Both the position numbers and the translations under genes were made by a program. Below are positions 1-59,161 of a stretch of 59,161 bases of DNA, piece by piece. The stretch is from a virus. Lineage: Duplodnaviria > Caudoviricetes. Numbering within the stretch: the stretch's first letter is position 1; each line of letters starts with the position of its first letter. Under the pieces are notes generated by a model. That model saw only the letters and a list, made by a program, of their open reading frames with translations. It was not told the DNA's origin and made no database searches. Location of the stretch: IMG/VR virus record IMGVR_UViG_3300030104_002956, positions 1 through 59,161 of that record. The stretch is one strand, 5' to 3'.

Positions 1-101
1 ATTGCTGCTTGTAACCTAGGGTCATCTCCAGCAGTAATCTCTAAAGCAGTAGATAAGTCTTGACTAATTCTTTCACCTGCTGTTTCATACAACATAGGGT
101 C
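1..101. repeat. Terminal direct repeat (assembly overlap), copy 1
   Basis: Identical to 59061-59161 except position 99 (g) vs 59159 (a). It lies inside a reading frame that runs across the junction, so it is most simply a circular-assembly overlap. Confidence 0.95.
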
Positions 102-374
102 AATAGTTCTCATTTCTTGAGGATTAACCCCAGCTCTTTTATAAGCTTCTTTAACAGCTTTAGAAGCTTGTCTTTCTGCTTTTCTCATATCATCTTTAGC
201 TCTGGATGCTTGTCCTAAACTAAAACCAGAACTAGCTAGCTTAGTAACACCACTTATAATAAGCATTGCGGTCATTGGATCAACAGCTAAATATGCCTCT
301 TCTGAAGGAATAATTAAACCAAATACGTACTGAAGGACAAAGATGTTAAGGATTGCGAGTATTATCTTAATCAT
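1..374 (-). CDS. 5' part of junction-spanning putative ejection/internal virion protein (279 aa in total with 58595-59161)
   Basis: ATG at 374 reads MIKIILAILNIFVLQYVFGLIIPSEEAYLAVDPMTAMLIISGVTKLASSGFSLGQASRAK... and is in frame with MLYETAG at 95/59155. It is the first of three genes after the tail nozzle. Confidence 0.75.
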   Translation of the reverse strand, partial: MIKIILAILNIFVLQYVFGLIIPSEEAYLAVDPMTAMLIISGVTKLASSGFSLGQASRAKDDMRKAERQASKAVKEAYKRAGVNPQEMRTIDPMLYETAGERISQDLSTALEITAGDDPRLQAA

Positions 375-377
375 ATG

Positions 378-385
378 CAAATATA
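378..385 (-). promoter_or_regulatory. Bacteroidota-type -7 promoter box TATATTTG
   Basis: Matches TAnnTTTG, 3 nt before the ATG at 374 (near-leaderless). Confidence 0.6.
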
Positions 386-390
386 CTAAT

Positions 391-1143
391 TTAAGGGAAA
401 CTTTTCATTGTTTCAGAACTTACTGAAAATAATTCTACTTTGGAAGTAGAGGTATTAGTGAGCTCATACTCACAATAATGACCTAATACACCGTGTGACT
501 CTGCTACTGTGTTTTTAACATATAATATAAAGTCACCATTACTAGGAGCACTACCTCCACTTATAGTAGTATCTATTTTTATAATTTGGTTTGTTATAGC
601 TTTTACTTCTCCTGCTAATGTAGGGGTAGACCCATAGTAAATCATATCACCTATACTAATAATACTACCTATATCTACAGAAGAACCAAAAGCAAGAGTA
701 GTTGCAGATGGAGTAGTGGCATCAACTGTGTCTACATTAGCTATACCATTAGCATATCTCATTAATAAATTAATATCTGTTTCTAAAAATCTAATAAAAG
801 CAAAGTAATTACCTTCTTTCTTTTCAAAAAAAGTAGAGCTAATACTTCCTGTTTGAGGTAAGTCAGTGGCTAAAGTAGCAGACCAAGGTGAGTCGGATTC
901 TAGTGTTAGTGTTTTAAATAATTTAGTATCTAACGGCCCTTTATTAAATACACTTTTAATGGTGGTATTATACTGAACACCATAAAAATTATTTCTCAAA
1001 CTATTAGTATTGTGCCTATATAATTGACCGTTCTTAAAAGTATATAAATAGTTGTTCATACCTTGAATATAATCTGGTATAAATGAATAAAAAGAAGGCC
1101 ATCCTTTTACTCCTGGGCTATATGATAAGGTTACTTCTGCCAT
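391..1143 (-). CDS. Tail protein, probably the C-terminal portion of a split nozzle/stabilisation protein
   Basis: Begins TLSYSPGVKGWPSFYSFIPD, resembling the late part of podovirus nozzle proteins. Starts 3 nt after the 1681-aa gene. Confidence 0.55.
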   Translation of the reverse strand: MAEVTLSYSPGVKGWPSFYSFIPDYIQGMNNYLYTFKNGQLYRHNTNSLRNNFYGVQYNTTIKSVFNKGPLDTKLFKTLTLESDSPWSATLATDLPQTGSISSTFFEKKEGNYFAFIRFLETDINLLMRYANGIANVDTVDATTPSATTLAFGSSVDIGSIISIGDMIYYGSTPTLAGEVKAITNQIIKIDTTISGGSAPSNGDFILYVKNTVAESHGVLGHYCEYELTNTSTSKVELFSVSSETMKSFP

Positions 1144-1146
1144 AAT

Positions 1147-4100
1147 TTAACTTGAACATAAACTTACTTGAACAATTAATCCATTTGCATCTTGTCTTAA
1201 CCAGTATGTATCAACTACTGTTGGGTTTGGATTAACATATAAATAATAACCAGCCGCTGCAGGCACTGTCATAGCAGCATCATTATAAATAGCAGTTGCT
1301 TCAGATGGCACAGCAGCATCTAAATAATAAGTTTGTAACACGCCACTTCCTCCACAAACTATACTTTCTGTAGCGCCAAATGATAAATTAACAGCAGTTG
1401 ATGTTCTATAGTCATATATTAAATACAAGTTAGACACTGGAGTAGTACCAGTATTCGTATAAGTAAAAGAACCTTCAAAAACTCCTGTAGATGTGTTAGA
1501 TATAGTTAAGTTATTACTTGCAGCTGCAGTTAATAAGTTATTAATACCTGTTTGTGTATTAGCATAAGTAGTACTACTTAATAAATGCAATAATCTATTT
1601 CCATTATTAGTATTAAAATCAAACGTATCTGAACCTGTTTTAGCAGACTTAACAGTTATTACAGCGTTAGGCGTTGGGGTAGTTCCTACTGCTACTTGAG
1701 AAGTATATACCTGATACTGAGCAACTCTATGTGTTCCACTACCTGTTCCTGTAGCAACATTTGTAAAAGTCACAGGCTGGTTGATAAGTGGACTAGATAC
1801 AGTTGGTGTTAAACTAGTTGAAACCCATTCATATTGATTATGAATACTAGGAGCTAAACCAGTAAACTCACTATTAATACATATTTGATATACATTAATT
1901 AAACTAGCATCTGGACACTGCGCAGTAATAGAATAGTTAGCAGATGTTCCTATAATAGAAACAGTTATAATAGCAGTGTCAACAGTTGGTTTATCTTTAC
2001 TAAACTGAAAAGTACCAATTCCAGTAACACTTCCAGACGTAGCAGTATTTCCATCGTAAGTAACAGATATATCAATATTACCTGAAGTAACATTATAATC
2101 TATATCGGTTGTTCCCATTGAATTACCTAAATTAACTGTATAAGTAAAACTTGATGTTTGATTATTGAATTCTAGTTCTGATCCACAAGACACTACTTGA
2201 GCGTCAACTGGTAACGTTTTGTTATTACTACTTAAAACATACTCATTCATATATGGATCATAACCCCCTATTTTTTGAGTATTAAAATCTTCTATAAATA
2301 AATCTCTAAAATAAGATCTCATTCCTGCTTGAGATATGACTTCTAATGATTCATTGGAATAAGAACTACCGCTCAACTTTATAACAGCTCCACGTTTGGC
2401 ATCCGTAAAATATTTATCATAACCAAACTCAGCATAACTTTCTGGGTTGTGACTAATGCCATATTCTTCTAATCTAGTTATTTGCTTACCTAATATTGTT
2501 GGTGTAGAAGTAACATCAGATTGACCAGCAGCAGTAGTAAGTAAGTTTTTGTTTACTAAAACATAAGATACTTTATCTTCTTGTAGTACTAATAAATCAT
2601 TTTGTCTTGCTTTAAGAAGTTCAATATTTCCAAAGTCTTCATTTAAGTCTTTGAAATTAAGTATACCTAAATTAAATTCATTAAGTCTATTTAGTTTGGT
2701 CTCATCATTGTATACACCACTATAGGTAATAGATGCATTTCTTCGTTTTTGTTTAAATTCAGAAAGTGCTAAAGTGTAAGTTCTTTCTCCAATGTTTACA
2801 GCATCCTCTTTAAAAGAATCTTGTATTTTACAACTTTCCATACCATTTCCCCAAGCATAACAGTTAAAGAAATTAGTAACTATAATAGCGTCTGCATCAA
2901 CTGTACCTCCCTCAACTGGAGTTGCTGAACCAAAAGCCACACTTAATACAATGGTATTAGCGTCTGGTTTTTCTAATACAGTATGTTCACCATTATATTG
3001 AGGATTGGTTGGAGATAAGTTAGTTTGTTGCACATTAATAATATCGCCAACAGAAAAAGGAGCAGTAGTTAATCCTGTGCCTCCTGTACTAGTGAGTGCT
3101 AAGTTTCCACCATAATAAGTAGATGCCGATAACCCTTGAGAAGATCTATAAGCGTTATTTTGAGCATTATCATAAAAAGTCCAAGTATTTTGGTTTTGAA
3201 CACTACCAGTATGTAAATCGTTAGTTATTTCAAAAACTTGATTTCCTTCATAATATATTTCATCAGCAGCATCTTCTCCATCTGTTTCTAATACAAAAAG
3301 ACCATCAGGTATATTACTTATTTTTACTTGTATAGATACTTTTGAAGTTCCATTAGTTATGTAATTTAACCTAGTCTCAAATCCTGACTTAATTCCAATT
3401 CCTGCAACAGAAGAACCACCATCATCAAAAGTGTTAAAACTAACAATATGCTCTCCATAATTCGAAGCATTTTGAGAAGTTACTATTGGGGCATCATCAT
3501 CAGTAACTGTAATAGCATTATTTAATTTATACCTAAACTTTTCGCCTTCATTCCCACCGTAATCTATTTCATCATTTGCAAAAAAACCACTGTTATTTGT
3601 AAACTGCTGCTGCACCATTTGATTTAAATTATCTTGAAGTGTTGCTCCTGACGAATATTCCTTATCAGCTCTTCTTGTGGTTATTAGATTACTGAATTTA
3701 TTTTTGTTCTCCTTGTTTGAAGTGCTACTAGGTCTATTATCTGGTCTTTCACATCTTATTTTTATAGTGACATTAGTTCCTTCTTTTATGGTAGCACTTG
3801 AAAATGGATTAGTTGATCCAGTAGACAACACACAAACAGCGTCAATACCTCTAAATGGAAGTAAAACATTTTTTTGTTTTTTACCATTTTTTTCATTAAT
3901 TAAACCAGGTTCATTTACTCTGTATTCATTTCCAGGAGAAAACTTAGCATAAGGACCTGGTCCTGGATAAGAGGCAGAGGCAGTGTCAATATTAGGATTA
4001 GTGGTTTTCTCTAAACAAGTAGCCTCTATATAGGAATTTTTAGGCCCATCAATATCTCTTTTTACTGTATATACTTCTCCATCCGATACTTTTTGAGCGG

Positions 4101-6192
4101 TCTCCCCCTCTAATAAACAGAAAAATTCAGTAGAGTCATTTTTGTCTGGCTCAGCTCTAATAAAAAACAAAGTATCATAATTTAATTTAGATGGCTTGAT
4201 AGCAAACTTATAATATTTTGCCCAAGATGGTGGTTTTTGAGAAATAGGAATATTAACCTGTGCTTTATTAATTAATGTAGAATTTTTTGCAGGCACATTA
4301 ATACTACTATCTAAACTAACTAATGCAGTGCTAGACCTAGCATAATCATCCATATAAATTATAGCTACATCATAATCTCTATTACTGTGTAAACTCTCTT
4401 TATCTCTATTTGAACTAATAGTAAAAAAACTAGGATTAGTTTCAGGGTCAGCAAATTCAAACCCCTCAAATGACTTAACGCCTCCTGCTTCATAAACAGC
4501 CATTAAAGTTTGTAAACTTACTTGTGTTGGGCTGGTCATTGTAAACGCCTCTACAAATCCCGTTTGCCCTGTTGGGTAAGTAGATGGAGAAACAATAGTA
4601 GAAGAAGCTGCAGCAGCATTTGGAACGGCTGAATTAATAGCAGTTACACTAGCTCCGCCCACACTATTAATTGCGCTATTATCTAATAAATTACTATTAA
4701 ACTGGTCTGTTGCTGTAACCCCTGTAGCAGCACTTGCAAAAGTTTTAAAAGGAGGAGAAGTAGCAGAACCTAAACCTGTTCCTATTAAATTTTTAAAATC
4801 ATCACTACCTACAAATGAAGCCACATCAGCATAAGTATCTGTCAATTGAATAGTAGAAGTAATTGTAAATGAAAAATCAGAAGACCTGGTTAAGTTTAAT
4901 GTTGCTGCAGTTTGATTATATATATTAGCACCACTCGATAAACTTGTAAAAGTAGCTGTAAAAGAAACAAAAGCTCCTTGATTAAATTGTGTTAAACCAA
5001 AATCATAAACTGCTTTTGATTTATCCACACTTATTGTACTAGGACTTGAACTAGCATTAAGCACTTGATAGTCTGAAGATAATAATTGACCTTTAAATTC
5101 ACCAGGTATATTAACTAAACTAGTTACATAATCTAATTTAACGTCTAACCCACTACTGTCTTTCATATCATATCCATCTACATAATTACCTAACATTAAT
5201 CTGTTTCCAGATTGTGTCAAAGCTTTGGCTTTTAATGGAATGGCATCATAAAGCCTTGAAGATTCATTTGCTGAAAGAACACTAAATACTTCTTTGTTTC
5301 TAAAAAATATAGATTGAGTAGTATTATCTGCCCATCCTAAATCTGATTTACTATACCTATCTATTACTTTAATTACTAAACTTGAACTTTCTTTATAACA
5401 AACTTCTATTTCTTTTACTAAAGAAGAGCCTGTATTAAAAAAAACAGTGGCTGCGTTATATGCATTAACCATTGATTCATTTTTAATAGTATTAAAATCT
5501 ACTTCTACAGGAATGTCATTTTCTGGCTCAAATGCAGGTGAACTAAATGGAGATAAAGCAGAGTACTCTCCATCTTCATATCTAAACCTGTATGCAAAAG
5601 AAACAAACTTATCTGTTAAAAAACTTTGATCATCGTTATCAGCACTAGATAAAGTAAAAGTAGGTGGATTAATAGGTGGCTTTACTATTAACTTAATCTC
5701 ATCTGCTGTTATTTGGTCTACGCCACCAACAGGAAAAGCATAAGACCTATCTACATTTATTTTTCTAGGTGGATTTAAATTATCAGTAAATATTAAAAAC
5801 CTATCTATTAACTCAACTCCTGTTATTAAATTACTTGGGTTAAAATTTAATACAGTAGTAGATATAACGTGGTATACAGTAGCAGAGGTTTTTACATTGA
5901 ATGAAACAATTAAGTCAACTACTCCAGGATCAGTAATAAACCAATATATAGTTTCATCAGAATCATCTGCATAAGAACCAATACAAAGTGCATTAGCACT
6001 CAATGCCACTCCTTGATTGGTAATATTAGTTAATAAAGTATTTCCTTTAGTATTCTCTAAAGTTCCAATCTCAGAATCTTCTGTGGAACCTAACCTGGCA
6101 TTTAATGCATCTACATATTCTCCAGGAGGTAGTATCCTTTCGTCAGTAGACTTATTCATTACGCCTTTAAAGAATAAACTATTTAATTGCAT
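1147..6192 (-). CDS. Tail stabilisation/nozzle (muzzle-like) protein, 1681 aa
   Basis: N-terminal GxMNKxxDERxLPxGEYxDALN, FAYRFRYEDGEYSALSPFS and GNRLMLGNY motifs typical of crAss-related/P22 gp10-like nozzle proteins. Follows the ring proteins. Confidence 0.7.
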   Translation of the reverse strand: MQLNSLFFKGVMNKSTDERILPPGEYVDALNARLGSTEDSEIGTLENTKGNTLLTNITNQGVALSANALCIGSYADDSDETIYWFITDPGVVDLIVSFNVKTSATVYHVISTTVLNFNPSNLITGVELIDRFLIFTDNLNPPRKINVDRSYAFPVGGVDQITADEIKLIVKPPINPPTFTLSSADNDDQSFLTDKFVSFAYRFRYEDGEYSALSPFSSPAFEPENDIPVEVDFNTIKNESMVNAYNAATVFFNTGSSLVKEIEVCYKESSSLVIKVIDRYSKSDLGWADNTTQSIFFRNKEVFSVLSANESSRLYDAIPLKAKALTQSGNRLMLGNYVDGYDMKDSSGLDVKLDYVTSLVNIPGEFKGQLLSSDYQVLNASSSPSTISVDKSKAVYDFGLTQFNQGAFVSFTATFTSLSSGANIYNQTAATLNLTRSSDFSFTITSTIQLTDTYADVASFVGSDDFKNLIGTGLGSATSPPFKTFASAATGVTATDQFNSNLLDNSAINSVGGASVTAINSAVPNAAAASSTIVSPSTYPTGQTGFVEAFTMTSPTQVSLQTLMAVYEAGGVKSFEGFEFADPETNPSFFTISSNRDKESLHSNRDYDVAIIYMDDYARSSTALVSLDSSINVPAKNSTLINKAQVNIPISQKPPSWAKYYKFAIKPSKLNYDTLFFIRAEPDKNDSTEFFCLLEGETAQKVSDGEVYTVKRDIDGPKNSYIEATCLEKTTNPNIDTASASYPGPGPYAKFSPGNEYRVNEPGLINEKNGKKQKNVLLPFRGIDAVCVLSTGSTNPFSSATIKEGTNVTIKIRCERPDNRPSSTSNKENKNKFSNLITTRRADKEYSSGATLQDNLNQMVQQQFTNNSGFFANDEIDYGGNEGEKFRYKLNNAITVTDDDAPIVTSQNASNYGEHIVSFNTFDDGGSSVAGIGIKSGFETRLNYITNGTSKVSIQVKISNIPDGLFVLETDGEDAADEIYYEGNQVFEITNDLHTGSVQNQNTWTFYDNAQNNAYRSSQGLSASTYYGGNLALTSTGGTGLTTAPFSVGDIINVQQTNLSPTNPQYNGEHTVLEKPDANTIVLSVAFGSATPVEGGTVDADAIIVTNFFNCYAWGNGMESCKIQDSFKEDAVNIGERTYTLALSEFKQKRRNASITYSGVYNDETKLNRLNEFNLGILNFKDLNEDFGNIELLKARQNDLLVLQEDKVSYVLVNKNLLTTAAGQSDVTSTPTILGKQITRLEEYGISHNPESYAEFGYDKYFTDAKRGAVIKLSGSSYSNESLEVISQAGMRSYFRDLFIEDFNTQKIGGYDPYMNEYVLSSNNKTLPVDAQVVSCGSELEFNNQTSSFTYTVNLGNSMGTTDIDYNVTSGNIDISVTYDGNTATSGSVTGIGTFQFSKDKPTVDTAIITVSIIGTSANYSITAQCPDASLINVYQICINSEFTGLAPSIHNQYEWVSTSLTPTVSSPLINQPVTFTNVATGTGSGTHRVAQYQVYTSQVAVGTTPTPNAVITVKSAKTGSDTFDFNTNNGNRLLHLLSSTTYANTQTGINNLLTAAASNNLTISNTSTGVFEGSFTYTNTGTTPVSNLYLIYDYRTSTAVNLSFGATESIVCGGSGVLQTYYLDAAVPSEATAIYNDAAMTVPAAAGYYLYVNPNPTVVDTYWLRQDANGLIVQVSLCSS

Positions 6193-6193
6193 A

Positions 6194-7117
6194 TTACTTT
6201 ATAATCTTATCCTGGCCTCTTAAATTCATAAGTAGTCTTCCAGGGTGAATGTTACTCATTCTTATTTTGGCATTTCTTAATAGTGCTGACTTACTTTTTC
6301 TGTATCGGTTTATAACGTATTCTGGTTCGTTTAGTTTAGTATTTAATATAGAGTAACTTATATAAGAGTATAAAAACTCTTCAAACATTTTATTTACAGT
6401 AACCAAAGAGTCATTACCATTTTCCATACCATCTGAAACATATTCTAATATAACAGACCTATTAGCTGCTCCTGAACTAAAATTAATAACGCCACCCTTA
6501 CTATTTATTTTAAATGTAGGTAGTGCGTTAGCGGTCTCAGTATTTAAACCAAACCTTTTTCCTACAGCATAATCAAAGTACCAGCATCCATCTATGCACC
6601 AACCCTCCATATTGTCGTAAGGGCTATTTTTATTTAAATAAATACTTTTTTTAGTATTATTAATTCTTTCTAAATCAATAGTAGAGTTTTCTGGTTTTAA
6701 TACATTACCATCTTGATCAAATAAAATCTTATTATTATTATCTTGAAGATAGGCCTCTGCGTAATTAGTTTGAATATTTTCTGTTAAAGGAAATAAATAA
6801 CCGTTATGATATATAGATACTCTAACCCAGTTTATGTAATCTGATGGTAATATATATCTTAGATTATCTCCTACGTCTAACTGTAATATTTTTATTTCTT
6901 TAAAGGCATCGTAGTTTAATTCTTGTATTGCTCTTTTAGCGTGAAATAAAATTTGATATCTATCTACATTGTTAATTAATTTATTGTTGCCAACATACAT
7001 TAACATATAGTTATTTACGATATCCTGTAAAGAAACATATTGGTAAGAACCCCAGTTCGCATTCTCAGGAACATTACCATTGTTTTCATAATATTGATAT
7101 TGTGATATATAAGCCAT
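6194..7117 (-). CDS. Tail ring / head-tail adaptor protein
   Basis: LPSDYINWVRVS motif and position between capsid and nozzle genes. Confidence 0.6.
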   Translation of the reverse strand: MAYISQYQYYENNGNVPENANWGSYQYVSLQDIVNNYMLMYVGNNKLINNVDRYQILFHAKRAIQELNYDAFKEIKILQLDVGDNLRYILPSDYINWVRVSIYHNGYLFPLTENIQTNYAEAYLQDNNNKILFDQDGNVLKPENSTIDLERINNTKKSIYLNKNSPYDNMEGWCIDGCWYFDYAVGKRFGLNTETANALPTFKINSKGGVINFSSGAANRSVILEYVSDGMENGNDSLVTVNKMFEEFLYSYISYSILNTKLNEPEYVINRYRKSKSALLRNAKIRMSNIHPGRLLMNLRGQDKIIK

Positions 7118-8046
7118 TAACTATTTTCTTGTACCATTTCCATTTTTTGCTGTGCATCAGCTACTTGAACTACTTCAGATTCTCTAATAGATAAACCAGC
7201 GTATTTTAAAATACTTATTACTAAATCCGTTTCGTCTGACAGTGGTAACTCAAAGTCTTGATAATCTGCTTGAGATTGGTCAAAAAGAGGTTGACCACCA
7301 CTAAGAGAAGTAAAAGTCCATTTAGGGTCTTTTGGATATCTAACATATTGAGTTTGTAAATCAGCTGGTCCAGATATAGTAGTTGGATAAGCAGTAACGT
7401 TATTACCTTCTAATACATAAGCTGGATATTGTGTAGTAGGAGCTGTTAAGTTAGAGTTAGTTAAATAAAATATTTTATTTTGATGCACTCTTTCTACTTC
7501 ACTAATATTATCATTATTATAAATTACATAATTTTCTCCGCTTACTATTATGTCACTGCTTAAATTAAGTGATGTATTAGCAACTGCCGTTACAAAAGCA
7601 GATGTGGAGTCATTGGTATTTACTACTATGTCACCTATATTTACTACTCCTAAAAAGTTAGCATCCACATCATCTAATTTACCTACGGTAGTTCCCGTAG
7701 TAGTTCCTGAAGCTAACTGAGTAGAGTAATAAAATATTTTATTAATTAAATAATAATCAGTAGGAAGCGAATAAATATTGGCATTAACTCTAGTTAAGAA
7801 TGACGTAACTGAAAAACTATCTATTACTTCTTCTATTCCTTTGGTAATGTCAGCATATCCTGTTCCAGATAGTCTAGTAAGTCTGTTGTTCTCTTTATTT
7901 ATTTGATTATTATACTGGTAAAAATAATCTTCAAATATATCTAATTGTGCTTGTTTTGCGAAAAGGTTAAAGTCACTGGGAGATATGTATCCGTAATTAT
8001 TTTTATTCAGTATAGAAAGAACAGTATTTCTAACAGAATTTATCAT
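7117..8046 (-). CDS. Tail ring / head-tail adaptor protein with inserted beta domain
   Basis: LNKNNYGYISPSDFNLFAKQAQ, LPTDY and YVRYPKDPKW motifs; position. Confidence 0.6.
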   Translation of the reverse strand: MINSVRNTVLSILNKNNYGYISPSDFNLFAKQAQLDIFEDYFYQYNNQINKENNRLTRLSGTGYADITKGIEEVIDSFSVTSFLTRVNANIYSLPTDYYLINKIFYYSTQLASGTTTGTTVGKLDDVDANFLGVVNIGDIVVNTNDSTSAFVTAVANTSLNLSSDIIVSGENYVIYNNDNISEVERVHQNKIFYLTNSNLTAPTTQYPAYVLEGNNVTAYPTTISGPADLQTQYVRYPKDPKWTFTSLSGGQPLFDQSQADYQDFELPLSDETDLVISILKYAGLSIRESEVVQVADAQQKMEMVQENS

Positions 8047-8062
8047 CTAAAATCTTTTGATA

Positions 8063-8070
8063 CAAAGATA
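8063..8070 (-). promoter_or_regulatory. Bacteroidota-type -7 promoter box TATCTTTG
   Basis: TAnnTTTG immediately after a terminator and 16 nt before ATG 8046. Confidence 0.65.
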
Positions 8071-8073
8071 AGC

Positions 8074-8108
8074 AAAAAAAAAGAGGTCCTAATCTTTTTT
8101 AGAACCTC
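8074..8108 (-). terminator. Rho-independent terminator
   Basis: Minus strand GAGGTTCTAA...TTAGGACCTC stem followed by T9. Confidence 0.7.
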
Positions 8109-8134
8109 CCTTGTATTTTAAAAATTATCAATAA

Positions 8135-8440
8135 TTAACCGAATGTTAAACCAGAAATTTCTGGTACTCCACCAGCAGCATCTGCAATTCCAGCTAAACT
8201 TAATTGAAAAGATGGTTTTGTCCAAGCTAATTGTAAAGCTTTTAACATAGCATCTTCAATAGCATCTCTAACATCTTCATTGTTAGCGGCCATTGTATCG
8301 TGAGCTACCTCTACGTGTTTTCCTGATGTATAATGAATTTTAACTGATGTAGTACTTTCTTGTTCTACAATAGCTACATCATTTATAAGCACTAATTGGT
8401 TTTGCTCATTTTTGACGGGTATACTTAAGTATTTTTGCAT
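8135..8440 (-). CDS. Hypothetical protein in structural module
   Basis: Clean 101-aa ORF with its own promoter box and terminator. Confidence 0.7.
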   Translation of the reverse strand: MQKYLSIPVKNEQNQLVLINDVAIVEQESTTSVKIHYTSGKHVEVAHDTMAANNEDVRDAIEDAMLKALQLAWTKPSFQLSLAGIADAAGGVPEISGLTFG

Positions 8441-8469
8441 AATAAAAAAATTTATGTGTTAATAAAAAG

Positions 8470-8477
8470 CAAAGATA
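8470..8477 (-). promoter_or_regulatory. Bacteroidota-type -7 promoter box TATCTTTG
   Basis: TAnnTTTG in the intergenic gap upstream of 8440. Confidence 0.6.
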
Positions 8478-8517
8478 GTCTATTTTTTTTACTGTGTTAG
8501 TGTGTTAACATACCTTA

Positions 8518-9261
8518 CTAACTCTTTAACATATCTTGAAATGCTTTGTATATCTCAACACCTTCATCTCTTTGAAAAAACCCAGCTACTGTTTGTATGT
8601 GGTCTTCACCAAAAGGAACCATTAATAGTTTAGTCTTTTTAGTTTTAAGATTATAGTAAACATCCTTACCATTGTTTCTCAAACTTAATAATCCTTTTTC
8701 AAATATTTTAACTACAGTGTCTTGTAATTCCAACATTGGGTCATTAATCGCATCTAAAAAGTCAACAGGATTATTTCTAGCAAACAATATGACATCTCTT
8801 TTTAACTCAGATGTAGTAAGTATTCTAGTGTCTAAATCTAAATATACTCTAGCTAATGTTTCCATTTGATCTATAGTTAATTCAGACGCTTGTTTGAATG
8901 CTTTAGATTCTATTTCTAAATACTCTACTTCTTTTTGAGCATCTGCTTCTTTATCTATTTCTTCAAACATTACACCATTGTCTGGATGGTAATGTAAAAA
9001 TTCCTGTAACACAGGATTTGTTTTAGCAACAAACAACATTCCATCTTCAAATATAACAGGTTCTAAAACAGCATTGCTGTCCTGCTCATCCTCAAAAGGA
9101 CTTTTTTGATTAGAAGCGTAACGTAAAGGTCTATTGTGAGTGCCATCAAAATGTAATAATGGCTTTCTTCTTGTGTTTCTAGAATTAAGTGTGAAACTTA
9201 ATGGTTGTTTATCATTTTTTAATTTATAAACACGGTCTTTTAATTCTTTCTTTTTTTTCAT
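8518..9261 (-). CDS. Hypothetical protein downstream of the major capsid gene
   Basis: 247-aa ORF; LRYASNQKSPF and IFEDGML motifs; function not recognised. Confidence 0.7.
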   Translation of the reverse strand: MKKKKELKDRVYKLKNDKQPLSFTLNSRNTRRKPLLHFDGTHNRPLRYASNQKSPFEDEQDSNAVLEPVIFEDGMLFVAKTNPVLQEFLHYHPDNGVMFEEIDKEADAQKEVEYLEIESKAFKQASELTIDQMETLARVYLDLDTRILTTSELKRDVILFARNNPVDFLDAINDPMLELQDTVVKIFEKGLLSLRNNGKDVYYNLKTKKTKLLMVPFGEDHIQTVAGFFQRDEGVEIYKAFQDMLKS

Positions 9262-9280
9262 TTGATTTAATTTAAAGTTT

Positions 9281-9308
9281 AAAAAATAGGAGGGGATTGC
9301 TCCCCTCC
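9281..9308 (-). terminator. Rho-independent terminator after major capsid gene
   Basis: Minus strand GGAGGGGA-GCAA-TCCCCTCC-TATTTTTT. Confidence 0.85.
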
Positions 9309-9321
9309 ATAAATTATGTTA

Positions 9322-10746
9322 TTATTTAAACAATACGAAATTGTTTGCACCCATAACACATAGTGCTCTTTCTGATAAGAAATGAACTTCCATCACGTCT
9401 TTTCCAGTCGTTCTTGCACCACCAGCAGAACCAGTAACCCAAGTTTTATAACGTCTGTCTTCCATTTCTGAAGCTCTATATCTTACGTGTAAGAATGGTC
9501 TCTTAGCGTTTCTTCCTAATACTTGGTCATAAACGTTAGTTGAACCAGCTGGTACTAATACACCATCAATAGCTCCACCAACTAAACCACCTCTCATAGT
9601 AGGATCGTTAAGATATTTCCAATCTGTCTTATAGAAATCATATGCTCTTCTAAATCCAGTAAATCCTAGGTTTAATGCCATCTCTTCGTCATTATCAAAT
9701 AATCCGTAAGATGAACCACCAGCACCATAAGAATTCTGAGCAGCTAACATATCATCAATCTCAAAAGATGTTTGTCTGTTTAAGAAAAGAACATTTTCTT
9801 CAATAGCTCCTTGCTTATCTAATCTTTCAATAATAGAATCAAAATCAGATAAAGCAGTAATAGCTCCTGTAAAAATATTACCTCTTGATTCAATAGCAGA
9901 AAACAATCCTTCAGATCCTTTGACATCAGCAATAGCTCCTGATCCAGCTTCAGCTTTAACAGCTTCTACCATTGCAGTTTCTAAGTAGTCTTCAAACCTC
10001 ATTCTTGTTTCGTGCTCTGCTTTTAAATACCATAGGTATCCATCAGCTCCATCTTCAGTAGATACTTCTACCCACCCAATTTGAGCCATATCAGAACCGT
10101 TAACAGCATATTTATCTTTTATGATAATAGGGCTGTTTTCTAAAATAGTGTCAAATGGCTCTAATGAACCTTCCATTGCGTCAGCTCCTTTGTTAAATTC
10201 AGAACCATAAATGAAAACACTTACTCTTTCAGTTGCAGTTACGCCAGTACCAACACCAGTATATCCACCAGCTTCAAAAAGTTTTACTGTAAACTTGTCA
10301 TTTGGTAAATCAAGACTTGTGACAATACCTTTATTAGAAATACTAGCAAAACCAGCGTTTCCAGATATCATAACTGTTTGTCCTACTCTAATAGCGATTT
10401 GAGATGCTGTAGCTGGAGCCATAACTTGATTAGCAGGGATTAACACATCATCTACTTCAAATTCAACAGTATCAGCAGCAGCTGCATTAGCAGTTTTTAC
10501 GTCTGTATATTTAATGTGCAATCTACCTTGTTCTGCCCATTTAATAAGGTCAGAGTTAGAAGGCATCTCAGCACCCACCATTCTAAGGAATGAAGAAATA
10601 GTTCTATTACCATATCTTTCAAACTCCTTTTCATAGGTGTCTGGCAAGTATTGATTCAAAAAATCAAAACTTGTCATATAGTTTGTTGCGGTTGGCACTC
10701 TAGTAGCACTTGGCTGTAGAGCGAAACCTGGTATATTTAAACTCAT
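9322..10746 (-). CDS. Major capsid protein
   Basis: 474 aa after portal and scaffold and followed by a strong terminator. KWAEQGRLH, GSEGLF and HFLSERALCVMGANNF resemble crAss-related/flavobacterial podophage capsids. Confidence 0.85.
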   Translation of the reverse strand: MSLNIPGFALQPSATRVPTATNYMTSFDFLNQYLPDTYEKEFERYGNRTISSFLRMVGAEMPSNSDLIKWAEQGRLHIKYTDVKTANAAAADTVEFEVDDVLIPANQVMAPATASQIAIRVGQTVMISGNAGFASISNKGIVTSLDLPNDKFTVKLFEAGGYTGVGTGVTATERVSVFIYGSEFNKGADAMEGSLEPFDTILENSPIIIKDKYAVNGSDMAQIGWVEVSTEDGADGYLWYLKAEHETRMRFEDYLETAMVEAVKAEAGSGAIADVKGSEGLFSAIESRGNIFTGAITALSDFDSIIERLDKQGAIEENVLFLNRQTSFEIDDMLAAQNSYGAGGSSYGLFDNDEEMALNLGFTGFRRAYDFYKTDWKYLNDPTMRGGLVGGAIDGVLVPAGSTNVYDQVLGRNAKRPFLHVRYRASEMEDRRYKTWVTGSAGGARTTGKDVMEVHFLSERALCVMGANNFVLFK

Positions 10747-10770
10747 TGTTTTTTATTTTTAATGTTTAAC

Positions 10771-11916
10771 TTATTTATTTTTTGGTGACCTAATTGTCAA
10801 TCCTCGCCTAGACGAGGGAGTCGTAGCTTTAACACTAAATCCTTGTTTTGATGTCACTTGCGGAGTTTGCCTCATATCTAAATTTATATTTTTAGATTTT
10901 TTAGCAGACTCATTAACCGCTGATGCCACCCCTTGCTCGTAAAAATATTTTGCGAACTTTTCAGGATTCATTGCCATTGACAACGACTTGTGATATCCAA
11001 CTACATCAGATATCTCTCCTTGATCATTAGTAAACTTTGATATAAAGTTCATAATGTCAGATTGAGACTTCTTCAGTTCGTTGAAATCGCCAGGAGAATA
11101 AACATATTCTTTATCACTGATGTTAAACTTAAAACCTTTAAATTCTTCAGTAAACAATTTATTGGTGTTCTCCTGAAAGCTCTCTGCTCGCTTTTGGGCT
11201 AAGCTTTGAGCTTCCTTGGATTTCTCCACTTGTTCTTGATAGGCTTTTAACATTTGCTGGTCTTCATCAGAAATTTTAGTGCCCATTGACTCAACAGGAA
11301 CTTTGTATTTTTCTTTTTGACCTTCAAAGTGTTTCAAAGCCTTTGCAAGTTCTTTTTTCTTATCTATGTTTTTCTTTTTAATGTCATCTTCTGAATCCAC
11401 TTCTGGATCAGTTCCAAACTTAGAGTTAAGTAGATAGTCTATTTCATCTCTATCTAAACCTTCTTCCATCTCTGCGTAGTACATAGATAATACTTGATCA
11501 GGACTTTCTTTACTATAATCTCTACTAATTTTAGCAAAGTCTTCAAATCCTCGACCAGTCTCTTTTTTGTATTGTAAGTAAGTAGCTACATCTGCTGGTA
11601 ACTCTTCTTGCTCTCTTTTAGCAAGTAAGTCATCAATAGACTCTACCTCCTTACTATACTTTTCCCTAATAAATGAAAGAACTTCTTGTTCCCCCATTTG
11701 TGGCCTTTCTTCCACAACGGGTTCTTCTTTTACGGTTTCTTCAGTTTTAGTAGGTTCTTCTGTTTTATTAGTTGCTTCTACCTTAACTGCTTCTACCTTA
11801 GTTTCTTCTGCACTCTCACCGCTTACTTCGGCTTCGTGCTTTTGTAATAATTCTTCTTCTACTTGTGCCTTAGACTTTTGCGGTCCAGCATCGTACTCTT
11901 TTACTTTAATTTCCAT
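10771..11916 (-). CDS. Putative scaffolding protein
   Basis: Highly acidic, helical ORF between portal and capsid genes. Confidence 0.65.
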   Translation of the reverse strand: MEIKVKEYDAGPQKSKAQVEEELLQKHEAEVSGESAEETKVEAVKVEATNKTEEPTKTEETVKEEPVVEERPQMGEQEVLSFIREKYSKEVESIDDLLAKREQEELPADVATYLQYKKETGRGFEDFAKISRDYSKESPDQVLSMYYAEMEEGLDRDEIDYLLNSKFGTDPEVDSEDDIKKKNIDKKKELAKALKHFEGQKEKYKVPVESMGTKISDEDQQMLKAYQEQVEKSKEAQSLAQKRAESFQENTNKLFTEEFKGFKFNISDKEYVYSPGDFNELKKSQSDIMNFISKFTNDQGEISDVVGYHKSLSMAMNPEKFAKYFYEQGVASAVNESAKKSKNINLDMRQTPQVTSKQGFSVKATTPSSRRGLTIRSPKNK

Positions 11917-11935
11917 TTGATTTGATTTTATTATG

Positions 11936-11943
11936 CAAAGTTA
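11936..11943 (-). promoter_or_regulatory. Bacteroidota-type -7 promoter box TAACTTTG
   Basis: TAnnTTTG upstream of the scaffold/capsid genes. Confidence 0.65.
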
Positions 11944-11961
11944 CTAATTATTTTATTTATT

Positions 11962-14397
11962 TTATCTGGGTTCAAACTCTGCTAAATCAAACCCATCTAA
12001 ACTATCTTCTTTGGACTCAAAATTAATTGGAGGTAAATCTTTTTTTCTCTGATTAATTAATTGAGACTGCTCCGTATTTTGTTGACTTATTCTATCAGAC
12101 TTTGCTTTTTCTCTACCTTCTTCCCTTTTGTTTATTTGACTTTCTTCAACACCTTTTAGCTGCATATTAAGTTGGAACTCATAAGTCATTAACTGTTGTT
12201 TAAGAGCTGCTTCATTTTTCAACTTCTCTATCTCAAAAGCAACCTCTGCTTGTTTCTCTCTCATTTTCATTTCACCCTCTAACTGTATTTTTTGTTGTGC
12301 TGCTTGAGCGGATATTTGCTGAGACTGGAACTGTGTTTGTGCAGTCATCTGTTGTTTTAATGCTTCTGCTTCTCTATCAGCATCTTGCTTTCTTTTTCTT
12401 TTAAGTTTTAATAACTGATTAGCCATTTTAAGATTTCTTACTTCTCTAATATCAATAGCATCTTCTAAATTAATATCGTTTTTAGATAATGCCATTTGAA
12501 TATTTTGCTCTAGCATTGCTTTTTCCTCCTCATCTGGAGCTACTTCAATAAATATTCCAAAGTCATATAAATACAAGTCTTTAATATCTTCTATTCTATC
12601 TACATTGTACTTTCCTATTTGATTAGCAAACTCTTCCTTAAATGGAGCAAACTCTAGTAAGTCAGCTATTCTTAAGGACAACCCTTCAGCAATAGTTCTA
12701 CTTATATATAAACTTCCTTCTAGTATATGTCTTGTAGCTGTATTAGAGTTTAGTGCTGCTAATTTTTGAACACCTACCAATGCATTTGGATCAGGAGTAG
12801 AACCATCTCTAGCTTCATTTAATCCAGTTACTGCTCTAATCATCCCTAAATAATGATTGTAGTTTCCAATAAGTGCAGCCATTTTAGACTGACCACTACT
12901 AGTATTAAGTTGCTGTATAGGAACTCTAGCATTATTAAACTCACCATCTTGAGTATAACTTCTACCTACCACACTACCTGTTTGAAAATAAAGCCTTAGA
13001 GCATCTTCAGGATTATAGGCTTGACCAGTACCTAAGTCTACTTCATTTAATCCATCAGCGTCTATAAATACACCATCTGGAACCATTTTAGATACTACTT
13101 GTTGTAGTTTTAAGTGTGTAATTTGTATTTGGTCTGCAAAAGGAATCATTCTTCTTACTAACGATTCTATGTTTCCTTTATACATTCTTGGAGCACAAGC
13201 CACATAATTAGGCATTGCGTGTTGAGATGCTGACTTAGGTCGGACCATATTTTTAGCCATCTCCCACTTTAACATAATATTAGAGCCAGCTACCATAATG
13301 CCTTCATACCAAACCTCAATAGTTTTTTCTACTCTCTCAAACTTACCCTCTTTCATCATTTCTGTTGGTGGATTGAAACTATCGTCTTTTTCAATCATTC
13401 TTTCTCCACCACCTTCTAACATCTTTTTCTTATATACAAACTTCTTAGTGGTTTTATAATTAAAATATAATAATGTAGCAGTGTCTTTATAAAACAAACT
13501 GTTTTCATAAAATCTATTAATATTGTAATAATCATACCAACCTTGACTGTATTGAGATATCTTTTTTAAGTCTTCATTAGTTAAATCAGGGTCAATCTTA
13601 ATAAGCTCTGCAATGGGCATTGTTTTAATCTCACCCCAATAAAAACAATCTTTAAAATGCGGGTCCTCTGTATAACTATACACTACATTAGCTGGATCAA
13701 CATAATCTACCTCAATACCACTGCCTGGTAAAAACTGATGTTTAGCCATACCTACACCTAAAACAGTCATATCATAATCTACTCTTCTTTTTACATCTAA
13801 GTAGTGATTTTCATCTAGTATGGTATTAATAGCTTCTTCTTCAGCCACTTCAATAGATGGCTTATATTTTAGTTGCATATGTAATTGAAGTTCTTCATCA
13901 TTTTCTGGAAGATCTTCTACATCTGTCATAAATGGGTTGATACCGAAAGATTCTTGGAAGTCACTAAAGATATCTTTATTAAGCATATCTCTTTCAACTA
14001 ACTTCTGGTATTTGTTTCTGTGTTCACTTGATAAAGCATCTTGAGCATATGCTTTTACGTGGAATAATCTGTTAGACATTCCATTGACAACAATGTCTAC
14101 AAACTTAGGAAGGATGGGAACTGGAGTCCAATCCAAATTTAAATAAGATAAATCACCATCAATAGCTAATTCATTTTTGTATTTAGCTACTGATTGCTCA
14201 CCTCTTGCATATCTTCTTAATTGATTAAAAGATTGGAGCTGACTATAGTATCTACAGCTACCTCCACCTTTTCTAAACCACTCATACTGAATGGCCTGAC
14301 CTACCTGTAATCCATACTCCATTGTTGCTTTTTCAGCATCAGTGGCAAATTGATTTGGAAAACCTGCGGGGTTTAGTAATATCTCAACGTCTTTCAT
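11962..14397 (-). CDS. Portal protein
   Basis: 811 aa directly after terminase; PILPKFVDIVVNG and TGLNEARDG motifs; long Q-rich C-terminal coiled coil typical of podovirus portals. Confidence 0.85.
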   Translation of the reverse strand: MKDVEILLNPAGFPNQFATDAEKATMEYGLQVGQAIQYEWFRKGGGSCRYYSQLQSFNQLRRYARGEQSVAKYKNELAIDGDLSYLNLDWTPVPILPKFVDIVVNGMSNRLFHVKAYAQDALSSEHRNKYQKLVERDMLNKDIFSDFQESFGINPFMTDVEDLPENDEELQLHMQLKYKPSIEVAEEEAINTILDENHYLDVKRRVDYDMTVLGVGMAKHQFLPGSGIEVDYVDPANVVYSYTEDPHFKDCFYWGEIKTMPIAELIKIDPDLTNEDLKKISQYSQGWYDYYNINRFYENSLFYKDTATLLYFNYKTTKKFVYKKKMLEGGGERMIEKDDSFNPPTEMMKEGKFERVEKTIEVWYEGIMVAGSNIMLKWEMAKNMVRPKSASQHAMPNYVACAPRMYKGNIESLVRRMIPFADQIQITHLKLQQVVSKMVPDGVFIDADGLNEVDLGTGQAYNPEDALRLYFQTGSVVGRSYTQDGEFNNARVPIQQLNTSSGQSKMAALIGNYNHYLGMIRAVTGLNEARDGSTPDPNALVGVQKLAALNSNTATRHILEGSLYISRTIAEGLSLRIADLLEFAPFKEEFANQIGKYNVDRIEDIKDLYLYDFGIFIEVAPDEEEKAMLEQNIQMALSKNDINLEDAIDIREVRNLKMANQLLKLKRKRKQDADREAEALKQQMTAQTQFQSQQISAQAAQQKIQLEGEMKMREKQAEVAFEIEKLKNEAALKQQLMTYEFQLNMQLKGVEESQINKREEGREKAKSDRISQQNTEQSQLINQRKKDLPPINFESKEDSLDGFDLAEFEPR

Positions 14398-16632
14398 TTA
14401 TTTTAGTAATTCGCTTAAATTCCCCTTATTAGCATATCTTGCAAAGTTAATGCTTATTTTTGACTCTTTTTTGACAGGAGTATATAAATGTTTTTGATTA
14501 GCCATAATAGCTAATCCTGAGCTAATTGTAGCATCAAATTTAGTTCTTTTGTTAATATCAAAACGAGCCCAATCTTCTAGAGTTCTTGTAAAGTACATTG
14601 AGCCCATTTCATCCATTGGTCTAAACTGTTCTGATAAATCTAAACCAACATATTTTTCTATATAAGATTCAATGGCTGAAGCGTGAGACTGTTTTACATC
14701 TTCTGAAGTATTAGGAATACCGCCCAGCTCTTTTTCTGTTTTAGATAGTTTATTAAATTGTTTATCAGGTCTATTCATACAATAACCACGATAGCCTCTG
14801 TTTTTAAAATGATATAGTAATCTAGGTTTGTTATTTTCACAAAGTATAGGCATACCATAAAATATGCAAGCCATTAACACTTCTTCAAAAAATATCTCTG
14901 CTGTTTGTGGCCTAGCTACATATTCTAAAAAAAATTCATTGGTTGGAGCATCATCCATATGAAACTTAGTCATTCCGTGTAAAGCTCCATTAGATCCTTT
15001 TCCCCCTACTGTTCCAGAAATGTCATAACTATCACAACCAAAAGAACCAAGGTGTTCATTGCCAGGATAATACCTTCCATTTCTTTGTTCTTTCCTGTTT
15101 TGTAATTGTTGTTTAGGAAGCCAACTAACTAAAAATCTACCACTTTTATTTGGGCTCCATATTACTCTAGAATCTTGGACACCATTCTCCCAAAAGAAAC
15201 TACCTCTTGTCAAATACCTTGCTTTGATTAAACCATCATTATAATCTATTTGTTGGTATAATTTAGTTAAGTTAAATAATGATTGTTTACTTTCATCTCT
15301 AAATGCGTGAGACTCTGTTCTAGGAAATTGACGATAAAATTCATTAAGTGCATCAGCATCATTTTTTAAAGAGTCTACCTCATTCTCCCAATAATTAATA
15401 GACCCTGTAGTAATATACTCTCCATCGTTTCCTTGAACAGCTATTTCTGGAGTGTTTAAAACAGGCATACCATACTTATCTAAATAACCTTCAAAATTCC
15501 ATTCCATAGGAATAAATAAAGAATATAAACCAGATTTAGTTTGACCATTAGCATTTCTGTTTTTTACGTCAGAATCATAGTATAGTTTTTTAAAATTATT
15601 ACCTCCTTTATCTAGCGCATTTGATGTAGAGCCCATCATACATTTCCCAATAATTTTACTACCTAATCTCAAACAAGTTTTTGTTACACGCCAGTTATTT
15701 AGTATATTCTCAGGCTTTTCCCACTTACCACTTTCATCGTGAATAAGTAGTTGTAGTTTCTCACCATCATAAGAGTTGTCAGAAGTGTTACGCCAATCAA
15801 TAGTAGTATCTAAACCTTCAAGTTCTTGATTATCAGTAAGATACATATTTCTTTTAGTAATCTTACTAGCAGGAACACGATAAGATAATTCTGTCTTTGG
15901 TTTATCCATACCATCTTGAATAGGTTTAAAAAAGAAAGGATAATTATTAGATATAGGAACTATTTTATCTGTAAACATTTTCTTGGCATCAGTACCTGTT
16001 TTAGATAGCACACCTACTCTAGCATCTTTAGATATAGTAGCTGTATTAACTGTTTCTGCTGATCCCATAAATGAAAAACCAGAACGTCTTATTTTTAAAT
16101 AACACATTCCAAAACTTCTTTTATCTGCTTTACAAGCTTCCCAAAATAAAAAGAATATTCTATTGGCTTCCCTAAATTCAGGATGACCTACATCAATTTT
16201 AGTCCATTGTAAATAACAATAATGAGTACCTGTAATATAGGTAGGTATATTATTATTATTAAACCAAAAACCTTCTTCTCTTCTATCAAACTCTTGCTCT
16301 ATATAACTTACCCAAGCGTCTTTAAATGAAGACGGCATTTCATTCCATTGAAATATAGACTTTATTTTAGATAGTGCTTTGGGATACTCAAAAGGTTGCC
16401 AACATTTTTCTTTATTAGAGTAACACTTAGATGGTGTTTTAGGTAGTCCTACTTTTAGTCCTTGAATCTCATAGATGTCACCTAGTGTTCCATCTTTAGA
16501 AATAACTACAATATCATACTTTTCATTGTAACCATATTCCCAGTTTTTGGCTTTATTTTTTTTAGCCATAGCTGTTTTTGGTACAATATCCTGTACGACT
16601 TTATATAAACTATTTCGATCTTCTCTCTGCAA
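14398..16632 (-). CDS. terL: Terminase large subunit
   Basis: KIRRSGFS Walker-A variant, LLIHDESGK Walker B, GSTSN motif, GCDSYD nuclease Asp, CENN, and C-terminal FDATISSG. Confidence 0.9.
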   Translation of the reverse strand: MQREDRNSLYKVVQDIVPKTAMAKKNKAKNWEYGYNEKYDIVVISKDGTLGDIYEIQGLKVGLPKTPSKCYSNKEKCWQPFEYPKALSKIKSIFQWNEMPSSFKDAWVSYIEQEFDRREEGFWFNNNNIPTYITGTHYCYLQWTKIDVGHPEFREANRIFFLFWEACKADKRSFGMCYLKIRRSGFSFMGSAETVNTATISKDARVGVLSKTGTDAKKMFTDKIVPISNNYPFFFKPIQDGMDKPKTELSYRVPASKITKRNMYLTDNQELEGLDTTIDWRNTSDNSYDGEKLQLLIHDESGKWEKPENILNNWRVTKTCLRLGSKIIGKCMMGSTSNALDKGGNNFKKLYYDSDVKNRNANGQTKSGLYSLFIPMEWNFEGYLDKYGMPVLNTPEIAVQGNDGEYITTGSINYWENEVDSLKNDADALNEFYRQFPRTESHAFRDESKQSLFNLTKLYQQIDYNDGLIKARYLTRGSFFWENGVQDSRVIWSPNKSGRFLVSWLPKQQLQNRKEQRNGRYYPGNEHLGSFGCDSYDISGTVGGKGSNGALHGMTKFHMDDAPTNEFFLEYVARPQTAEIFFEEVLMACIFYGMPILCENNKPRLLYHFKNRGYRGYCMNRPDKQFNKLSKTEKELGGIPNTSEDVKQSHASAIESYIEKYVGLDLSEQFRPMDEMGSMYFTRTLEDWARFDINKRTKFDATISSGLAIMANQKHLYTPVKKESKISINFARYANKGNLSELLK

Positions 16633-16876
16633 ATCCTTGGTTAGTACTAGTTTTGTTCACACTGTTTAAAGCCTCTTCTTCTGCATCAATACGATTTAAT
16701 ATTTCAAACGCATCAAAGATGGCTAGTTTTTTTGTAGCTGCTGCATTTTTTAATCTGTCTGCTGCCAGCTCATCATCTGGGTCAGGTTTAATAATCTTTT
16801 CTTCAGCTACTTTAATTAGTTGGTCTACTGCTTTTCTTCCTGCTTGAATTATTTTTAATTTAATTTCTTTACTCAT
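16610..16876 (-). CDS. Possible terminase small subunit
   Basis: Short helical ORF overlapping the terL start; positional inference only. Confidence 0.4.
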   Translation of the reverse strand: MSKEIKLKIIQAGRKAVDQLIKVAEEKIIKPDPDDELAADRLKNAAATKKLAIFDAFEILNRIDAEEEALNSVNKTSTNQGFAERRSK

Positions 16877-17436
16877 AACGTCATTGTTATATTCTTAGAT
16901 TTCATTCTGTATAGTGTTTGATCATCTATTTTAAACTCATACTCTGACTCTGGTTTAAAACAAACTTTATCTCCTTTTTTAACACCTAATTCAGTAAGTA
17001 TATCATTAGTAACTTCAATAGTTCCTGTAAGTGGTTGATAAGTGTCATTATTAAATATAACAGATTTTTCTTTAGAAGATGGTTTTACAAAACAATAATC
17101 TAAATGTGACTTCCATTGACCATCTTGCTTGTACATAAAAAACTGAGTAGGTTCTACTATAAACAAGTTGTCTTTTAAAAAACTTCTACCACTCCTTTCT
17201 CTGCCTTTCATATCATTATAATACTTAAATACATTGTGGTGAACAACCAATATATCTCCTACTTTTACCTCACCATCATAGTTTATTGGAGTACATACTA
17301 CATTAGCAAAACGATTAGATGCAGTATGGTCTTCTTTAGAAGAACTAGTAATAAAATCAACATCTCCTATTTTTTTTACATTATCGTACCTGGTATTTTT
17401 TACTGGTGTCACGATAAAACCAAAAGGTGACTTCAT
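16873..17436 (-). CDS. Tandem (two-domain) GroES/Cpn10-like protein
   Basis: Two GroES-like halves: FIVTP...VKVGDILVVHHN and YCFVKP...GVKKGDKVCF...EFKIDDQTLYRM. Confidence 0.65.
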   Translation of the reverse strand: MKSPFGFIVTPVKNTRYDNVKKIGDVDFITSSSKEDHTASNRFANVVCTPINYDGEVKVGDILVVHHNVFKYYNDMKGRERSGRSFLKDNLFIVEPTQFFMYKQDGQWKSHLDYCFVKPSSKEKSVIFNNDTYQPLTGTIEVTNDILTELGVKKGDKVCFKPESEYEFKIDDQTLYRMKSKNITMTL

Positions 17437-17437
17437 A

Positions 17438-17656
17438 CTAAAAGTTAATATTATATTCTACAGATACGGGAATGGTTGCATTAAAACTTTTCCAAAGAAC
17501 AATTTCATTGTCTCTAATAATCCAAATTTTAAAACAGTTTTTTTCTTGTCTTATATGATGTATGGTATAATTACCTCCTAGAACATCTTGTCCAATAAGG
17601 TAGTGCATTGCTCCAGACTTATAGTCAGGACCAATTGATATTTTCCTAATTTCCAT
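17438..17656 (-). CDS. Hypothetical protein
   Basis: 72-aa ORF tightly packed in the operon (IRKISIGPDYK). Confidence 0.7.
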   Translation of the reverse strand: MEIRKISIGPDYKSGAMHYLIGQDVLGGNYTIHHIRQEKNCFKIWIIRDNEIVLWKSFNATIPVSVEYNINF

Positions 17657-17667
17657 TTCATTTGATT

Positions 17668-18834
17668 TTATGCTTGCTCGTATAAAGCCATATAATACTT
17701 AGTTGAGCCTATTTGCACTTCTATAAACTTAGCTGGAGCTTGTCCAGTTCCTAATCCATTTACATTTCCAGAGTCTGTAGTAGATAATAAGGGATATGTA
17801 GCACTACCCAACGCTAGGTTTGCTACAGTATTAGTGGCTCCTCTTCCTAAAGCAATACCACCTCCAGTTGCCGAAGCACTATCACCAACAGCAACTGAAC
17901 TAGTGCTAGCAACAGTGTTTTTTCCTATTGCAACAGCAGCATTAACACTATTAGCGTTAGCATCAGCACCTGCACCTAATATGACATTACCAGCTCCTGT
18001 TGTTAAAGTATCTCCAGAATCCGCACCTATTAAAGTATTAGTGCTTCCTATTGTAACCCCTATTCCTGCATTAGTACCTATTAAAGTATTACTTGATGCT
18101 GATGTGGTAGCAATTCCTGCTCCTTCACCTACTGCAGTTGTTTTAGTAGGGGTTCCAACTAATCCACTAGGAGTTCCATTTCCAATATACATTGATGCAT
18201 CGTTGGTAGATGATGGAAAAGATACATTAGATAAATCTCCTATAGAAGAAGATCCAGTTATAGCGCCTGTTCCATTTCCTTTTAATACACCTGTAAGAGT
18301 AGTAGCTCCTGTTCCTCCGTCTGCAACAGCTAAAGTTCCTGTTATTGAAGAAGCTCCTAAATCTACTGCTAATTCTGTTGATTCTATAACTAAACCACCA
18401 TTAGCTTTTAAGTCAGTGCTAAATTCAGAACCTGTTAAGTCTAAACCATCTCCTGCGGTATAGGGGGTTCCTGATCCTCCAGCACCCCATTCTAATCCAG
18501 TTGCACCTGAATTAACTTTCAACACTTGACCTGCTGTTCCAATAGACGTTAACCCAGTTCCTCCATTTGCTGTTGCTAAAGTGCCACCTATAGTAAATGT
18601 GCCTGTTGTAGTTATTGGACTTGTTGTGTCACTTGTTATAGTAAGACCTGTTGTTCCACCACTTAACCCAACACTAGTAACTGTACCTGAACCAGATCCT
18701 GCATACAAATCAGCTATACTTTGTAAAGTAAAAGTCTTAGTTTCTTTAGATGATGCATCAGTGCCTATTACATAATCTGTACCTGCAGGGCTTCCTTTAG
18801 TTGGGTAGTTAGTAGTGTTACTTATTTTAGCCAT
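17668..18834 (-). CDS. Tail fibre-like protein
   Basis: G/T-rich fibre repeats (GTVTSVG, TLATANGGTG, YTAGDGLDL) and YadA-head-like NTLIG/AVAIG repeats. Confidence 0.7.
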   Translation of the reverse strand: MAKISNTTNYPTKGSPAGTDYVIGTDASSKETKTFTLQSIADLYAGSGSGTVTSVGLSGGTTGLTITSDTTSPITTTGTFTIGGTLATANGGTGLTSIGTAGQVLKVNSGATGLEWGAGGSGTPYTAGDGLDLTGSEFSTDLKANGGLVIESTELAVDLGASSITGTLAVADGGTGATTLTGVLKGNGTGAITGSSSIGDLSNVSFPSSTNDASMYIGNGTPSGLVGTPTKTTAVGEGAGIATTSASSNTLIGTNAGIGVTIGSTNTLIGADSGDTLTTGAGNVILGAGADANANSVNAAVAIGKNTVASTSSVAVGDSASATGGGIALGRGATNTVANLALGSATYPLLSTTDSGNVNGLGTGQAPAKFIEVQIGSTKYYMALYEQA

Positions 18835-19057
18835 TTTCTTTTTGTGTTACTGTTCCGTGTTCTAAGTTAATTACAGAGTTTTCTCCGTATTTCTTTATTA
18901 ATTCGTTTTCAAGTGATTCAAATTCAACTCTTATTGAATCGACTCTTTTAAGAACTGAATTTTTTTGTATTGCCAGTTCTCCTAATTGTACTTTAAGTGA
19001 TTGAAACTCTGAGTTTAAATCTCTCAAAGATTTTAATTCTTTTTCTTCTAATTTCAT
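18827..19057 (-). CDS. Small coiled-coil protein (possible fibre chaperone)
   Basis: Start revised to MKLEEKE at 19057, downstream of a promoter box; heptad pattern ending KKYGENSVINLEHG. Confidence 0.6.
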   Translation of the reverse strand: MKLEEKELKSLRDLNSEFQSLKVQLGELAIQKNSVLKRVDSIRVEFESLENELIKKYGENSVINLEHGTVTQKENG

Positions 19058-19076
19058 TTGATTTAATTTATATTTA

Positions 19077-19084
19077 CAAAGATA
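19077..19084 (-). promoter_or_regulatory. Bacteroidota-type -7 promoter box TATCTTTG
   Basis: TAnnTTTG just after the holin stop codon. Confidence 0.6.
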
Positions 19085-19085
19085 A

Positions 19086-19535
19086 TCATTTTCTCCTTGA
19101 TGCTGAAGAACCATAGAAATAACCGAAAATACTCAACACGATTCCCTCTGTTACCCCGATTAAATGAATCCAAATTTCTTTGTTATGCTCAGGAACCTGT
19201 AAGTAAACAATGGCATAAACTAAGAAAGAAAAACAAGAAAGCCCAACCAAACCTGTTAAATTAAACATTAGGTCAAACTTTCCTGCTTTTGCTAACTCAA
19301 CTTCTCGTTCTCTAGCTGAATCTCTATCATCTACTTCTAACTTGTAAAGCTCTACTACTTGCTGATGAATTTGGTCTTTTTCTTCTGGTGTTAAATCAGG
19401 GTCTTTACTGATAATATTTTTAACGATTCCGAGGGTTCCAGACGAAGGCAAAACGTCTCCAACAATGTCTAGTACTTTTGGTGCTTTATCTTTTAGAAAT
19501 TGACCTAATTTAGTGTCTTTTAGTTTTTTTTTCAT
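19086..19535 (-). CDS. Putative holin
   Basis: DRDSAREREV followed by two transmembrane segments and GYFYGSS; in the lysis cassette. Confidence 0.7.
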   Translation of the reverse strand: MKKKLKDTKLGQFLKDKAPKVLDIVGDVLPSSGTLGIVKNIISKDPDLTPEEKDQIHQQVVELYKLEVDDRDSAREREVELAKAGKFDLMFNLTGLVGLSCFSFLVYAIVYLQVPEHNKEIWIHLIGVTEGIVLSIFGYFYGSSASRRK

Positions 19536-19645
19536 CCTGAACAGCTTTCACAAGTTTCATCGTGTATGTCACACGTTCTTTCTGGAACTGGTTTGTTTTC
19601 TAATTTTTCTAGCATTTTTTGAAATTCTGTTTTTTCTTCTATCAT
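19532..19645 (-). CDS. 37-aa peptide ending CDIHDETCESCSG (not in ORF track)
   Basis: MIEEKTEFQKMLEKLENKPVPERTCDIHDETCESCSG; ATGA overlaps with both neighbours. Confidence 0.7.
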   Translation of the reverse strand: MIEEKTEFQKMLEKLENKPVPERTCDIHDETCESCSG

Positions 19646-19830
19646 TTGTGTAAAAATAAACCTTCTATAAATGTTCCTATTCCTGTTAAAAGCACTGCTA
19701 TGGATGTCCAGAACTTCTTTTCTAAACTTCTGATTCTTTTTTCGTGGTCATTTTTTTGTTTGCTAATTTCTGTTAGCTGATTTTGCATTACTGCCTGACC
19801 TTGTAAAAGTTGATTAATTTTCTCTTCCAT
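19642..19830 (-). CDS. Small coiled-coil protein with C-terminal TM (XhlA/holin-like)
   Basis: MEEKINQLL...HEKRIRSLEKKFW followed by a TM segment; start revised to 19830. Confidence 0.55.
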   Translation of the reverse strand: MEEKINQLLQGQAVMQNQLTEISKQKNDHEKRIRSLEKKFWTSIAVLLTGIGTFIEGLFLHK

Positions 19831-20317
19831 AGACTTTGTATTTGGTTCTATTATTATCATTTTTATAAGCCACTAGTATTTGGCCTCTTTGCTTTCCGTC
19901 TACGTTGTAACTTACGTGAACCCAAGAAGGGTTTTCTTCTGTTCCAAACTCCCAAATTAATTGATCAAAGTCTAAATTATCTTTTATATAATGAAATACC
20001 TCAGCATTATTAGGGTCGGTAGTGTGGTCCCTATCTAAATCTACAGCCTCTCCTTTACAATGTTGTGAGGTAGCTACATACTCACCTTCTACATACTTAT
20101 GAGCGCCTCCTATGGCTTTATTAAGATTTTCTGAACGATAACCACTACTAATATTAAAAGGAACTCCAAAATGGTCTCTAATCGGCTGAAATATCTTCTC
20201 AGCAAATACTTTCATATTCTCAATATGTTCTTCAGTCGGACTGTTGTCTATACCTCTTCTGCTAGCGGTTCCGCTTTTAAGCATTTCAGCAAGAGATAGA
20301 TTTTTAGATAGTTTCAT
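19814..20317 (-). CDS. Endolysin, peptidase M15 family
   Basis: SSGYRS, SQHCKGEAVD and WVHVSY zinc-peptidase motifs. Confidence 0.85.
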   Translation of the reverse strand: MKLSKNLSLAEMLKSGTASRRGIDNSPTEEHIENMKVFAEKIFQPIRDHFGVPFNISSGYRSENLNKAIGGAHKYVEGEYVATSQHCKGEAVDLDRDHTTDPNNAEVFHYIKDNLDFDQLIWEFGTEENPSWVHVSYNVDGKQRGQILVAYKNDNNRTKYKVYGREN

Positions 20318-20562
20318 TTTTTTACTCTGTTTTTAGCTGTTAATAATATTCTTTCCTCCATCTTAGCCACCTTTACTTTAAGGTTAAGGTTTTCTTGAAT
20401 GAGTTCATCTATCTTTACTTCTAGGCTGCTAATTTTTTCCGTAAGCCTACCTATTTGATCATCCTCTTTTTTAGCGTTGATGTCAATCTTCTTCTTAATT
20501 ATATTCCATATCTCTTTGACTCCCAGCGCTGAAACCAAAGCTATTAAGATAGTTTCCTCCAT
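20314..20562 (-). CDS. Membrane-anchored coiled-coil lysis-cassette protein
   Basis: Start revised to MEETILIALVSALG at 20562; N-terminal TM then coiled coil. Confidence 0.6.
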   Translation of the reverse strand: MEETILIALVSALGVKEIWNIIKKKIDINAKKEDDQIGRLTEKISSLEVKIDELIQENLNLKVKVAKMEERILLTAKNRVKK

Positions 20563-20563
20563 A

Positions 20564-20671
20564 TTATCTGCCTTGACCACGGTATTTTGGTTTGTATGCC
20601 GTTTGCCCTTTAGATGCATTCTTAGAATGTACCCCAGGTCTTTTCGTTGTTATTTTCTTTCTATACTTCAC
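20564..20671 (-). CDS. 35-aa basic peptide ending YRGQGR (not in ORF track)
   Basis: GTG start overlapping the upstream TGA; MKYRKKITTKRPGVHSKNASKGQTAYKPKYRGQGR. Confidence 0.7.
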   Translation of the reverse strand: MKYRKKITTKRPGVHSKNASKGQTAYKPKYRGQGR

Positions 20672-20913
20672 TCTCCAGGTTCAGCTGGTGTCCACTCTGG
20701 AGTAGCTAATAAAACTAATATCTCTTCGTGAGTATAAGTTCCTACTGGAACTAGTGACCCGTTGGTGATAAAAGAAGGCTCTACCTGAAAAGATAAAACA
20801 CCTTGCGTATTAGCTACATTTCTTCTCATTGTTTGAGCAGAAGATTGGTTCACCTGACTGAATAAAACTGAGTTGGTGTCAGATAGGTTGATTACTACAT
20901 AAGTTGTTGCCAT
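20668..20913 (-). CDS. Hypothetical protein
   Basis: 81-aa ORF after a promoter box. Confidence 0.7.
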   Translation of the reverse strand: MATTYVVINLSDTNSVLFSQVNQSSAQTMRRNVANTQGVLSFQVEPSFITNGSLVPVGTYTHEEILVLLATPEWTPAEPGE

Positions 20914-20927
20914 TTTTTTGTTTTTTA

Positions 20928-20935
20928 CAAAGTTA
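20928..20935 (-). promoter_or_regulatory. Bacteroidota-type -7 promoter box TAACTTTG
   Basis: TAnnTTTG upstream of the lysis cassette. Confidence 0.6.
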
Positions 20936-20943
20936 ATATTTTT

Positions 20944-23823
20944 TTATGATGGTACGTCTGTTCCTTTAGCTGTTACTGCCATTCCGCTTGATATTGCATT
21001 TGCCGTGCTATACGGTGCATCACCTACTAAAGCTCCAACTGCCATTCCAGTTGAAGTTCCATTAGCTGTCGTGCCTACACCGTTCGTTAAAGCTGTTTCA
21101 GCGGTGTTAACACTATCTGCGTCGTTACCAGCAGTCATTTCATCAGCATATTTCCAATTACTGCCATCAAAACTGCTATTTTCACCTAATTGCCACCAAC
21201 TAATTGGAGCTGTTCCAGAAAAAGTATTTAAATTAGAGGGGAGACCTTCATTATAAATTTCCCTTATTTCAGAAGCATTTAAAGCAACATTCCAAATAGC
21301 ATTATTTGATAAACTTAAATCTGAACTATAGGCGCTGGTATAAGCATTAAATTGAACAGGATTAGTATTTACGGATAAATTACCTATTGTAGGTGTGCTA
21401 CTTGCTACTAAATCTCCATTAACATAAAGTTTTAAAGAATTACCCTCTCTTACGCCAGCGATATGATGCCAAGTGTCAAGACTCAAAGCCGCTAGACCTT
21501 CTAAGTTATGAAAACTACCATCATTTACTTGAAATCTTGGTTTGTTTGATTCAGTGCTTTGATGTGACTTTAAAACATATGAATCTGCTTTTGCTATAAG
21601 ATGGCCATTACTTATATATGAACCGTCAATCCTTACCCAACTTGAAAGTGTCAAGTTTCCAGTTATTTGTAGTGTTGAATTATTTGGTACGTTTATATAA
21701 TCTGATAAAGTAGCGTCATCTAGCTTCATAGCATATTTACTGTAAGGAGCAACTGTTTGTAAGTCACTTTGAACAAGGTTTAATTGAGACATTCCTGTGC
21801 TATCACCAGCTAATGTATTTACAAAGCCAACGTATTCCGTAGCTCCGTTATTAGTTCCGTTGTTAGATCCTTTTGAATCTTCAATACCTGTAATTGTGTT
21901 ATCTAACTTCCACCAAGAAACCAAAGAACTAAACGAGCTCATATCAGTTAAAGGATTTCCACTATTGTAAAGAGTTTCTACTGAGTTAGAACCTGTCTCT
22001 TCTAGTTTTGTATTAAATATTTGAAAATTTGAAAGTTGCCCATCTAAGTAGTAACTACCACTTTGGATTAACCTACCTAAATAAAAGTTATTAGCCCAAC
22101 TTACTGAACCTGTACCAGCAACACTAACAGTACTAATTAAATCTCCATTTAAATAACCCTTTATAACTCTTGAAGTATCGTCATATGTGAATATTGCATT
22201 ATGCCAACTATTTATAACTACACTACCGCTTCCAAGATTAACTTGAGCAGAAGTGCCACTGCTGCCTTTATGGTACAACGCGAGTCCACCAGCATATTGG
22301 AGTGAGCTAAATAAGGTTAAACCACTATTATTAATATTACTACCAGCACACCATATACCAGCGTTTACAGTTGAATTTAAATTATACCATATTGAAATAG
22401 TGTAATCACCAGTTGGTCTAATACTACTACTACTTCCTAAGCTAATATTATTGCTTGCAGCTCTATCAAAATTTAAAGAACTTAGGTAAGCTGAAGAGTT
22501 TGCGTTATTATCTATACTCCATTCCGTATTTGAATTATTATAAATCTCACTTGCATCCAATTTATACCAAGCGTTTGGAGCTTGAGTTAAGGTTGTTGTA
22601 GACATTAAAGGAGAGCCGTAGTTATAAAGCTTATCCACATTGGCTTGGTCTATTTCATAGTTAGTAAAATACATCATATTTGAAACTTTTCCATAAGATG
22701 ACCCAGAAGAATATTGAAATAATTTAAAGCCTGATGTAAAAGAGTCTGCAGAACCATTCGTATTTGCGTTACTTTGACTGATTGAAACTTTATTTATCCA
22801 TAATTTAGAATTTGTAACGTTAGTAGTATCTACAAAAACAACCCAATGTTGCCAATCGTTACTAGTGCTTTGAGCAACAAAATATTGCCAATAATTACTT
22901 GCTAAATATACTATTGGTTTATTACTAAATTGTGTAAATCCGCCTGTTGTGGCTGCTCCGTGATCAAACGAAAATTGTCTTGTTGCGTTTTTTACCCATA
23001 TAGAAACTGTAAATTTTCCACCTGTATTAGATTGATTAATATTAGAACTAATATTAGCTCCAGCTCCAGAATCCATTTTAAAAACATAATCTCCAATTGC
23101 ATTGTTTTCTGCTAAAAAGTTACCGTTCCAAGCAGATGTACCTAAAGGATAATAAGCGATAGGTGGACTTGGTAAAGCCATAGGGTTTGGTAAAGATGAA
23201 CCATTACCATAAAGTTGAGCTATTTGACCAGTTGCTGTACTACCAACTGAAACACCACCATCTGACAACGCATAATCAAAAATACACACATCACTAAAAC
23301 TCATATTTAGAACATTCCATTGAGGGTGAGATGTACTTCCAAAACTACCAATATAAAAATCACCTCTAGCGCCTGACATTGCAGCGCCTGTAATAGAAGT
23401 ACTAGCTTTTAAAACTCCATCAATATACATATTAAACTTAGTATCACTAGAAGATATTATTACATTATGCCAATTACCATCTTTGTAGTCAAATGACGTG
23501 TCTTGAACGGTTACTACTGAAGGCATAGCATAATTATTACATTTAAACCCAAGACTTGTAGGAGGGTTACCAGCATTAGCTCCAGTTTGCAATGCTAGCC
23601 CACTGCCAGTACCTGCTTTAGGAAAAGACCATACGTGCTCATCACTATTATTTGTTGTTGTTTTTATCCAACAAGAGACTGTTATTTGAGTTAACCCGTT
23701 TATGCTATAATCAGTTTCGATATAATCTGCTTGATCAGGTTGATGTAAACTATAATTACTTTGCTTACTCTGATTAGCATTTCTTGGCATTCGCCAGCCT
23801 GGACTTAAAAACTTTGTACTCAT
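20944..23823 (-). CDS. Multi-LamG (concanavalin A-like) fibre/adhesin protein
   Basis: About 4 repeats of the T.S.W...WH.V...Y.NG...ISWW.L pattern. Confidence 0.8.
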   Translation of the reverse strand: MSTKFLSPGWRMPRNANQSKQSNYSLHQPDQADYIETDYSINGLTQITVSCWIKTTTNNSDEHVWSFPKAGTGSGLALQTGANAGNPPTSLGFKCNNYAMPSVVTVQDTSFDYKDGNWHNVIISSSDTKFNMYIDGVLKASTSITGAAMSGARGDFYIGSFGSTSHPQWNVLNMSFSDVCIFDYALSDGGVSVGSTATGQIAQLYGNGSSLPNPMALPSPPIAYYPLGTSAWNGNFLAENNAIGDYVFKMDSGAGANISSNINQSNTGGKFTVSIWVKNATRQFSFDHGAATTGGFTQFSNKPIVYLASNYWQYFVAQSTSNDWQHWVVFVDTTNVTNSKLWINKVSISQSNANTNGSADSFTSGFKLFQYSSGSSYGKVSNMMYFTNYEIDQANVDKLYNYGSPLMSTTTLTQAPNAWYKLDASEIYNNSNTEWSIDNNANSSAYLSSLNFDRAASNNISLGSSSSIRPTGDYTISIWYNLNSTVNAGIWCAGSNINNSGLTLFSSLQYAGGLALYHKGSSGTSAQVNLGSGSVVINSWHNAIFTYDDTSRVIKGYLNGDLISTVSVAGTGSVSWANNFYLGRLIQSGSYYLDGQLSNFQIFNTKLEETGSNSVETLYNSGNPLTDMSSFSSLVSWWKLDNTITGIEDSKGSNNGTNNGATEYVGFVNTLAGDSTGMSQLNLVQSDLQTVAPYSKYAMKLDDATLSDYINVPNNSTLQITGNLTLSSWVRIDGSYISNGHLIAKADSYVLKSHQSTESNKPRFQVNDGSFHNLEGLAALSLDTWHHIAGVREGNSLKLYVNGDLVASSTPTIGNLSVNTNPVQFNAYTSAYSSDLSLSNNAIWNVALNASEIREIYNEGLPSNLNTFSGTAPISWWQLGENSSFDGSNWKYADEMTAGNDADSVNTAETALTNGVGTTANGTSTGMAVGALVGDAPYSTANAISSGMAVTAKGTDVPS

Positions 23824-23824
23824 A

Positions 23825-26800
23825 TTAATCTCCCATTCTATACCAAGCCACTGGCGTTGGTAGGTTAGTATTATTTTCTATATCTGCTGTTTTACCTGTT
23901 GTTGTTGCGTTATATAAATCAAATTTAATTTGATCAGCTGTTAATGCTTTATCGAATATTGCTACTTCATCTATTTGACCATTAAATTTATTGCCTGGTT
24001 GTCCACCTATAACACTACTTGTATTAGAAACTGTTGAAAAAGCACCTGCGCCGGTTAAACCAATATTACTACCGTCTACGTAAATTTTATAACTTGATAA
24101 AGCCGCTTTATCTACGCCGTCAAAAACCAAGCAAATGTGCTTCCAAACTCCAATAAAATCTGCTGAAATATCACCATCTGTTCTTCCTCTTGCAAAATTA
24201 GTTGAGCTTCCAAAAAAAACTCCTGCGTAAGCTGAAGCATTAGACAGTCCAAACGTCCAACCAGTCGATGTATCTGTTTTAAATTTAGCAATTGATGGAT
24301 ATAGCGATGGTGAATAACCTGTAAGTTTTACCCAAGCAGAAACAGAAAAACTTTTAGTAGAATCAAATAAAACCTCTGAACTTAAATCAAAAATATCATC
24401 AACCCCATCAAATGTCATTTCAGAAGTATTACTTATTTGTGCTCCAACATATCCAGGTACGTAAGGTACTTTATCATCTGGAATCATATTATAACTCTGA
24501 GAGTTAGCAGTTGATAAAGGAGCATCTCCTACACGATCTACAATATCTAAATTTGTTCCTACACCATTAGCATAAGTTCCAGGTGCATCAGCTGATAGCA
24601 TTGAAGTAACAGTACCAGCTCCAGTTCCATTAGGTGCTCCAGTAATTGAGTTAGGTACGGTAAATGTATTATTATCAAAATAAGCATTTTCACCAAGTCT
24701 CCACCAAGAAATAGGTGCAGTTCCAGAGAAGTTATCTAAATCACTAGGTTTGCCATTGTTATATATTTCTAATACTTTAGCAGATGATAGTGCATAATTA
24801 AATAGTGAGGTTTCGTCTAATTGACCGTTAAAACCAGATAACCCCGCTCTACTTCCTATATAAAAATTATCAGTATTAGAACTCGCTTGAATTTTATTAC
24901 CGCCTGTAGTATTTAAACTTCCATCAATATAAATAAAAGAACTGCTACCATTTGCAACAAAAACTAAATGATGCCAATTATTATCGCTAACGTTTACACC
25001 ACTTGTATCAAAACTATTTGTGCCAGCCCATCTAATATTTCCTGATGTTAGTGTTTGAATTGCAATTTCATCGTTTGCACCTTTTTCACAAATTACTAAA
25101 TTAGTAGTTGATGTAGTTTTAATCCAAAAACTTAAAGAATAGTTAGAAGTTACAAAATTAAGTGAATTACCACAATTTATATAATCTCCTGTTCCATCAA
25201 ATTTTAAACTATAGTTACTATAAGGTGAATCAAATTGTAAATCACTTTGTTGTAGAGCTGTACTTGGTAAAGTTGTACTTACTCCATTTACTGGTTGAGG
25301 AGTTACAACGTCTGATGTTACTTGAGTAGCTCCTGGGCTACTATTAGTTCCATTATTTCCAGCAGAACCATAATCTGTTATTGTAGAACCTCCAGTATCT
25401 AATTTCCACCAGCCAATTGGAGAGAAGCTAATAGCTGTTTCAGGTGTTCCATTATTATAAAGTGTTGATACCTGTGGACTTGTTAAAGCTGAATTAAACA
25501 CAGCTACATTTGAGATAGAGCCTTTAAATCTATAAGTAGCAGCTCCTCCAATTCTTAAATTGTAACTAGTATTAGGCATAGCATTTGCAGTTTGAGTTAC
25601 TGCTACAGGGCTTCCGTTAATATAAATATCAACGTCTTTATGAGTTCCCGTTCCTGTATTTTTAAAAACAAATACTGCATTTATCCAAGTATTAGCAGTA
25701 ATAGTGCCAATACTTGTAGTAGCTGCACTTCCTCCTACATACATTAACACTTGTCCGCTTTGTTGTATCCAACAAGCAAAATCTGCATATGAGCCAGCAT
25801 AACCATCTCTACCAAAAATCATACTTGTACTATGACTAAGGTCTGTAATAAACCAAGTTGATATAGTAAATATATTTGTTGTTTTTATTGAGTCATATAC
25901 ATTTGGTACATCTATATAGTTACTACTACCATTAAAATCTAAAGCCGCTGTATAATTAGGCGTTGTAATAGGTAATGCACTTGGTATTTTCCAAGATGGG
26001 ACAACGGCTACGGAGCTACTTACTTCATTTACAGTTCCATTATGTGTTAAATCGTAACTTGAACCAGTTAAAGATCCATTACTTTGAGAACCTGTTGTTT
26101 TATTATCTAGTTTATACCAAACTAAAGGGTTAAAGGATATACTTGTTTCTGGAGTACCAAAGTTAAATAAAGTTGAAACTTGTGAAGCTGTAAGAGCTGA
26201 ATCATAAACTGCAACATTAGAAACGTTACCATTAGAACCTGCTTGAAAACTTTTGCCAATATTAATACCACTAGTTGTAGCTAGTGGAGTACCACTTGGA
26301 AAAGTTACAGCACCTTGTGATTCTCCGTCTACGTAAACATTAGCACTTAAAGAACTGTAAGAAATTACAATATGGTGGTATTTTTGATCACCTAAATATT
26401 TAATATAAATAGTACTACTATCATTTCCCTTACCGTATAGTCTAAAAAAAGTATTATCAGTAGGATTAGGCGACCCTGGTCCTAAAGCTATAGAAAATTG
26501 AGTACTTGTAGCACTATTTCCTAAATCTCCTAGAGAAACAGCGTATTCGTTCGGGTTTAATCCAGCAGAATTAGTTTTATACCAAAAAGAAATAGTTCTA
26601 TCTGCGTTTCCTGAAATTATAGAACTTGTATTATTTGAATAATTTCCATAAGTAGGGCTAGAAGTATTAACATAATCTAAAGCTGTTGTATAATTAGGTG
26701 CACTAGGCGTATAAACAGAATCTGCATTTAGTTTCCACCAGTTTTGTGGAGTAACTGTATAAGTTGTTTGAGGAGAGCCGTTGTTATAGATGTTGGCTAC

Positions 26801-28036
26801 ATTAGCTGTTTGATCAGAGTTCCATACAGCTACGTTTGAAATTTGACCACTAAAAGGGTTATTGCCAAAATTTACCTCATAACCAATAATTAATCCTTGT
26901 AAAAGATTATCTAAAGATTTTGTTTGGTTTCCTGTTACAGTTAATGGAGAGCCATCCCAATAAATCTTAGTTGTAGTTCCATTTGAAGTTAAAAAAAAGT
27001 GGTGCCAATTAGTATCTATTGCAGGGATCGTAGCTGCAGAACTTTCTGAGTTAGCTGTACCATCAAATGAATACATCTGTATTGTGGTTGAATTTGAAAA
27101 TCTTATTATAAAATTTCCATTATATCCAGCACTATAGTAATTAGGAGAACTTAAGAAAACAGATGCAGTTGGTGATGTTGTATCACTTTTAAGCCAACAA
27201 GAAAAAGAGTAGTTATTTCCTATTGTAAAACCGCTTGTTTGAACAAAATCATCTGATCCATTAAAATCCATTACATAATCTTGCAATACACCATTTGGAA
27301 ATTGCCATTCAGATCCTGATATATCACTTCCTGGATTACTAGGATCAAGATACCCTGTATTCTGCGCTTGCTCACCTAATGGATAATAAGCGAAAGGGTC
27401 TAAGTTAAGTACAGTAGCAGCCGAAGCTGGAGAGCCATTATTCCATAAAGCCTCTATGTCTTGATCACTTATAGTTTTGTTAAATATGCAAAATTCATCT
27501 AATTTTCCTTTAGAGTATAATCCTGAGTTTAAAGTTCCATCATTACCTAACCTAAAATTAGTTGTTGAGACAAGAGTTCTAGAAGACAAGTCTGTAATAG
27601 GAGTTCCATTATTTACTACACTTTTTAAAGTAGTACCATCATAAGTTGTCACAATGTGATTCCATCCCGTGTTTAATAATGAGTTTGGAATTTCGTTCCA
27701 TTGAGCACCACTACCAGGGCCAATAAAATATAAATAACTATTTAAACCGTTAACCAAAGATAAAGCTATACCTTTACCTGCATTACTTGCATCTCTATTA
27801 CCAAAAGCAACATTATCTCCTGAGTCTTGATTAGGTCTAGTAAACCAAATAGAAAAACTAAAATTAGTTAAACCATCTAATTCAGTAATTACACCTAAAT
27901 CTATGGATGAAGAAGAAGAATTACCATCAAAATTCATAGAATACAAACTATTGATACCAGTGTCATTAGCTGTGTTAGCTGAGGTATTTAATTCGTTAGG
28001 TAATAAAAAACTTGGACTTTTATACTTTGCTGACAT
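23825..28036 (-). CDS. Multi-LamG fibre/adhesin protein, 1403 aa
   Basis: About 6 LamG-like repeats; ends WYRMGD. Confidence 0.8.
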   Translation of the reverse strand: MSAKYKSPSFLLPNELNTSANTANDTGINSLYSMNFDGNSSSSSIDLGVITELDGLTNFSFSIWFTRPNQDSGDNVAFGNRDASNAGKGIALSLVNGLNSYLYFIGPGSGAQWNEIPNSLLNTGWNHIVTTYDGTTLKSVVNNGTPITDLSSRTLVSTTNFRLGNDGTLNSGLYSKGKLDEFCIFNKTISDQDIEALWNNGSPASAATVLNLDPFAYYPLGEQAQNTGYLDPSNPGSDISGSEWQFPNGVLQDYVMDFNGSDDFVQTSGFTIGNNYSFSCWLKSDTTSPTASVFLSSPNYYSAGYNGNFIIRFSNSTTIQMYSFDGTANSESSAATIPAIDTNWHHFFLTSNGTTTKIYWDGSPLTVTGNQTKSLDNLLQGLIIGYEVNFGNNPFSGQISNVAVWNSDQTANVANIYNNGSPQTTYTVTPQNWWKLNADSVYTPSAPNYTTALDYVNTSSPTYGNYSNNTSSIISGNADRTISFWYKTNSAGLNPNEYAVSLGDLGNSATSTQFSIALGPGSPNPTDNTFFRLYGKGNDSSTIYIKYLGDQKYHHIVISYSSLSANVYVDGESQGAVTFPSGTPLATTSGINIGKSFQAGSNGNVSNVAVYDSALTASQVSTLFNFGTPETSISFNPLVWYKLDNKTTGSQSNGSLTGSSYDLTHNGTVNEVSSSVAVVPSWKIPSALPITTPNYTAALDFNGSSNYIDVPNVYDSIKTTNIFTISTWFITDLSHSTSMIFGRDGYAGSYADFACWIQQSGQVLMYVGGSAATTSIGTITANTWINAVFVFKNTGTGTHKDVDIYINGSPVAVTQTANAMPNTSYNLRIGGAATYRFKGSISNVAVFNSALTSPQVSTLYNNGTPETAISFSPIGWWKLDTGGSTITDYGSAGNNGTNSSPGATQVTSDVVTPQPVNGVSTTLPSTALQQSDLQFDSPYSNYSLKFDGTGDYINCGNSLNFVTSNYSLSFWIKTTSTTNLVICEKGANDEIAIQTLTSGNIRWAGTNSFDTSGVNVSDNNWHHLVFVANGSSSFIYIDGSLNTTGGNKIQASSNTDNFYIGSRAGLSGFNGQLDETSLFNYALSSAKVLEIYNNGKPSDLDNFSGTAPISWWRLGENAYFDNNTFTVPNSITGAPNGTGAGTVTSMLSADAPGTYANGVGTNLDIVDRVGDAPLSTANSQSYNMIPDDKVPYVPGYVGAQISNTSEMTFDGVDDIFDLSSEVLFDSTKSFSVSAWVKLTGYSPSLYPSIAKFKTDTSTGWTFGLSNASAYAGVFFGSSTNFARGRTDGDISADFIGVWKHICLVFDGVDKAALSSYKIYVDGSNIGLTGAGAFSTVSNTSSVIGGQPGNKFNGQIDEVAIFDKALTADQIKFDLYNATTTGKTADIENNTNLPTPVAWYRMGD

Positions 28037-28046
28037 ATTCTATTTT

Positions 28047-30557
28047 TTAACTATCTCCCATTCTATTCCAATATACAAGTGATGAACCTAATCCACCTGT
28101 GAATAAATCACCTGTTTTTTCTGGATTATCATTAGTTGCATCGTAAATCAACCCAACCTCTGACAAAGATAAGGCTTTGTTAAATATTGCTACTTCATCT
28201 ATATCTCCGTTAACAAAAAATCCATCAGAACCATTTGTTTGTAACCCTTTACCTATAGTAAAATTCTGCCCTAAATTAGTTCTAGTACTAGAAAGTGTTC
28301 CAGAAGCACTCGTATCTGATCCGTTTAAATATATTTTACCTGAAGTTCCTGTAGCAACTACAACTATATGATGCCAAATGTTATTAGCAACAGTAGGGGT
28401 ACTTTGAATATAATTACTCTGAGCACCTAGTCCAAAATATAAAACATTATTATCTCTCTGAACATAAGTAGAATTAGTCGCAAGACTTGTTCCTGAGAAA
28501 AACATCATAGAGTTTTGATTTCCATTAAATTTAACCCATAATGAAACAGTAAAATCAGACACTTCTATTCCATTAATACTACCAGCGTTTATATAACTAT
28601 CTGTCCCATTAAATGACATAGCTGCATTGTTGTCTAGTAAGGTTAGAGCAGCAGCAGTAACTCCGAAGTTCTCTATAATACCATTATTAGCACAAGTAGT
28701 GCTAGAGCCAGCAGTTTGATAGAAAATCTTATAGGTTCCAATAGTAGAGTTAGCTAAGTCAATCTCACCAGTAGAAGAGTTAATACTCAATCCTGGAGTA
28801 GCGCTATAAGTACCACCACTTGTTCCTGGAGCACTTGTTACACTAGCTGTTCCAACTTTAGGGAAGCTAGTTCCACTATAAGCAAATGTAGTTTGGTCTA
28901 GCGGTTTAACAGTAATAGTATTATCCACGGTAACAGAACAAGTTCCTGGACTTGTATATCTTACGGTATAAGTTCCCGCATCAGATGCTTGTAAATTAAT
29001 TACACCTGTTGTTGAATTAATACTTAATGTTCCTGAACCAGATTGCTTGGTAAATGTTCCTCCAGTAGCTCCAGTTACTGTTGGTTGATCGGTCTCTGGA
29101 GTATATGGATTAGAAGGTGGGTGAAATAAAACAACTCCTGGATTTACTCCAGGAGAAGCTCCAGGCATATAATAATAAGTTCCTCCTATATAATGAGAAT
29201 GACTTTGACCATCATTACTATAAGCATTAGCAGCAGATGCGGTAGTATACATTGGATAGTAACCATTTACATTTTGAGCACCTGGTACAGTTGGCATTAT
29301 ACAGTAGCTAGATGCAGCATATTGTACAGTAGCAACATCTACAGCAGTAACTGTAATTTGTTGGGTAGCTGTATTTTGACAACCATTAGCGTCAGTTCCT
29401 GTAACAGAGAAAGTGGTTGTAGCTCCTGGAGTTACTGTTAATGGATTAGCAGTTTGACCACCTCCCCATAAATAACTCGTACCACCACTAGCAGTAAGAG
29501 TTACACTATCTCCAGCACAAATAGAAGTGCTAGATGCGCTAATAGAAATAGTTGGTAGTGGGTTGACAGTAAATGCAGCACTAGCTGTATTCTGACAACC
29601 ATTACTACCTGTACCAGTAACAGAATATGTAGCAGAAGAATTAACTGTTATCTGAGCTGTAGTTGCTCCTGTAGACCAGAGATAAGAAACACCACCTGAT
29701 GCAGTAAGTGTAGCAGAAGAACCGTCACAAACAGATAAAGATGGGTTAGGAGTAATGACAATAGTTGGTAAATTCTTTATGGTTACTTGTGTAGTAGCTG
29801 TTTCTCCAGTAGAAGCAGTATAAGTAATTGTATATGGATTACTATCTCCTGGAATAGAAGTGTCAGTATTGATAACACCATTAGATAAGTTGATAGTTAA
29901 ACCAGCTGGAGTCGCTGCAAAAGTTCCACTTCCTGGATCACCAACAACAGTAGGAGCCGCAGTGTTTCCACCATCCTCACAGAAAGCAGCAGCAGAATAA
30001 GTTATAGATAATGCAACTTGAACAGTTACATCAAAAGTGCTTGAAGTAGGGCAGTTTCCTGTAGTCGTATAAGTAATAGTGTAAGGACCACCTACAGTAG
30101 AAGCAGCTAAATTGATAATACCACTGGAACTATTAGTGTTGGTTCCGCTATCTGCAAATATGATTCCACTAGGTGCACTAAAAATACCGCCAACTAAACC
30201 TGTTATGGTTGGAGCAGGATTAGAAGCGTTTTGTCTGAAACTAGATGCAGAGTAAGAGAAAGAAGAATTATCAGCAGGTAAAATAGTTATCGTGTCTGTA
30301 GTTGGTCCAATACTATAAGTAACCGTATAAGTTCCTACAGTAGAAGCACTAACATCAATAACACCTGTAGAACTTGTGCCTGTTCCTGTATCTGCAAATA
30401 TTAATCCAGCAGGACTTGAAGAAAAAGTACCACCTGGTATTTTTATAATAGGAGTTACATCCGAACCATTTTCACAAGCTTGTGACTGTTCGTATTGAAA
30501 AAACGGTTCTTCTCTAGGGCTTGAAAAACCTACACCGATTCCCGCTCCTATGTTCAT
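28047..30557 (-). CDS. Putative head-spike fibre: Ig/PKD-like repeats plus C-terminal LamG
   Basis: N-terminal MNIGAGIGVG, INxSTGxIDL repeats, TLTASGGxSYLW...NGC repeats, and a LamG domain ending WNRMGD. Confidence 0.7.
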   Translation of the reverse strand: MNIGAGIGVGFSSPREEPFFQYEQSQACENGSDVTPIIKIPGGTFSSSPAGLIFADTGTGTSSTGVIDVSASTVGTYTVTYSIGPTTDTITILPADNSSFSYSASSFRQNASNPAPTITGLVGGIFSAPSGIIFADSGTNTNSSSGIINLAASTVGGPYTITYTTTGNCPTSSTFDVTVQVALSITYSAAAFCEDGGNTAAPTVVGDPGSGTFAATPAGLTINLSNGVINTDTSIPGDSNPYTITYTASTGETATTQVTIKNLPTIVITPNPSLSVCDGSSATLTASGGVSYLWSTGATTAQITVNSSATYSVTGTGSNGCQNTASAAFTVNPLPTISISASSTSICAGDSVTLTASGGTSYLWGGGQTANPLTVTPGATTTFSVTGTDANGCQNTATQQITVTAVDVATVQYAASSYCIMPTVPGAQNVNGYYPMYTTASAANAYSNDGQSHSHYIGGTYYYMPGASPGVNPGVVLFHPPSNPYTPETDQPTVTGATGGTFTKQSGSGTLSINSTTGVINLQASDAGTYTVRYTSPGTCSVTVDNTITVKPLDQTTFAYSGTSFPKVGTASVTSAPGTSGGTYSATPGLSINSSTGEIDLANSTIGTYKIFYQTAGSSTTCANNGIIENFGVTAAALTLLDNNAAMSFNGTDSYINAGSINGIEVSDFTVSLWVKFNGNQNSMMFFSGTSLATNSTYVQRDNNVLYFGLGAQSNYIQSTPTVANNIWHHIVVVATGTSGKIYLNGSDTSASGTLSSTRTNLGQNFTIGKGLQTNGSDGFFVNGDIDEVAIFNKALSLSEVGLIYDATNDNPEKTGDLFTGGLGSSLVYWNRMGDS

Positions 30558-30558
30558 A

Positions 30559-31041
30559 TTACCAGTGAGCTATAAAGTCTGAAGCTAATCCACTTCCACT
30601 AAGTGTAACAATTCTTATTACTTGTATAGGTAAAAAAGTTCCTTTCTGAACTTCTTTATAAGTAACCTCATCACCAGCAGCAGTAATTACTTTCAAATCT
30701 CCAGTTCCACCAATATATAATATGCATCCTCTAGTGCTTTGAGAATATATTTGAAATGTGTCTCCAGCAGTGGAAAATATATCACCACTTAAACTTAGTT
30801 GTGTTCCACTGTCAATGGCAGTAACTCTAGCGTAAGTACCATTAGTAACATTCTCTACAATAAAACCTGTTTGAACAGTACTTGCAGTAAAAGTGTCTGC
30901 AGCAGATACAGTTAGTTTATTAGTTGTTGATGTAGCGTTAGCTCCTGTAATTCCAGCAAAATCTGGATCAGGAATATCTATTCCTGTAGTAGTTGCATAA
31001 ACTGGTAAGGCTCTACTTACTTGTAATCTTTGATATGGCAT
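30559..31041 (-). CDS. Putative head-spike base protein (RcGTA Rcc01079-like) with inserted domain
   Basis: LYIGGTGDLKV...GDEVTY...GTFLPIQVIRI motif, directly upstream of a protein with a GxGxG-type N-terminus. Confidence 0.6.
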   Translation of the reverse strand: MPYQRLQVSRALPVYATTTGIDIPDPDFAGITGANATSTTNKLTVSAADTFTASTVQTGFIVENVTNGTYARVTAIDSGTQLSLSGDIFSTAGDTFQIYSQSTRGCILYIGGTGDLKVITAAGDEVTYKEVQKGTFLPIQVIRIVTLSGSGLASDFIAHW

Positions 31042-31044
31042 ATT

Positions 31045-31194
31045 TTATTTTTTAAAAGGAAATTTTCTATTTAATGAATCTCGTCTTTCTGAGCAACCAC
31101 ACGGTTTACCCGTAGCCTGTGAAACAGTGTCTACTACTTTTTTAATACCTGTGGCTTTGGTTACGCCCTCCACTAAATCTCCTAATCCTCTCAT
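31045..31194 (-). CDS. 49-aa protein with GLGD...CGC motif (not in ORF track)
   Basis: MRGLGDLVEGVTKATGIKKVVDTVSQATGKPCGCSERRDSLNRKFPFKK; ATGA coupling to the upstream gene. Confidence 0.75.
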   Translation of the reverse strand: MRGLGDLVEGVTKATGIKKVVDTVSQATGKPCGCSERRDSLNRKFPFKK

Positions 31195-31346
31195 TTTTTA
31201 AAAGCTAACAAAAATTCTCTAGCTCCTATACCAAAAGCAAAACCAGCATATAATGGATGTGATTCAAACACCATTAATGCTCCTATTGCTACAGCACAAG
31301 CAGATTTAAATATCGGATGAGAAAGTAATAAAGAAATTTTACTCAT
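31191..31346 (-). CDS. 51-aa membrane protein (not in ORF track)
   Basis: MSKISLLLSHPIFKSACAVAIGALMVFESHPLYAGFAFGIGAREFLLAFKK; coupled on both sides. Confidence 0.7.
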   Translation of the reverse strand: MSKISLLLSHPIFKSACAVAIGALMVFESHPLYAGFAFGIGAREFLLAFKK

Positions 31347-31573
31347 TTCTTAATTAATTTTCCTAAATGTCCTTTTACACTAGATGGATAGTGTTTTTCA
31401 TATTTCATAGAGTGGTCTCCACCATAAGCGTGTCCATAATCTTTTTTAGACATAGCCTTAGACTCATCTCTTCTATCTTTCATAGATTGTTTGTGTGGCC
31501 CTTTGTGCTTCATTCCTAATGACTCATCTAGCCTGTCGTTGTATCCTTGTGATTTATATTTTACTGTTGGCAT
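31343..31573 (-). CDS. Small basic protein (MPTVK start)
   Basis: 76 aa, K/H-rich, QGYNDRLDESLG. Confidence 0.75.
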   Translation of the reverse strand: MPTVKYKSQGYNDRLDESLGMKHKGPHKQSMKDRRDESKAMSKKDYGHAYGGDHSMKYEKHYPSSVKGHLGKLIKK

Positions 31574-31591
31574 TTTATATTGTTTTTATTA

Positions 31592-31753
31592 TTAATAACT
31601 TTTAGTTTCTGCTCCATATCCTGGATTCATTTTTATTGTTCCCCCCATTGTTTTAGCAAATTCAACTGCTTGGGCTTTTCCTACAGCATTATAAGGAAAT
31701 TTTTTTTCTTTCATTTTTCCAGTATCAGGACATTTATGTTTTACTGTTGGCAT
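31592..31753 (-). CDS. Small basic protein, FPYNAVGKAQA paralog 1
   Basis: Start revised to MPTVKHK at 31753. Confidence 0.75.
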   Translation of the reverse strand: MPTVKHKCPDTGKMKEKKFPYNAVGKAQAVEFAKTMGGTIKMNPGYGAETKSY

Positions 31754-31754
31754 A

Positions 31755-31931
31755 TTAAGATTTTTTAAATAAATTAATATTAGCATTTGCCATTTCATTA
31801 CCTTCGGCAATCATTCTAACTTTATCAAATCTTTTTTGCATTCTTTTCATATCGGCTAGTTTGGTGATTCCCATCCTAGAGTCTGGTCGCATATTGATTT
31901 CTCGACCAAATTTCATTTCTAAACCATCCAT
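31755..31931 (-). CDS. 58-aa Met-rich basic protein (not in ORF track)
   Basis: MDGLEMKFGREINMRPDSRMGITKLADMKRMQKRF...; follows a promoter box. Confidence 0.7.
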   Translation of the reverse strand: MDGLEMKFGREINMRPDSRMGITKLADMKRMQKRFDKVRMIAEGNEMANANINLFKKS

Positions 31932-31946
31932 AGTTTGTTTTTTTTA

Positions 31947-31954
31947 CAAATATA
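31947..31954 (-). promoter_or_regulatory. Bacteroidota-type -7 promoter box TATATTTG
   Basis: TAnnTTTG in the intergenic gap. Confidence 0.6.
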
Positions 31955-31955
31955 A

Positions 31956-32246
31956 TTAATATTTTCCTCTTCGACTTTTTGGAGAGCTTTTTGTAGAGCC
32001 TCCCTTGCCAGCCCATAGATGTTTGCAGGCCCAATATCGAGCTGTCAACTTCGACTTGGCTGTATCACATTTATGTCTGGCTCGGAAAGATTTTCGTGCC
32101 GCAGCACTATAGTTATGACCATATCCTTTTGCGCCAAAGTGAATTAACTTCTCTTTACCCCCCTCACAGCCTTTGACCATTTTCTTTTTGCCTGGCCTAT
32201 CACTAGACCTGACAACATTACACTTCATTTTACTTTTTTCTGCCAC
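31956..32246 (-). CDS. Small basic protein with RKSFRARHKC...ARYWAC motif
   Basis: Motif familiar from uncharacterised marine phage proteins. Confidence 0.8.
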   Translation of the reverse strand: MAEKSKMKCNVVRSSDRPGKKKMVKGCEGGKEKLIHFGAKGYGHNYSAAARKSFRARHKCDTAKSKLTARYWACKHLWAGKGGSTKSSPKSRRGKY

Positions 32247-32478
32247 TTCTTACTTTTGCTTTTTTAGTATTGGGAATAAATTGTTTTCTACCGCCAGAGG
32301 CTTTCTTTTTTCTGGCAGTAGCTGCTCTTTGTCTTTTACTTAAACTCCTTGCTTTTGCTAAAGGTAAACAGCGGTCAGGATTTTTTTTATTCTTACTAGT
32401 ACCACAAGCTCCTTTTATTTCTCCATCAGTACCAATACGAACCCATTTCTGATCACGCCATTTTTTTAGCTCGCCCAT
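32230..32478 (-). CDS. Small basic protein (W..W...CG...CLP motif)
   Basis: 82 aa, K/R-rich, overlapping both neighbours. Confidence 0.75.
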   Translation of the reverse strand: MGELKKWRDQKWVRIGTDGEIKGACGTSKNKKNPDRCLPLAKARSLSKRQRAATARKKKASGGRKQFIPNTKKAKVRSGRKK

Positions 32479-32630
32479 TAATATCCAGACTTAGTTTTCT
32501 TTTCCATTCCGTAACCAGGATTGTTTTTCTTTTTTCCACCTGTCATTCTAGCAAATGAATCTGCTTGAGCTTTTCCTACAGCATTGTATGGAAATACTCT
32601 TTTTTTACCTTTTACTTTTACCGTTGGCAT
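32478..32630 (-). CDS. Small basic protein, FPYNAVGKAQA paralog 2 (not in ORF track)
   Basis: MPTVKVKGKKRVFPYNAVGKAQADSFARMTGGKKKNNPGYGMEKKTKSGY. Confidence 0.8.
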   Translation of the reverse strand: MPTVKVKGKKRVFPYNAVGKAQADSFARMTGGKKKNNPGYGMEKKTKSGY

Positions 32631-32739
32631 TTTTCTTGTTTTTTTTGGTTTTTAATACTTTAAAATCAGCTCCTGTGATTTTATCGAAAGGCATAGCCTG
32701 CCTTGCAATCTTTCTTTGTTTGGGACTTAACTTACTCAT
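32605..32739 (-). CDS. 44-aa basic protein, LSPKQ...KITGADF motif (not in ORF track)
   Basis: MSKLSPKQRKIARQAMPFDKITGADFKVLKTKKNKKNANGKSKR. Confidence 0.75.
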   Translation of the reverse strand: MSKLSPKQRKIARQAMPFDKITGADFKVLKTKKNKKNANGKSKR

Positions 32740-32866
32740 TTTTGCAATTTTTGGATTTTTTATGAGTATAACCTTTTTCTTTTAGTTTTTTATGGTCTTC
32801 TTCTTTAAAAGCCATTTTACCTTTACAACCTTTATACATCATATGTGGTTTAAATTTCTTAGCCAT
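32732..32866 (-). CDS. 44-aa basic protein, FKPHMMY...GYTH motif (not in ORF track)
   Basis: MAKKFKPHMMYKGCKGKMAFKEEDHKKLKEKGYTHKKSKNCKNE. Confidence 0.75.
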   Translation of the reverse strand: MAKKFKPHMMYKGCKGKMAFKEEDHKKLKEKGYTHKKSKNCKNE

Positions 32867-33000
32867 TACTTTCCGTAATTAGGGTCTTTACAATATTTAC
32901 TTGCAGCCATATTAGCATAGGCTGAAGGATACTTATCAAACGTTCTTTTAGCCCAAGCTATACCAGCTGGACATATTTTGTTTTTCTTTCTTTTTGCCAT
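32866..33000 (-). CDS. 44-aa basic protein, YPSAYAN motif
   Basis: Start revised to MAKRKKNK at 33000, 8 nt after a promoter box. Confidence 0.75.
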   Translation of the reverse strand: MAKRKKNKICPAGIAWAKRTFDKYPSAYANMAASKYCKDPNYGK

Positions 33001-33008
33001 ATATTTAG

Positions 33009-33016
33009 CAAAGATA
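33009..33016 (-). promoter_or_regulatory. Bacteroidota-type -7 promoter box TATCTTTG
   Basis: TAnnTTTG heading the small-basic-gene cluster; overlaps the ATG of the divergent gene. Confidence 0.6.
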
Positions 33017-33489
33017 TGAAAAAGATTGTAAGGCAGGTTCACGATAGAATACATCCGTCACACGACTATTTAAAATACTGGAGAATTATTCGTTACTGGG
33101 CAAAAAAACAATACGGATTTACCGTAGCTGATTTAGATATTATGTTTTTTCTTTACTCAGAAAGACTGTTTACTAAAACACATTTTCATAAGTATGGAAA
33201 TATTATGTCTTGGGACCCAACTCGTTTTAAAAGTTTAATCGAAAGGGGATATATTCACATATGGAGAGAAAAACAAGGTAAAGAAGCTGCTCTTTATGAA
33301 GTGACTTTTAAAGGTAAAAGAGCTATTAATAATATCTATAAGAAACTAAACGGTGAAGAAATAGCAGAATCAGCTGAAATCAACCCTATATTTAAAGACG
33401 ATGTAAGATATATGGATAAAGTTTATCGTAATGCAATACTAGAACTAAACAAGTCTATAAAACAACCACAACGTCACGCTCTTGAATAA
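33016..33489 (+). CDS. Winged-helix (MarR-like) protein
   Basis: DLDIMFFLY...LIERGYI...LYEVTFKGK pattern; the only plus-strand gene called in the minus-strand arm. Confidence 0.6.
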   Translation: MKKIVRQVHDRIHPSHDYLKYWRIIRYWAKKQYGFTVADLDIMFFLYSERLFTKTHFHKYGNIMSWDPTRFKSLIERGYIHIWREKQGKEAALYEVTFKGKRAINNIYKKLNGEEIAESAEINPIFKDDVRYMDKVYRNAILELNKSIKQPQRHALE

Positions 33490-33712
33490 CCACATACGAC
33501 TGATCGTTGATGATTACCTCGTGTGCTTGTGCCTTGTCGTAATAAATAACATCTCCTTCTTTAATAGTATCTACTAAAGTCCCAGGCTTTACTACCGTAG
33601 CTTTCTTATATCTAAATGCAAATGCATCTGTTTTTGATAAAAGTAAACCCGATTTAGTTTTTAGCTCTTCTTGAGCTGGAGTAATAATTATGTATTTATT
33701 TATTGGCTTCAT
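33455..33712 (-). CDS. groES: Co-chaperonin GroES
   Basis: MKPINKYIII, mobile loop KTKSGLLL, IKEGDVIYY and IQERDV; start revised to 33712. Confidence 0.85.
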   Translation of the reverse strand: MKPINKYIIITPAQEELKTKSGLLLSKTDAFAFRYKKATVVKPGTLVDTIKEGDVIYYDKAQAHEVIINDQSYVVIQERDVVVVL

Positions 33713-33860
33713 TCTTTTTAATTTTTTTAAGAGCCTCATCATATCCTGGCATATGTTTAATTAGTTCGGCTGTGCCGACTGATAGTGTAACTAAATGCTG
33801 CACTGCAGCATTTAGAGATTTTATTTTATTTTGCATTTCAATCAGCTTACTCTCTTTCAT
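33696..33860 (-). CDS. 54-aa hypothetical protein (not in ORF track)
   Basis: MKESKLIEMQNKIKSLNAAVQHLVTLSVGTAELIKHMPGYDEALKKIKKNEANK; overlaps both neighbours. Confidence 0.7.
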   Translation of the reverse strand: MKESKLIEMQNKIKSLNAAVQHLVTLSVGTAELIKHMPGYDEALKKIKKNEANK

Positions 33861-34012
33861 AGTTTATAAGTTATTCCAACCACTACAAAAAAACCACCAG
33901 TGGCTAAAGCATAGGTATTTGGGTTCATTCCAAGTTGTTGATTGTTCCAAATCATATTGGCTCCAGATGCTGTCATCATACTTAAGCCACCTATTATTGC
34001 TAGTCTTTTCAT
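33857..34012 (-). CDS. 51-aa hydrophobic protein (not in ORF track)
   Basis: MKRLAIIGGLSMMTASGANMIWNNQQLGMNPNTYALATGGFFVVVGITYKL; ATGA overlaps on both sides. Confidence 0.65.
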   Translation of the reverse strand: MKRLAIIGGLSMMTASGANMIWNNQQLGMNPNTYALATGGFFVVVGITYKL

Positions 34013-35598
34013 TTTATTTCTCGTGCCATTGTAATGATGGCGTTAGTACTTAATATGGTTGTTGCTACCGATACTGCATTTTTAAGTGCGTTCTTAGTTA
34101 CTTTAAGTGGGTCTAATATTCCCATCTTGTACATATCTCCAAACATACCTTCCTTTACATCATAACCCATATTGAATTCTGAATTATTTAGCAGCCCTTC
34201 TATTTCTATAATGTCCCCGTCAGAGAGTCCAGCATTTTTCATAATGGTGAAAAAAGGAGCTTTTAAAGAGTCTGCTATGTTTTCTTCTGCTAAAGTCATT
34301 TTACCTTCAGACAATTTATTTGATTCCCTAAATAATGTCACTCCTCCTCCAGGAAGTATGCCTTCGTCTAGTGCTGAACGAACTGCACACACTGCATCAT
34401 CTACCCTATCATACTTTTCTTTCTGCTCAATGTCTGAGTTGCCACCAACATATATTACGCCAATAGCACCGTTTAAGCAAGCTATTCGCTCACTCATAAA
34501 CACAACATCTGGCTTAGACTTGGTATTGTCTTTTTGAACTTTTAACTCTTTTACTCTTTCTTTAATCACCTCTTCATCTCCGTGACCACCTAGCATAATG
34601 GTTTCATCTCTGCTTACCACTACTTTATCTACCTTACCTAAATCTTCCATTCTAATTAAGTTGAGGTCATCACCAGTCTCTTCAGCGAAATACTTACCCC
34701 CAGTTGCTACTGCTATGTCATTCATTAGCTCGTGTCGTTTGTAACCAAACTGTGGCGGCTCAATCTGACACAACTTCAACCCGTTTCTAACTACATTAGC
34801 CGATAGTGTGTTCATCACATTGGTGCTACAAGACGATATGATCAGTAGTTTGTGTCCACCATTAATAATTGGTTTTAGTACGTTCTCAATTTGCAGTACG
34901 TTACTAATAACGTGGTCCGATAATAGTACATAACAATCGTCCAATATGCACTCATCCTTTTTTTGGTTATTCACAAAAGAATTGGCACCCCACCCTCTTT
35001 TTAGTTGAATACCTTTATGAACCTCACTAAACGTTTGGTCATTTTGAGAATTTTCTACCGTAACCACGCCATCAGTACCTACCTCTAAATAAGTATCTGC
35101 TATTATTTTTCCTAGCTCTCTATCGTTGTTTGCCGATATGGTAGCTACATCCAATAATCCTTTTTTGGATAATTTCTTAGTCACTTTCTCTAAGTTTAAA
35201 ATCACTTGATCGCAATGACTATTAATCTCCCTAATGTATTTGTTAGAACTAATGTTATTTTCATCCAGGTGTTTTAACCCTTCTTTTACTATAGATTCAG
35301 CTAAAACAATAGCTGTTGTTGTTCCGTCTCCTGCTACATTCGCAGTGTTTTGAGATGACTCTCTGAGCATTTGAACTGCAAGATTCTCTACTGGATCAAG
35401 TAGCTGAACTGCCTTGGCTACTGTAACGCCATCTTTGGTAACTGTGATTCCGTGGGTGTGAGCTGGTGATTCAATAACGACTGTGTTTCCGCCTGGACCT
35501 AGCGTGCTCTTAACTGCTTCGCTAATTTTTTTGATGCCAGCTTTTAGTTTAGTTCTGGCCTCCTCGTGCAAGACGAGTTCTTTTGGATTGTATGACAT
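34009..35598 (-). CDS. groEL: Chaperonin GroEL
   Basis: TLGPGG, TKDGVTVA, AGDGTTTA, ATISANND, GILPGGG and GILDPLKV motifs. Confidence 0.97.
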   Translation of the reverse strand: MSYNPKELVLHEEARTKLKAGIKKISEAVKSTLGPGGNTVVIESPAHTHGITVTKDGVTVAKAVQLLDPVENLAVQMLRESSQNTANVAGDGTTTAIVLAESIVKEGLKHLDENNISSNKYIREINSHCDQVILNLEKVTKKLSKKGLLDVATISANNDRELGKIIADTYLEVGTDGVVTVENSQNDQTFSEVHKGIQLKRGWGANSFVNNQKKDECILDDCYVLLSDHVISNVLQIENVLKPIINGGHKLLIISSCSTNVMNTLSANVVRNGLKLCQIEPPQFGYKRHELMNDIAVATGGKYFAEETGDDLNLIRMEDLGKVDKVVVSRDETIMLGGHGDEEVIKERVKELKVQKDNTKSKPDVVFMSERIACLNGAIGVIYVGGNSDIEQKEKYDRVDDAVCAVRSALDEGILPGGGVTLFRESNKLSEGKMTLAEENIADSLKAPFFTIMKNAGLSDGDIIEIEGLLNNSEFNMGYDVKEGMFGDMYKMGILDPLKVTKNALKNAVSVATTILSTNAIITMAREIK

Positions 35599-35614
35599 TA
35601 GATTAAATTTTCTC

Positions 35615-35622
35615 CAAATATA
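35615..35622 (-). promoter_or_regulatory. Bacteroidota-type -7 promoter box TATATTTG
   Basis: TAnnTTTG 16 nt upstream of the groEL ATG. Confidence 0.6.
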
Positions 35623-35675
35623 TAAATTATTTTAAGTCATACAAATAAACTAATTTTTTTTATTGTTTTGACAAA

Positions 35676-35954
35676 TAACTATTTGATTATCAATAAGTTA
35701 GAAATAATCTGACGGTTTGTTTTTAGTTAACTACCTGATTATCAAGTAGTTTGACGGTTTGACGGTTTTTTCTCCAAAAATCAGCACTATATACTTTCTT
35801 CTTTTTCTTTATTTACTTTTTTATTTTTTTTATACTAAAAATCGTCAAAATCGTCAGCTATTAATAATATATAGTTGATTTACAGTAAGTTAGAGTAAAT
35901 TATATAAAGTAAAAGTTCGTCAGATTTTCGTCATAATTTTGACGATAATCGTCA
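35676..35954. repeat. Iteron/IHF-site array A (putative replication origin)
   Basis: TGACG at 35710, 35752, 35760, 35940; CGTCA at 35843, 35852, 35918, 35929, 35950; T-rich spacer; IHF-consensus WATCAANNNNTTR on both strands within 35676-35700. Confidence 0.65.
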
Positions 35955-35960
35955 TATTTA

Positions 35961-36051
35961 GCCGATCGTTGTTATATCTGGGCTTTAACCATCTTAGCTT
36001 TTCACTAATAACAACATAATACAATCGGCATTTAGACTGGTAACACAGTCA
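35961..36051. ncRNA. Putative structured small RNA (bulged hairpin plus GTAACA hairpin); strand uncertain
   Basis: GCCGAT/ATCGGC and GTTGTTAT/ATAACAAC stems with an 8-nt bulge, and GACTG-GTAACA-CAGTC. Contains the 18-mer shared with the hammerhead loop. Confidence 0.45.
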
Positions 36052-36127
36052 AATAAATTTACGAAATATATATAAGTTGGGGGTAACACACCTACATAGC
36101 GTATGCACGTTGCCACAGAAAACAACA

Positions 36128-36240
36128 TTTTTTTTTGGGGGTGGGGGTGTTGCTGTGGTTGATGCGTCTGTAATTTTTGCCGTTTTGTGGTGGTGGTGGG
36201 TGGGGTTGGTGGTGTTGCTTTGTGGGTGCTTTTGTCATTC
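36128..36240 (+). other. G/T-skewed, G-tract-rich segment (candidate genome end/packaging site)
   Basis: GGGGGTGGGGG and (GGT)n-GGGTGGGG, almost no A, at the divergent strand switch. Confidence 0.4.
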
Positions 36241-36587
36241 TGCGTAAACTTTAGAGCCGTTTATTTATCGTCTTTTGTTGTTCATTCAATAGCTATTTTA
36301 TAAACTAAATAAGACCCTTTTAAGAACTTTAAAACCCTTTAAACATACTTAGAAAGGGAATAAAACCCGCCCGCCATTTAGCCCAAATAAATAAAAATAT
36401 TTTTTTATTCCTGTTTGTTATCTGTTGAAATGGTGTAAAAAGTAATATGTTTTGTTTAAGGTTGCTAAACTTTTTTTCTTCTCTGGAGTTTCTCTGTTAA
36501 TCCAGAATTTTAAAGGTTAAACAGATTTTGTAGTCTCGTTTACTTGTTTTTACTTAGCTGTCGAAAATAATACTAAAAAAATACAAA

Positions 36588-36767
36588 ATGGAAACTTATA
36601 AAGTGGAATTAAATAAAAAAGAATTATCAGAGATTTCAAAACTTTTAAACAAAGAAGTGAAAAACAATCCTGAACTTATGGTTATATTATCTAAACTGAG
36701 TTTAGCATATTATGAGCCGTTAACAAATGAAATAGGGGAGTTTATAACAGATAAATTTAATCTATAA
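36588..36767 (+). CDS. First early hypothetical protein, 59 aa (not in ORF track)
   Basis: METYKVELNKKELSEISKLL...DKFNL with an A-rich leader, followed by a GGGGCT/AGCCCC hairpin at 36780-36797. Confidence 0.65.
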   Translation: METYKVELNKKELSEISKLLNKEVKNNPELMVILSKLSLAYYEPLTNEIGEFITDKFNL

Positions 36768-36812
36768 ACAATTAATCAGGGGGCTTTAATTAGCCCCTCT
36801 TAAAACTAAATT

Positions 36813-37001
36813 ATGATAAGAATTAAAGACAATAAGCAACACGGAATCAAACCGAATATAGCTAATAAGCATAAGAAAGGGGCTAAAATTGTAAGGATTC
36901 AAACAATAATTGATAACCAAATAAAAAGCATTGACACGGCTATATTTAAAGCAGATAGAGCCGAAAAGCAAAGAGACAGAAGAAGAGCCAAAAGAAGATA
37001 A
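36813..37001 (+). CDS. Early basic hypothetical protein
   Basis: 62-aa ORF with an A-rich leader. Confidence 0.6.
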   Translation: MIRIKDNKQHGIKPNIANKHKKGAKIVRIQTIIDNQIKSIDTAIFKADRAEKQRDRRRAKRR

Positions 37002-37051
37002 AAACACATATTTAAACACGTGGAGACCACACGCAAAACGGACACGAAAAG

Positions 37052-37137
37052 AATAGTTTATTGTAAACTGATGAAGCTAACAAGCAGAAACAATATAACA
37101 ACATAATACAATATTAAATTGTCTTTACATAACTATT
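37052..37137 (+). ncRNA. Type I hammerhead ribozyme
   Basis: Stem I TGTAAA(37062-67)/TTTACA(37124-29) plus AATAGTT/AACTATT; core CTGATGA (37068-74); stem II GCT-AACA-AGC; GAAA (37087-90); stem III ACAAT/ATTGT; GTC cleavage triplet 37121-23. Atypical A-A opposition at 10.1/11.1. Confidence 0.8.
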
Positions 37138-37150
37138 AAAAAAAACACAA

Positions 37151-37546
37151 ATGAAATATACTTTAATTTTTACCGATGTTGATTCCAACAGTTTTGAAAT
37201 CGACATCAACACGAACGAACCAAAGATTAATTTAATCGCAGGCACATTATCAAACAAAGTAGTAAAATTTATTACTTTAATGAGAAAATATAACCAAAAA
37301 ATAGGGTTTAAATTTGCTCGAAAATTTGACGTGCAATTTTTAGAGAATAACAAAGAAATAAAATCATTTAACGGAATTTCTTTAAATGGTGAGCAGTTCG
37401 GCGTTAAACTAACCCTTGTAAACAATGAGAAAAGCAAAAGTAAATTTTCTTCTTTTATGGGCGACTTTATCAAAGAATTAGTTTGCACAATGGCAGGGGA
37501 TGAAGAAATTTCAACGGCTGAATTATTAGAAGAATTAGCAAAATAA
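37151..37546 (+). CDS. Early hypothetical protein downstream of the hammerhead
   Basis: 131-aa ORF with an A-rich leader. Confidence 0.75.
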   Translation: MKYTLIFTDVDSNSFEIDINTNEPKINLIAGTLSNKVVKFITLMRKYNQKIGFKFARKFDVQFLENNKEIKSFNGISLNGEQFGVKLTLVNNEKSKSKFSSFMGDFIKELVCTMAGDEEISTAELLEELAK

Positions 37547-37691
37547 AAAGAGTATTGAATAAACAAAAAAATAAAAGGGGAACACAGTCCGAAAACATAT
37601 ATAATAAAATATGATAAACACACATCCATTAAATTTTTGGGGATTTTGACGAAATGAAAGAAAATTTATGAGGACTGAAACAATACTTTTC

Positions 37692-37715
37692 AAGGGGGCA
37701 ATTGCCCCCTTTTTT
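37692..37715 (+). terminator. Rho-independent terminator
   Basis: AAGGGGGC-AATT-GCCCCCTTTTTT. Confidence 0.8.
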
Positions 37716-37727
37716 ATTAATTAAATT

Positions 37728-37870
37728 CGCATAGACGCAAGGTGAAAAGTAAATTTATGGCAATGTGATAAAGTAGCCCAATAAGGGTAAAATTGAAATA
37801 GAGCCTTGTACCTAAACCAAGAATTTAGGAATATGGTTAATTGGGGGTTCGACTCCCCCTCTATGCGCTA
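37728..37870 (+). ncRNA. tRNA-like structured RNA (~140 nt)
   Basis: CGCATAGA(37728-35) pairs with TCTATGCG(37860-67). A perfect T-arm GGGGG-TTCGACT-CCCCC (37843-59) abuts the 3' acceptor strand. No canonical D or anticodon arms. Confidence 0.65.
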
Positions 37871-37892
37871 AAAACAAATAAAACCTAAAAAA

Positions 37893-38264
37893 ATGCTTAA
37901 AAGTAATTCAAATAAATATTTAAATAATATTCAAAGTTATATACTTGATTCAATAAATAGTGAAGGCTACGACATCAAGACAGAAACACCAACCGAAAAA
38001 ATACAGTTTTTATTTGACTGTTTCGAGGTAGAATTTAACTACAAAAACAATCAATTAAGATACCCAAATTTACAGGATCGTTTTGCAAATTGGTTACAGG
38101 GCTTACCCCCTGCAATAGATTTGCCTTATCAAAACTATAAAATTTTACAACTATCTAAAATATTATTAGAGGTATACACTTTGACTGAAAAACAAGAAGA
38201 AACAATTATTAAAAACTATTGGTCATTTATGGCTTATCACATAATTAAACTTAAAAACAAATGA
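37893..38264 (+). CDS. Early hypothetical protein (WLQGLP motif)
   Basis: 123-aa ORF. Confidence 0.75.
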   Translation: MLKSNSNKYLNNIQSYILDSINSEGYDIKTETPTEKIQFLFDCFEVEFNYKNNQLRYPNLQDRFANWLQGLPPAIDLPYQNYKILQLSKILLEVYTLTEKQEETIIKNYWSFMAYHIIKLKNK

Positions 38265-38561
38265 AAGAATATAATTTACTATACAAGAAACTAATAAATA
38301 AAACCATAACTAAACAAGAAGAAAAAAGACTCTTTGAATTAGCTTTTGGATCAGAATTTATGAAATCAAATGATAAAGGAACTTTAAAAGAATATAAATT
38401 ATGAATATTAAAAATAAAATAAACTTTATAAAAAGACACATAAAGCACACTCACAATGAGGTGGATTTTAAAGATTTAATGTCATTCAATGACCAAGAAA
38501 TAAATGAGATTTATAAACAAATAATTGAAGACTCTTTGTAAAACCTATAAAAACAAATACA

Positions 38562-38777
38562 ATGCTTAAAGAAACTAAATTATACATTGTGTTAGATGAG
38601 GAAACACTCAACACAATGAAAGGAAAAGGAAATAAAACGGCTAAATTCAAAACCTTTGAAGAAGCAAATCTAAAAGCAGCTGAAAAGTTGGAAATATGGA
38701 CAGTTGTTGAAGTATGGTTTGAACATAGTTGGATACATCACAGAGTAAAAAAATTAAAAGCTCTTGATACTATATAA
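38562..38777 (+). CDS. Early hypothetical protein
   Basis: 71-aa ORF with an A-rich leader. Confidence 0.65.
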   Translation: MLKETKLYIVLDEETLNTMKGKGNKTAKFKTFEEANLKAAEKLEIWTVVEVWFEHSWIHHRVKKLKALDTI

Positions 38778-38815
38778 ATAAATAAAGTAAATTGTCAAAC
38801 TAATAAAAATTTTAC

Positions 38816-38823
38816 TATATTAG
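38816..38823 (+). promoter_or_regulatory. Variant -7 promoter box TATATTAG
   Basis: TAnnTTAG with an upstream TTG; the same 9-mer TATATTAGC recurs at 42628. Confidence 0.5.
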
Positions 38824-38838
38824 CTGACGAAATTAATA

Positions 38839-39700
38839 AATTATGAAATCAAATATAATACAAAAACTATGAAAACAGTATTTACAAATTCAGAAATAGT
38901 ACACGCATTTAATTTGCAAGACCAACCCTATGGACGAACGTCAAATGGTTCAATGTACTTTGAACACAACAAAATTTATTCCTATGGCTCACATTATTTG
39001 TTAGGGGAATTTATAGACGATGAAACAATTATAATTAATAATGAGGGTTACAGTGTAACAACTTCAAGACATATAGGCTTATTAACAAACGCAACAAGGG
39101 ATAAAAGACAATTTTTTAAAACGGAAACAAATCCCGAACTTGTTTTAAGTGAATTAAAGAACCTTTTTAAATTACTTTCTAGAACTCGATTAAAGGCGGA
39201 TTATTATAAATCAACAATAAATAACTTATTCAAAAGTTACTTTGAGTATATAGACTTTAAAAAGCCAAAAAAGAGTAAAGAACATAGACAAATAGTAAAA
39301 CTTTATAAGGACTTTACAGAGAATGCAGAAAATTTATTGGAAGTTGTAAAAGAACAAACTAGAAAGGACAAGGAAAAGAAATTAAAAGAGGTTAAAAAGA
39401 AGTTAAAAAAGTGGCGAACATTTGAAACAAATTGGTTAAGCAACCAAACGGGCAAAGACTTTCTGAGGATAGACAAAGCCAATAATATAATTGAAACGTC
39501 TCAAGGTGTAAAGATACCAATTGAAGAGGGTAAAAGATTATTGAAGTTAATTGATCTTAAACAAATAGTTGGAGCAAGGATTGACAATAAATACATTGTT
39601 AATGCATTCAACGGACTTTTAAAGGTTGGTTGCCACAATATAGACTTAAAAGAAATAAACAAAATTAGAAAACAATTATGAAATCAAATATAATACAAAA
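38839..39700 (+). repeat. 27-bp direct repeat pair (38839-38865, 39674-39700) flanking one gene
   Basis: Exact AATTATGAAATCAAATATAATACAAAA twice. Confidence 0.9.
38869..39681 (+). CDS. Early hypothetical protein (IYSYGSHY...YSVTTSRH...VGCH)
   Basis: 270-aa ORF; motif pattern familiar from early phage proteins, function unknown. Confidence 0.8.
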   Translation: MKTVFTNSEIVHAFNLQDQPYGRTSNGSMYFEHNKIYSYGSHYLLGEFIDDETIIINNEGYSVTTSRHIGLLTNATRDKRQFFKTETNPELVLSELKNLFKLLSRTRLKADYYKSTINNLFKSYFEYIDFKKPKKSKEHRQIVKLYKDFTENAENLLEVVKEQTRKDKEKKLKEVKKKLKKWRTFETNWLSNQTGKDFLRIDKANNIIETSQGVKIPIEEGKRLLKLIDLKQIVGARIDNKYIVNAFNGLLKVGCHNIDLKEINKIRKQL

Positions 39701-39863
39701 CGTACAACATTTAGCAAGTAAGCTATTTAACAAAGAGGTAGCCCGTATGCATTATGCAACGGACAGGCTAACAGGATTCACCTTAAATCAAATTCTAGAT
39801 TTAGAGGCTAGATTTAAAAAGGAAGTATTAATTAAAAATCAAATAAAATATAAATCAAAATAA
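39678..39863 (+). CDS. Early hypothetical protein
   Basis: 61 aa, ATGA-coupled. Confidence 0.6.
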   Translation: MKSNIIQNVQHLASKLFNKEVARMHYATDRLTGFTLNQILDLEARFKKEVLIKNQIKYKSK

Positions 39864-39868
39864 ATAAA

Positions 39869-40021
39869 ATGATAAATAAAGTAACAAAAGAAGAATGCCT
39901 AGATGCTATTGAATATCTATATGGACAAGGATTTATTGAAGATATGTCAAGGGATCAAAAATGGGCAGTTGAAATACTACTTAAGAAAGTAGCAAATAAT
40001 TATAAACTTAAATTAAATTAA
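39869..40021 (+). CDS. 50-aa hypothetical protein (not in ORF track)
   Basis: MINKVTKEECLDAIEYLY...YKLKLN. Confidence 0.65.
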   Translation: MINKVTKEECLDAIEYLYGQGFIEDMSRDQKWAVEILLKKVANNYKLKLN

Positions 40022-40255
40022 AATGGATTTAAAAAATATATCAAGTGAAGATTTGAGAAATGAATTAGAATTAAGAGGATATTATACTGAAAATTTATGG
40101 CACGTAGACGATGTGTTTCAAAAGTATGATTGTGAGCTAGAAGAGGCTCAGGAAATATTAAATAGTTCTTTAACAAATGAATGGATAACTGAGCAAATAT
40201 TTCAAACAATAAATGAAATTTCAAATGAATATAAACTTAAATTAAATTAAAATGG
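40001..40255 (+). repeat. 26-bp direct repeat pair (40001-40026, 40230-40255) flanking one gene
   Basis: Exact TATAAACTTAAATTAAATTAAAATGG twice. Confidence 0.9.
40023..40250 (+). CDS. Early acidic hypothetical protein
   Basis: 75 aa, LWHVDDV motif. Confidence 0.7.
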   Translation: MDLKNISSEDLRNELELRGYYTENLWHVDDVFQKYDCELEEAQEILNSSLTNEWITEQIFQTINEISNEYKLKLN

Positions 40256-40614
40256 GAAGATATTATAATGGAGATGTGAATGGTAAATTTATGTTTGCCG
40301 TTCAAGGTAGCGATGCACACGAGAGATTTGGTGCAGTCGAAGAAGAATCAAACTACATAAATTATGTAGTGTATAGAGATAGTTATGCAGAGATATGTGC
40401 AGAGTTAGATGCTATTAAACATAAAGGACATATCGAGAAGGTAGATAAAATGTTCAATGAAGAAGGAGGCTACAATGATGAAATCAAAAAACAATACAAC
40501 GTGAGCCAGAAAGATTTGGAGGAATATGCAGATTATGAGATAGGGATGGAATTAAAAGAATTCTTTGACGACAACCCAGATTATGATGAATGTAGATTTG
40601 ATGCAGAGATATGA
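40252..40614 (+). CDS. Early acidic hypothetical protein (MGRYYNGD...GKFMFAVQ)
   Basis: 120-aa ORF. Confidence 0.75.
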   Translation: MGRYYNGDVNGKFMFAVQGSDAHERFGAVEEESNYINYVVYRDSYAEICAELDAIKHKGHIEKVDKMFNEEGGYNDEIKKQYNVSQKDLEEYADYEIGMELKEFFDDNPDYDECRFDAEI

Positions 40615-41142
40615 AAAAGCTAACAAAAGAAGAACTTATATTTTTAAAAGATTGTCTTATTGATGCCTATCATAGAGAAATGGAATTAGGGAGTGGGCAA
40701 GATTTTAAAAACTATGGAAGTATTGAAGCAAGAAAATATTTACCTAAAATTATAGAAAAATTATGAAAGAAGAATTATTAATAATGTTTTGCGTATGTGC
40801 CTTAATTGGAGTTATGCTTATAATGACAATGATATGAAAGAAATAGATAGAACTAAAATGGAAAGATTAATCAAACAGTTGGAATGGTTTAACAACTTTG
40901 CTGATTACTTAGAATCCAATAATATAAATATATATAACGAATCCTGCGATTATGCAGACAATAAAGAAAGATATGACATTTTTTAAAAAATATAATAGAT
41001 GTATACTACATAAAAGATATGTAGAAACGAGAGTAAATGATCTTAGAAATGAAATATGCAAAGATGCCATACTTTATGGAAAAGTAGACCCATTAAAAAG
41101 AGAGTTGCTACTTAAATATAATCACAAATTAAAATAAATAAA

Positions 41143-41232
41143 ATGACAGAATCAGAATGTTGTGGTGCAGAAATAAAATGGACTGACATATGCACCGAGT
41201 GTGGAGAACACACAGAACCAAGAGAATGTTAA
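41143..41232 (+). CDS. 29-aa zinc-ribbon-like peptide (not in ORF track)
   Basis: MTESECCGAEIKWTDICTECGEHTEPREC. Confidence 0.6.
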   Translation: MTESECCGAEIKWTDICTECGEHTEPREC

Positions 41233-41325
41233 AGACAAAAGTCAACAACCAGTTTTGAGGCAGGGTCATTGACTTTGAAAAAATGTTATTCAAAGATAGT
41301 AAAATAAAATATAAAACCAAATAAA

Positions 41326-41625
41326 ATGAGAAAAATAATAGCAGATTATGTGGAGCTTACTGATGAATGGGTAGGAACTCCAGACGTAGTAATGTATAGT
41401 TCAGAGACAGCAGATGGTTATGAGATATATATATTAGGGTTTACAGATAAAAGTGGTCACGTAAAAAATATGAACAATGAAGAAAATGTCTTTATGTATA
41501 AAGATAATTTAGTTGAAGTTTTGGTGGATGACTTTATAGCTGGTAAAGAATTTATTGAGATATATGTAAGTGACGACTTAATTGAAGACTTAGACTTAAT
41601 AAACGAACTAGAAGAAAGATTATGA
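41326..41625 (+). CDS. Acidic hypothetical protein
   Basis: 99-aa ORF. Confidence 0.7.
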   Translation: MRKIIADYVELTDEWVGTPDVVMYSSETADGYEIYILGFTDKSGHVKNMNNEENVFMYKDNLVEVLVDDFIAGKEFIEIYVSDDLIEDLDLINELEERL

Positions 41626-42290
41626 AAGTATTAGAATTATTTGCAGGATCACGTAGCGTAGGAAAGGCTTGTAAAGAGTTAGGTTATGAAGTTTATTCTT
41701 CCGACATAAATTCTTTCCCAGATATAGACTATGTTGCAGACATAAGGAATTTTAAGATAGATAAAGTTCCTTTTGTTCCTGATATTCTATGGGCAAGTCC
41801 GCCCTGTACAGGATTCTCAGTAGCTTGTATAGGTAGAAATTGGGTGCAAGGTGAAGTATTTACTCCTAAAACTTCCTCTGCACAACTAGGAATAGAATTA
41901 TTGGAAGCAACTTTATATATAATAAATGTATTTAAAAGTATCAACCCTAATTTGATATGGTATATAGAGAATCCAAGAGGTAAGATGAGAAAAGCTCCTC
42001 ATTGGGATGAAATAAAACACATAAAACACACAGTAAGTTATTGTAAATATGGAGATACTAGAATGAAACCCACTGACATATGGACTAACAATTTAAATTG
42101 GCAACCTAAACCAATGTGTAAACCTTTCAAGTATGACTACAGCTCTAACCCTGAAGGAGACGTTATAGATAGACATTGCCATCACGATGCCTCACCTAGA
42201 GGAACTCAAACTGGAGGTACACAAAAATTAAAAGGAAACCACGAAAGAAGTAAAATTCCTCACCAATTATGTATAGAAATATTAAAATAG
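41622..42290 (+). CDS. Short C5-cytosine DNA methyltransferase
   Basis: Motif I LELFAGS, motif IV ASPPC, motif VI IENP. Confidence 0.85.
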   Translation: MKVLELFAGSRSVGKACKELGYEVYSSDINSFPDIDYVADIRNFKIDKVPFVPDILWASPPCTGFSVACIGRNWVQGEVFTPKTSSAQLGIELLEATLYIINVFKSINPNLIWYIENPRGKMRKAPHWDEIKHIKHTVSYCKYGDTRMKPTDIWTNNLNWQPKPMCKPFKYDYSSNPEGDVIDRHCHHDASPRGTQTGGTQKLKGNHERSKIPHQLCIEILK

Positions 42291-42360
42291 ATCACTTTTA
42301 GTACAGTTTTTTACAGGTCCGACCATTTCTGACCACTTTTTAACAGTTAAAACATAAATT

Positions 42361-42501
42361 ATGAAAATAGATGTAAGATCAAAAAACAGTATATTTATTG
42401 AAATCAATGGATATACTTATTATATAGATGATTCAACTAATGAACAAATTATAGAAAAATGGAATACTACAGTACTACAACAATTAAGGGAGGTAAAGTA
42501 A
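42361..42501 (+). CDS. 46-aa hypothetical protein (not in ORF track)
   Basis: MKIDVRSKNSIFIEINGYTYYIDDSTNEQIIEKW... Confidence 0.6.
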   Translation: MKIDVRSKNSIFIEINGYTYYIDDSTNEQIIEKWNTTVLQQLREVK

Positions 42502-42627
42502 ATTGGGTTACTGACCTAATTTTAAAAGAAAAATTAAAAACACGACCTAACCAACAAGAAATCAGAAGATTACAAATATTTTTAGATAAAATATCTGACT
42601 AAATTTGGATATTTCATTGACAAATAT

Positions 42628-42635
42628 TATATTAG
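42628..42635 (+). promoter_or_regulatory. Variant -7 promoter box TATATTAG upstream of the replication operon
   Basis: TAnnTTAG with an upstream TTTG. Confidence 0.5.
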
Positions 42636-42735
42636 CGAACTAAAATGGGACAAAGTAAAAGAAATTACGAAAATTTAATTATAATGAATAGTCAGTCTTT
42701 TTATGACTATGAATACTACAATTTAATACAATCAA

Positions 42736-43038
42736 ATGACAAAAGAAGAAGCACTCCACAAAATAGAAAAGGTAGTAGTAGAAAAACTACAGGTACCAGT
42801 CGAGAGTCTATTTAACAAATCTAAAAAGAGAAATCATATTGATGCTAGACAGATTTACTTCTATCTATGTAAGGATAGAAATATAAGACCTTGTTACATC
42901 CAAGACTACATTCTTAGTGAGCATAATCATAAAATGGCTCATTCCAATATATTATATGGGCAAGAAAAAATTAAGAATGAAATGCGAGTAGATAGTGACT
43001 TAAGGAATCTTGTAAAAGAATTAAAATGTTCAGTATAG
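42736..43038 (+). CDS. DnaA C-terminal-like helix-turn-helix protein
   Basis: KSKKRNHIDARQIYFYL...HSNILYG resembles DnaA domain IV (RxxxxxxARQxAMYL...DHSTV). Confidence 0.65.
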   Translation: MTKEEALHKIEKVVVEKLQVPVESLFNKSKKRNHIDARQIYFYLCKDRNIRPCYIQDYILSEHNHKMAHSNILYGQEKIKNEMRVDSDLRNLVKELKCSV

Positions 43039-43430
43039 AGGATCTCTGGAATCAAGCTAAAAACATTCGATCTGCCATATATATGGATAATAGCAAAACT
43101 AACCAAGCTATTATGCACAAAGGTGTTAAGATAGAGAAAGATAGAGATAAGTACTTTATACTTAGATGTCATAGAGAAAATTATCAAGAGATAACTAATG
43201 AAGAGTATCAAATATTTTATAATGAAGGGTGGGTAGTAGGCAGAATAAATGTATTAATGAATGACTTGGAATATAAATTAGATAAATTATTTATAAGAAC
43301 TAGAAATGCATATCAAGATGGTAATACCAGACAAGTTAGGCATTATAAAAACCAAAAAGAGAATGTACTAAGTAAGTACAGTAAATTAAATAAACAATTA
43401 AATCAAATCAAAAATGAAAAACACATTTGA
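43026..43430 (+). CDS. Hypothetical protein
   Basis: 134-aa ORF in the operon. Confidence 0.7.
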   Translation: MFSIEDLWNQAKNIRSAIYMDNSKTNQAIMHKGVKIEKDRDKYFILRCHRENYQEITNEEYQIFYNEGWVVGRINVLMNDLEYKLDKLFIRTRNAYQDGNTRQVRHYKNQKENVLSKYSKLNKQLNQIKNEKHI

Positions 43431-44007
43431 AAAATTATCATCTATCAATGTAAATGAACACGTTGAAAATAAAAATGGCTTGACCTATTTATCGTGGGCT
43501 TGGGCTTGGAGCGAAACTAAAAAGACGTGTCCTGATGCTACTTATACTATTTATGAGAACGCAGATGGATTATGTTACCATCACGATGGTAAAACGGCTT
43601 GGGTTAAAACAGGTGTTACAATCGGAGACATAGAGCTTATTGAATATCTGCCTGTTATGGATTATAGAAACAAGTCAATTACTATAGATAAAATTACTTC
43701 TTTTGATGTCAATAAAAGTATTCAAAGAAGTTTAACTAAAGCCATAGCAAGACACGGGCTAGGTCTTTATATATATGCAGGTGAAGATTTGCCAGAGTCT
43801 GAATCTAAGGCATCAAATCCTAGTAAAAAATCTAATAAGAAGGCTACTGAAAAAGCTAGTTTAGATCTTGGAGATGATAAGTGGGAAGATTGCTTGAAGT
43901 ATGTAGTGGATAATAAACATTTAGGTTTTGATGGTGTAGTAAAAAGATTGAAGCAGAAGTATGAGTTAACATCAGAAGCTATTAAAACAATCAAGACTTA
44001 TGTTTAG
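43414..44007 (+). CDS. Sak/Rad52-like single-strand annealing protein (DUF1071-like)
   Basis: LTYLSWAWAW, LPVMDYRN and QRSLTKAIARHGLGLYIYAGED motifs. Confidence 0.85.
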   Translation: MKNTFEKLSSINVNEHVENKNGLTYLSWAWAWSETKKTCPDATYTIYENADGLCYHHDGKTAWVKTGVTIGDIELIEYLPVMDYRNKSITIDKITSFDVNKSIQRSLTKAIARHGLGLYIYAGEDLPESESKASNPSKKSNKKATEKASLDLGDDKWEDCLKYVVDNKHLGFDGVVKRLKQKYELTSEAIKTIKTYV

Positions 44008-44743
44008 TAAAGAAGAAACTTTATATAAGTTACAAGAAGATAAGGAATACTATGGGGACTTTGGTAAGCAGTTTTTATCTAACTCTGATATATACAGTTT
44101 ACTAAATGATCCACGCTCTTTCAGAAAACCTAAAGGAGAAACCAAAGCTATGATAGAGGGTAGATACTTTCACGTATCTATGATAGAGCCACACAAAAAA
44201 GATGAGTTTGTTATTATAGATTCAACATCAAGAAATACAAAAAACTATAAGAATCAAATACAAGAACACGGATTATCTATTGCTTTACTAAAGTCAGAAG
44301 CAGACCACATAGATAGTTTAGTTTCTGTTATGAAAAGTAATTTTAATTTTTATGAGTTTATATACAGTAAGTTTAATATGTATGAGGTTCCTGGAATTAA
44401 AACCATAAAAGGTGCTAAATGGAAAGGGAAAGCAGATATATTAGCAACAGATTATATTATTGATCTTAAAACAACCTCTGACATATCTAAATTTAAGTAC
44501 TCTGCTAAAAAGTATAACTATGATAGTCAGTCTTATATATACCAACAAATATTTGGTGTCCCTGTAGTATTTTATGTAATAGACAAGAACACAAAGATGT
44601 TAGGTGTCTATGAGCCTACTGAGTCTTTTATTCAAAGCGGAGAAGAAAAAGTAGAGAGAGCATTAGAGATTTATAATAAATTCTTTAGTAAAGATGCTAC
44701 AGAGAACATAGATGAGTTTTTCATCAAAGAGGAGCTTACCTAG
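44000..44743 (+). CDS. PD-(D/E)XK exonuclease (RecE/exonuclease VIII-like)
   Basis: LSNSD, GRYFH, KGKADI..IIDLKTT and YDSQSYIY motifs. Confidence 0.8.
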   Translation: MFSKEETLYKLQEDKEYYGDFGKQFLSNSDIYSLLNDPRSFRKPKGETKAMIEGRYFHVSMIEPHKKDEFVIIDSTSRNTKNYKNQIQEHGLSIALLKSEADHIDSLVSVMKSNFNFYEFIYSKFNMYEVPGIKTIKGAKWKGKADILATDYIIDLKTTSDISKFKYSAKKYNYDSQSYIYQQIFGVPVVFYVIDKNTKMLGVYEPTESFIQSGEEKVERALEIYNKFFSKDATENIDEFFIKEELT

Positions 44744-44770
44744 AAGTCTACACTAGGTTATATTGTAGAC
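44738..44770 (+). promoter_or_regulatory. H-type RNA pseudoknot upstream of the SSB-like gene
   Basis: S1 ACCTAG/CTAGGT, L1 AA, S2 GTCTACA/TGTAGAC, L3 TATAT; all pairs Watson-Crick. Confidence 0.7.
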
Positions 44771-44791
44771 ATAATTTAAATATATATAGTT

Positions 44792-45034
44792 ATGAGCAAA
44801 GAGAAAGTTTTTGCTGATGGGTTTTTATTTAAAACTCGTGAAAATCAACCTGACTGGGTTGTTGGTTCAATGGCGGTTAAAGTTGAGGATGCAGTAGTAT
44901 TCTTAAAAGAAAACGCTAAAAATGGTTGGGTTAATTTAAATATTAACACATCTAAGTCTGGGAAACAATATGTGGAGCTGGACACTTTTGAGCCTACTAA
45001 AAAGAAAGAAACAAAAGAAGAAGTTCCTTTCTAA
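44792..45034 (+). CDS. Putative single-stranded DNA-binding protein
   Basis: Small beta-rich protein with an acidic tail ending EEVPF, located between recombinase/exonuclease and primase. Confidence 0.6.
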   Translation: MSKEKVFADGFLFKTRENQPDWVVGSMAVKVEDAVVFLKENAKNGWVNLNINTSKSGKQYVELDTFEPTKKKETKEEVPF

Positions 45035-45045
45035 ATTTATAAATG

Positions 45046-45235
45046 TGACGGAAATGACGGTTTTTTTAAAAAATATTTTAATATTAAGCGCTTGTTGTAT
45101 AGGATGCTTACTTATTTTATTTTTATTTATTAAAACCGTCAATATCGTCACAAATATATATAACTATATATATATCAATAAGTTAGATAAAGATAAATCG
45201 TCACAAAATCGTCATAAATATGTCACAAAACGTCA
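45046..45235. repeat. Iteron/IHF-site array B (putative replication origin)
   Basis: TGACGG at 45046, 45055; CGTCA at 45137, 45146, 45199, 45210, 45231; TGTCA at 45221; IHF consensus TATCAATAAGTTA at 45173-85. Confidence 0.65.
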
Positions 45236-47625
45236 TAACAATATTTAAAAACATAAAGGATACCACCCAGCCTTTTCATTTACCAGTAAATGACATCATA
45301 GATAGAATAAGAGATGGTCGTTCTGAGGACTTGATAAAAAAGATTAGAACTGAGAAAGATAAGAAAAAAATAAACGAATTAAAACAACAACTACCTGCTA
45401 TTTGTTTTAGTGGTAAGTTCAATAAAAGGAATGATGACTCGATTTTAGAGCATAGTGGCTTGATATGTTTGGACTTTGACAAATATGACAATCAAAAGAA
45501 ATTACATCAGCATAGAGAAAAATTAATCAAGGATGAGTATGTTTATTGTGTTTTCATCTCTCCATCAGGAAAGGGACTCAAGGTTTTAATCAGGGTCCCT
45601 TCTGATATTGATATGCACGTAAAATATTTTGCATCACTACAACAATACTTTGACTCACCTTTTTTTGATAGCACCTCAAAAAACATCTCAAGAGTATGTT
45701 ATGAGAGTTACGATCCTATTGTTCACGTTAATGAAGAATCTTTATTGTGGGATAAAATAATAGATACACCTACGGCAATAGATAAAAAAGAAATTACCAT
45801 ACCGATTACCGACCAAACCAAGATTGTGGACATACTAGTTAAGTGGTGGGAGAAAAAGTACCCAATGAATGAGGGGCAAAGAAATCAAAATGCTTTCATA
45901 TTGGCTTCATCATTCAATGACTTTGGTATTGAGAAGTCACTTGCAGAGTATGTACTAAATGGGTTTCAGTCTCAAGACTTTAATTTAAATGAGATTAAAA
46001 GAACCATTGACTCTGCATATGCCAACATAGCTAATTTTGGAACAAGAGTTTATGAAGACTCAGATACATTGAATGCTATTAAATCAAATGTATTAAAAGG
46101 TAAGTCTAAGACAGATATTAAAAAATACTTTGAGGATATAGATGAGGAAGTTTTAGATAATGTAATAGATAAAATACAGGAAGAAGGTTTTGATAATAAG
46201 TTTTGGACCAAAAATAAAAAGGGTGTGATAAAAATATTTCATTTAAAATTTAAAATGTTTTTAGAAGAAAATGGTTTTTATAAATACAATCCAGAGGGTA
46301 GTAAAAATTATGTGTTTGTAAAGGTCACTAACAATCTAATAGATCACGCATCTGAAAAGCAGATTAAAGATTTTATATTAAAACATTTACTAACTGTCGA
46401 TGACATAGAAGTATATAATTATTTTGCTGAGCACACTAAATATTTTAGAGAAGAATTTTTAACCCTATTAGACTCTATAGATGTATTCTTTATTGAAGAC
46501 ACTAAGAACGAATCTTACATATATTATAAAAACTGTGCAGTTAAAATAACCAACAATACCGTAACACCAATAGACTATATTGATTTAGGTGGATACGTTT
46601 GGAAAGACCACGTTATTGATAGAGATTACACAGACTGCGAGTCTATTGAGTGTGATTACAAAAAATTTGTATCTAACATATGTGCTAAAGATGACAAAAG
46701 AATAGAGTCTACTGAAAGTACTATAGGTTATTTAATGCACGGTTATAAGAATTTATCTTATTGTCCAGCAGTCATTTTAAATGATGAGGTAATTAGTGAT
46801 AATCCAGAGGGAGGAACAGGCAAGGGTTTATTTATGAATGCTTTACAACATATGAAAAAATTAGTAGTTATTGATGGAAAAGGATTCAACTTTGAAAGAT
46901 CCTTTGCTTATCAATTAGTATCAGCAGACACCCAAATACTTTGTTTTGATGACGTTAGAAAACACTTTGATTTTGAAAGACTATTTAGTGTCATTACTGA
47001 AGGATTAACTCTAGAGAAGAAAAATAAAGATGCTATTAAGATTCCTTTTAAAAAGTCACCAAAGGTAGCCATTACTACTAACTATGCAATAAAAGGAAAG
47101 GGTAACTCTTTTGAAAGAAGGAAGTGGGAGTTAGAGTTAAATCAATATTATAATAAATCATTTACTCCATATGATGAGTTTGGTAAGTTGATGTTTGGTG
47201 ATTGGAGTGCTGATGAGTGGTGTAGGTTTGATAACTATATGATATATTGTTTACAGTTTTATATGAATAAAGGATTAGTTAAAAGTTCTTTTGTAAATCT
47301 TAAGATACGTCAGTTATCTGCTGAAACTTGTCACGAATTTATTGAGTGGTGTGGTTTATTAGATGGGAAGAGCCCTAATGAAGATTTTGATAATGGTCAT
47401 AAAATATATAAACAAGAACTTTATATAGATTTTATTTCTGAGAATCCAGACTTTGCTCCAAAAGCCAAGATGACTGTTTCTAGAACTAAGTTTTATCAAT
47501 GGCTAAACTCTTACGCAGTATTTAAAACAGGGGTTAGTCCTGATGAAGGTAAAGACCATAAAGGAAAATGGATAAGAATGAGAAGCAAACACGAAGCAGA
47601 ATATAATAGTAAATTAGACATATGA
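45220..47625 (+). CDS. Primase-helicase (BT4734/VirE-N-like primase, PriCT, C-terminal P-loop helicase)
   Basis: KQQLPAICFSG, HSGLICLDFD, FISPSGKGLK, EGQRN, Walker A GGTGKG, CFDD and ITTN. Confidence 0.85.
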   Translation: MSQNVITIFKNIKDTTQPFHLPVNDIIDRIRDGRSEDLIKKIRTEKDKKKINELKQQLPAICFSGKFNKRNDDSILEHSGLICLDFDKYDNQKKLHQHREKLIKDEYVYCVFISPSGKGLKVLIRVPSDIDMHVKYFASLQQYFDSPFFDSTSKNISRVCYESYDPIVHVNEESLLWDKIIDTPTAIDKKEITIPITDQTKIVDILVKWWEKKYPMNEGQRNQNAFILASSFNDFGIEKSLAEYVLNGFQSQDFNLNEIKRTIDSAYANIANFGTRVYEDSDTLNAIKSNVLKGKSKTDIKKYFEDIDEEVLDNVIDKIQEEGFDNKFWTKNKKGVIKIFHLKFKMFLEENGFYKYNPEGSKNYVFVKVTNNLIDHASEKQIKDFILKHLLTVDDIEVYNYFAEHTKYFREEFLTLLDSIDVFFIEDTKNESYIYYKNCAVKITNNTVTPIDYIDLGGYVWKDHVIDRDYTDCESIECDYKKFVSNICAKDDKRIESTESTIGYLMHGYKNLSYCPAVILNDEVISDNPEGGTGKGLFMNALQHMKKLVVIDGKGFNFERSFAYQLVSADTQILCFDDVRKHFDFERLFSVITEGLTLEKKNKDAIKIPFKKSPKVAITTNYAIKGKGNSFERRKWELELNQYYNKSFTPYDEFGKLMFGDWSADEWCRFDNYMIYCLQFYMNKGLVKSSFVNLKIRQLSAETCHEFIEWCGLLDGKSPNEDFDNGHKIYKQELYIDFISENPDFAPKAKMTVSRTKFYQWLNSYAVFKTGVSPDEGKDHKGKWIRMRSKHEAEYNSKLDI

Positions 47626-47867
47626 AAAGATTAACTGACCCAGATAGAATTCACCAAGCATTTATAAATAGTTATAAAATAATAGTAGAAGGAATGACTG
47701 TTGAAGACATTATAGATGAAATTGAATTTGATGTAGTTAATCTAGATATATTATTTGCTCACGATCCAGAATATCCTGATAATAAATATGTGATAGAGAT
47801 GATGTTTGATCATTTTATGGAGTTAGAAGATTATGAAAAGTGTTCTAAAATTCAAAAATTATTATGA
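47622..47867 (+). CDS. Hypothetical acidic protein (EDYEKCSKI, UVR-like tail)
   Basis: 81-aa coupled ORF. Confidence 0.65.
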   Translation: MKRLTDPDRIHQAFINSYKIIVEGMTVEDIIDEIEFDVVNLDILFAHDPEYPDNKYVIEMMFDHFMELEDYEKCSKIQKLL

Positions 47868-49111
47868 AGTTTAGAGATTATCAGATAGATATTATTAATA
47901 AAGGTTTAGATATATTAAATAAATACAAACTATTGTATCTATCTATGGAGGTCAGAACAGGAAAAACATTAACTTCTTTAGGAATATGTAAGGAGCTTAA
48001 CATTAACAATGTGTTATTCATAACTAAGAAAAAAGCCATTAGTAGTATTGAATCAGATTATAATATGTTGAATCCTGATTTCAATCTTCAAGTTATTAAC
48101 TATGAGAGTTTACATAAAATAGAAGATTATGATTGGGATGTTGTTATTTGTGATGAAGCACATTCTATTGCTGCTTTTCCTAAGCCTAGCAAAAGAGCTA
48201 AAAATGTCAAGGAGCTAGTTCAATCACATAATCCTTACTTAATATTAATGTCAGGGACACCTACTCCAGAGAGTTATTCTCAAATGTATCATCAAGTTTA
48301 CGGATCTACATCCAATCCTTTTTACGATTGTAAAAACTTTTACAAGTTTGCTCATAGATATGTCAATGTAACTAAAAAGAAAATAAATGGATATGACATC
48401 AATGATTACAGCAAGGGTAAGCAAGAGATTATAGATTTAATGAAGCCATATACTTTGTCTTATACTCAGCAACAAGCAGGGTTTAAATCAAAAGTAGACG
48501 AAGAGGTTTTATTAGTAAAAATTGACGAAAAAGTTCAAGAAATTACAAAAATCTTACAAAAAGACAAGGTTTTTGAGATAAATGGAGAATTTATACTTGG
48601 TGATACACCAGTAAAATTAATGAGTAAAATTCATCAGTTATGTAGTGGCACAGTTAAGTTTGAGAGTGGCGCCTCAACGGTTTTAGATTTAAGTAAAGCT
48701 AAGTTTATAAAAGAAAAATTTAAAGGAATAAAGATTGGTATTTTTTATAAGTTTCAAGCAGAGTTAAAAGCATTGAAAGAAGTGTTTGGAGAAAATTTAT
48801 GTACTACTTTAGATGAGTTTGACAGTACAGACAAAAACATTGCACTACAAATTGTAAGTGGTAGAGAAGGAATATCACTAAGGAATGCCAAGTATTTAGT
48901 ATATTACAATATTGACTTTAGTGCTACCAGCTATTGGCAGAGTCGTGATCGTATGACTACTAAAGACAGGTTGTATAATAAAATATATTGGGTTTTTTCC
49001 GAAAAAGGCATTGAGAAGATGATATATAAAGCAGTAAATAATAAAAAAGATTATACGTTAAAACATTTTAAAAAAGATTATGCATCAATTCAATCTAGTA
49101 TACCATTTTAA
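47864..49111 (+). CDS. SF2 (SNF2-like) helicase
   Basis: FRDYQ, RTGKT, DEAH, SGTP, GREGISL and QSRDR motifs. Confidence 0.85.
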   Translation: MKFRDYQIDIINKGLDILNKYKLLYLSMEVRTGKTLTSLGICKELNINNVLFITKKKAISSIESDYNMLNPDFNLQVINYESLHKIEDYDWDVVICDEAHSIAAFPKPSKRAKNVKELVQSHNPYLILMSGTPTPESYSQMYHQVYGSTSNPFYDCKNFYKFAHRYVNVTKKKINGYDINDYSKGKQEIIDLMKPYTLSYTQQQAGFKSKVDEEVLLVKIDEKVQEITKILQKDKVFEINGEFILGDTPVKLMSKIHQLCSGTVKFESGASTVLDLSKAKFIKEKFKGIKIGIFYKFQAELKALKEVFGENLCTTLDEFDSTDKNIALQIVSGREGISLRNAKYLVYYNIDFSATSYWQSRDRMTTKDRLYNKIYWVFSEKGIEKMIYKAVNNKKDYTLKHFKKDYASIQSSIPF

Positions 49112-49240
49112 TCCATATAATAATAACTGGTACTGCATACCAAGAGAAGAGTATATCAACTATTTTAAAGGCGATTGTACTAAATGTGGATCTGGATTTA
49201 GTATTGAAGGAGCTTACTTAAACTATAAAAACAAAACAAA

Positions 49241-49573
49241 ATGACAGAAATAGAAACGTTTGAAAAACAATATCCTGAATTGTCTAAGGAGTTCAAGGAG
49301 ATACAACAAGAGATGTATAAATTATTTGCTAGAAAGCAAATGGATTATGGTTTAAATAATATCGCATTAGGCGGTGATTTAAATAAACCAGAAGACAAAA
49401 ACTTTGCTTTGACAGGTTTATCTATTAGGCTAACTGACAAGATAAGCAGATTAAAGAACTTAATTAAGAATGGAAAGAATTATGTTCCTGGTGAAAGTCA
49501 AGAAGATACGTTTATAGATATAGCTAACTATGGCATAATTGGAATGTTAGTTGGTAGAAACCATTGGAAATGA
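49241..49573 (+). CDS. DUF1599-like / nucleotide-modification-associated helical protein
   Basis: KQMDYG...RLTDKISRLKNL...ESQEDTFIDIANYGII pattern. Confidence 0.7.
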   Translation: MTEIETFEKQYPELSKEFKEIQQEMYKLFARKQMDYGLNNIALGGDLNKPEDKNFALTGLSIRLTDKISRLKNLIKNGKNYVPGESQEDTFIDIANYGIIGMLVGRNHWK

Positions 49574-49971
49574 AAAAGAAAGAACTTCAATTAATTAAAG
49601 ATTTAAACGTTAAATACAATAGCAATTTAAAACCTACTGAAAATGACTATGAAATATTTGATGCACAGACTGATAAATCTGTTATTGAAATTAAAATAAG
49701 AGATGTTATTTACGATACTCATTATATACAAGTAGATAAGTTTTATAATTTATTAATGGTAGGCGAAGCTCTTAACAAAAATCCTTTTTATTTAGTTAAA
49801 GACCCATCTGGAGTTTATTCATATAACTTAAATGAATTAAAAGAAGAAATTATTACGTCAGAAATTGTACCTAAGTTTGCTCCATATAGAACAGAGTTTA
49901 ATAACAATAAAAAAATTACCAAATACTTTTATGAACTACATAAATATAATTCCGTAAATTTACTTAAATGA
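49564..49971 (+). CDS. Putative PD-(D/E)XK nuclease
   Basis: FDA...IEIKIR motif. Confidence 0.55.
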   Translation: MEMKKKELQLIKDLNVKYNSNLKPTENDYEIFDAQTDKSVIEIKIRDVIYDTHYIQVDKFYNLLMVGEALNKNPFYLVKDPSGVYSYNLNELKEEIITSEIVPKFAPYRTEFNNNKKITKYFYELHKYNSVNLLK

Positions 49972-50055
49972 AAGACTGCTTGAAGTTATTAAAAGACTTT
50001 ATTAAAAAGTATCCTAATGACTACGAATTAGGAAGCAGTTTACGTAAATTATATT

Positions 50056-50292
50056 TTGAAAGAAAGTCAAATACAAAACAAGAAAATAAAACAACTTGAA
50101 GAAGAGGGTTATTTTGTTGTAAAACTAGTTTTAACTAATAAAAATGGAATACCTGACTTATTAGCTTTAAAAGACGGAAAGGCATTATTTTTGGAAGTTA
50201 AAAAACCAAATACTAAATTAACTAAACTACAAGAGTATAGAATACAAGAACTTAAAAAACAAGGATTTGACACAGAAGTCTACAAAGGGTAA
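50056..50292 (+). CDS. VRR-NUC-like nuclease / resolvase
   Basis: ESQIQ, GIPDLL, FLEVK and LTKLQ motifs. Confidence 0.8.
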   Translation: MKESQIQNKKIKQLEEEGYFVVKLVLTNKNGIPDLLALKDGKALFLEVKKPNTKLTKLQEYRIQELKKQGFDTEVYKG

Positions 50293-50575
50293 TTTATATG
50301 AAGTCCAGGACAATTTTATCATTAAACTCCAGGATGAATTTCCTATGACAAAATCTTTAAAGATAGCTAAGTTAATTAATAAAAATCTAAAAACTTTAAC
50401 TCCCAAACATAGTTGCACTTATGGTGGAGTTGTACACACCCCAGATCCTACATTTTTTTCTGTAGACTGTATAAAACTATCTAATAAAGTTTATTCTTTT
50501 ACAGACATTAGGGAGATAGATTGTGATGATTACTTGGATTTAATAAACGAAAAATTAATTTTAAATGAAATCTGA
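50267..50575 (+). CDS. Hypothetical protein
   Basis: 102-aa overlapping ORF. Confidence 0.65.
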   Translation: MTQKSTKGNLYEVQDNFIIKLQDEFPMTKSLKIAKLINKNLKTLTPKHSCTYGGVVHTPDPTFFSVDCIKLSNKVYSFTDIREIDCDDYLDLINEKLILNEI

Positions 50576-50885
50576 TTATAAATTAAAACACCATACTTCA
50601 GAAACAGATATTAAAAACATAAAACACTCTTTAGTAAAAGGTGTAAGCATAGAAAAAGTAGCCAATAGATATGGTTTTTCAGTTTCTTTTATTAAAAGAA
50701 ATTTTTATATTTATGCTGTTAACACAGCTGATTGTAGATGTTCTTTGGGAAGTAAGAATGAACCTTATCACCTAAATGAAATGAATTATGGCTTTATTCC
50801 TGAATATAAAGAAGAAGATTTAAATAAAGCAGAAATAGAAGCGTATAACAAATATAAACTTAAATCAATTTTAAATGAGATATAA
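50565..50885 (+). CDS. Hypothetical protein with possible HTH
   Basis: GVSIEKVANRYGFS resembles an HTH. Confidence 0.6.
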   Translation: MKSDYKLKHHTSETDIKNIKHSLVKGVSIEKVANRYGFSVSFIKRNFYIYAVNTADCRCSLGSKNEPYHLNEMNYGFIPEYKEEDLNKAEIEAYNKYKLKSILNEI

Positions 50886-51114
50886 ATTTGAGGACATTGA
50901 AAAAATATTAGAGTTCAAAACTTGGACCGATAAAGATAAGATAGATAAGTTGTTAGAGATTGATTGTAGTTTATATGCTCATTTAGGAATTGACTCTACA
51001 AGAGGAGAAAAGGATGATGTCAAACGTAAAAGTTTAGAGATATATAGAACGATAAAAACAATAGACAAAAAACTTGGTGATGAGTTATTATACTCAGAGG
51101 ATTTGAAACAATGA
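50875..51114 (+). CDS. Hypothetical protein
   Basis: 79-aa ORF. Confidence 0.7.
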   Translation: MRYKFEDIEKILEFKTWTDKDKIDKLLEIDCSLYAHLGIDSTRGEKDDVKRKSLEIYRTIKTIDKKLGDELLYSEDLKQ

Positions 51115-51272
51115 GACATCATCTCACATATGTCAACTTTATAACTAAAATGATTAATGACACTACTGATGACATATATGAAAATTTAATAGATCAAAAC
51201 CAAGAAAACGTCAACAAGTCTTGCAAGGACTTAATTAAAATACTAAACGAATTAATTGATCAGGAAGAATAA
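51111..51272 (+). CDS. 53-aa hypothetical protein (not in ORF track)
   Basis: MRHHLTYVNFITKMINDTTDDIYENL...; ATGA-coupled; last plus-strand gene. Confidence 0.6.
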   Translation: MRHHLTYVNFITKMINDTTDDIYENLIDQNQENVNKSCKDLIKILNELIDQEE

Positions 51273-51640
51273 TGTTCTTCTACGTGACATCTAGAGCAAA
51301 GAACTTTACATTTTGCTATTTCTTTTTCTAATTTATCAATAGACATTCCTCTGTGAACGCCATTACTAACTTCAAATGATTTATTTTTCTCAAAGTGGTG
51401 AAACTCAAGAGCTTGAGTGCAAAATTTAGGATGTGTTTCTTTAGAGTATCCACAAGACTCACAGGCCATTGTTTCTTTTAATTCTCTAAGCCACCTTTGG
51501 TTAACATACCTACGATGTCTTTTCTTTATCCCATAACATTTAGAGCACTGCTTACGCCTGTATCTCTTACCGTTTTTAACTCCAGCAGATGGAAAATAAG
51601 TATCGGGAAAGGATTGATTGCAGATATTGCAAGTGGTCAT
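51260..51640 (-). CDS. HNH endonuclease
   Basis: CxxC pairs, ALEFHH and KCKVLCSRCHVEEH. Confidence 0.8.
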   Translation of the reverse strand: MTTCNICNQSFPDTYFPSAGVKNGKRYRRKQCSKCYGIKKRHRRYVNQRWLRELKETMACESCGYSKETHPKFCTQALEFHHFEKNKSFEVSNGVHRGMSIDKLEKEIAKCKVLCSRCHVEEHYSS

Positions 51641-51709
51641 CCTTTAATTTAGTTATAATACTACTTTGTGATACCTGTGACTAAGGTTTGTTAAAAAAAG
51701 TTAAACACA

Positions 51710-54700
51710 TTATCTACTTGTAGACAGTTTAATTTCTTGTTTTTGTTTTTGCATATCTTTAACATTTCCCCTAACTATATTAGCAGTTTCAGAAGGTAAA
51801 AGACCTATAGTATATAAAAGATAAGCAACAAGATTCATTTTGGCAACATCATTATATTTAGGATCAATTTTTTTAACTTTACCTTTTTTACCCATATATT
51901 CTTTTTGATATTCTCCTCTTTCAGCCATCGGATATAAAACATCATATATATATGTAGCATTTTTTAAATTAATACCAAGTACACCTAATCTTTCTATAGC
52001 AGATTTTCTGTCTTCGGAAAATAATTGAAAAGTTTCTTTTTTCTTTGGTTGAGCAGTTTTTCTACTAGTAGACAGTTGAACCAATTCTTCAGGTTCTTCT
52101 TCAAAAAATTGTCTTAAAAGATAATTTGCAAACGCAATAATAGCAACATCTGTTACTGGTAAAGGAGAAACAATGTCCTTAATCATATTTCCTAATCTTC
52201 CTTTAACCCTATTTTCTAACATTTTTTGTTTTCTTTCCTCATCATCTTCTTCAATAGTAGCTAAATCTAAAGCTTGTAATAAAATCAACCCAATTGCGTT
52301 AAAAGCAATAGTTTCTGCTGCTAACCCTCCTAATGATTTAGCAGATGTTTTTTTATCTTGAGATGTAGAAGTTTGACTAGCTAAAGTGCTTAAGTCACTA
52401 TACATTCTAGTTTTTTGATTTAATAAAAAGTTTGCAAAAGGTAAAACTACCTTTCTACCAAATTGAATAAAAGGATTTTTACTATTAAATATTTCTCCTT
52501 GCAAATCTATATCAGAAACATTTTGTTGCCTACTCACTTGTTGCTCTGCAAAATCAGCAGCTTCTTTATTTATTTTATGAGTATTCCAATCAATTCCATT
52601 AGGATTAATTCCTTGTTTTTTTAAAGAGTTAGTATAATACGAAAGCCAAGAAGCCCTTGCTGCAAATTTATCAGGATTAGCTACAAAAGCTTTTAAGTAA
52701 GCCTGATTAACTTTATCTAATTGATCTACAGCTTTTCCTAAATTACTTTTAGCAGCATTTTCTATTTTAGAATTACTAGACTCTAAAGAACTTAACGACT
52801 GAAGACCTCTGTTTGCGATACCATAACCACTGTTATTTAAAAATTTATTTACAGCTGGATTAGTTAAAAGAGTTAATCCTTTTATAGTTGATACAGGGCC
52901 TGCGTTAGCCATTGTATTTACAATGGGAACTAGTTGTTTTATAAACTGAGTAGGACCACCTAAAGCTCTACCAACTGCTAAAGAAGAAAATTTATTTAAA
53001 CCTCTAATAAATGCTTTATTACTTGGTTTTATAAAAGAAACACCCCTTTTAGCATCTATATATCTTCTTAATCTTTCTGTAATTAAATCTCTATCTGATT
53101 TGTTTGGTATTATTTTAGAATAAGCATCTGAATTTACAAAACCTTTTAGTTGTTGAATACCTTCTGCAGTATATATATCAGTAAGAGCTGCATTTAAACT
53201 TCTACTATTTTGAGAATCAAATCCTAAATTAATTATTCTATTTTCTGGTAAAACAAAACTAGGATTTTTTGGTTTTAACACACCAGTTTCTTTATCATAT
53301 ATAACTTCTCTTGTTCCTTCAAAAATAGGTTCACCTATATCAGCTGTTGAACTAGGCTCTTCAATTAAAGTAAAGGAGTCAGGAGTATAATTTATGTCTT
53401 TACCTAATATTCTATTATATACATTTAAAGATATATCTGCTAAATCATCTCTACGAGCAGCCCATTCATTAGTAATCCATTCAACCGCTTCTTTGTTAGT
53501 AGCATCTACTTTAGCATCAACCTCATCTATGGTAGTAGCGTCTTTTAGTATTTTATCATAAATTTTTTCGTAAACCTCAGCCTTTGTTTGATCATTAGTT
53601 TCTCCAGTTTTTTTTAATCTATCTATACTTTGTTCTACTAACCCTTTTCTTCTTTTAAATTCTTTTTGTTGCTCCTCTAAAGTTCCGTCAACTGTTCTTC
53701 TCATAAAAGCAAACATCCCTCTTTCTACATCATTATCTACTGTATTAAAAGCTTCTCCATTGGGTTTTGTTTTTTTATATTTTTTTATATACTTATCAAA
53801 AACTTGATTATTTTCAGCCTCTGCCTTTGCCGATCCATTTTTTATGTCACTGAAACCACTAGCTTGTTCAAATCTCAATCCTTTTGATTGTCCTTTAAAC
53901 ATAAGTTCAAAAGATATTGGTAAAGAAGCTATATATTTTATCCAGGCTTGAGATAATCCTTTTCTTTTAAAAATTTGAAGAGGTTTAGCTACAAGCCCTT
54001 TCTTTTCTTCTGCTTTTGCTTCTTTTACTCCCTTATCTTGAAATATAGTTGCATTCATACCTCCTGTAGTTTGGTTGGTTGCAAAGTTGGTTAAAGCATC
54101 TAGTGCCCTCAATTGTTCAGCAGGGCTTAAATTATCTAAGTCAACATTTAAAAAGTTTTCAATAATTTTTTGGTCATTAGCAGATATTTTTACTTGGTCA
54201 CCAGTAAAAGGATCGATACCTGTCTTTATTTGTTTTTTTATTATCGCACTATAGGTGGAGAAAGCTTTTTTAATTCCCCTTGCTATAATGTCTGCTTTTT
54301 TCTCAGCTTTTAATTTTATCTCTTTTGGAGTCTTTACACTTTCTTCATCTACACTATTTAAAATTTCTCTCATTTCACCTAGAGATAATTCTTCAGAACT
54401 TAGACCTGTTAATTCTTCAAATGCTTTAGCTTCTTTCTCACGAAGTGTTTGATCTTGAGCTTTTAATTCTTTACTACTGTACTCATCTAATTTCTTAATG
54501 TCTACTGATTCAGCTATCTTAACATCTCCTTTAAAAGTCCTACTTTTTTTAAGCCCTTCTACTATCGCTTCTGCTTGAGAGATATAAGCATTAATGTCAT
54601 TAACTGTTCTAGGATTAATTTTCAAAAATTCTTTAACTGATTGAGCAACAGTTCCCTCTACGTCAGGTGACTTAGATAATTTATTAATTCTCTTTTTAAG

Positions 54701-57175
54701 AGACTCTGCTTTAGATGTTTGTTTAGTTGTTTGTTTAGTTGTTTTTTCTTCAACTACTTCTTCTTTAACCACTTCAGCAGTGGGAGTTTCTTCAATAGTA
54801 GTTTCGCTCTCTAATTGTTCTGCTAACTTTTTAAAAGTTTCACTTCCATACTTGTTAAATTTAGGATTGTTTACCTCACTTAATGGTCCAGTTGGTATAA
54901 ATGTCTTTCCTGTTTCAGGATTGAATGCGCCTTTAATAAAATATCCATCTTTAGCAAAACCTGGAAGTGGAACCCATTTACCTTTAGAAGCCGCACCTGT
55001 TCCAGTTCCTTTAGACTTATACATTAAAAACTTTTCTCCATTACTTGCTGTAATTTCTAGTATTTGTCTTCCATCAACAATACCCAAGTCTCTAGTAACT
55101 TCAACAGTAGCTCCTTGCTCGTCTAATCTTTGACCTAAATCAATAATATTTTGAACTTCTACTGGTATATTAGCTAAGTCTTTTCCAGACTCTACATTTT
55201 TAGTAAACTCTCCGAATACTTCTAAGTTATCATTTATATTATCATAAACCTTAACTTCTTGTTCTGTTGTTTGTTCGGTTGGTGTTGGTTTTGAATTATT
55301 CCACTCAGAAAACGATTGTGTAGTTTTTTTATTTACACGATCAGTTATATATAAGATTACTTTATTTTTAGATTGCTTGTCAAGATTTAATCTTTTTTCA
55401 ATTCCTTGAACTATTTCTTTAACTGATTTTCCTTCTTGAATATCTTTTTCAATTTGTTTTTCAACAAAATTTAATCTATTTTCTTTTTCTTCACCTTCTA
55501 ATTCATAAGAATCAATAGTTTCTTTTGTAACAGGGTCTAATGCAGGTTTACTTTTAATTTTTATTTTTTCTTCCGTTTCGATAGAAGGCTCCCGTACTTC
55601 TTCTTCCACTTCTTGTACACTTTCGGCTGGTTCAGCATCAAGTATATCTCCTGTTTCTTGCTCTTGAATGGCATCTTGTTGTAAGTTTTTAATTTGGTTA
55701 TCTATTTCTATTACTCTATTCTTTGCAGATTGAGTTGTTTTATTCTCTAAACTTTTTCTTTCTTTTTCTAACTCAACTAACTTAGTCCTTGTTTCAGGAT
55801 TAGCAATATTGGCAGGGATATCTTTATTTAGGCTATATTCTTCAAGTCTACTTTCTAACATTCCTTTTAATTCAGGATCGTTATTTATTTCTATTTTAGC
55901 ACTTCCACTACTTATGTTTTCATCAGACAATTGATTAACAAAACCTAACATAAATTCTTTAGTGACATTTTCACCATTTAATTTATAAGTTGGTTTATTT
56001 TTAGAAAAAAGTTTAGCTCCTACAGTTAATGGAGCAGAACCCAATCCTGCTGCGCCTTCTAAAAATATGTCAGCTACATCCATTTCTTGACCAGCTACAG
56101 CTTTACCACCAACCTCACCTAAACTACCGCCAACCATTTCTATTCCTCCTCCAGCTGCTCCAGCTAAACTTTTTTTAACACCTGCCTTTACTAATTTTTT
56201 AGTTACAGCACCCGCTAAACCAGCTGTCATAGCATCAATACTACCAATAGTTGCTCCTCTTCCTACCGCTCTAAACCTAAGACTACTTAGTTTTTCTGGG
56301 TTATTTAATATAGCTTTTATATTTTCTTTATTGAATTCTTTATTACCTAACTCTTCTCTAAGCAACTCATTAAATGTCATTGCGGTTTCTAAAGTTGTAG
56401 TTGCTCCTCCAAAAAAACCAGATACTGCACCTCCAAGAGTTGTAAAAACACCTAATGGACCTAAAGAAAAACCAGTTGAACCAACAACTCCACCAGAAAG
56501 CGCTCCAGCTGCACCTCCAGCAGCGGTAGCTGGGTTCATCATTGAAGCAACTGATGAAACTAAAACTTCTGGAAGTATACTTGGATTATTATATAGTCCT
56601 TTTAATACGCCAAATATACCTTGACCTTCTTTATTATAAGTCTTGTAAAAATCTTTCATTTCATCAGACTCACTATAAGGGCCTGTTTCTTGCACAGCTG
56701 CAATATATTCTTCAACATCTTGGTTTGAAACATTAGATCCTTTGGCTAAAACTTCAAGAGCTTCATCAACAGATTGCCCTTGTTGATAGCCTGTAGCTCC
56801 TGCTCTATACATATCTCCTAAAAAGTCAGTAACTGCGTTTTTACCTAACGCTCTTTCTATTAAGGTATCTTTTTCTTCTGTATCATCATATGGAGTTCCT
56901 TGTCTAGTGGCTACCTTTTCTTCAGTAGTCATCTCTCTAAATAAACTAGGATTTAACGAGGAGTCCGAAGAAGTAGGTGTTGTTTGAGTTTCTGTAATAG
57001 ACTCCGTAACTTCCTCTGGAGCAGGTAAATCTGAATCTTTTTTTTTTAAATTTTCATCATCTTCTACTAAAATCAAAAGTCCTTCAGCAACAAATTTATC
57101 AAACCTTTCTCCATATTGTTCTCTCAGCACTGACTCTTCTAATATGTTTCCGTTAGGAGTTTTGTAACTAGGCAT
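51710..57175 (-). CDS. Large internal virion / ejection (cargo) protein, 1821 aa
   Basis: Third and largest gene after the nozzle; G/A-rich membrane-active segment and long helical region; no RNA polymerase DxDGD motif seen. Confidence 0.65.
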   Translation of the reverse strand: MPSYKTPNGNILEESVLREQYGERFDKFVAEGLLILVEDDENLKKKDSDLPAPEEVTESITETQTTPTSSDSSLNPSLFREMTTEEKVATRQGTPYDDTEEKDTLIERALGKNAVTDFLGDMYRAGATGYQQGQSVDEALEVLAKGSNVSNQDVEEYIAAVQETGPYSESDEMKDFYKTYNKEGQGIFGVLKGLYNNPSILPEVLVSSVASMMNPATAAGGAAGALSGGVVGSTGFSLGPLGVFTTLGGAVSGFFGGATTTLETAMTFNELLREELGNKEFNKENIKAILNNPEKLSSLRFRAVGRGATIGSIDAMTAGLAGAVTKKLVKAGVKKSLAGAAGGGIEMVGGSLGEVGGKAVAGQEMDVADIFLEGAAGLGSAPLTVGAKLFSKNKPTYKLNGENVTKEFMLGFVNQLSDENISSGSAKIEINNDPELKGMLESRLEEYSLNKDIPANIANPETRTKLVELEKERKSLENKTTQSAKNRVIEIDNQIKNLQQDAIQEQETGDILDAEPAESVQEVEEEVREPSIETEEKIKIKSKPALDPVTKETIDSYELEGEEKENRLNFVEKQIEKDIQEGKSVKEIVQGIEKRLNLDKQSKNKVILYITDRVNKKTTQSFSEWNNSKPTPTEQTTEQEVKVYDNINDNLEVFGEFTKNVESGKDLANIPVEVQNIIDLGQRLDEQGATVEVTRDLGIVDGRQILEITASNGEKFLMYKSKGTGTGAASKGKWVPLPGFAKDGYFIKGAFNPETGKTFIPTGPLSEVNNPKFNKYGSETFKKLAEQLESETTIEETPTAEVVKEEVVEEKTTKQTTKQTSKAESLKKRINKLSKSPDVEGTVAQSVKEFLKINPRTVNDINAYISQAEAIVEGLKKSRTFKGDVKIAESVDIKKLDEYSSKELKAQDQTLREKEAKAFEELTGLSSEELSLGEMREILNSVDEESVKTPKEIKLKAEKKADIIARGIKKAFSTYSAIIKKQIKTGIDPFTGDQVKISANDQKIIENFLNVDLDNLSPAEQLRALDALTNFATNQTTGGMNATIFQDKGVKEAKAEEKKGLVAKPLQIFKRKGLSQAWIKYIASLPISFELMFKGQSKGLRFEQASGFSDIKNGSAKAEAENNQVFDKYIKKYKKTKPNGEAFNTVDNDVERGMFAFMRRTVDGTLEEQQKEFKRRKGLVEQSIDRLKKTGETNDQTKAEVYEKIYDKILKDATTIDEVDAKVDATNKEAVEWITNEWAARRDDLADISLNVYNRILGKDINYTPDSFTLIEEPSSTADIGEPIFEGTREVIYDKETGVLKPKNPSFVLPENRIINLGFDSQNSRSLNAALTDIYTAEGIQQLKGFVNSDAYSKIIPNKSDRDLITERLRRYIDAKRGVSFIKPSNKAFIRGLNKFSSLAVGRALGGPTQFIKQLVPIVNTMANAGPVSTIKGLTLLTNPAVNKFLNNSGYGIANRGLQSLSSLESSNSKIENAAKSNLGKAVDQLDKVNQAYLKAFVANPDKFAARASWLSYYTNSLKKQGINPNGIDWNTHKINKEAADFAEQQVSRQQNVSDIDLQGEIFNSKNPFIQFGRKVVLPFANFLLNQKTRMYSDLSTLASQTSTSQDKKTSAKSLGGLAAETIAFNAIGLILLQALDLATIEEDDEERKQKMLENRVKGRLGNMIKDIVSPLPVTDVAIIAFANYLLRQFFEEEPEELVQLSTSRKTAQPKKKETFQLFSEDRKSAIERLGVLGINLKNATYIYDVLYPMAERGEYQKEYMGKKGKVKKIDPKYNDVAKMNLVAYLLYTIGLLPSETANIVRGNVKDMQKQKQEIKLSTSR

Positions 57176-57181
57176 ATGTTA

Positions 57182-58591
57182 TTAATTTACAGGAAGACCA
57201 TTATTGTCTACTGCAGGTCTAAAACCCCCTGCAGATTTATTAAACTTTACTTCACCTTGGGGATTTGTAAAAAAGTCATAATTTTTTATATCAACCTTGT
57301 ATTGATCAATTCTTTCTGGCTTCAACCCTTCTAGCTCGTTCATAAAGTTAGCGATTTGAGACTCACTTTGAATTTTAATTCCTTCTAGTTTTCCATTTTT
57401 TAATAAAAAGAAATCAGCATTAGGGTAAGAAGCTTTAGCTGTTTCATCTATTACCTCATCAACTTTTAAAATTCTTTTGTCTGGATCATCCATTCCTTGA
57501 ACTCTATTTACAATAACATCCACAAAAGGTTTTCCCGCTTTGATATTTTCTGTCATTTGTTTAGCAGCTATTATATTAGGCAAGAAAGTAGACTTAAATC
57601 TAGCATCATACTCTTTTGACTCTTTAAATCTTTTTGAGTCTACAGATGTTTTATAAGTAGTATCTAAACTAGCTATTATATCTTTCTTTAAGCCATCTTG
57701 AGCTAGTTTCTTAACCGCAGCAACATCTGTTGCTATTGGTAAACCGCTGCTTTTATCAATTCTTACTTGTATTTGATTAGCGTTAGTAGGTGCTTCTAAA
57801 GTTAACTCATAATTTCTTGCTCCTAAATACTCTAATGCTTGTATTCCATTAGCATCACTAGTAAGTCCTGACACGTAATTTTGTAAAGCATCTTTAAATT
57901 TTGGACTATTATAATTAGCAGAGTAACTTACATTACCCTCTGAATCTACAGTTTCAAAAGTCTTTTTAGCAAAAGAGTTATCCGCATTAGTAATATTTTT
58001 CTGATCAAACTTTTTATTTTCATAACTCATCATTGCTAAGTCATTAGTTACTGGAGTAGTAATTGTTTGTCCATTTACCACATAAGTAGACTCAAGCATT
58101 TGAGTTTCAGCATTCCAGTTAACTGATTTATTCATACCAGCCATAGTATCTACAGTGGTGGCAAAAAGATTAGTGACTAATCCAGAATTTTCATCCAATA
58201 CTTTTTCTTTGTATTTAGTATAAGCATCTTGATAAGATACAGCGTTATTTTTAAATATTTGATACTGGGTGTTAAGGGAGTTAACAGCTATCTTATACTG
58301 AGTAGCACTAATGTCACCACTCTCATATTGCTCTTTAATAGTTTGATTGGCATCACCAATATTTTGAATAGCGGATGCATAGTATTTACTTTGATCTGGT
58401 GTTGCTCCTTTGGGCAGGTTTTGTATTTCACCAGCCATTTTTTGGTCTGTCAACTCAACCTCAGCTCTTTGTTTTTGAGCCTCTGTAAAAGCCTCACCTA
58501 AAGCACCTGTAATACTAGAGCTTACTGCGCTCCAATCTATAGTAGTTTTATCTACATCTCTTTTTACGTAACCTATTCCTGGTGCTGCCAT
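57182..58591 (-). CDS. Putative ejection / internal virion protein
   Basis: 469 aa, helical, IDWSAV N-terminal motif; position. Confidence 0.55.
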   Translation of the reverse strand: MAAPGIGYVKRDVDKTTIDWSAVSSSITGALGEAFTEAQKQRAEVELTDQKMAGEIQNLPKGATPDQSKYYASAIQNIGDANQTIKEQYESGDISATQYKIAVNSLNTQYQIFKNNAVSYQDAYTKYKEKVLDENSGLVTNLFATTVDTMAGMNKSVNWNAETQMLESTYVVNGQTITTPVTNDLAMMSYENKKFDQKNITNADNSFAKKTFETVDSEGNVSYSANYNSPKFKDALQNYVSGLTSDANGIQALEYLGARNYELTLEAPTNANQIQVRIDKSSGLPIATDVAAVKKLAQDGLKKDIIASLDTTYKTSVDSKRFKESKEYDARFKSTFLPNIIAAKQMTENIKAGKPFVDVIVNRVQGMDDPDKRILKVDEVIDETAKASYPNADFFLLKNGKLEGIKIQSESQIANFMNELEGLKPERIDQYKVDIKNYDFFTNPQGEVKFNKSAGGFRPAVDNNGLPVN

Positions 58592-58594
58592 AAT

Positions 58595-59161
58595 TTAGTA
58601 TTGTAGAAAGTAATCTAACTCTTGTTGTGGAATATAACCTGGACCTCCAATTAGAGCCCCCATACCAGAACCACCTGTAGTAGTTCTAACAGCTGGACCT
58701 GTTATGCCAGGTGTAACAACATTACTAACAGGAGTTTGTTGAGCTCCTCCACCAAAACTAGTTTGAAAACCTTTTTGAATTTGTTGTGGTGATACTCCTG
58801 CTGCTATTAATCCAGTATAATCATCTATAATAGACACAGCAGAACCTATAGCTTGTTGCTGGCCAGCCACTCTTCTTTCTTGAGCATCTGCTGCTTGCTG
58901 TTGAAATCCTCTAGCTTGTGCTAAATCTAAATTAGCTAATCTTTGCAGTCTATTTTCTTCACCCGTAGCTATATCCCCCTCTAATTTTTGTATATCTCTT
59001 CTTTTTTGTAACTCTAAATTTTGTCTTTGTCTTGCTGATTGTTGGGCTAATCTACTACCCATTGCTGCTTGTAACCTAGGGTCATCTCCAGCAGTAATCT
59101 CTAAAGCAGTAGATAAGTCTTGACTAATTCTTTCACCTGCTGTTTCATACAACATAGGATC
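58595..59161 (-). CDS. 3' part of junction-spanning ejection-type protein (starts at 374)
   Basis: Q/A-rich coiled coil; continues from 1-374. Confidence 0.75.
   Translation of the reverse strand, partial: DPMLYETAGERISQDLSTALEITAGDDPRLQAAMGSRLAQQSARQRQNLELQKRRDIQKLEGDIATGEENRLQRLANLDLAQARGFQQQAADAQERRVAGQQQAIGSAVSIIDDYTGLIAAGVSPQQIQKGFQTSFGGGAQQTPVSNVVTPGITGPAVRTTTGGSGMGALIGGPGYIPQQELDYFLQY
59061..59161. repeat. Terminal direct repeat (assembly overlap), copy 2
   Basis: Matches 1-101 with one mismatch. Confidence 0.95.

Follow-up and report, generated by a model that had tools for sequence, protein, structure and literature searches.

The window analysed here is an entire IMG/VR virus record of 59,161 bases, 99% complete by estimate. 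Its terminase is nearest to those of podophages of Flavobacterium, Cellulophaga, Tenacibaculum and Maribacter, and the source is an uncultured marine, Flavobacteriia-type podophage. Leftward genes extend up to the gene for a full-length GroEL-type chaperonin (34009-35598, minus strand; PHROG 5725, E 5e-135; 54-98% identical in relatives), which ends at 35598. Rightward genes start at about 36588 and include several small ORFs followed by genes for a methyltransferase, a primase/helicase and a second helicase. On the plus strand, ORF59 and ORF62 are followed by a conserved hairpin, by the element that is the subject of this work (37052-37137) and by a variable next gene. The element, which sits between a 62-aa ORF (36813-37001) and a 131-aa ORF (37151-37546), is part of an accessory cassette that heads the rightward operon. 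Gene order is the sole basis on which we refer to this region as early; a scan for sigma-70 promoters yielded 12 candidates against 14.6 expected.

The DNA to the left of the cassette contains other conserved features. Iteron-like repeats (35674-35960 and 36136-36222), which comprise three 29-nt copies and several GACGGTTTG or CGTCA units and are followed by a G-rich, T-rich tract, likely represent a replication origin or a genome end; the contig of the relative L005 begins inside the same kind of iteron-like region. A second conserved hairpin is located at 35970-36018 in the divergent intergenic region and has counterparts in L002 (1751-1799), L003, L086 and L007 (about 3125-3195). The arms of this hairpin, which flank a conserved CUGGGCUUUAACCAUC…UAGCUU, change from GUUGUUAU/AUAACAAC to AUCGUCAC/GUGACGAU, with four pairs altered on both sides. 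The hairpin is possibly a structured RNA, and Rfam contains no match that covers it.

Read on the plus strand, the element has all the parts of a type I hammerhead ribozyme. Stem I is an open-ended helix in which the 5' strand (37052-37067), with single-U bulges at 37057 and 37061, forms 14 pairs with the 3' strand (37124-37137), the predicted 5' end of the downstream fragment. The core sequence CUGAUGA (C3 U4 G5 A6 U7 G8 A9) is read directly at 37068-37074 and is followed by the stem II hairpin (37075-37086), which opens with the opposition A37075·A37086 (A10.1·A11.1) and consists of 3 bp, GCU/AGC (G37076-C37085, C37077-G37084 and U37078-A37083), capped by the loop AACA (37079-37082). The second part of the core, GAAA (G12 A13 A14 and A15.1; 37087-37090), is invariant in all homologues and leads into the 5-bp stem III hairpin (37090-37122). 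The first pair of this stem is A15.1-U16.1 (A37090-U37122), followed by C37091-G37121, A37092-U37120, A37093-U37119 and U37094-A37118, and its loop contains an insertion of about 20 nt found in this genome only. The cleavage triplet GUC occupies 37121-37123, with scission predicted after C37123. From the predicted cut to the ATG at 37151 there is a 27-nt leader (37124-37150), made up of the 3' strand of stem I (14 nt) and 13 nt of A-rich sequence. The original prediction, which listed CUGAUGA, GAAA, a GUC triplet and three stems in type I order, is borne out base by base, as are its A-A opening of a 3-bp stem II and its 27-nt leader before the ATG at 37151, the latter by the coordinates themselves.

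Hammerheads cleave after NUH triplets (where H is not G), so that both GUC and GUU qualify, and leave a 2',3'-cyclic phosphate on one side of the cut and a 5'-OH on the other. Within the class, G10.1-C11.1 is the most highly conserved pair. All 11 invariant hammerhead core bases are present at the site, and the place of G10.1-C11.1 is taken by A37075 opposite A37086, an opposition that is invariant in 9 of 9 homologues. Invariant in the homologues are also loop II (AAYA) and the two stem I bulges, U37057 and U37061, the latter located 6 bp from the core.

The insertion in loop III includes an exact 18-nt copy (37095-37112, plus strand) of 36008-36025, a direct repeat that is missing from every relative except the identical contig L077. 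The copy is flanked by ACAAT microhomology and equals the 3' arm of the hairpin at 35970-36018, so that the ribozyme loop could pair with the 5' arm of that hairpin. The insertion shows that loop III is free to carry extra sequence.

Within the window, the motif is rare but not beyond the reach of chance. The string CTGATGA-N12-GAAA occurs once, against 0.06 expected, and appears at least once in 6 of 100 shuffles. A permissive type I descriptor (stem I of at least 5 pairs, stem II of at least 3 with a 10.1/11.1 mismatch allowed, stem III of at least 4, and UH) matches only this site when either strand of the window is scanned; of 300 window sequences shuffled by a first-order Markov model, only 2 contain any match (0.7%). 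Because a chance of 0.7% per window matters across a scan of many windows, the case rests on comparative evidence. The folding energy is not distinctive (z = -0.75, with 47 of 200 shuffles folding as well). Across sequences, the fold z-scores range from -0.4 to -1.5, the stems being AU-rich and weak, and in two of seven sequences (L082 and L086) the minimum-energy fold is not the hammerhead. A search for other compact hammerhead cores in the window, in the C3-G8 or the U3-A8 form, yielded none that is convincing.

Searches with the 131-aa protein identified 2 viral and 12 metagenome contigs, among which 10 contain the full element, 2 contain a part of it and 2 include too little upstream DNA. 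Two alleles are apparent. Allele A, with the CUGAUGA core, is represented in the window (identical to L077), L079, L082 and L086, and this core is conserved in all 4 distinct allele A sequences. Allele B, with the core UUGAAYAA, is found in L002 (identical to L080), L003 (identical to L083), L078, L084 and, in part, L081. A search with the allele B core pattern returned 7 loci, 4 of them in the family, and added the distant members L114/L123 and L120/L129; the matches L115, L116 and L118 are unrelated to the element family. No further genomes emerged from alignment searches with ORF62 and the 131-aa protein in viral contigs. Two other patterns were tried and set aside. The pattern AAGCAGAAACAAT-N(1-30)-ATTGTC matched 68 loci in viral contigs, with the two known relatives as the only homologous ones, and the pattern AAGCYAAYAAGCAGAAAC matched 12 loci, of which 4 are in the family and the rest are coding or belong to an unrelated GC-rich family. 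The GC-rich viral family L122, L124, L125, L127 and L131 has the sequence CUGAAAAGCUAAYAAGCAGAAAC, with the same stem II and a G8-to-A core; in this family, GAAACCCC pairs with a downstream GGGGGUUUC, which by our reading is not a hammerhead fold.

Base pairing was assessed across 9 distinct homologues, with C3-G8 included among the pairs and L084 omitted, its element being identical to that of L078. Over 23 pairs, 99% of the cells are paired, and 7 of the pairs change on both sides with pairing kept (5 in stem I, 1 in stem III, and C3-G8/U3-A8). When the partners are slid by 1-3 columns as a control, pairing falls to 31-51% of the cells and two-sided changes to 0-2 pairs. Seven such pairs are attained in only 2 of 500 shuffles. 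All cells of stem I are paired in the 9 homologues (100%), 5 of its 14 pairs are compensatory, and the pair adjoining the core is A-U, G-C or U-A. In stem III, 1 of the 5 pairs is compensatory, with A-U replaced by U-A in L123 and L129. In stem II no pair covaries. Its third pair is lost to a C·A mismatch in 3 of 8 relatives, which leaves 2 bp, and is disrupted in 2 of the 9 distinct sequences; the support for this putative stem comes from conservation. Length variation among the homologues, from 0 to 23 extra bases, is confined to loop III. RNAalifold, run on its own, predicts the same three-way junction. The covariation derives from about four haplotypes, so that few independent events underlie it.

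The C3-G8 tertiary pair is C-G in 4 of the 9 homologues, U-A in the other 5 and mismatched in none. U4, G5, A6, A9, G12-A14, A15.1 and U16.1 are constant in all 9; N7 is U or C; and H17 is C except for a U in L086, making the triplet GUC in 8 of 9 and GUU in 1 of 9. In the alignment, we interpret the allele B core as U3-A8 combined with one base inserted after A6 (A6a), and allele B is probably a slower hammerhead. The core changes fall at tolerated positions, namely, the C3/G8 pair, N7, H17 and the insertion at A6, which supports a real hammerhead. Stem I of allele B includes a G·U pair (pair 18/84) that would be C·A on the other strand, indicating that the constraint acts on plus-strand RNA rather than on DNA. 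Alleles A and B occur as intact haplotypes on recombined flanks, with no mixed haplotype among the 9, and the sister pairs L082_A/L084_B and L079_A/L003_B have 100% support.

None of the Rfam hammerhead models matches at gathering score over the window, at E ≤ 10 at the site within 401 nt, or in the insertion-free relative L079. Models RF00163, RF02275, RF02277 and RF00008, run singly on the genome, report nothing at the site, and RF02276 was covered through the library scans only. The element is not a member of RF00163, RF00008, RF02275, RF02276 or RF02277 as curated. It shares with type I hammerheads (RF00163, clan CL00010) the open stem I, CUGAUGA, closed stem II, GAAA, closed stem III and GUC, and differs from RF00163 type I in having A10.1·A11.1 in place of G10.1-C11.1, a 3-bp stem II, AU-rich stems and a score below the Rfam reporting level.

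The same design occurs outside this phage family. The pattern CTGATGAAGC-N6-GCAGAAAC, which includes the core and stem II only and leaves stems I and III unconstrained, matched 21 loci in viral contigs (L093-L113), of which 18 are distinct. All 21 form complete hammerheads, 11 of type I and 10 of type III, with the triplets GUC in 11, GUU in 9 and GUA in 1; among flank-shuffled controls, 154 of 2050 (7.5%) pass the same criteria. In bacterial genome contigs, the pattern CTGATGAAGC-N6-GCAGAAAC matched 41 loci, mostly coding and without a stem II hairpin. Nine of these pass, 7 with a paired stem II, among them the type I hammerheads of Francisella and Facilibium contigs (L138, L150 and L168); the other 2 look like chance passes. 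The loci L093-L113, L138, L150 and L168 have a core and stem II of identical design, CUGAUGA-A-GCN-N4-NGC-A-GAAAC. In L138 and L168, stem III (ACAAU…AUUGU) equals that of the element described here, and a 6-bp stem I is shared with it as well. Most of the other A·A hammerheads have GC-rich stems and a GCC/GGC stem II, unlike the AU-rich element in the window. The allele B core is present in none of these other A·A hammerheads. On such comparative grounds, the A10.1·A11.1 stem II is a recurrent natural hammerhead subtype that is found in viral and some bacterial contigs.

The ten type III representatives (L093, L095, L099-L101, L103, L104, L106, L111 and L113), all of them viral, lie downstream of their own cleavage sites, unlike the type I element in the window. 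In several of these, from AT-rich contigs, an ATG follows at about 25-35 nt, and the message would therefore retain the ribozyme at its 5' end. The type I A·A hammerheads in the viral contigs L098 (595-665) and L105 (516-587 and 597-681) are located about 75-150 nt upstream of tRNA genes.

These loci also serve to calibrate the Rfam models. At gathering score, the Rfam library matches 0 of 17 A·A viral hammerheads. At E ≤ 10, sub-threshold hammerhead matches appear in 2 of 8 viral A·A loci (20.4 and 17.9 bits) and in 4 of 7 bacterial ones (20.9-32.5 bits), and the Infernal alignments of these sub-threshold loci place A·A at 10.1/11.1, flagged as non-canonical. The Rfam hammerhead models penalise the A·A subtype as a whole. 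Given that well-formed viral A·A hammerheads escape these models in 17 of 17 cases, the failure of the models to report the element is not diagnostic, and because the subtype falls below every Rfam hammerhead threshold, standard annotation misses such ribozymes.

Twelve A·A type I hammerheads from outside this phage family were used to train a covariance model, R2. Since they had been collected by means of a pattern modelled on the core and stem II of this element, the test is circular for those parts; its independent content is limited to stems I and III and the cleavage site. Within these bounds, R2 finds the insertion-free allele A relatives at full length, with 42.4 bits for L082, 36.5 for L079 and 35.7 for L086. 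In the window, the segment 37063-37099 ranks first at 20.9 bits (E 6e-5, a rough value), ahead of the next match at 12.4 bits; this alignment is partial because the loop III insertion interrupts it. Among the allele B loci, R2 finds 1 of 6, weakly (L129, 11.8 bits, E 0.077).

Hammerheads between phage or prophage genes have been described by Perreault et al. 2011 (PMC3088659), who proposed that they split long transcripts into gene-length mRNAs; like those ribozymes, the element lies between genes of a phage operon. Section 8 of that paper lists natural variants with U3-A8 covariation, an A6a insertion (of low activity) and 2-bp stems II. It also lists a natural U10.1-U11.1 mismatch, for which that section states no activity assay; the mismatch implies that the G10.1-C11.1 pair is not absolute in the hammerhead class. 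The published U3-A8 and A6a variants resemble allele B, whereas the published 10.1/11.1 mismatch is U·U and both alleles here have A·A with a very short stem II. Furthermore, the C3-G8 core and the U3-A8 core with A6a here segregate as alleles of one locus. Our literature search found no printed natural A10.1·A11.1, and the supplementary alignments of Perreault et al. 2011 may contain the A·A form. HHphage, the hammerhead of haloviruses HF1 and HF2 (PMC3088659), is located 13 nt upstream of an early gene, and a mapped transcript 5' end lies at most 3 nt from its cleavage site. HHphage differs in its two-base insertion (2a, 2b), its very high Mg requirement and the different domain of its host.

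The neighbours of the element differ in how closely they are tied to it. The 62-aa ORF (36813-37001, plus strand), which has a basic, R/K-rich C-terminus (…KQRDRRRAKRR), always precedes the hairpin and the ribozyme, and its homologues, 60-94% identical, are present in all ribozyme-carrying genomes including L123 and L129. Searches for ORF62 in MW202828.1 and in three relatives at a greater distance were negative. Neither Pfam nor PHROGs has a family for ORF59, ORF62 or the 131-aa protein. The hairpin between ORF62 and the ribozyme (37019-37043, plus strand; hairpin proper 37019-37033) consists of CGUG, the loop GAGACCA and CACG, with a AAAACGGAC tail. Across 10 homologues, compensatory changes occur at 2 of its 4 pairs, with the loop (GNGNCCA) and the tail conserved. 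A match of this hairpin in L079 to the Rfam DUF805 RNA (16.6 bits, E 0.58) is probably noise, given that the best match of this model in the window lies elsewhere (14.4 bits) and the model matches 10 of 14 control genomes; a literature search turned up no paper on the 'DUF805 motif'. Possibly the ORF62 protein binds RNA, with the neighbouring hairpin or the ribozyme as its partner.

On the other side, the 131-aa ORF (37151-37546, plus strand; 18 homologues) is a variable companion of the ribozyme. In L123, the ribozyme is followed by a different, 63-aa ORF in place of the 131-aa gene; in L129, it is followed by no nearby gene and by a non-coding stretch homologous to 37547-37700 of the window. 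More distant relatives are without the whole module, and in L005 a 123-aa gene comes directly after the promoter-like region that in the window precedes ORF59. With ORF62 and the hairpin always upstream and the downstream gene variable, the ribozyme is tied to ORF62, not to the 131-aa gene. Neither blastn with 36500-38300 nor tblastn with the 131-aa protein found a match in the GenBank phage collection. Between the 131-aa and 123-aa genes of the window there is a non-coding stretch of about 330 nt (37547-37892) that contains, at 37692-37711, a strong hairpin resembling a terminator. L003, in which 18 nt separate the two genes, lacks this stretch, which may be a small RNA or a promoter module.

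We conclude, with a probability of about 0.78, that 37052-37137 is a genuine type I hammerhead of the recurrent subtype with A10.1·A11.1 and a 3-bp stem II, predicted to cut the early transcript. In the plus-strand transcript, the three-way junction would fold and the RNA would cut itself after C37123. The upstream fragment would then carry ORF62, the hairpin and, at its 3' end, the body of the ribozyme, terminated by a 2',3'-cyclic phosphate, and the downstream fragment would start with a 5'-OH followed by the 14-nt 3' strand of stem I, the A-rich 13-nt leader and the ATG at 37151. Such a cut would uncouple the fates of the upstream and downstream messages.

The explanation that has to be weighed most carefully, although we regard it as unlikely, is a conserved three-way junction that is not catalytic and serves as a binding site for the ORF62 protein or a site for a host RNase, or else is a decayed hammerhead kept for its shape. 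The core of allele B, the commoner allele, departs from the consensus and is conserved in that form even in the distant L123 and L129; R2 recognises it poorly (1 of 6 loci, weakly), and low activity has been published for the A6a insertion (PMC3088659). Stem II is a weak helix that loses a pair in 3 of 8 relatives, and the tight linkage of the element to ORF62 and to a covarying hairpin also favours this reading. The details of the core speak for catalysis, however. The allele A core is an exact hammerhead consensus, the differences between the alleles (C3-G8/U3-A8, N7 and one insertion) are all tolerated by hammerheads, and the remaining core bases are invariant, whereas a constraint on shape only would not preserve 11 unpaired junction bases. 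The same core and stem II, moreover, are embedded in complete hammerheads at 21 of 21 loci elsewhere.

Other readings deny the element any RNA function. A hammerhead look-alike that arose by chance in AT-rich non-coding DNA would fold no better than shuffles and would have no Rfam match, as is the case here, and a false-positive rate of 0.7% per window translates into many chance matches in a very large scan. This reading, which we consider very improbable, is largely refuted by the 7 compensatory pairs and 99% pairing over 9 homologues, and is also at odds with the confinement of length changes to loop III, the invariance of the core bases and the R2 scores of 36-42 bits for the relatives. 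Least probable of all, and close to negligible, is an inverted repeat that functions in DNA, as the operator of a dimeric regulator or as a recombination site, with no RNA involved. Stem I is indeed a 14-16 bp imperfect inverted repeat around a palindromic stem III, in a regulatory-looking region near the iteron-like repeats, but the G·U pair of allele B reads as a mismatched C·A on the opposite strand and hence is not symmetric in DNA, the single-base bulges and unpaired junction bases are invariant, and the concerted change of C3 and G8 is meaningless for a DNA palindrome.

For the hammerhead reading, the identity claimed in the original prediction, a type I variant hammerhead, is supported by covariation among homologues, which had been named there as a test and is found in 7 of 23 pairs, by the 21 of 21 A·A loci and by R2. 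The Infernal search with Rfam models proposed at the same time was run, and no hammerhead model reports the site. The suggested role for the 131-aa gene is doubtful: the element seems to serve for general processing behind ORF62, not for regulation of that gene. A more speculative extension, to which we give little credence, is that the ORF62 protein, the hairpin and the hammerhead form one regulated module, in which the recombining alleles, a 'fast' consensus and a 'slow' U3-A8/A6a form, would tune the splitting of the early message and cleavage could be controlled by ORF62, whose arginine-rich tail would bind either the hairpin or the ribozyme.

Hammerheads in phage operons have been known since 2011, and the element itself is no surprise. 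The A·A subtype to which it is assigned is missed by standard search models and hence by standard annotation. The locus is a natural matched pair, C3-G8 versus U3-A8 with A6a on near-identical scaffolds, that would provide a test of the trade-off between speed and function among core variants in vivo.
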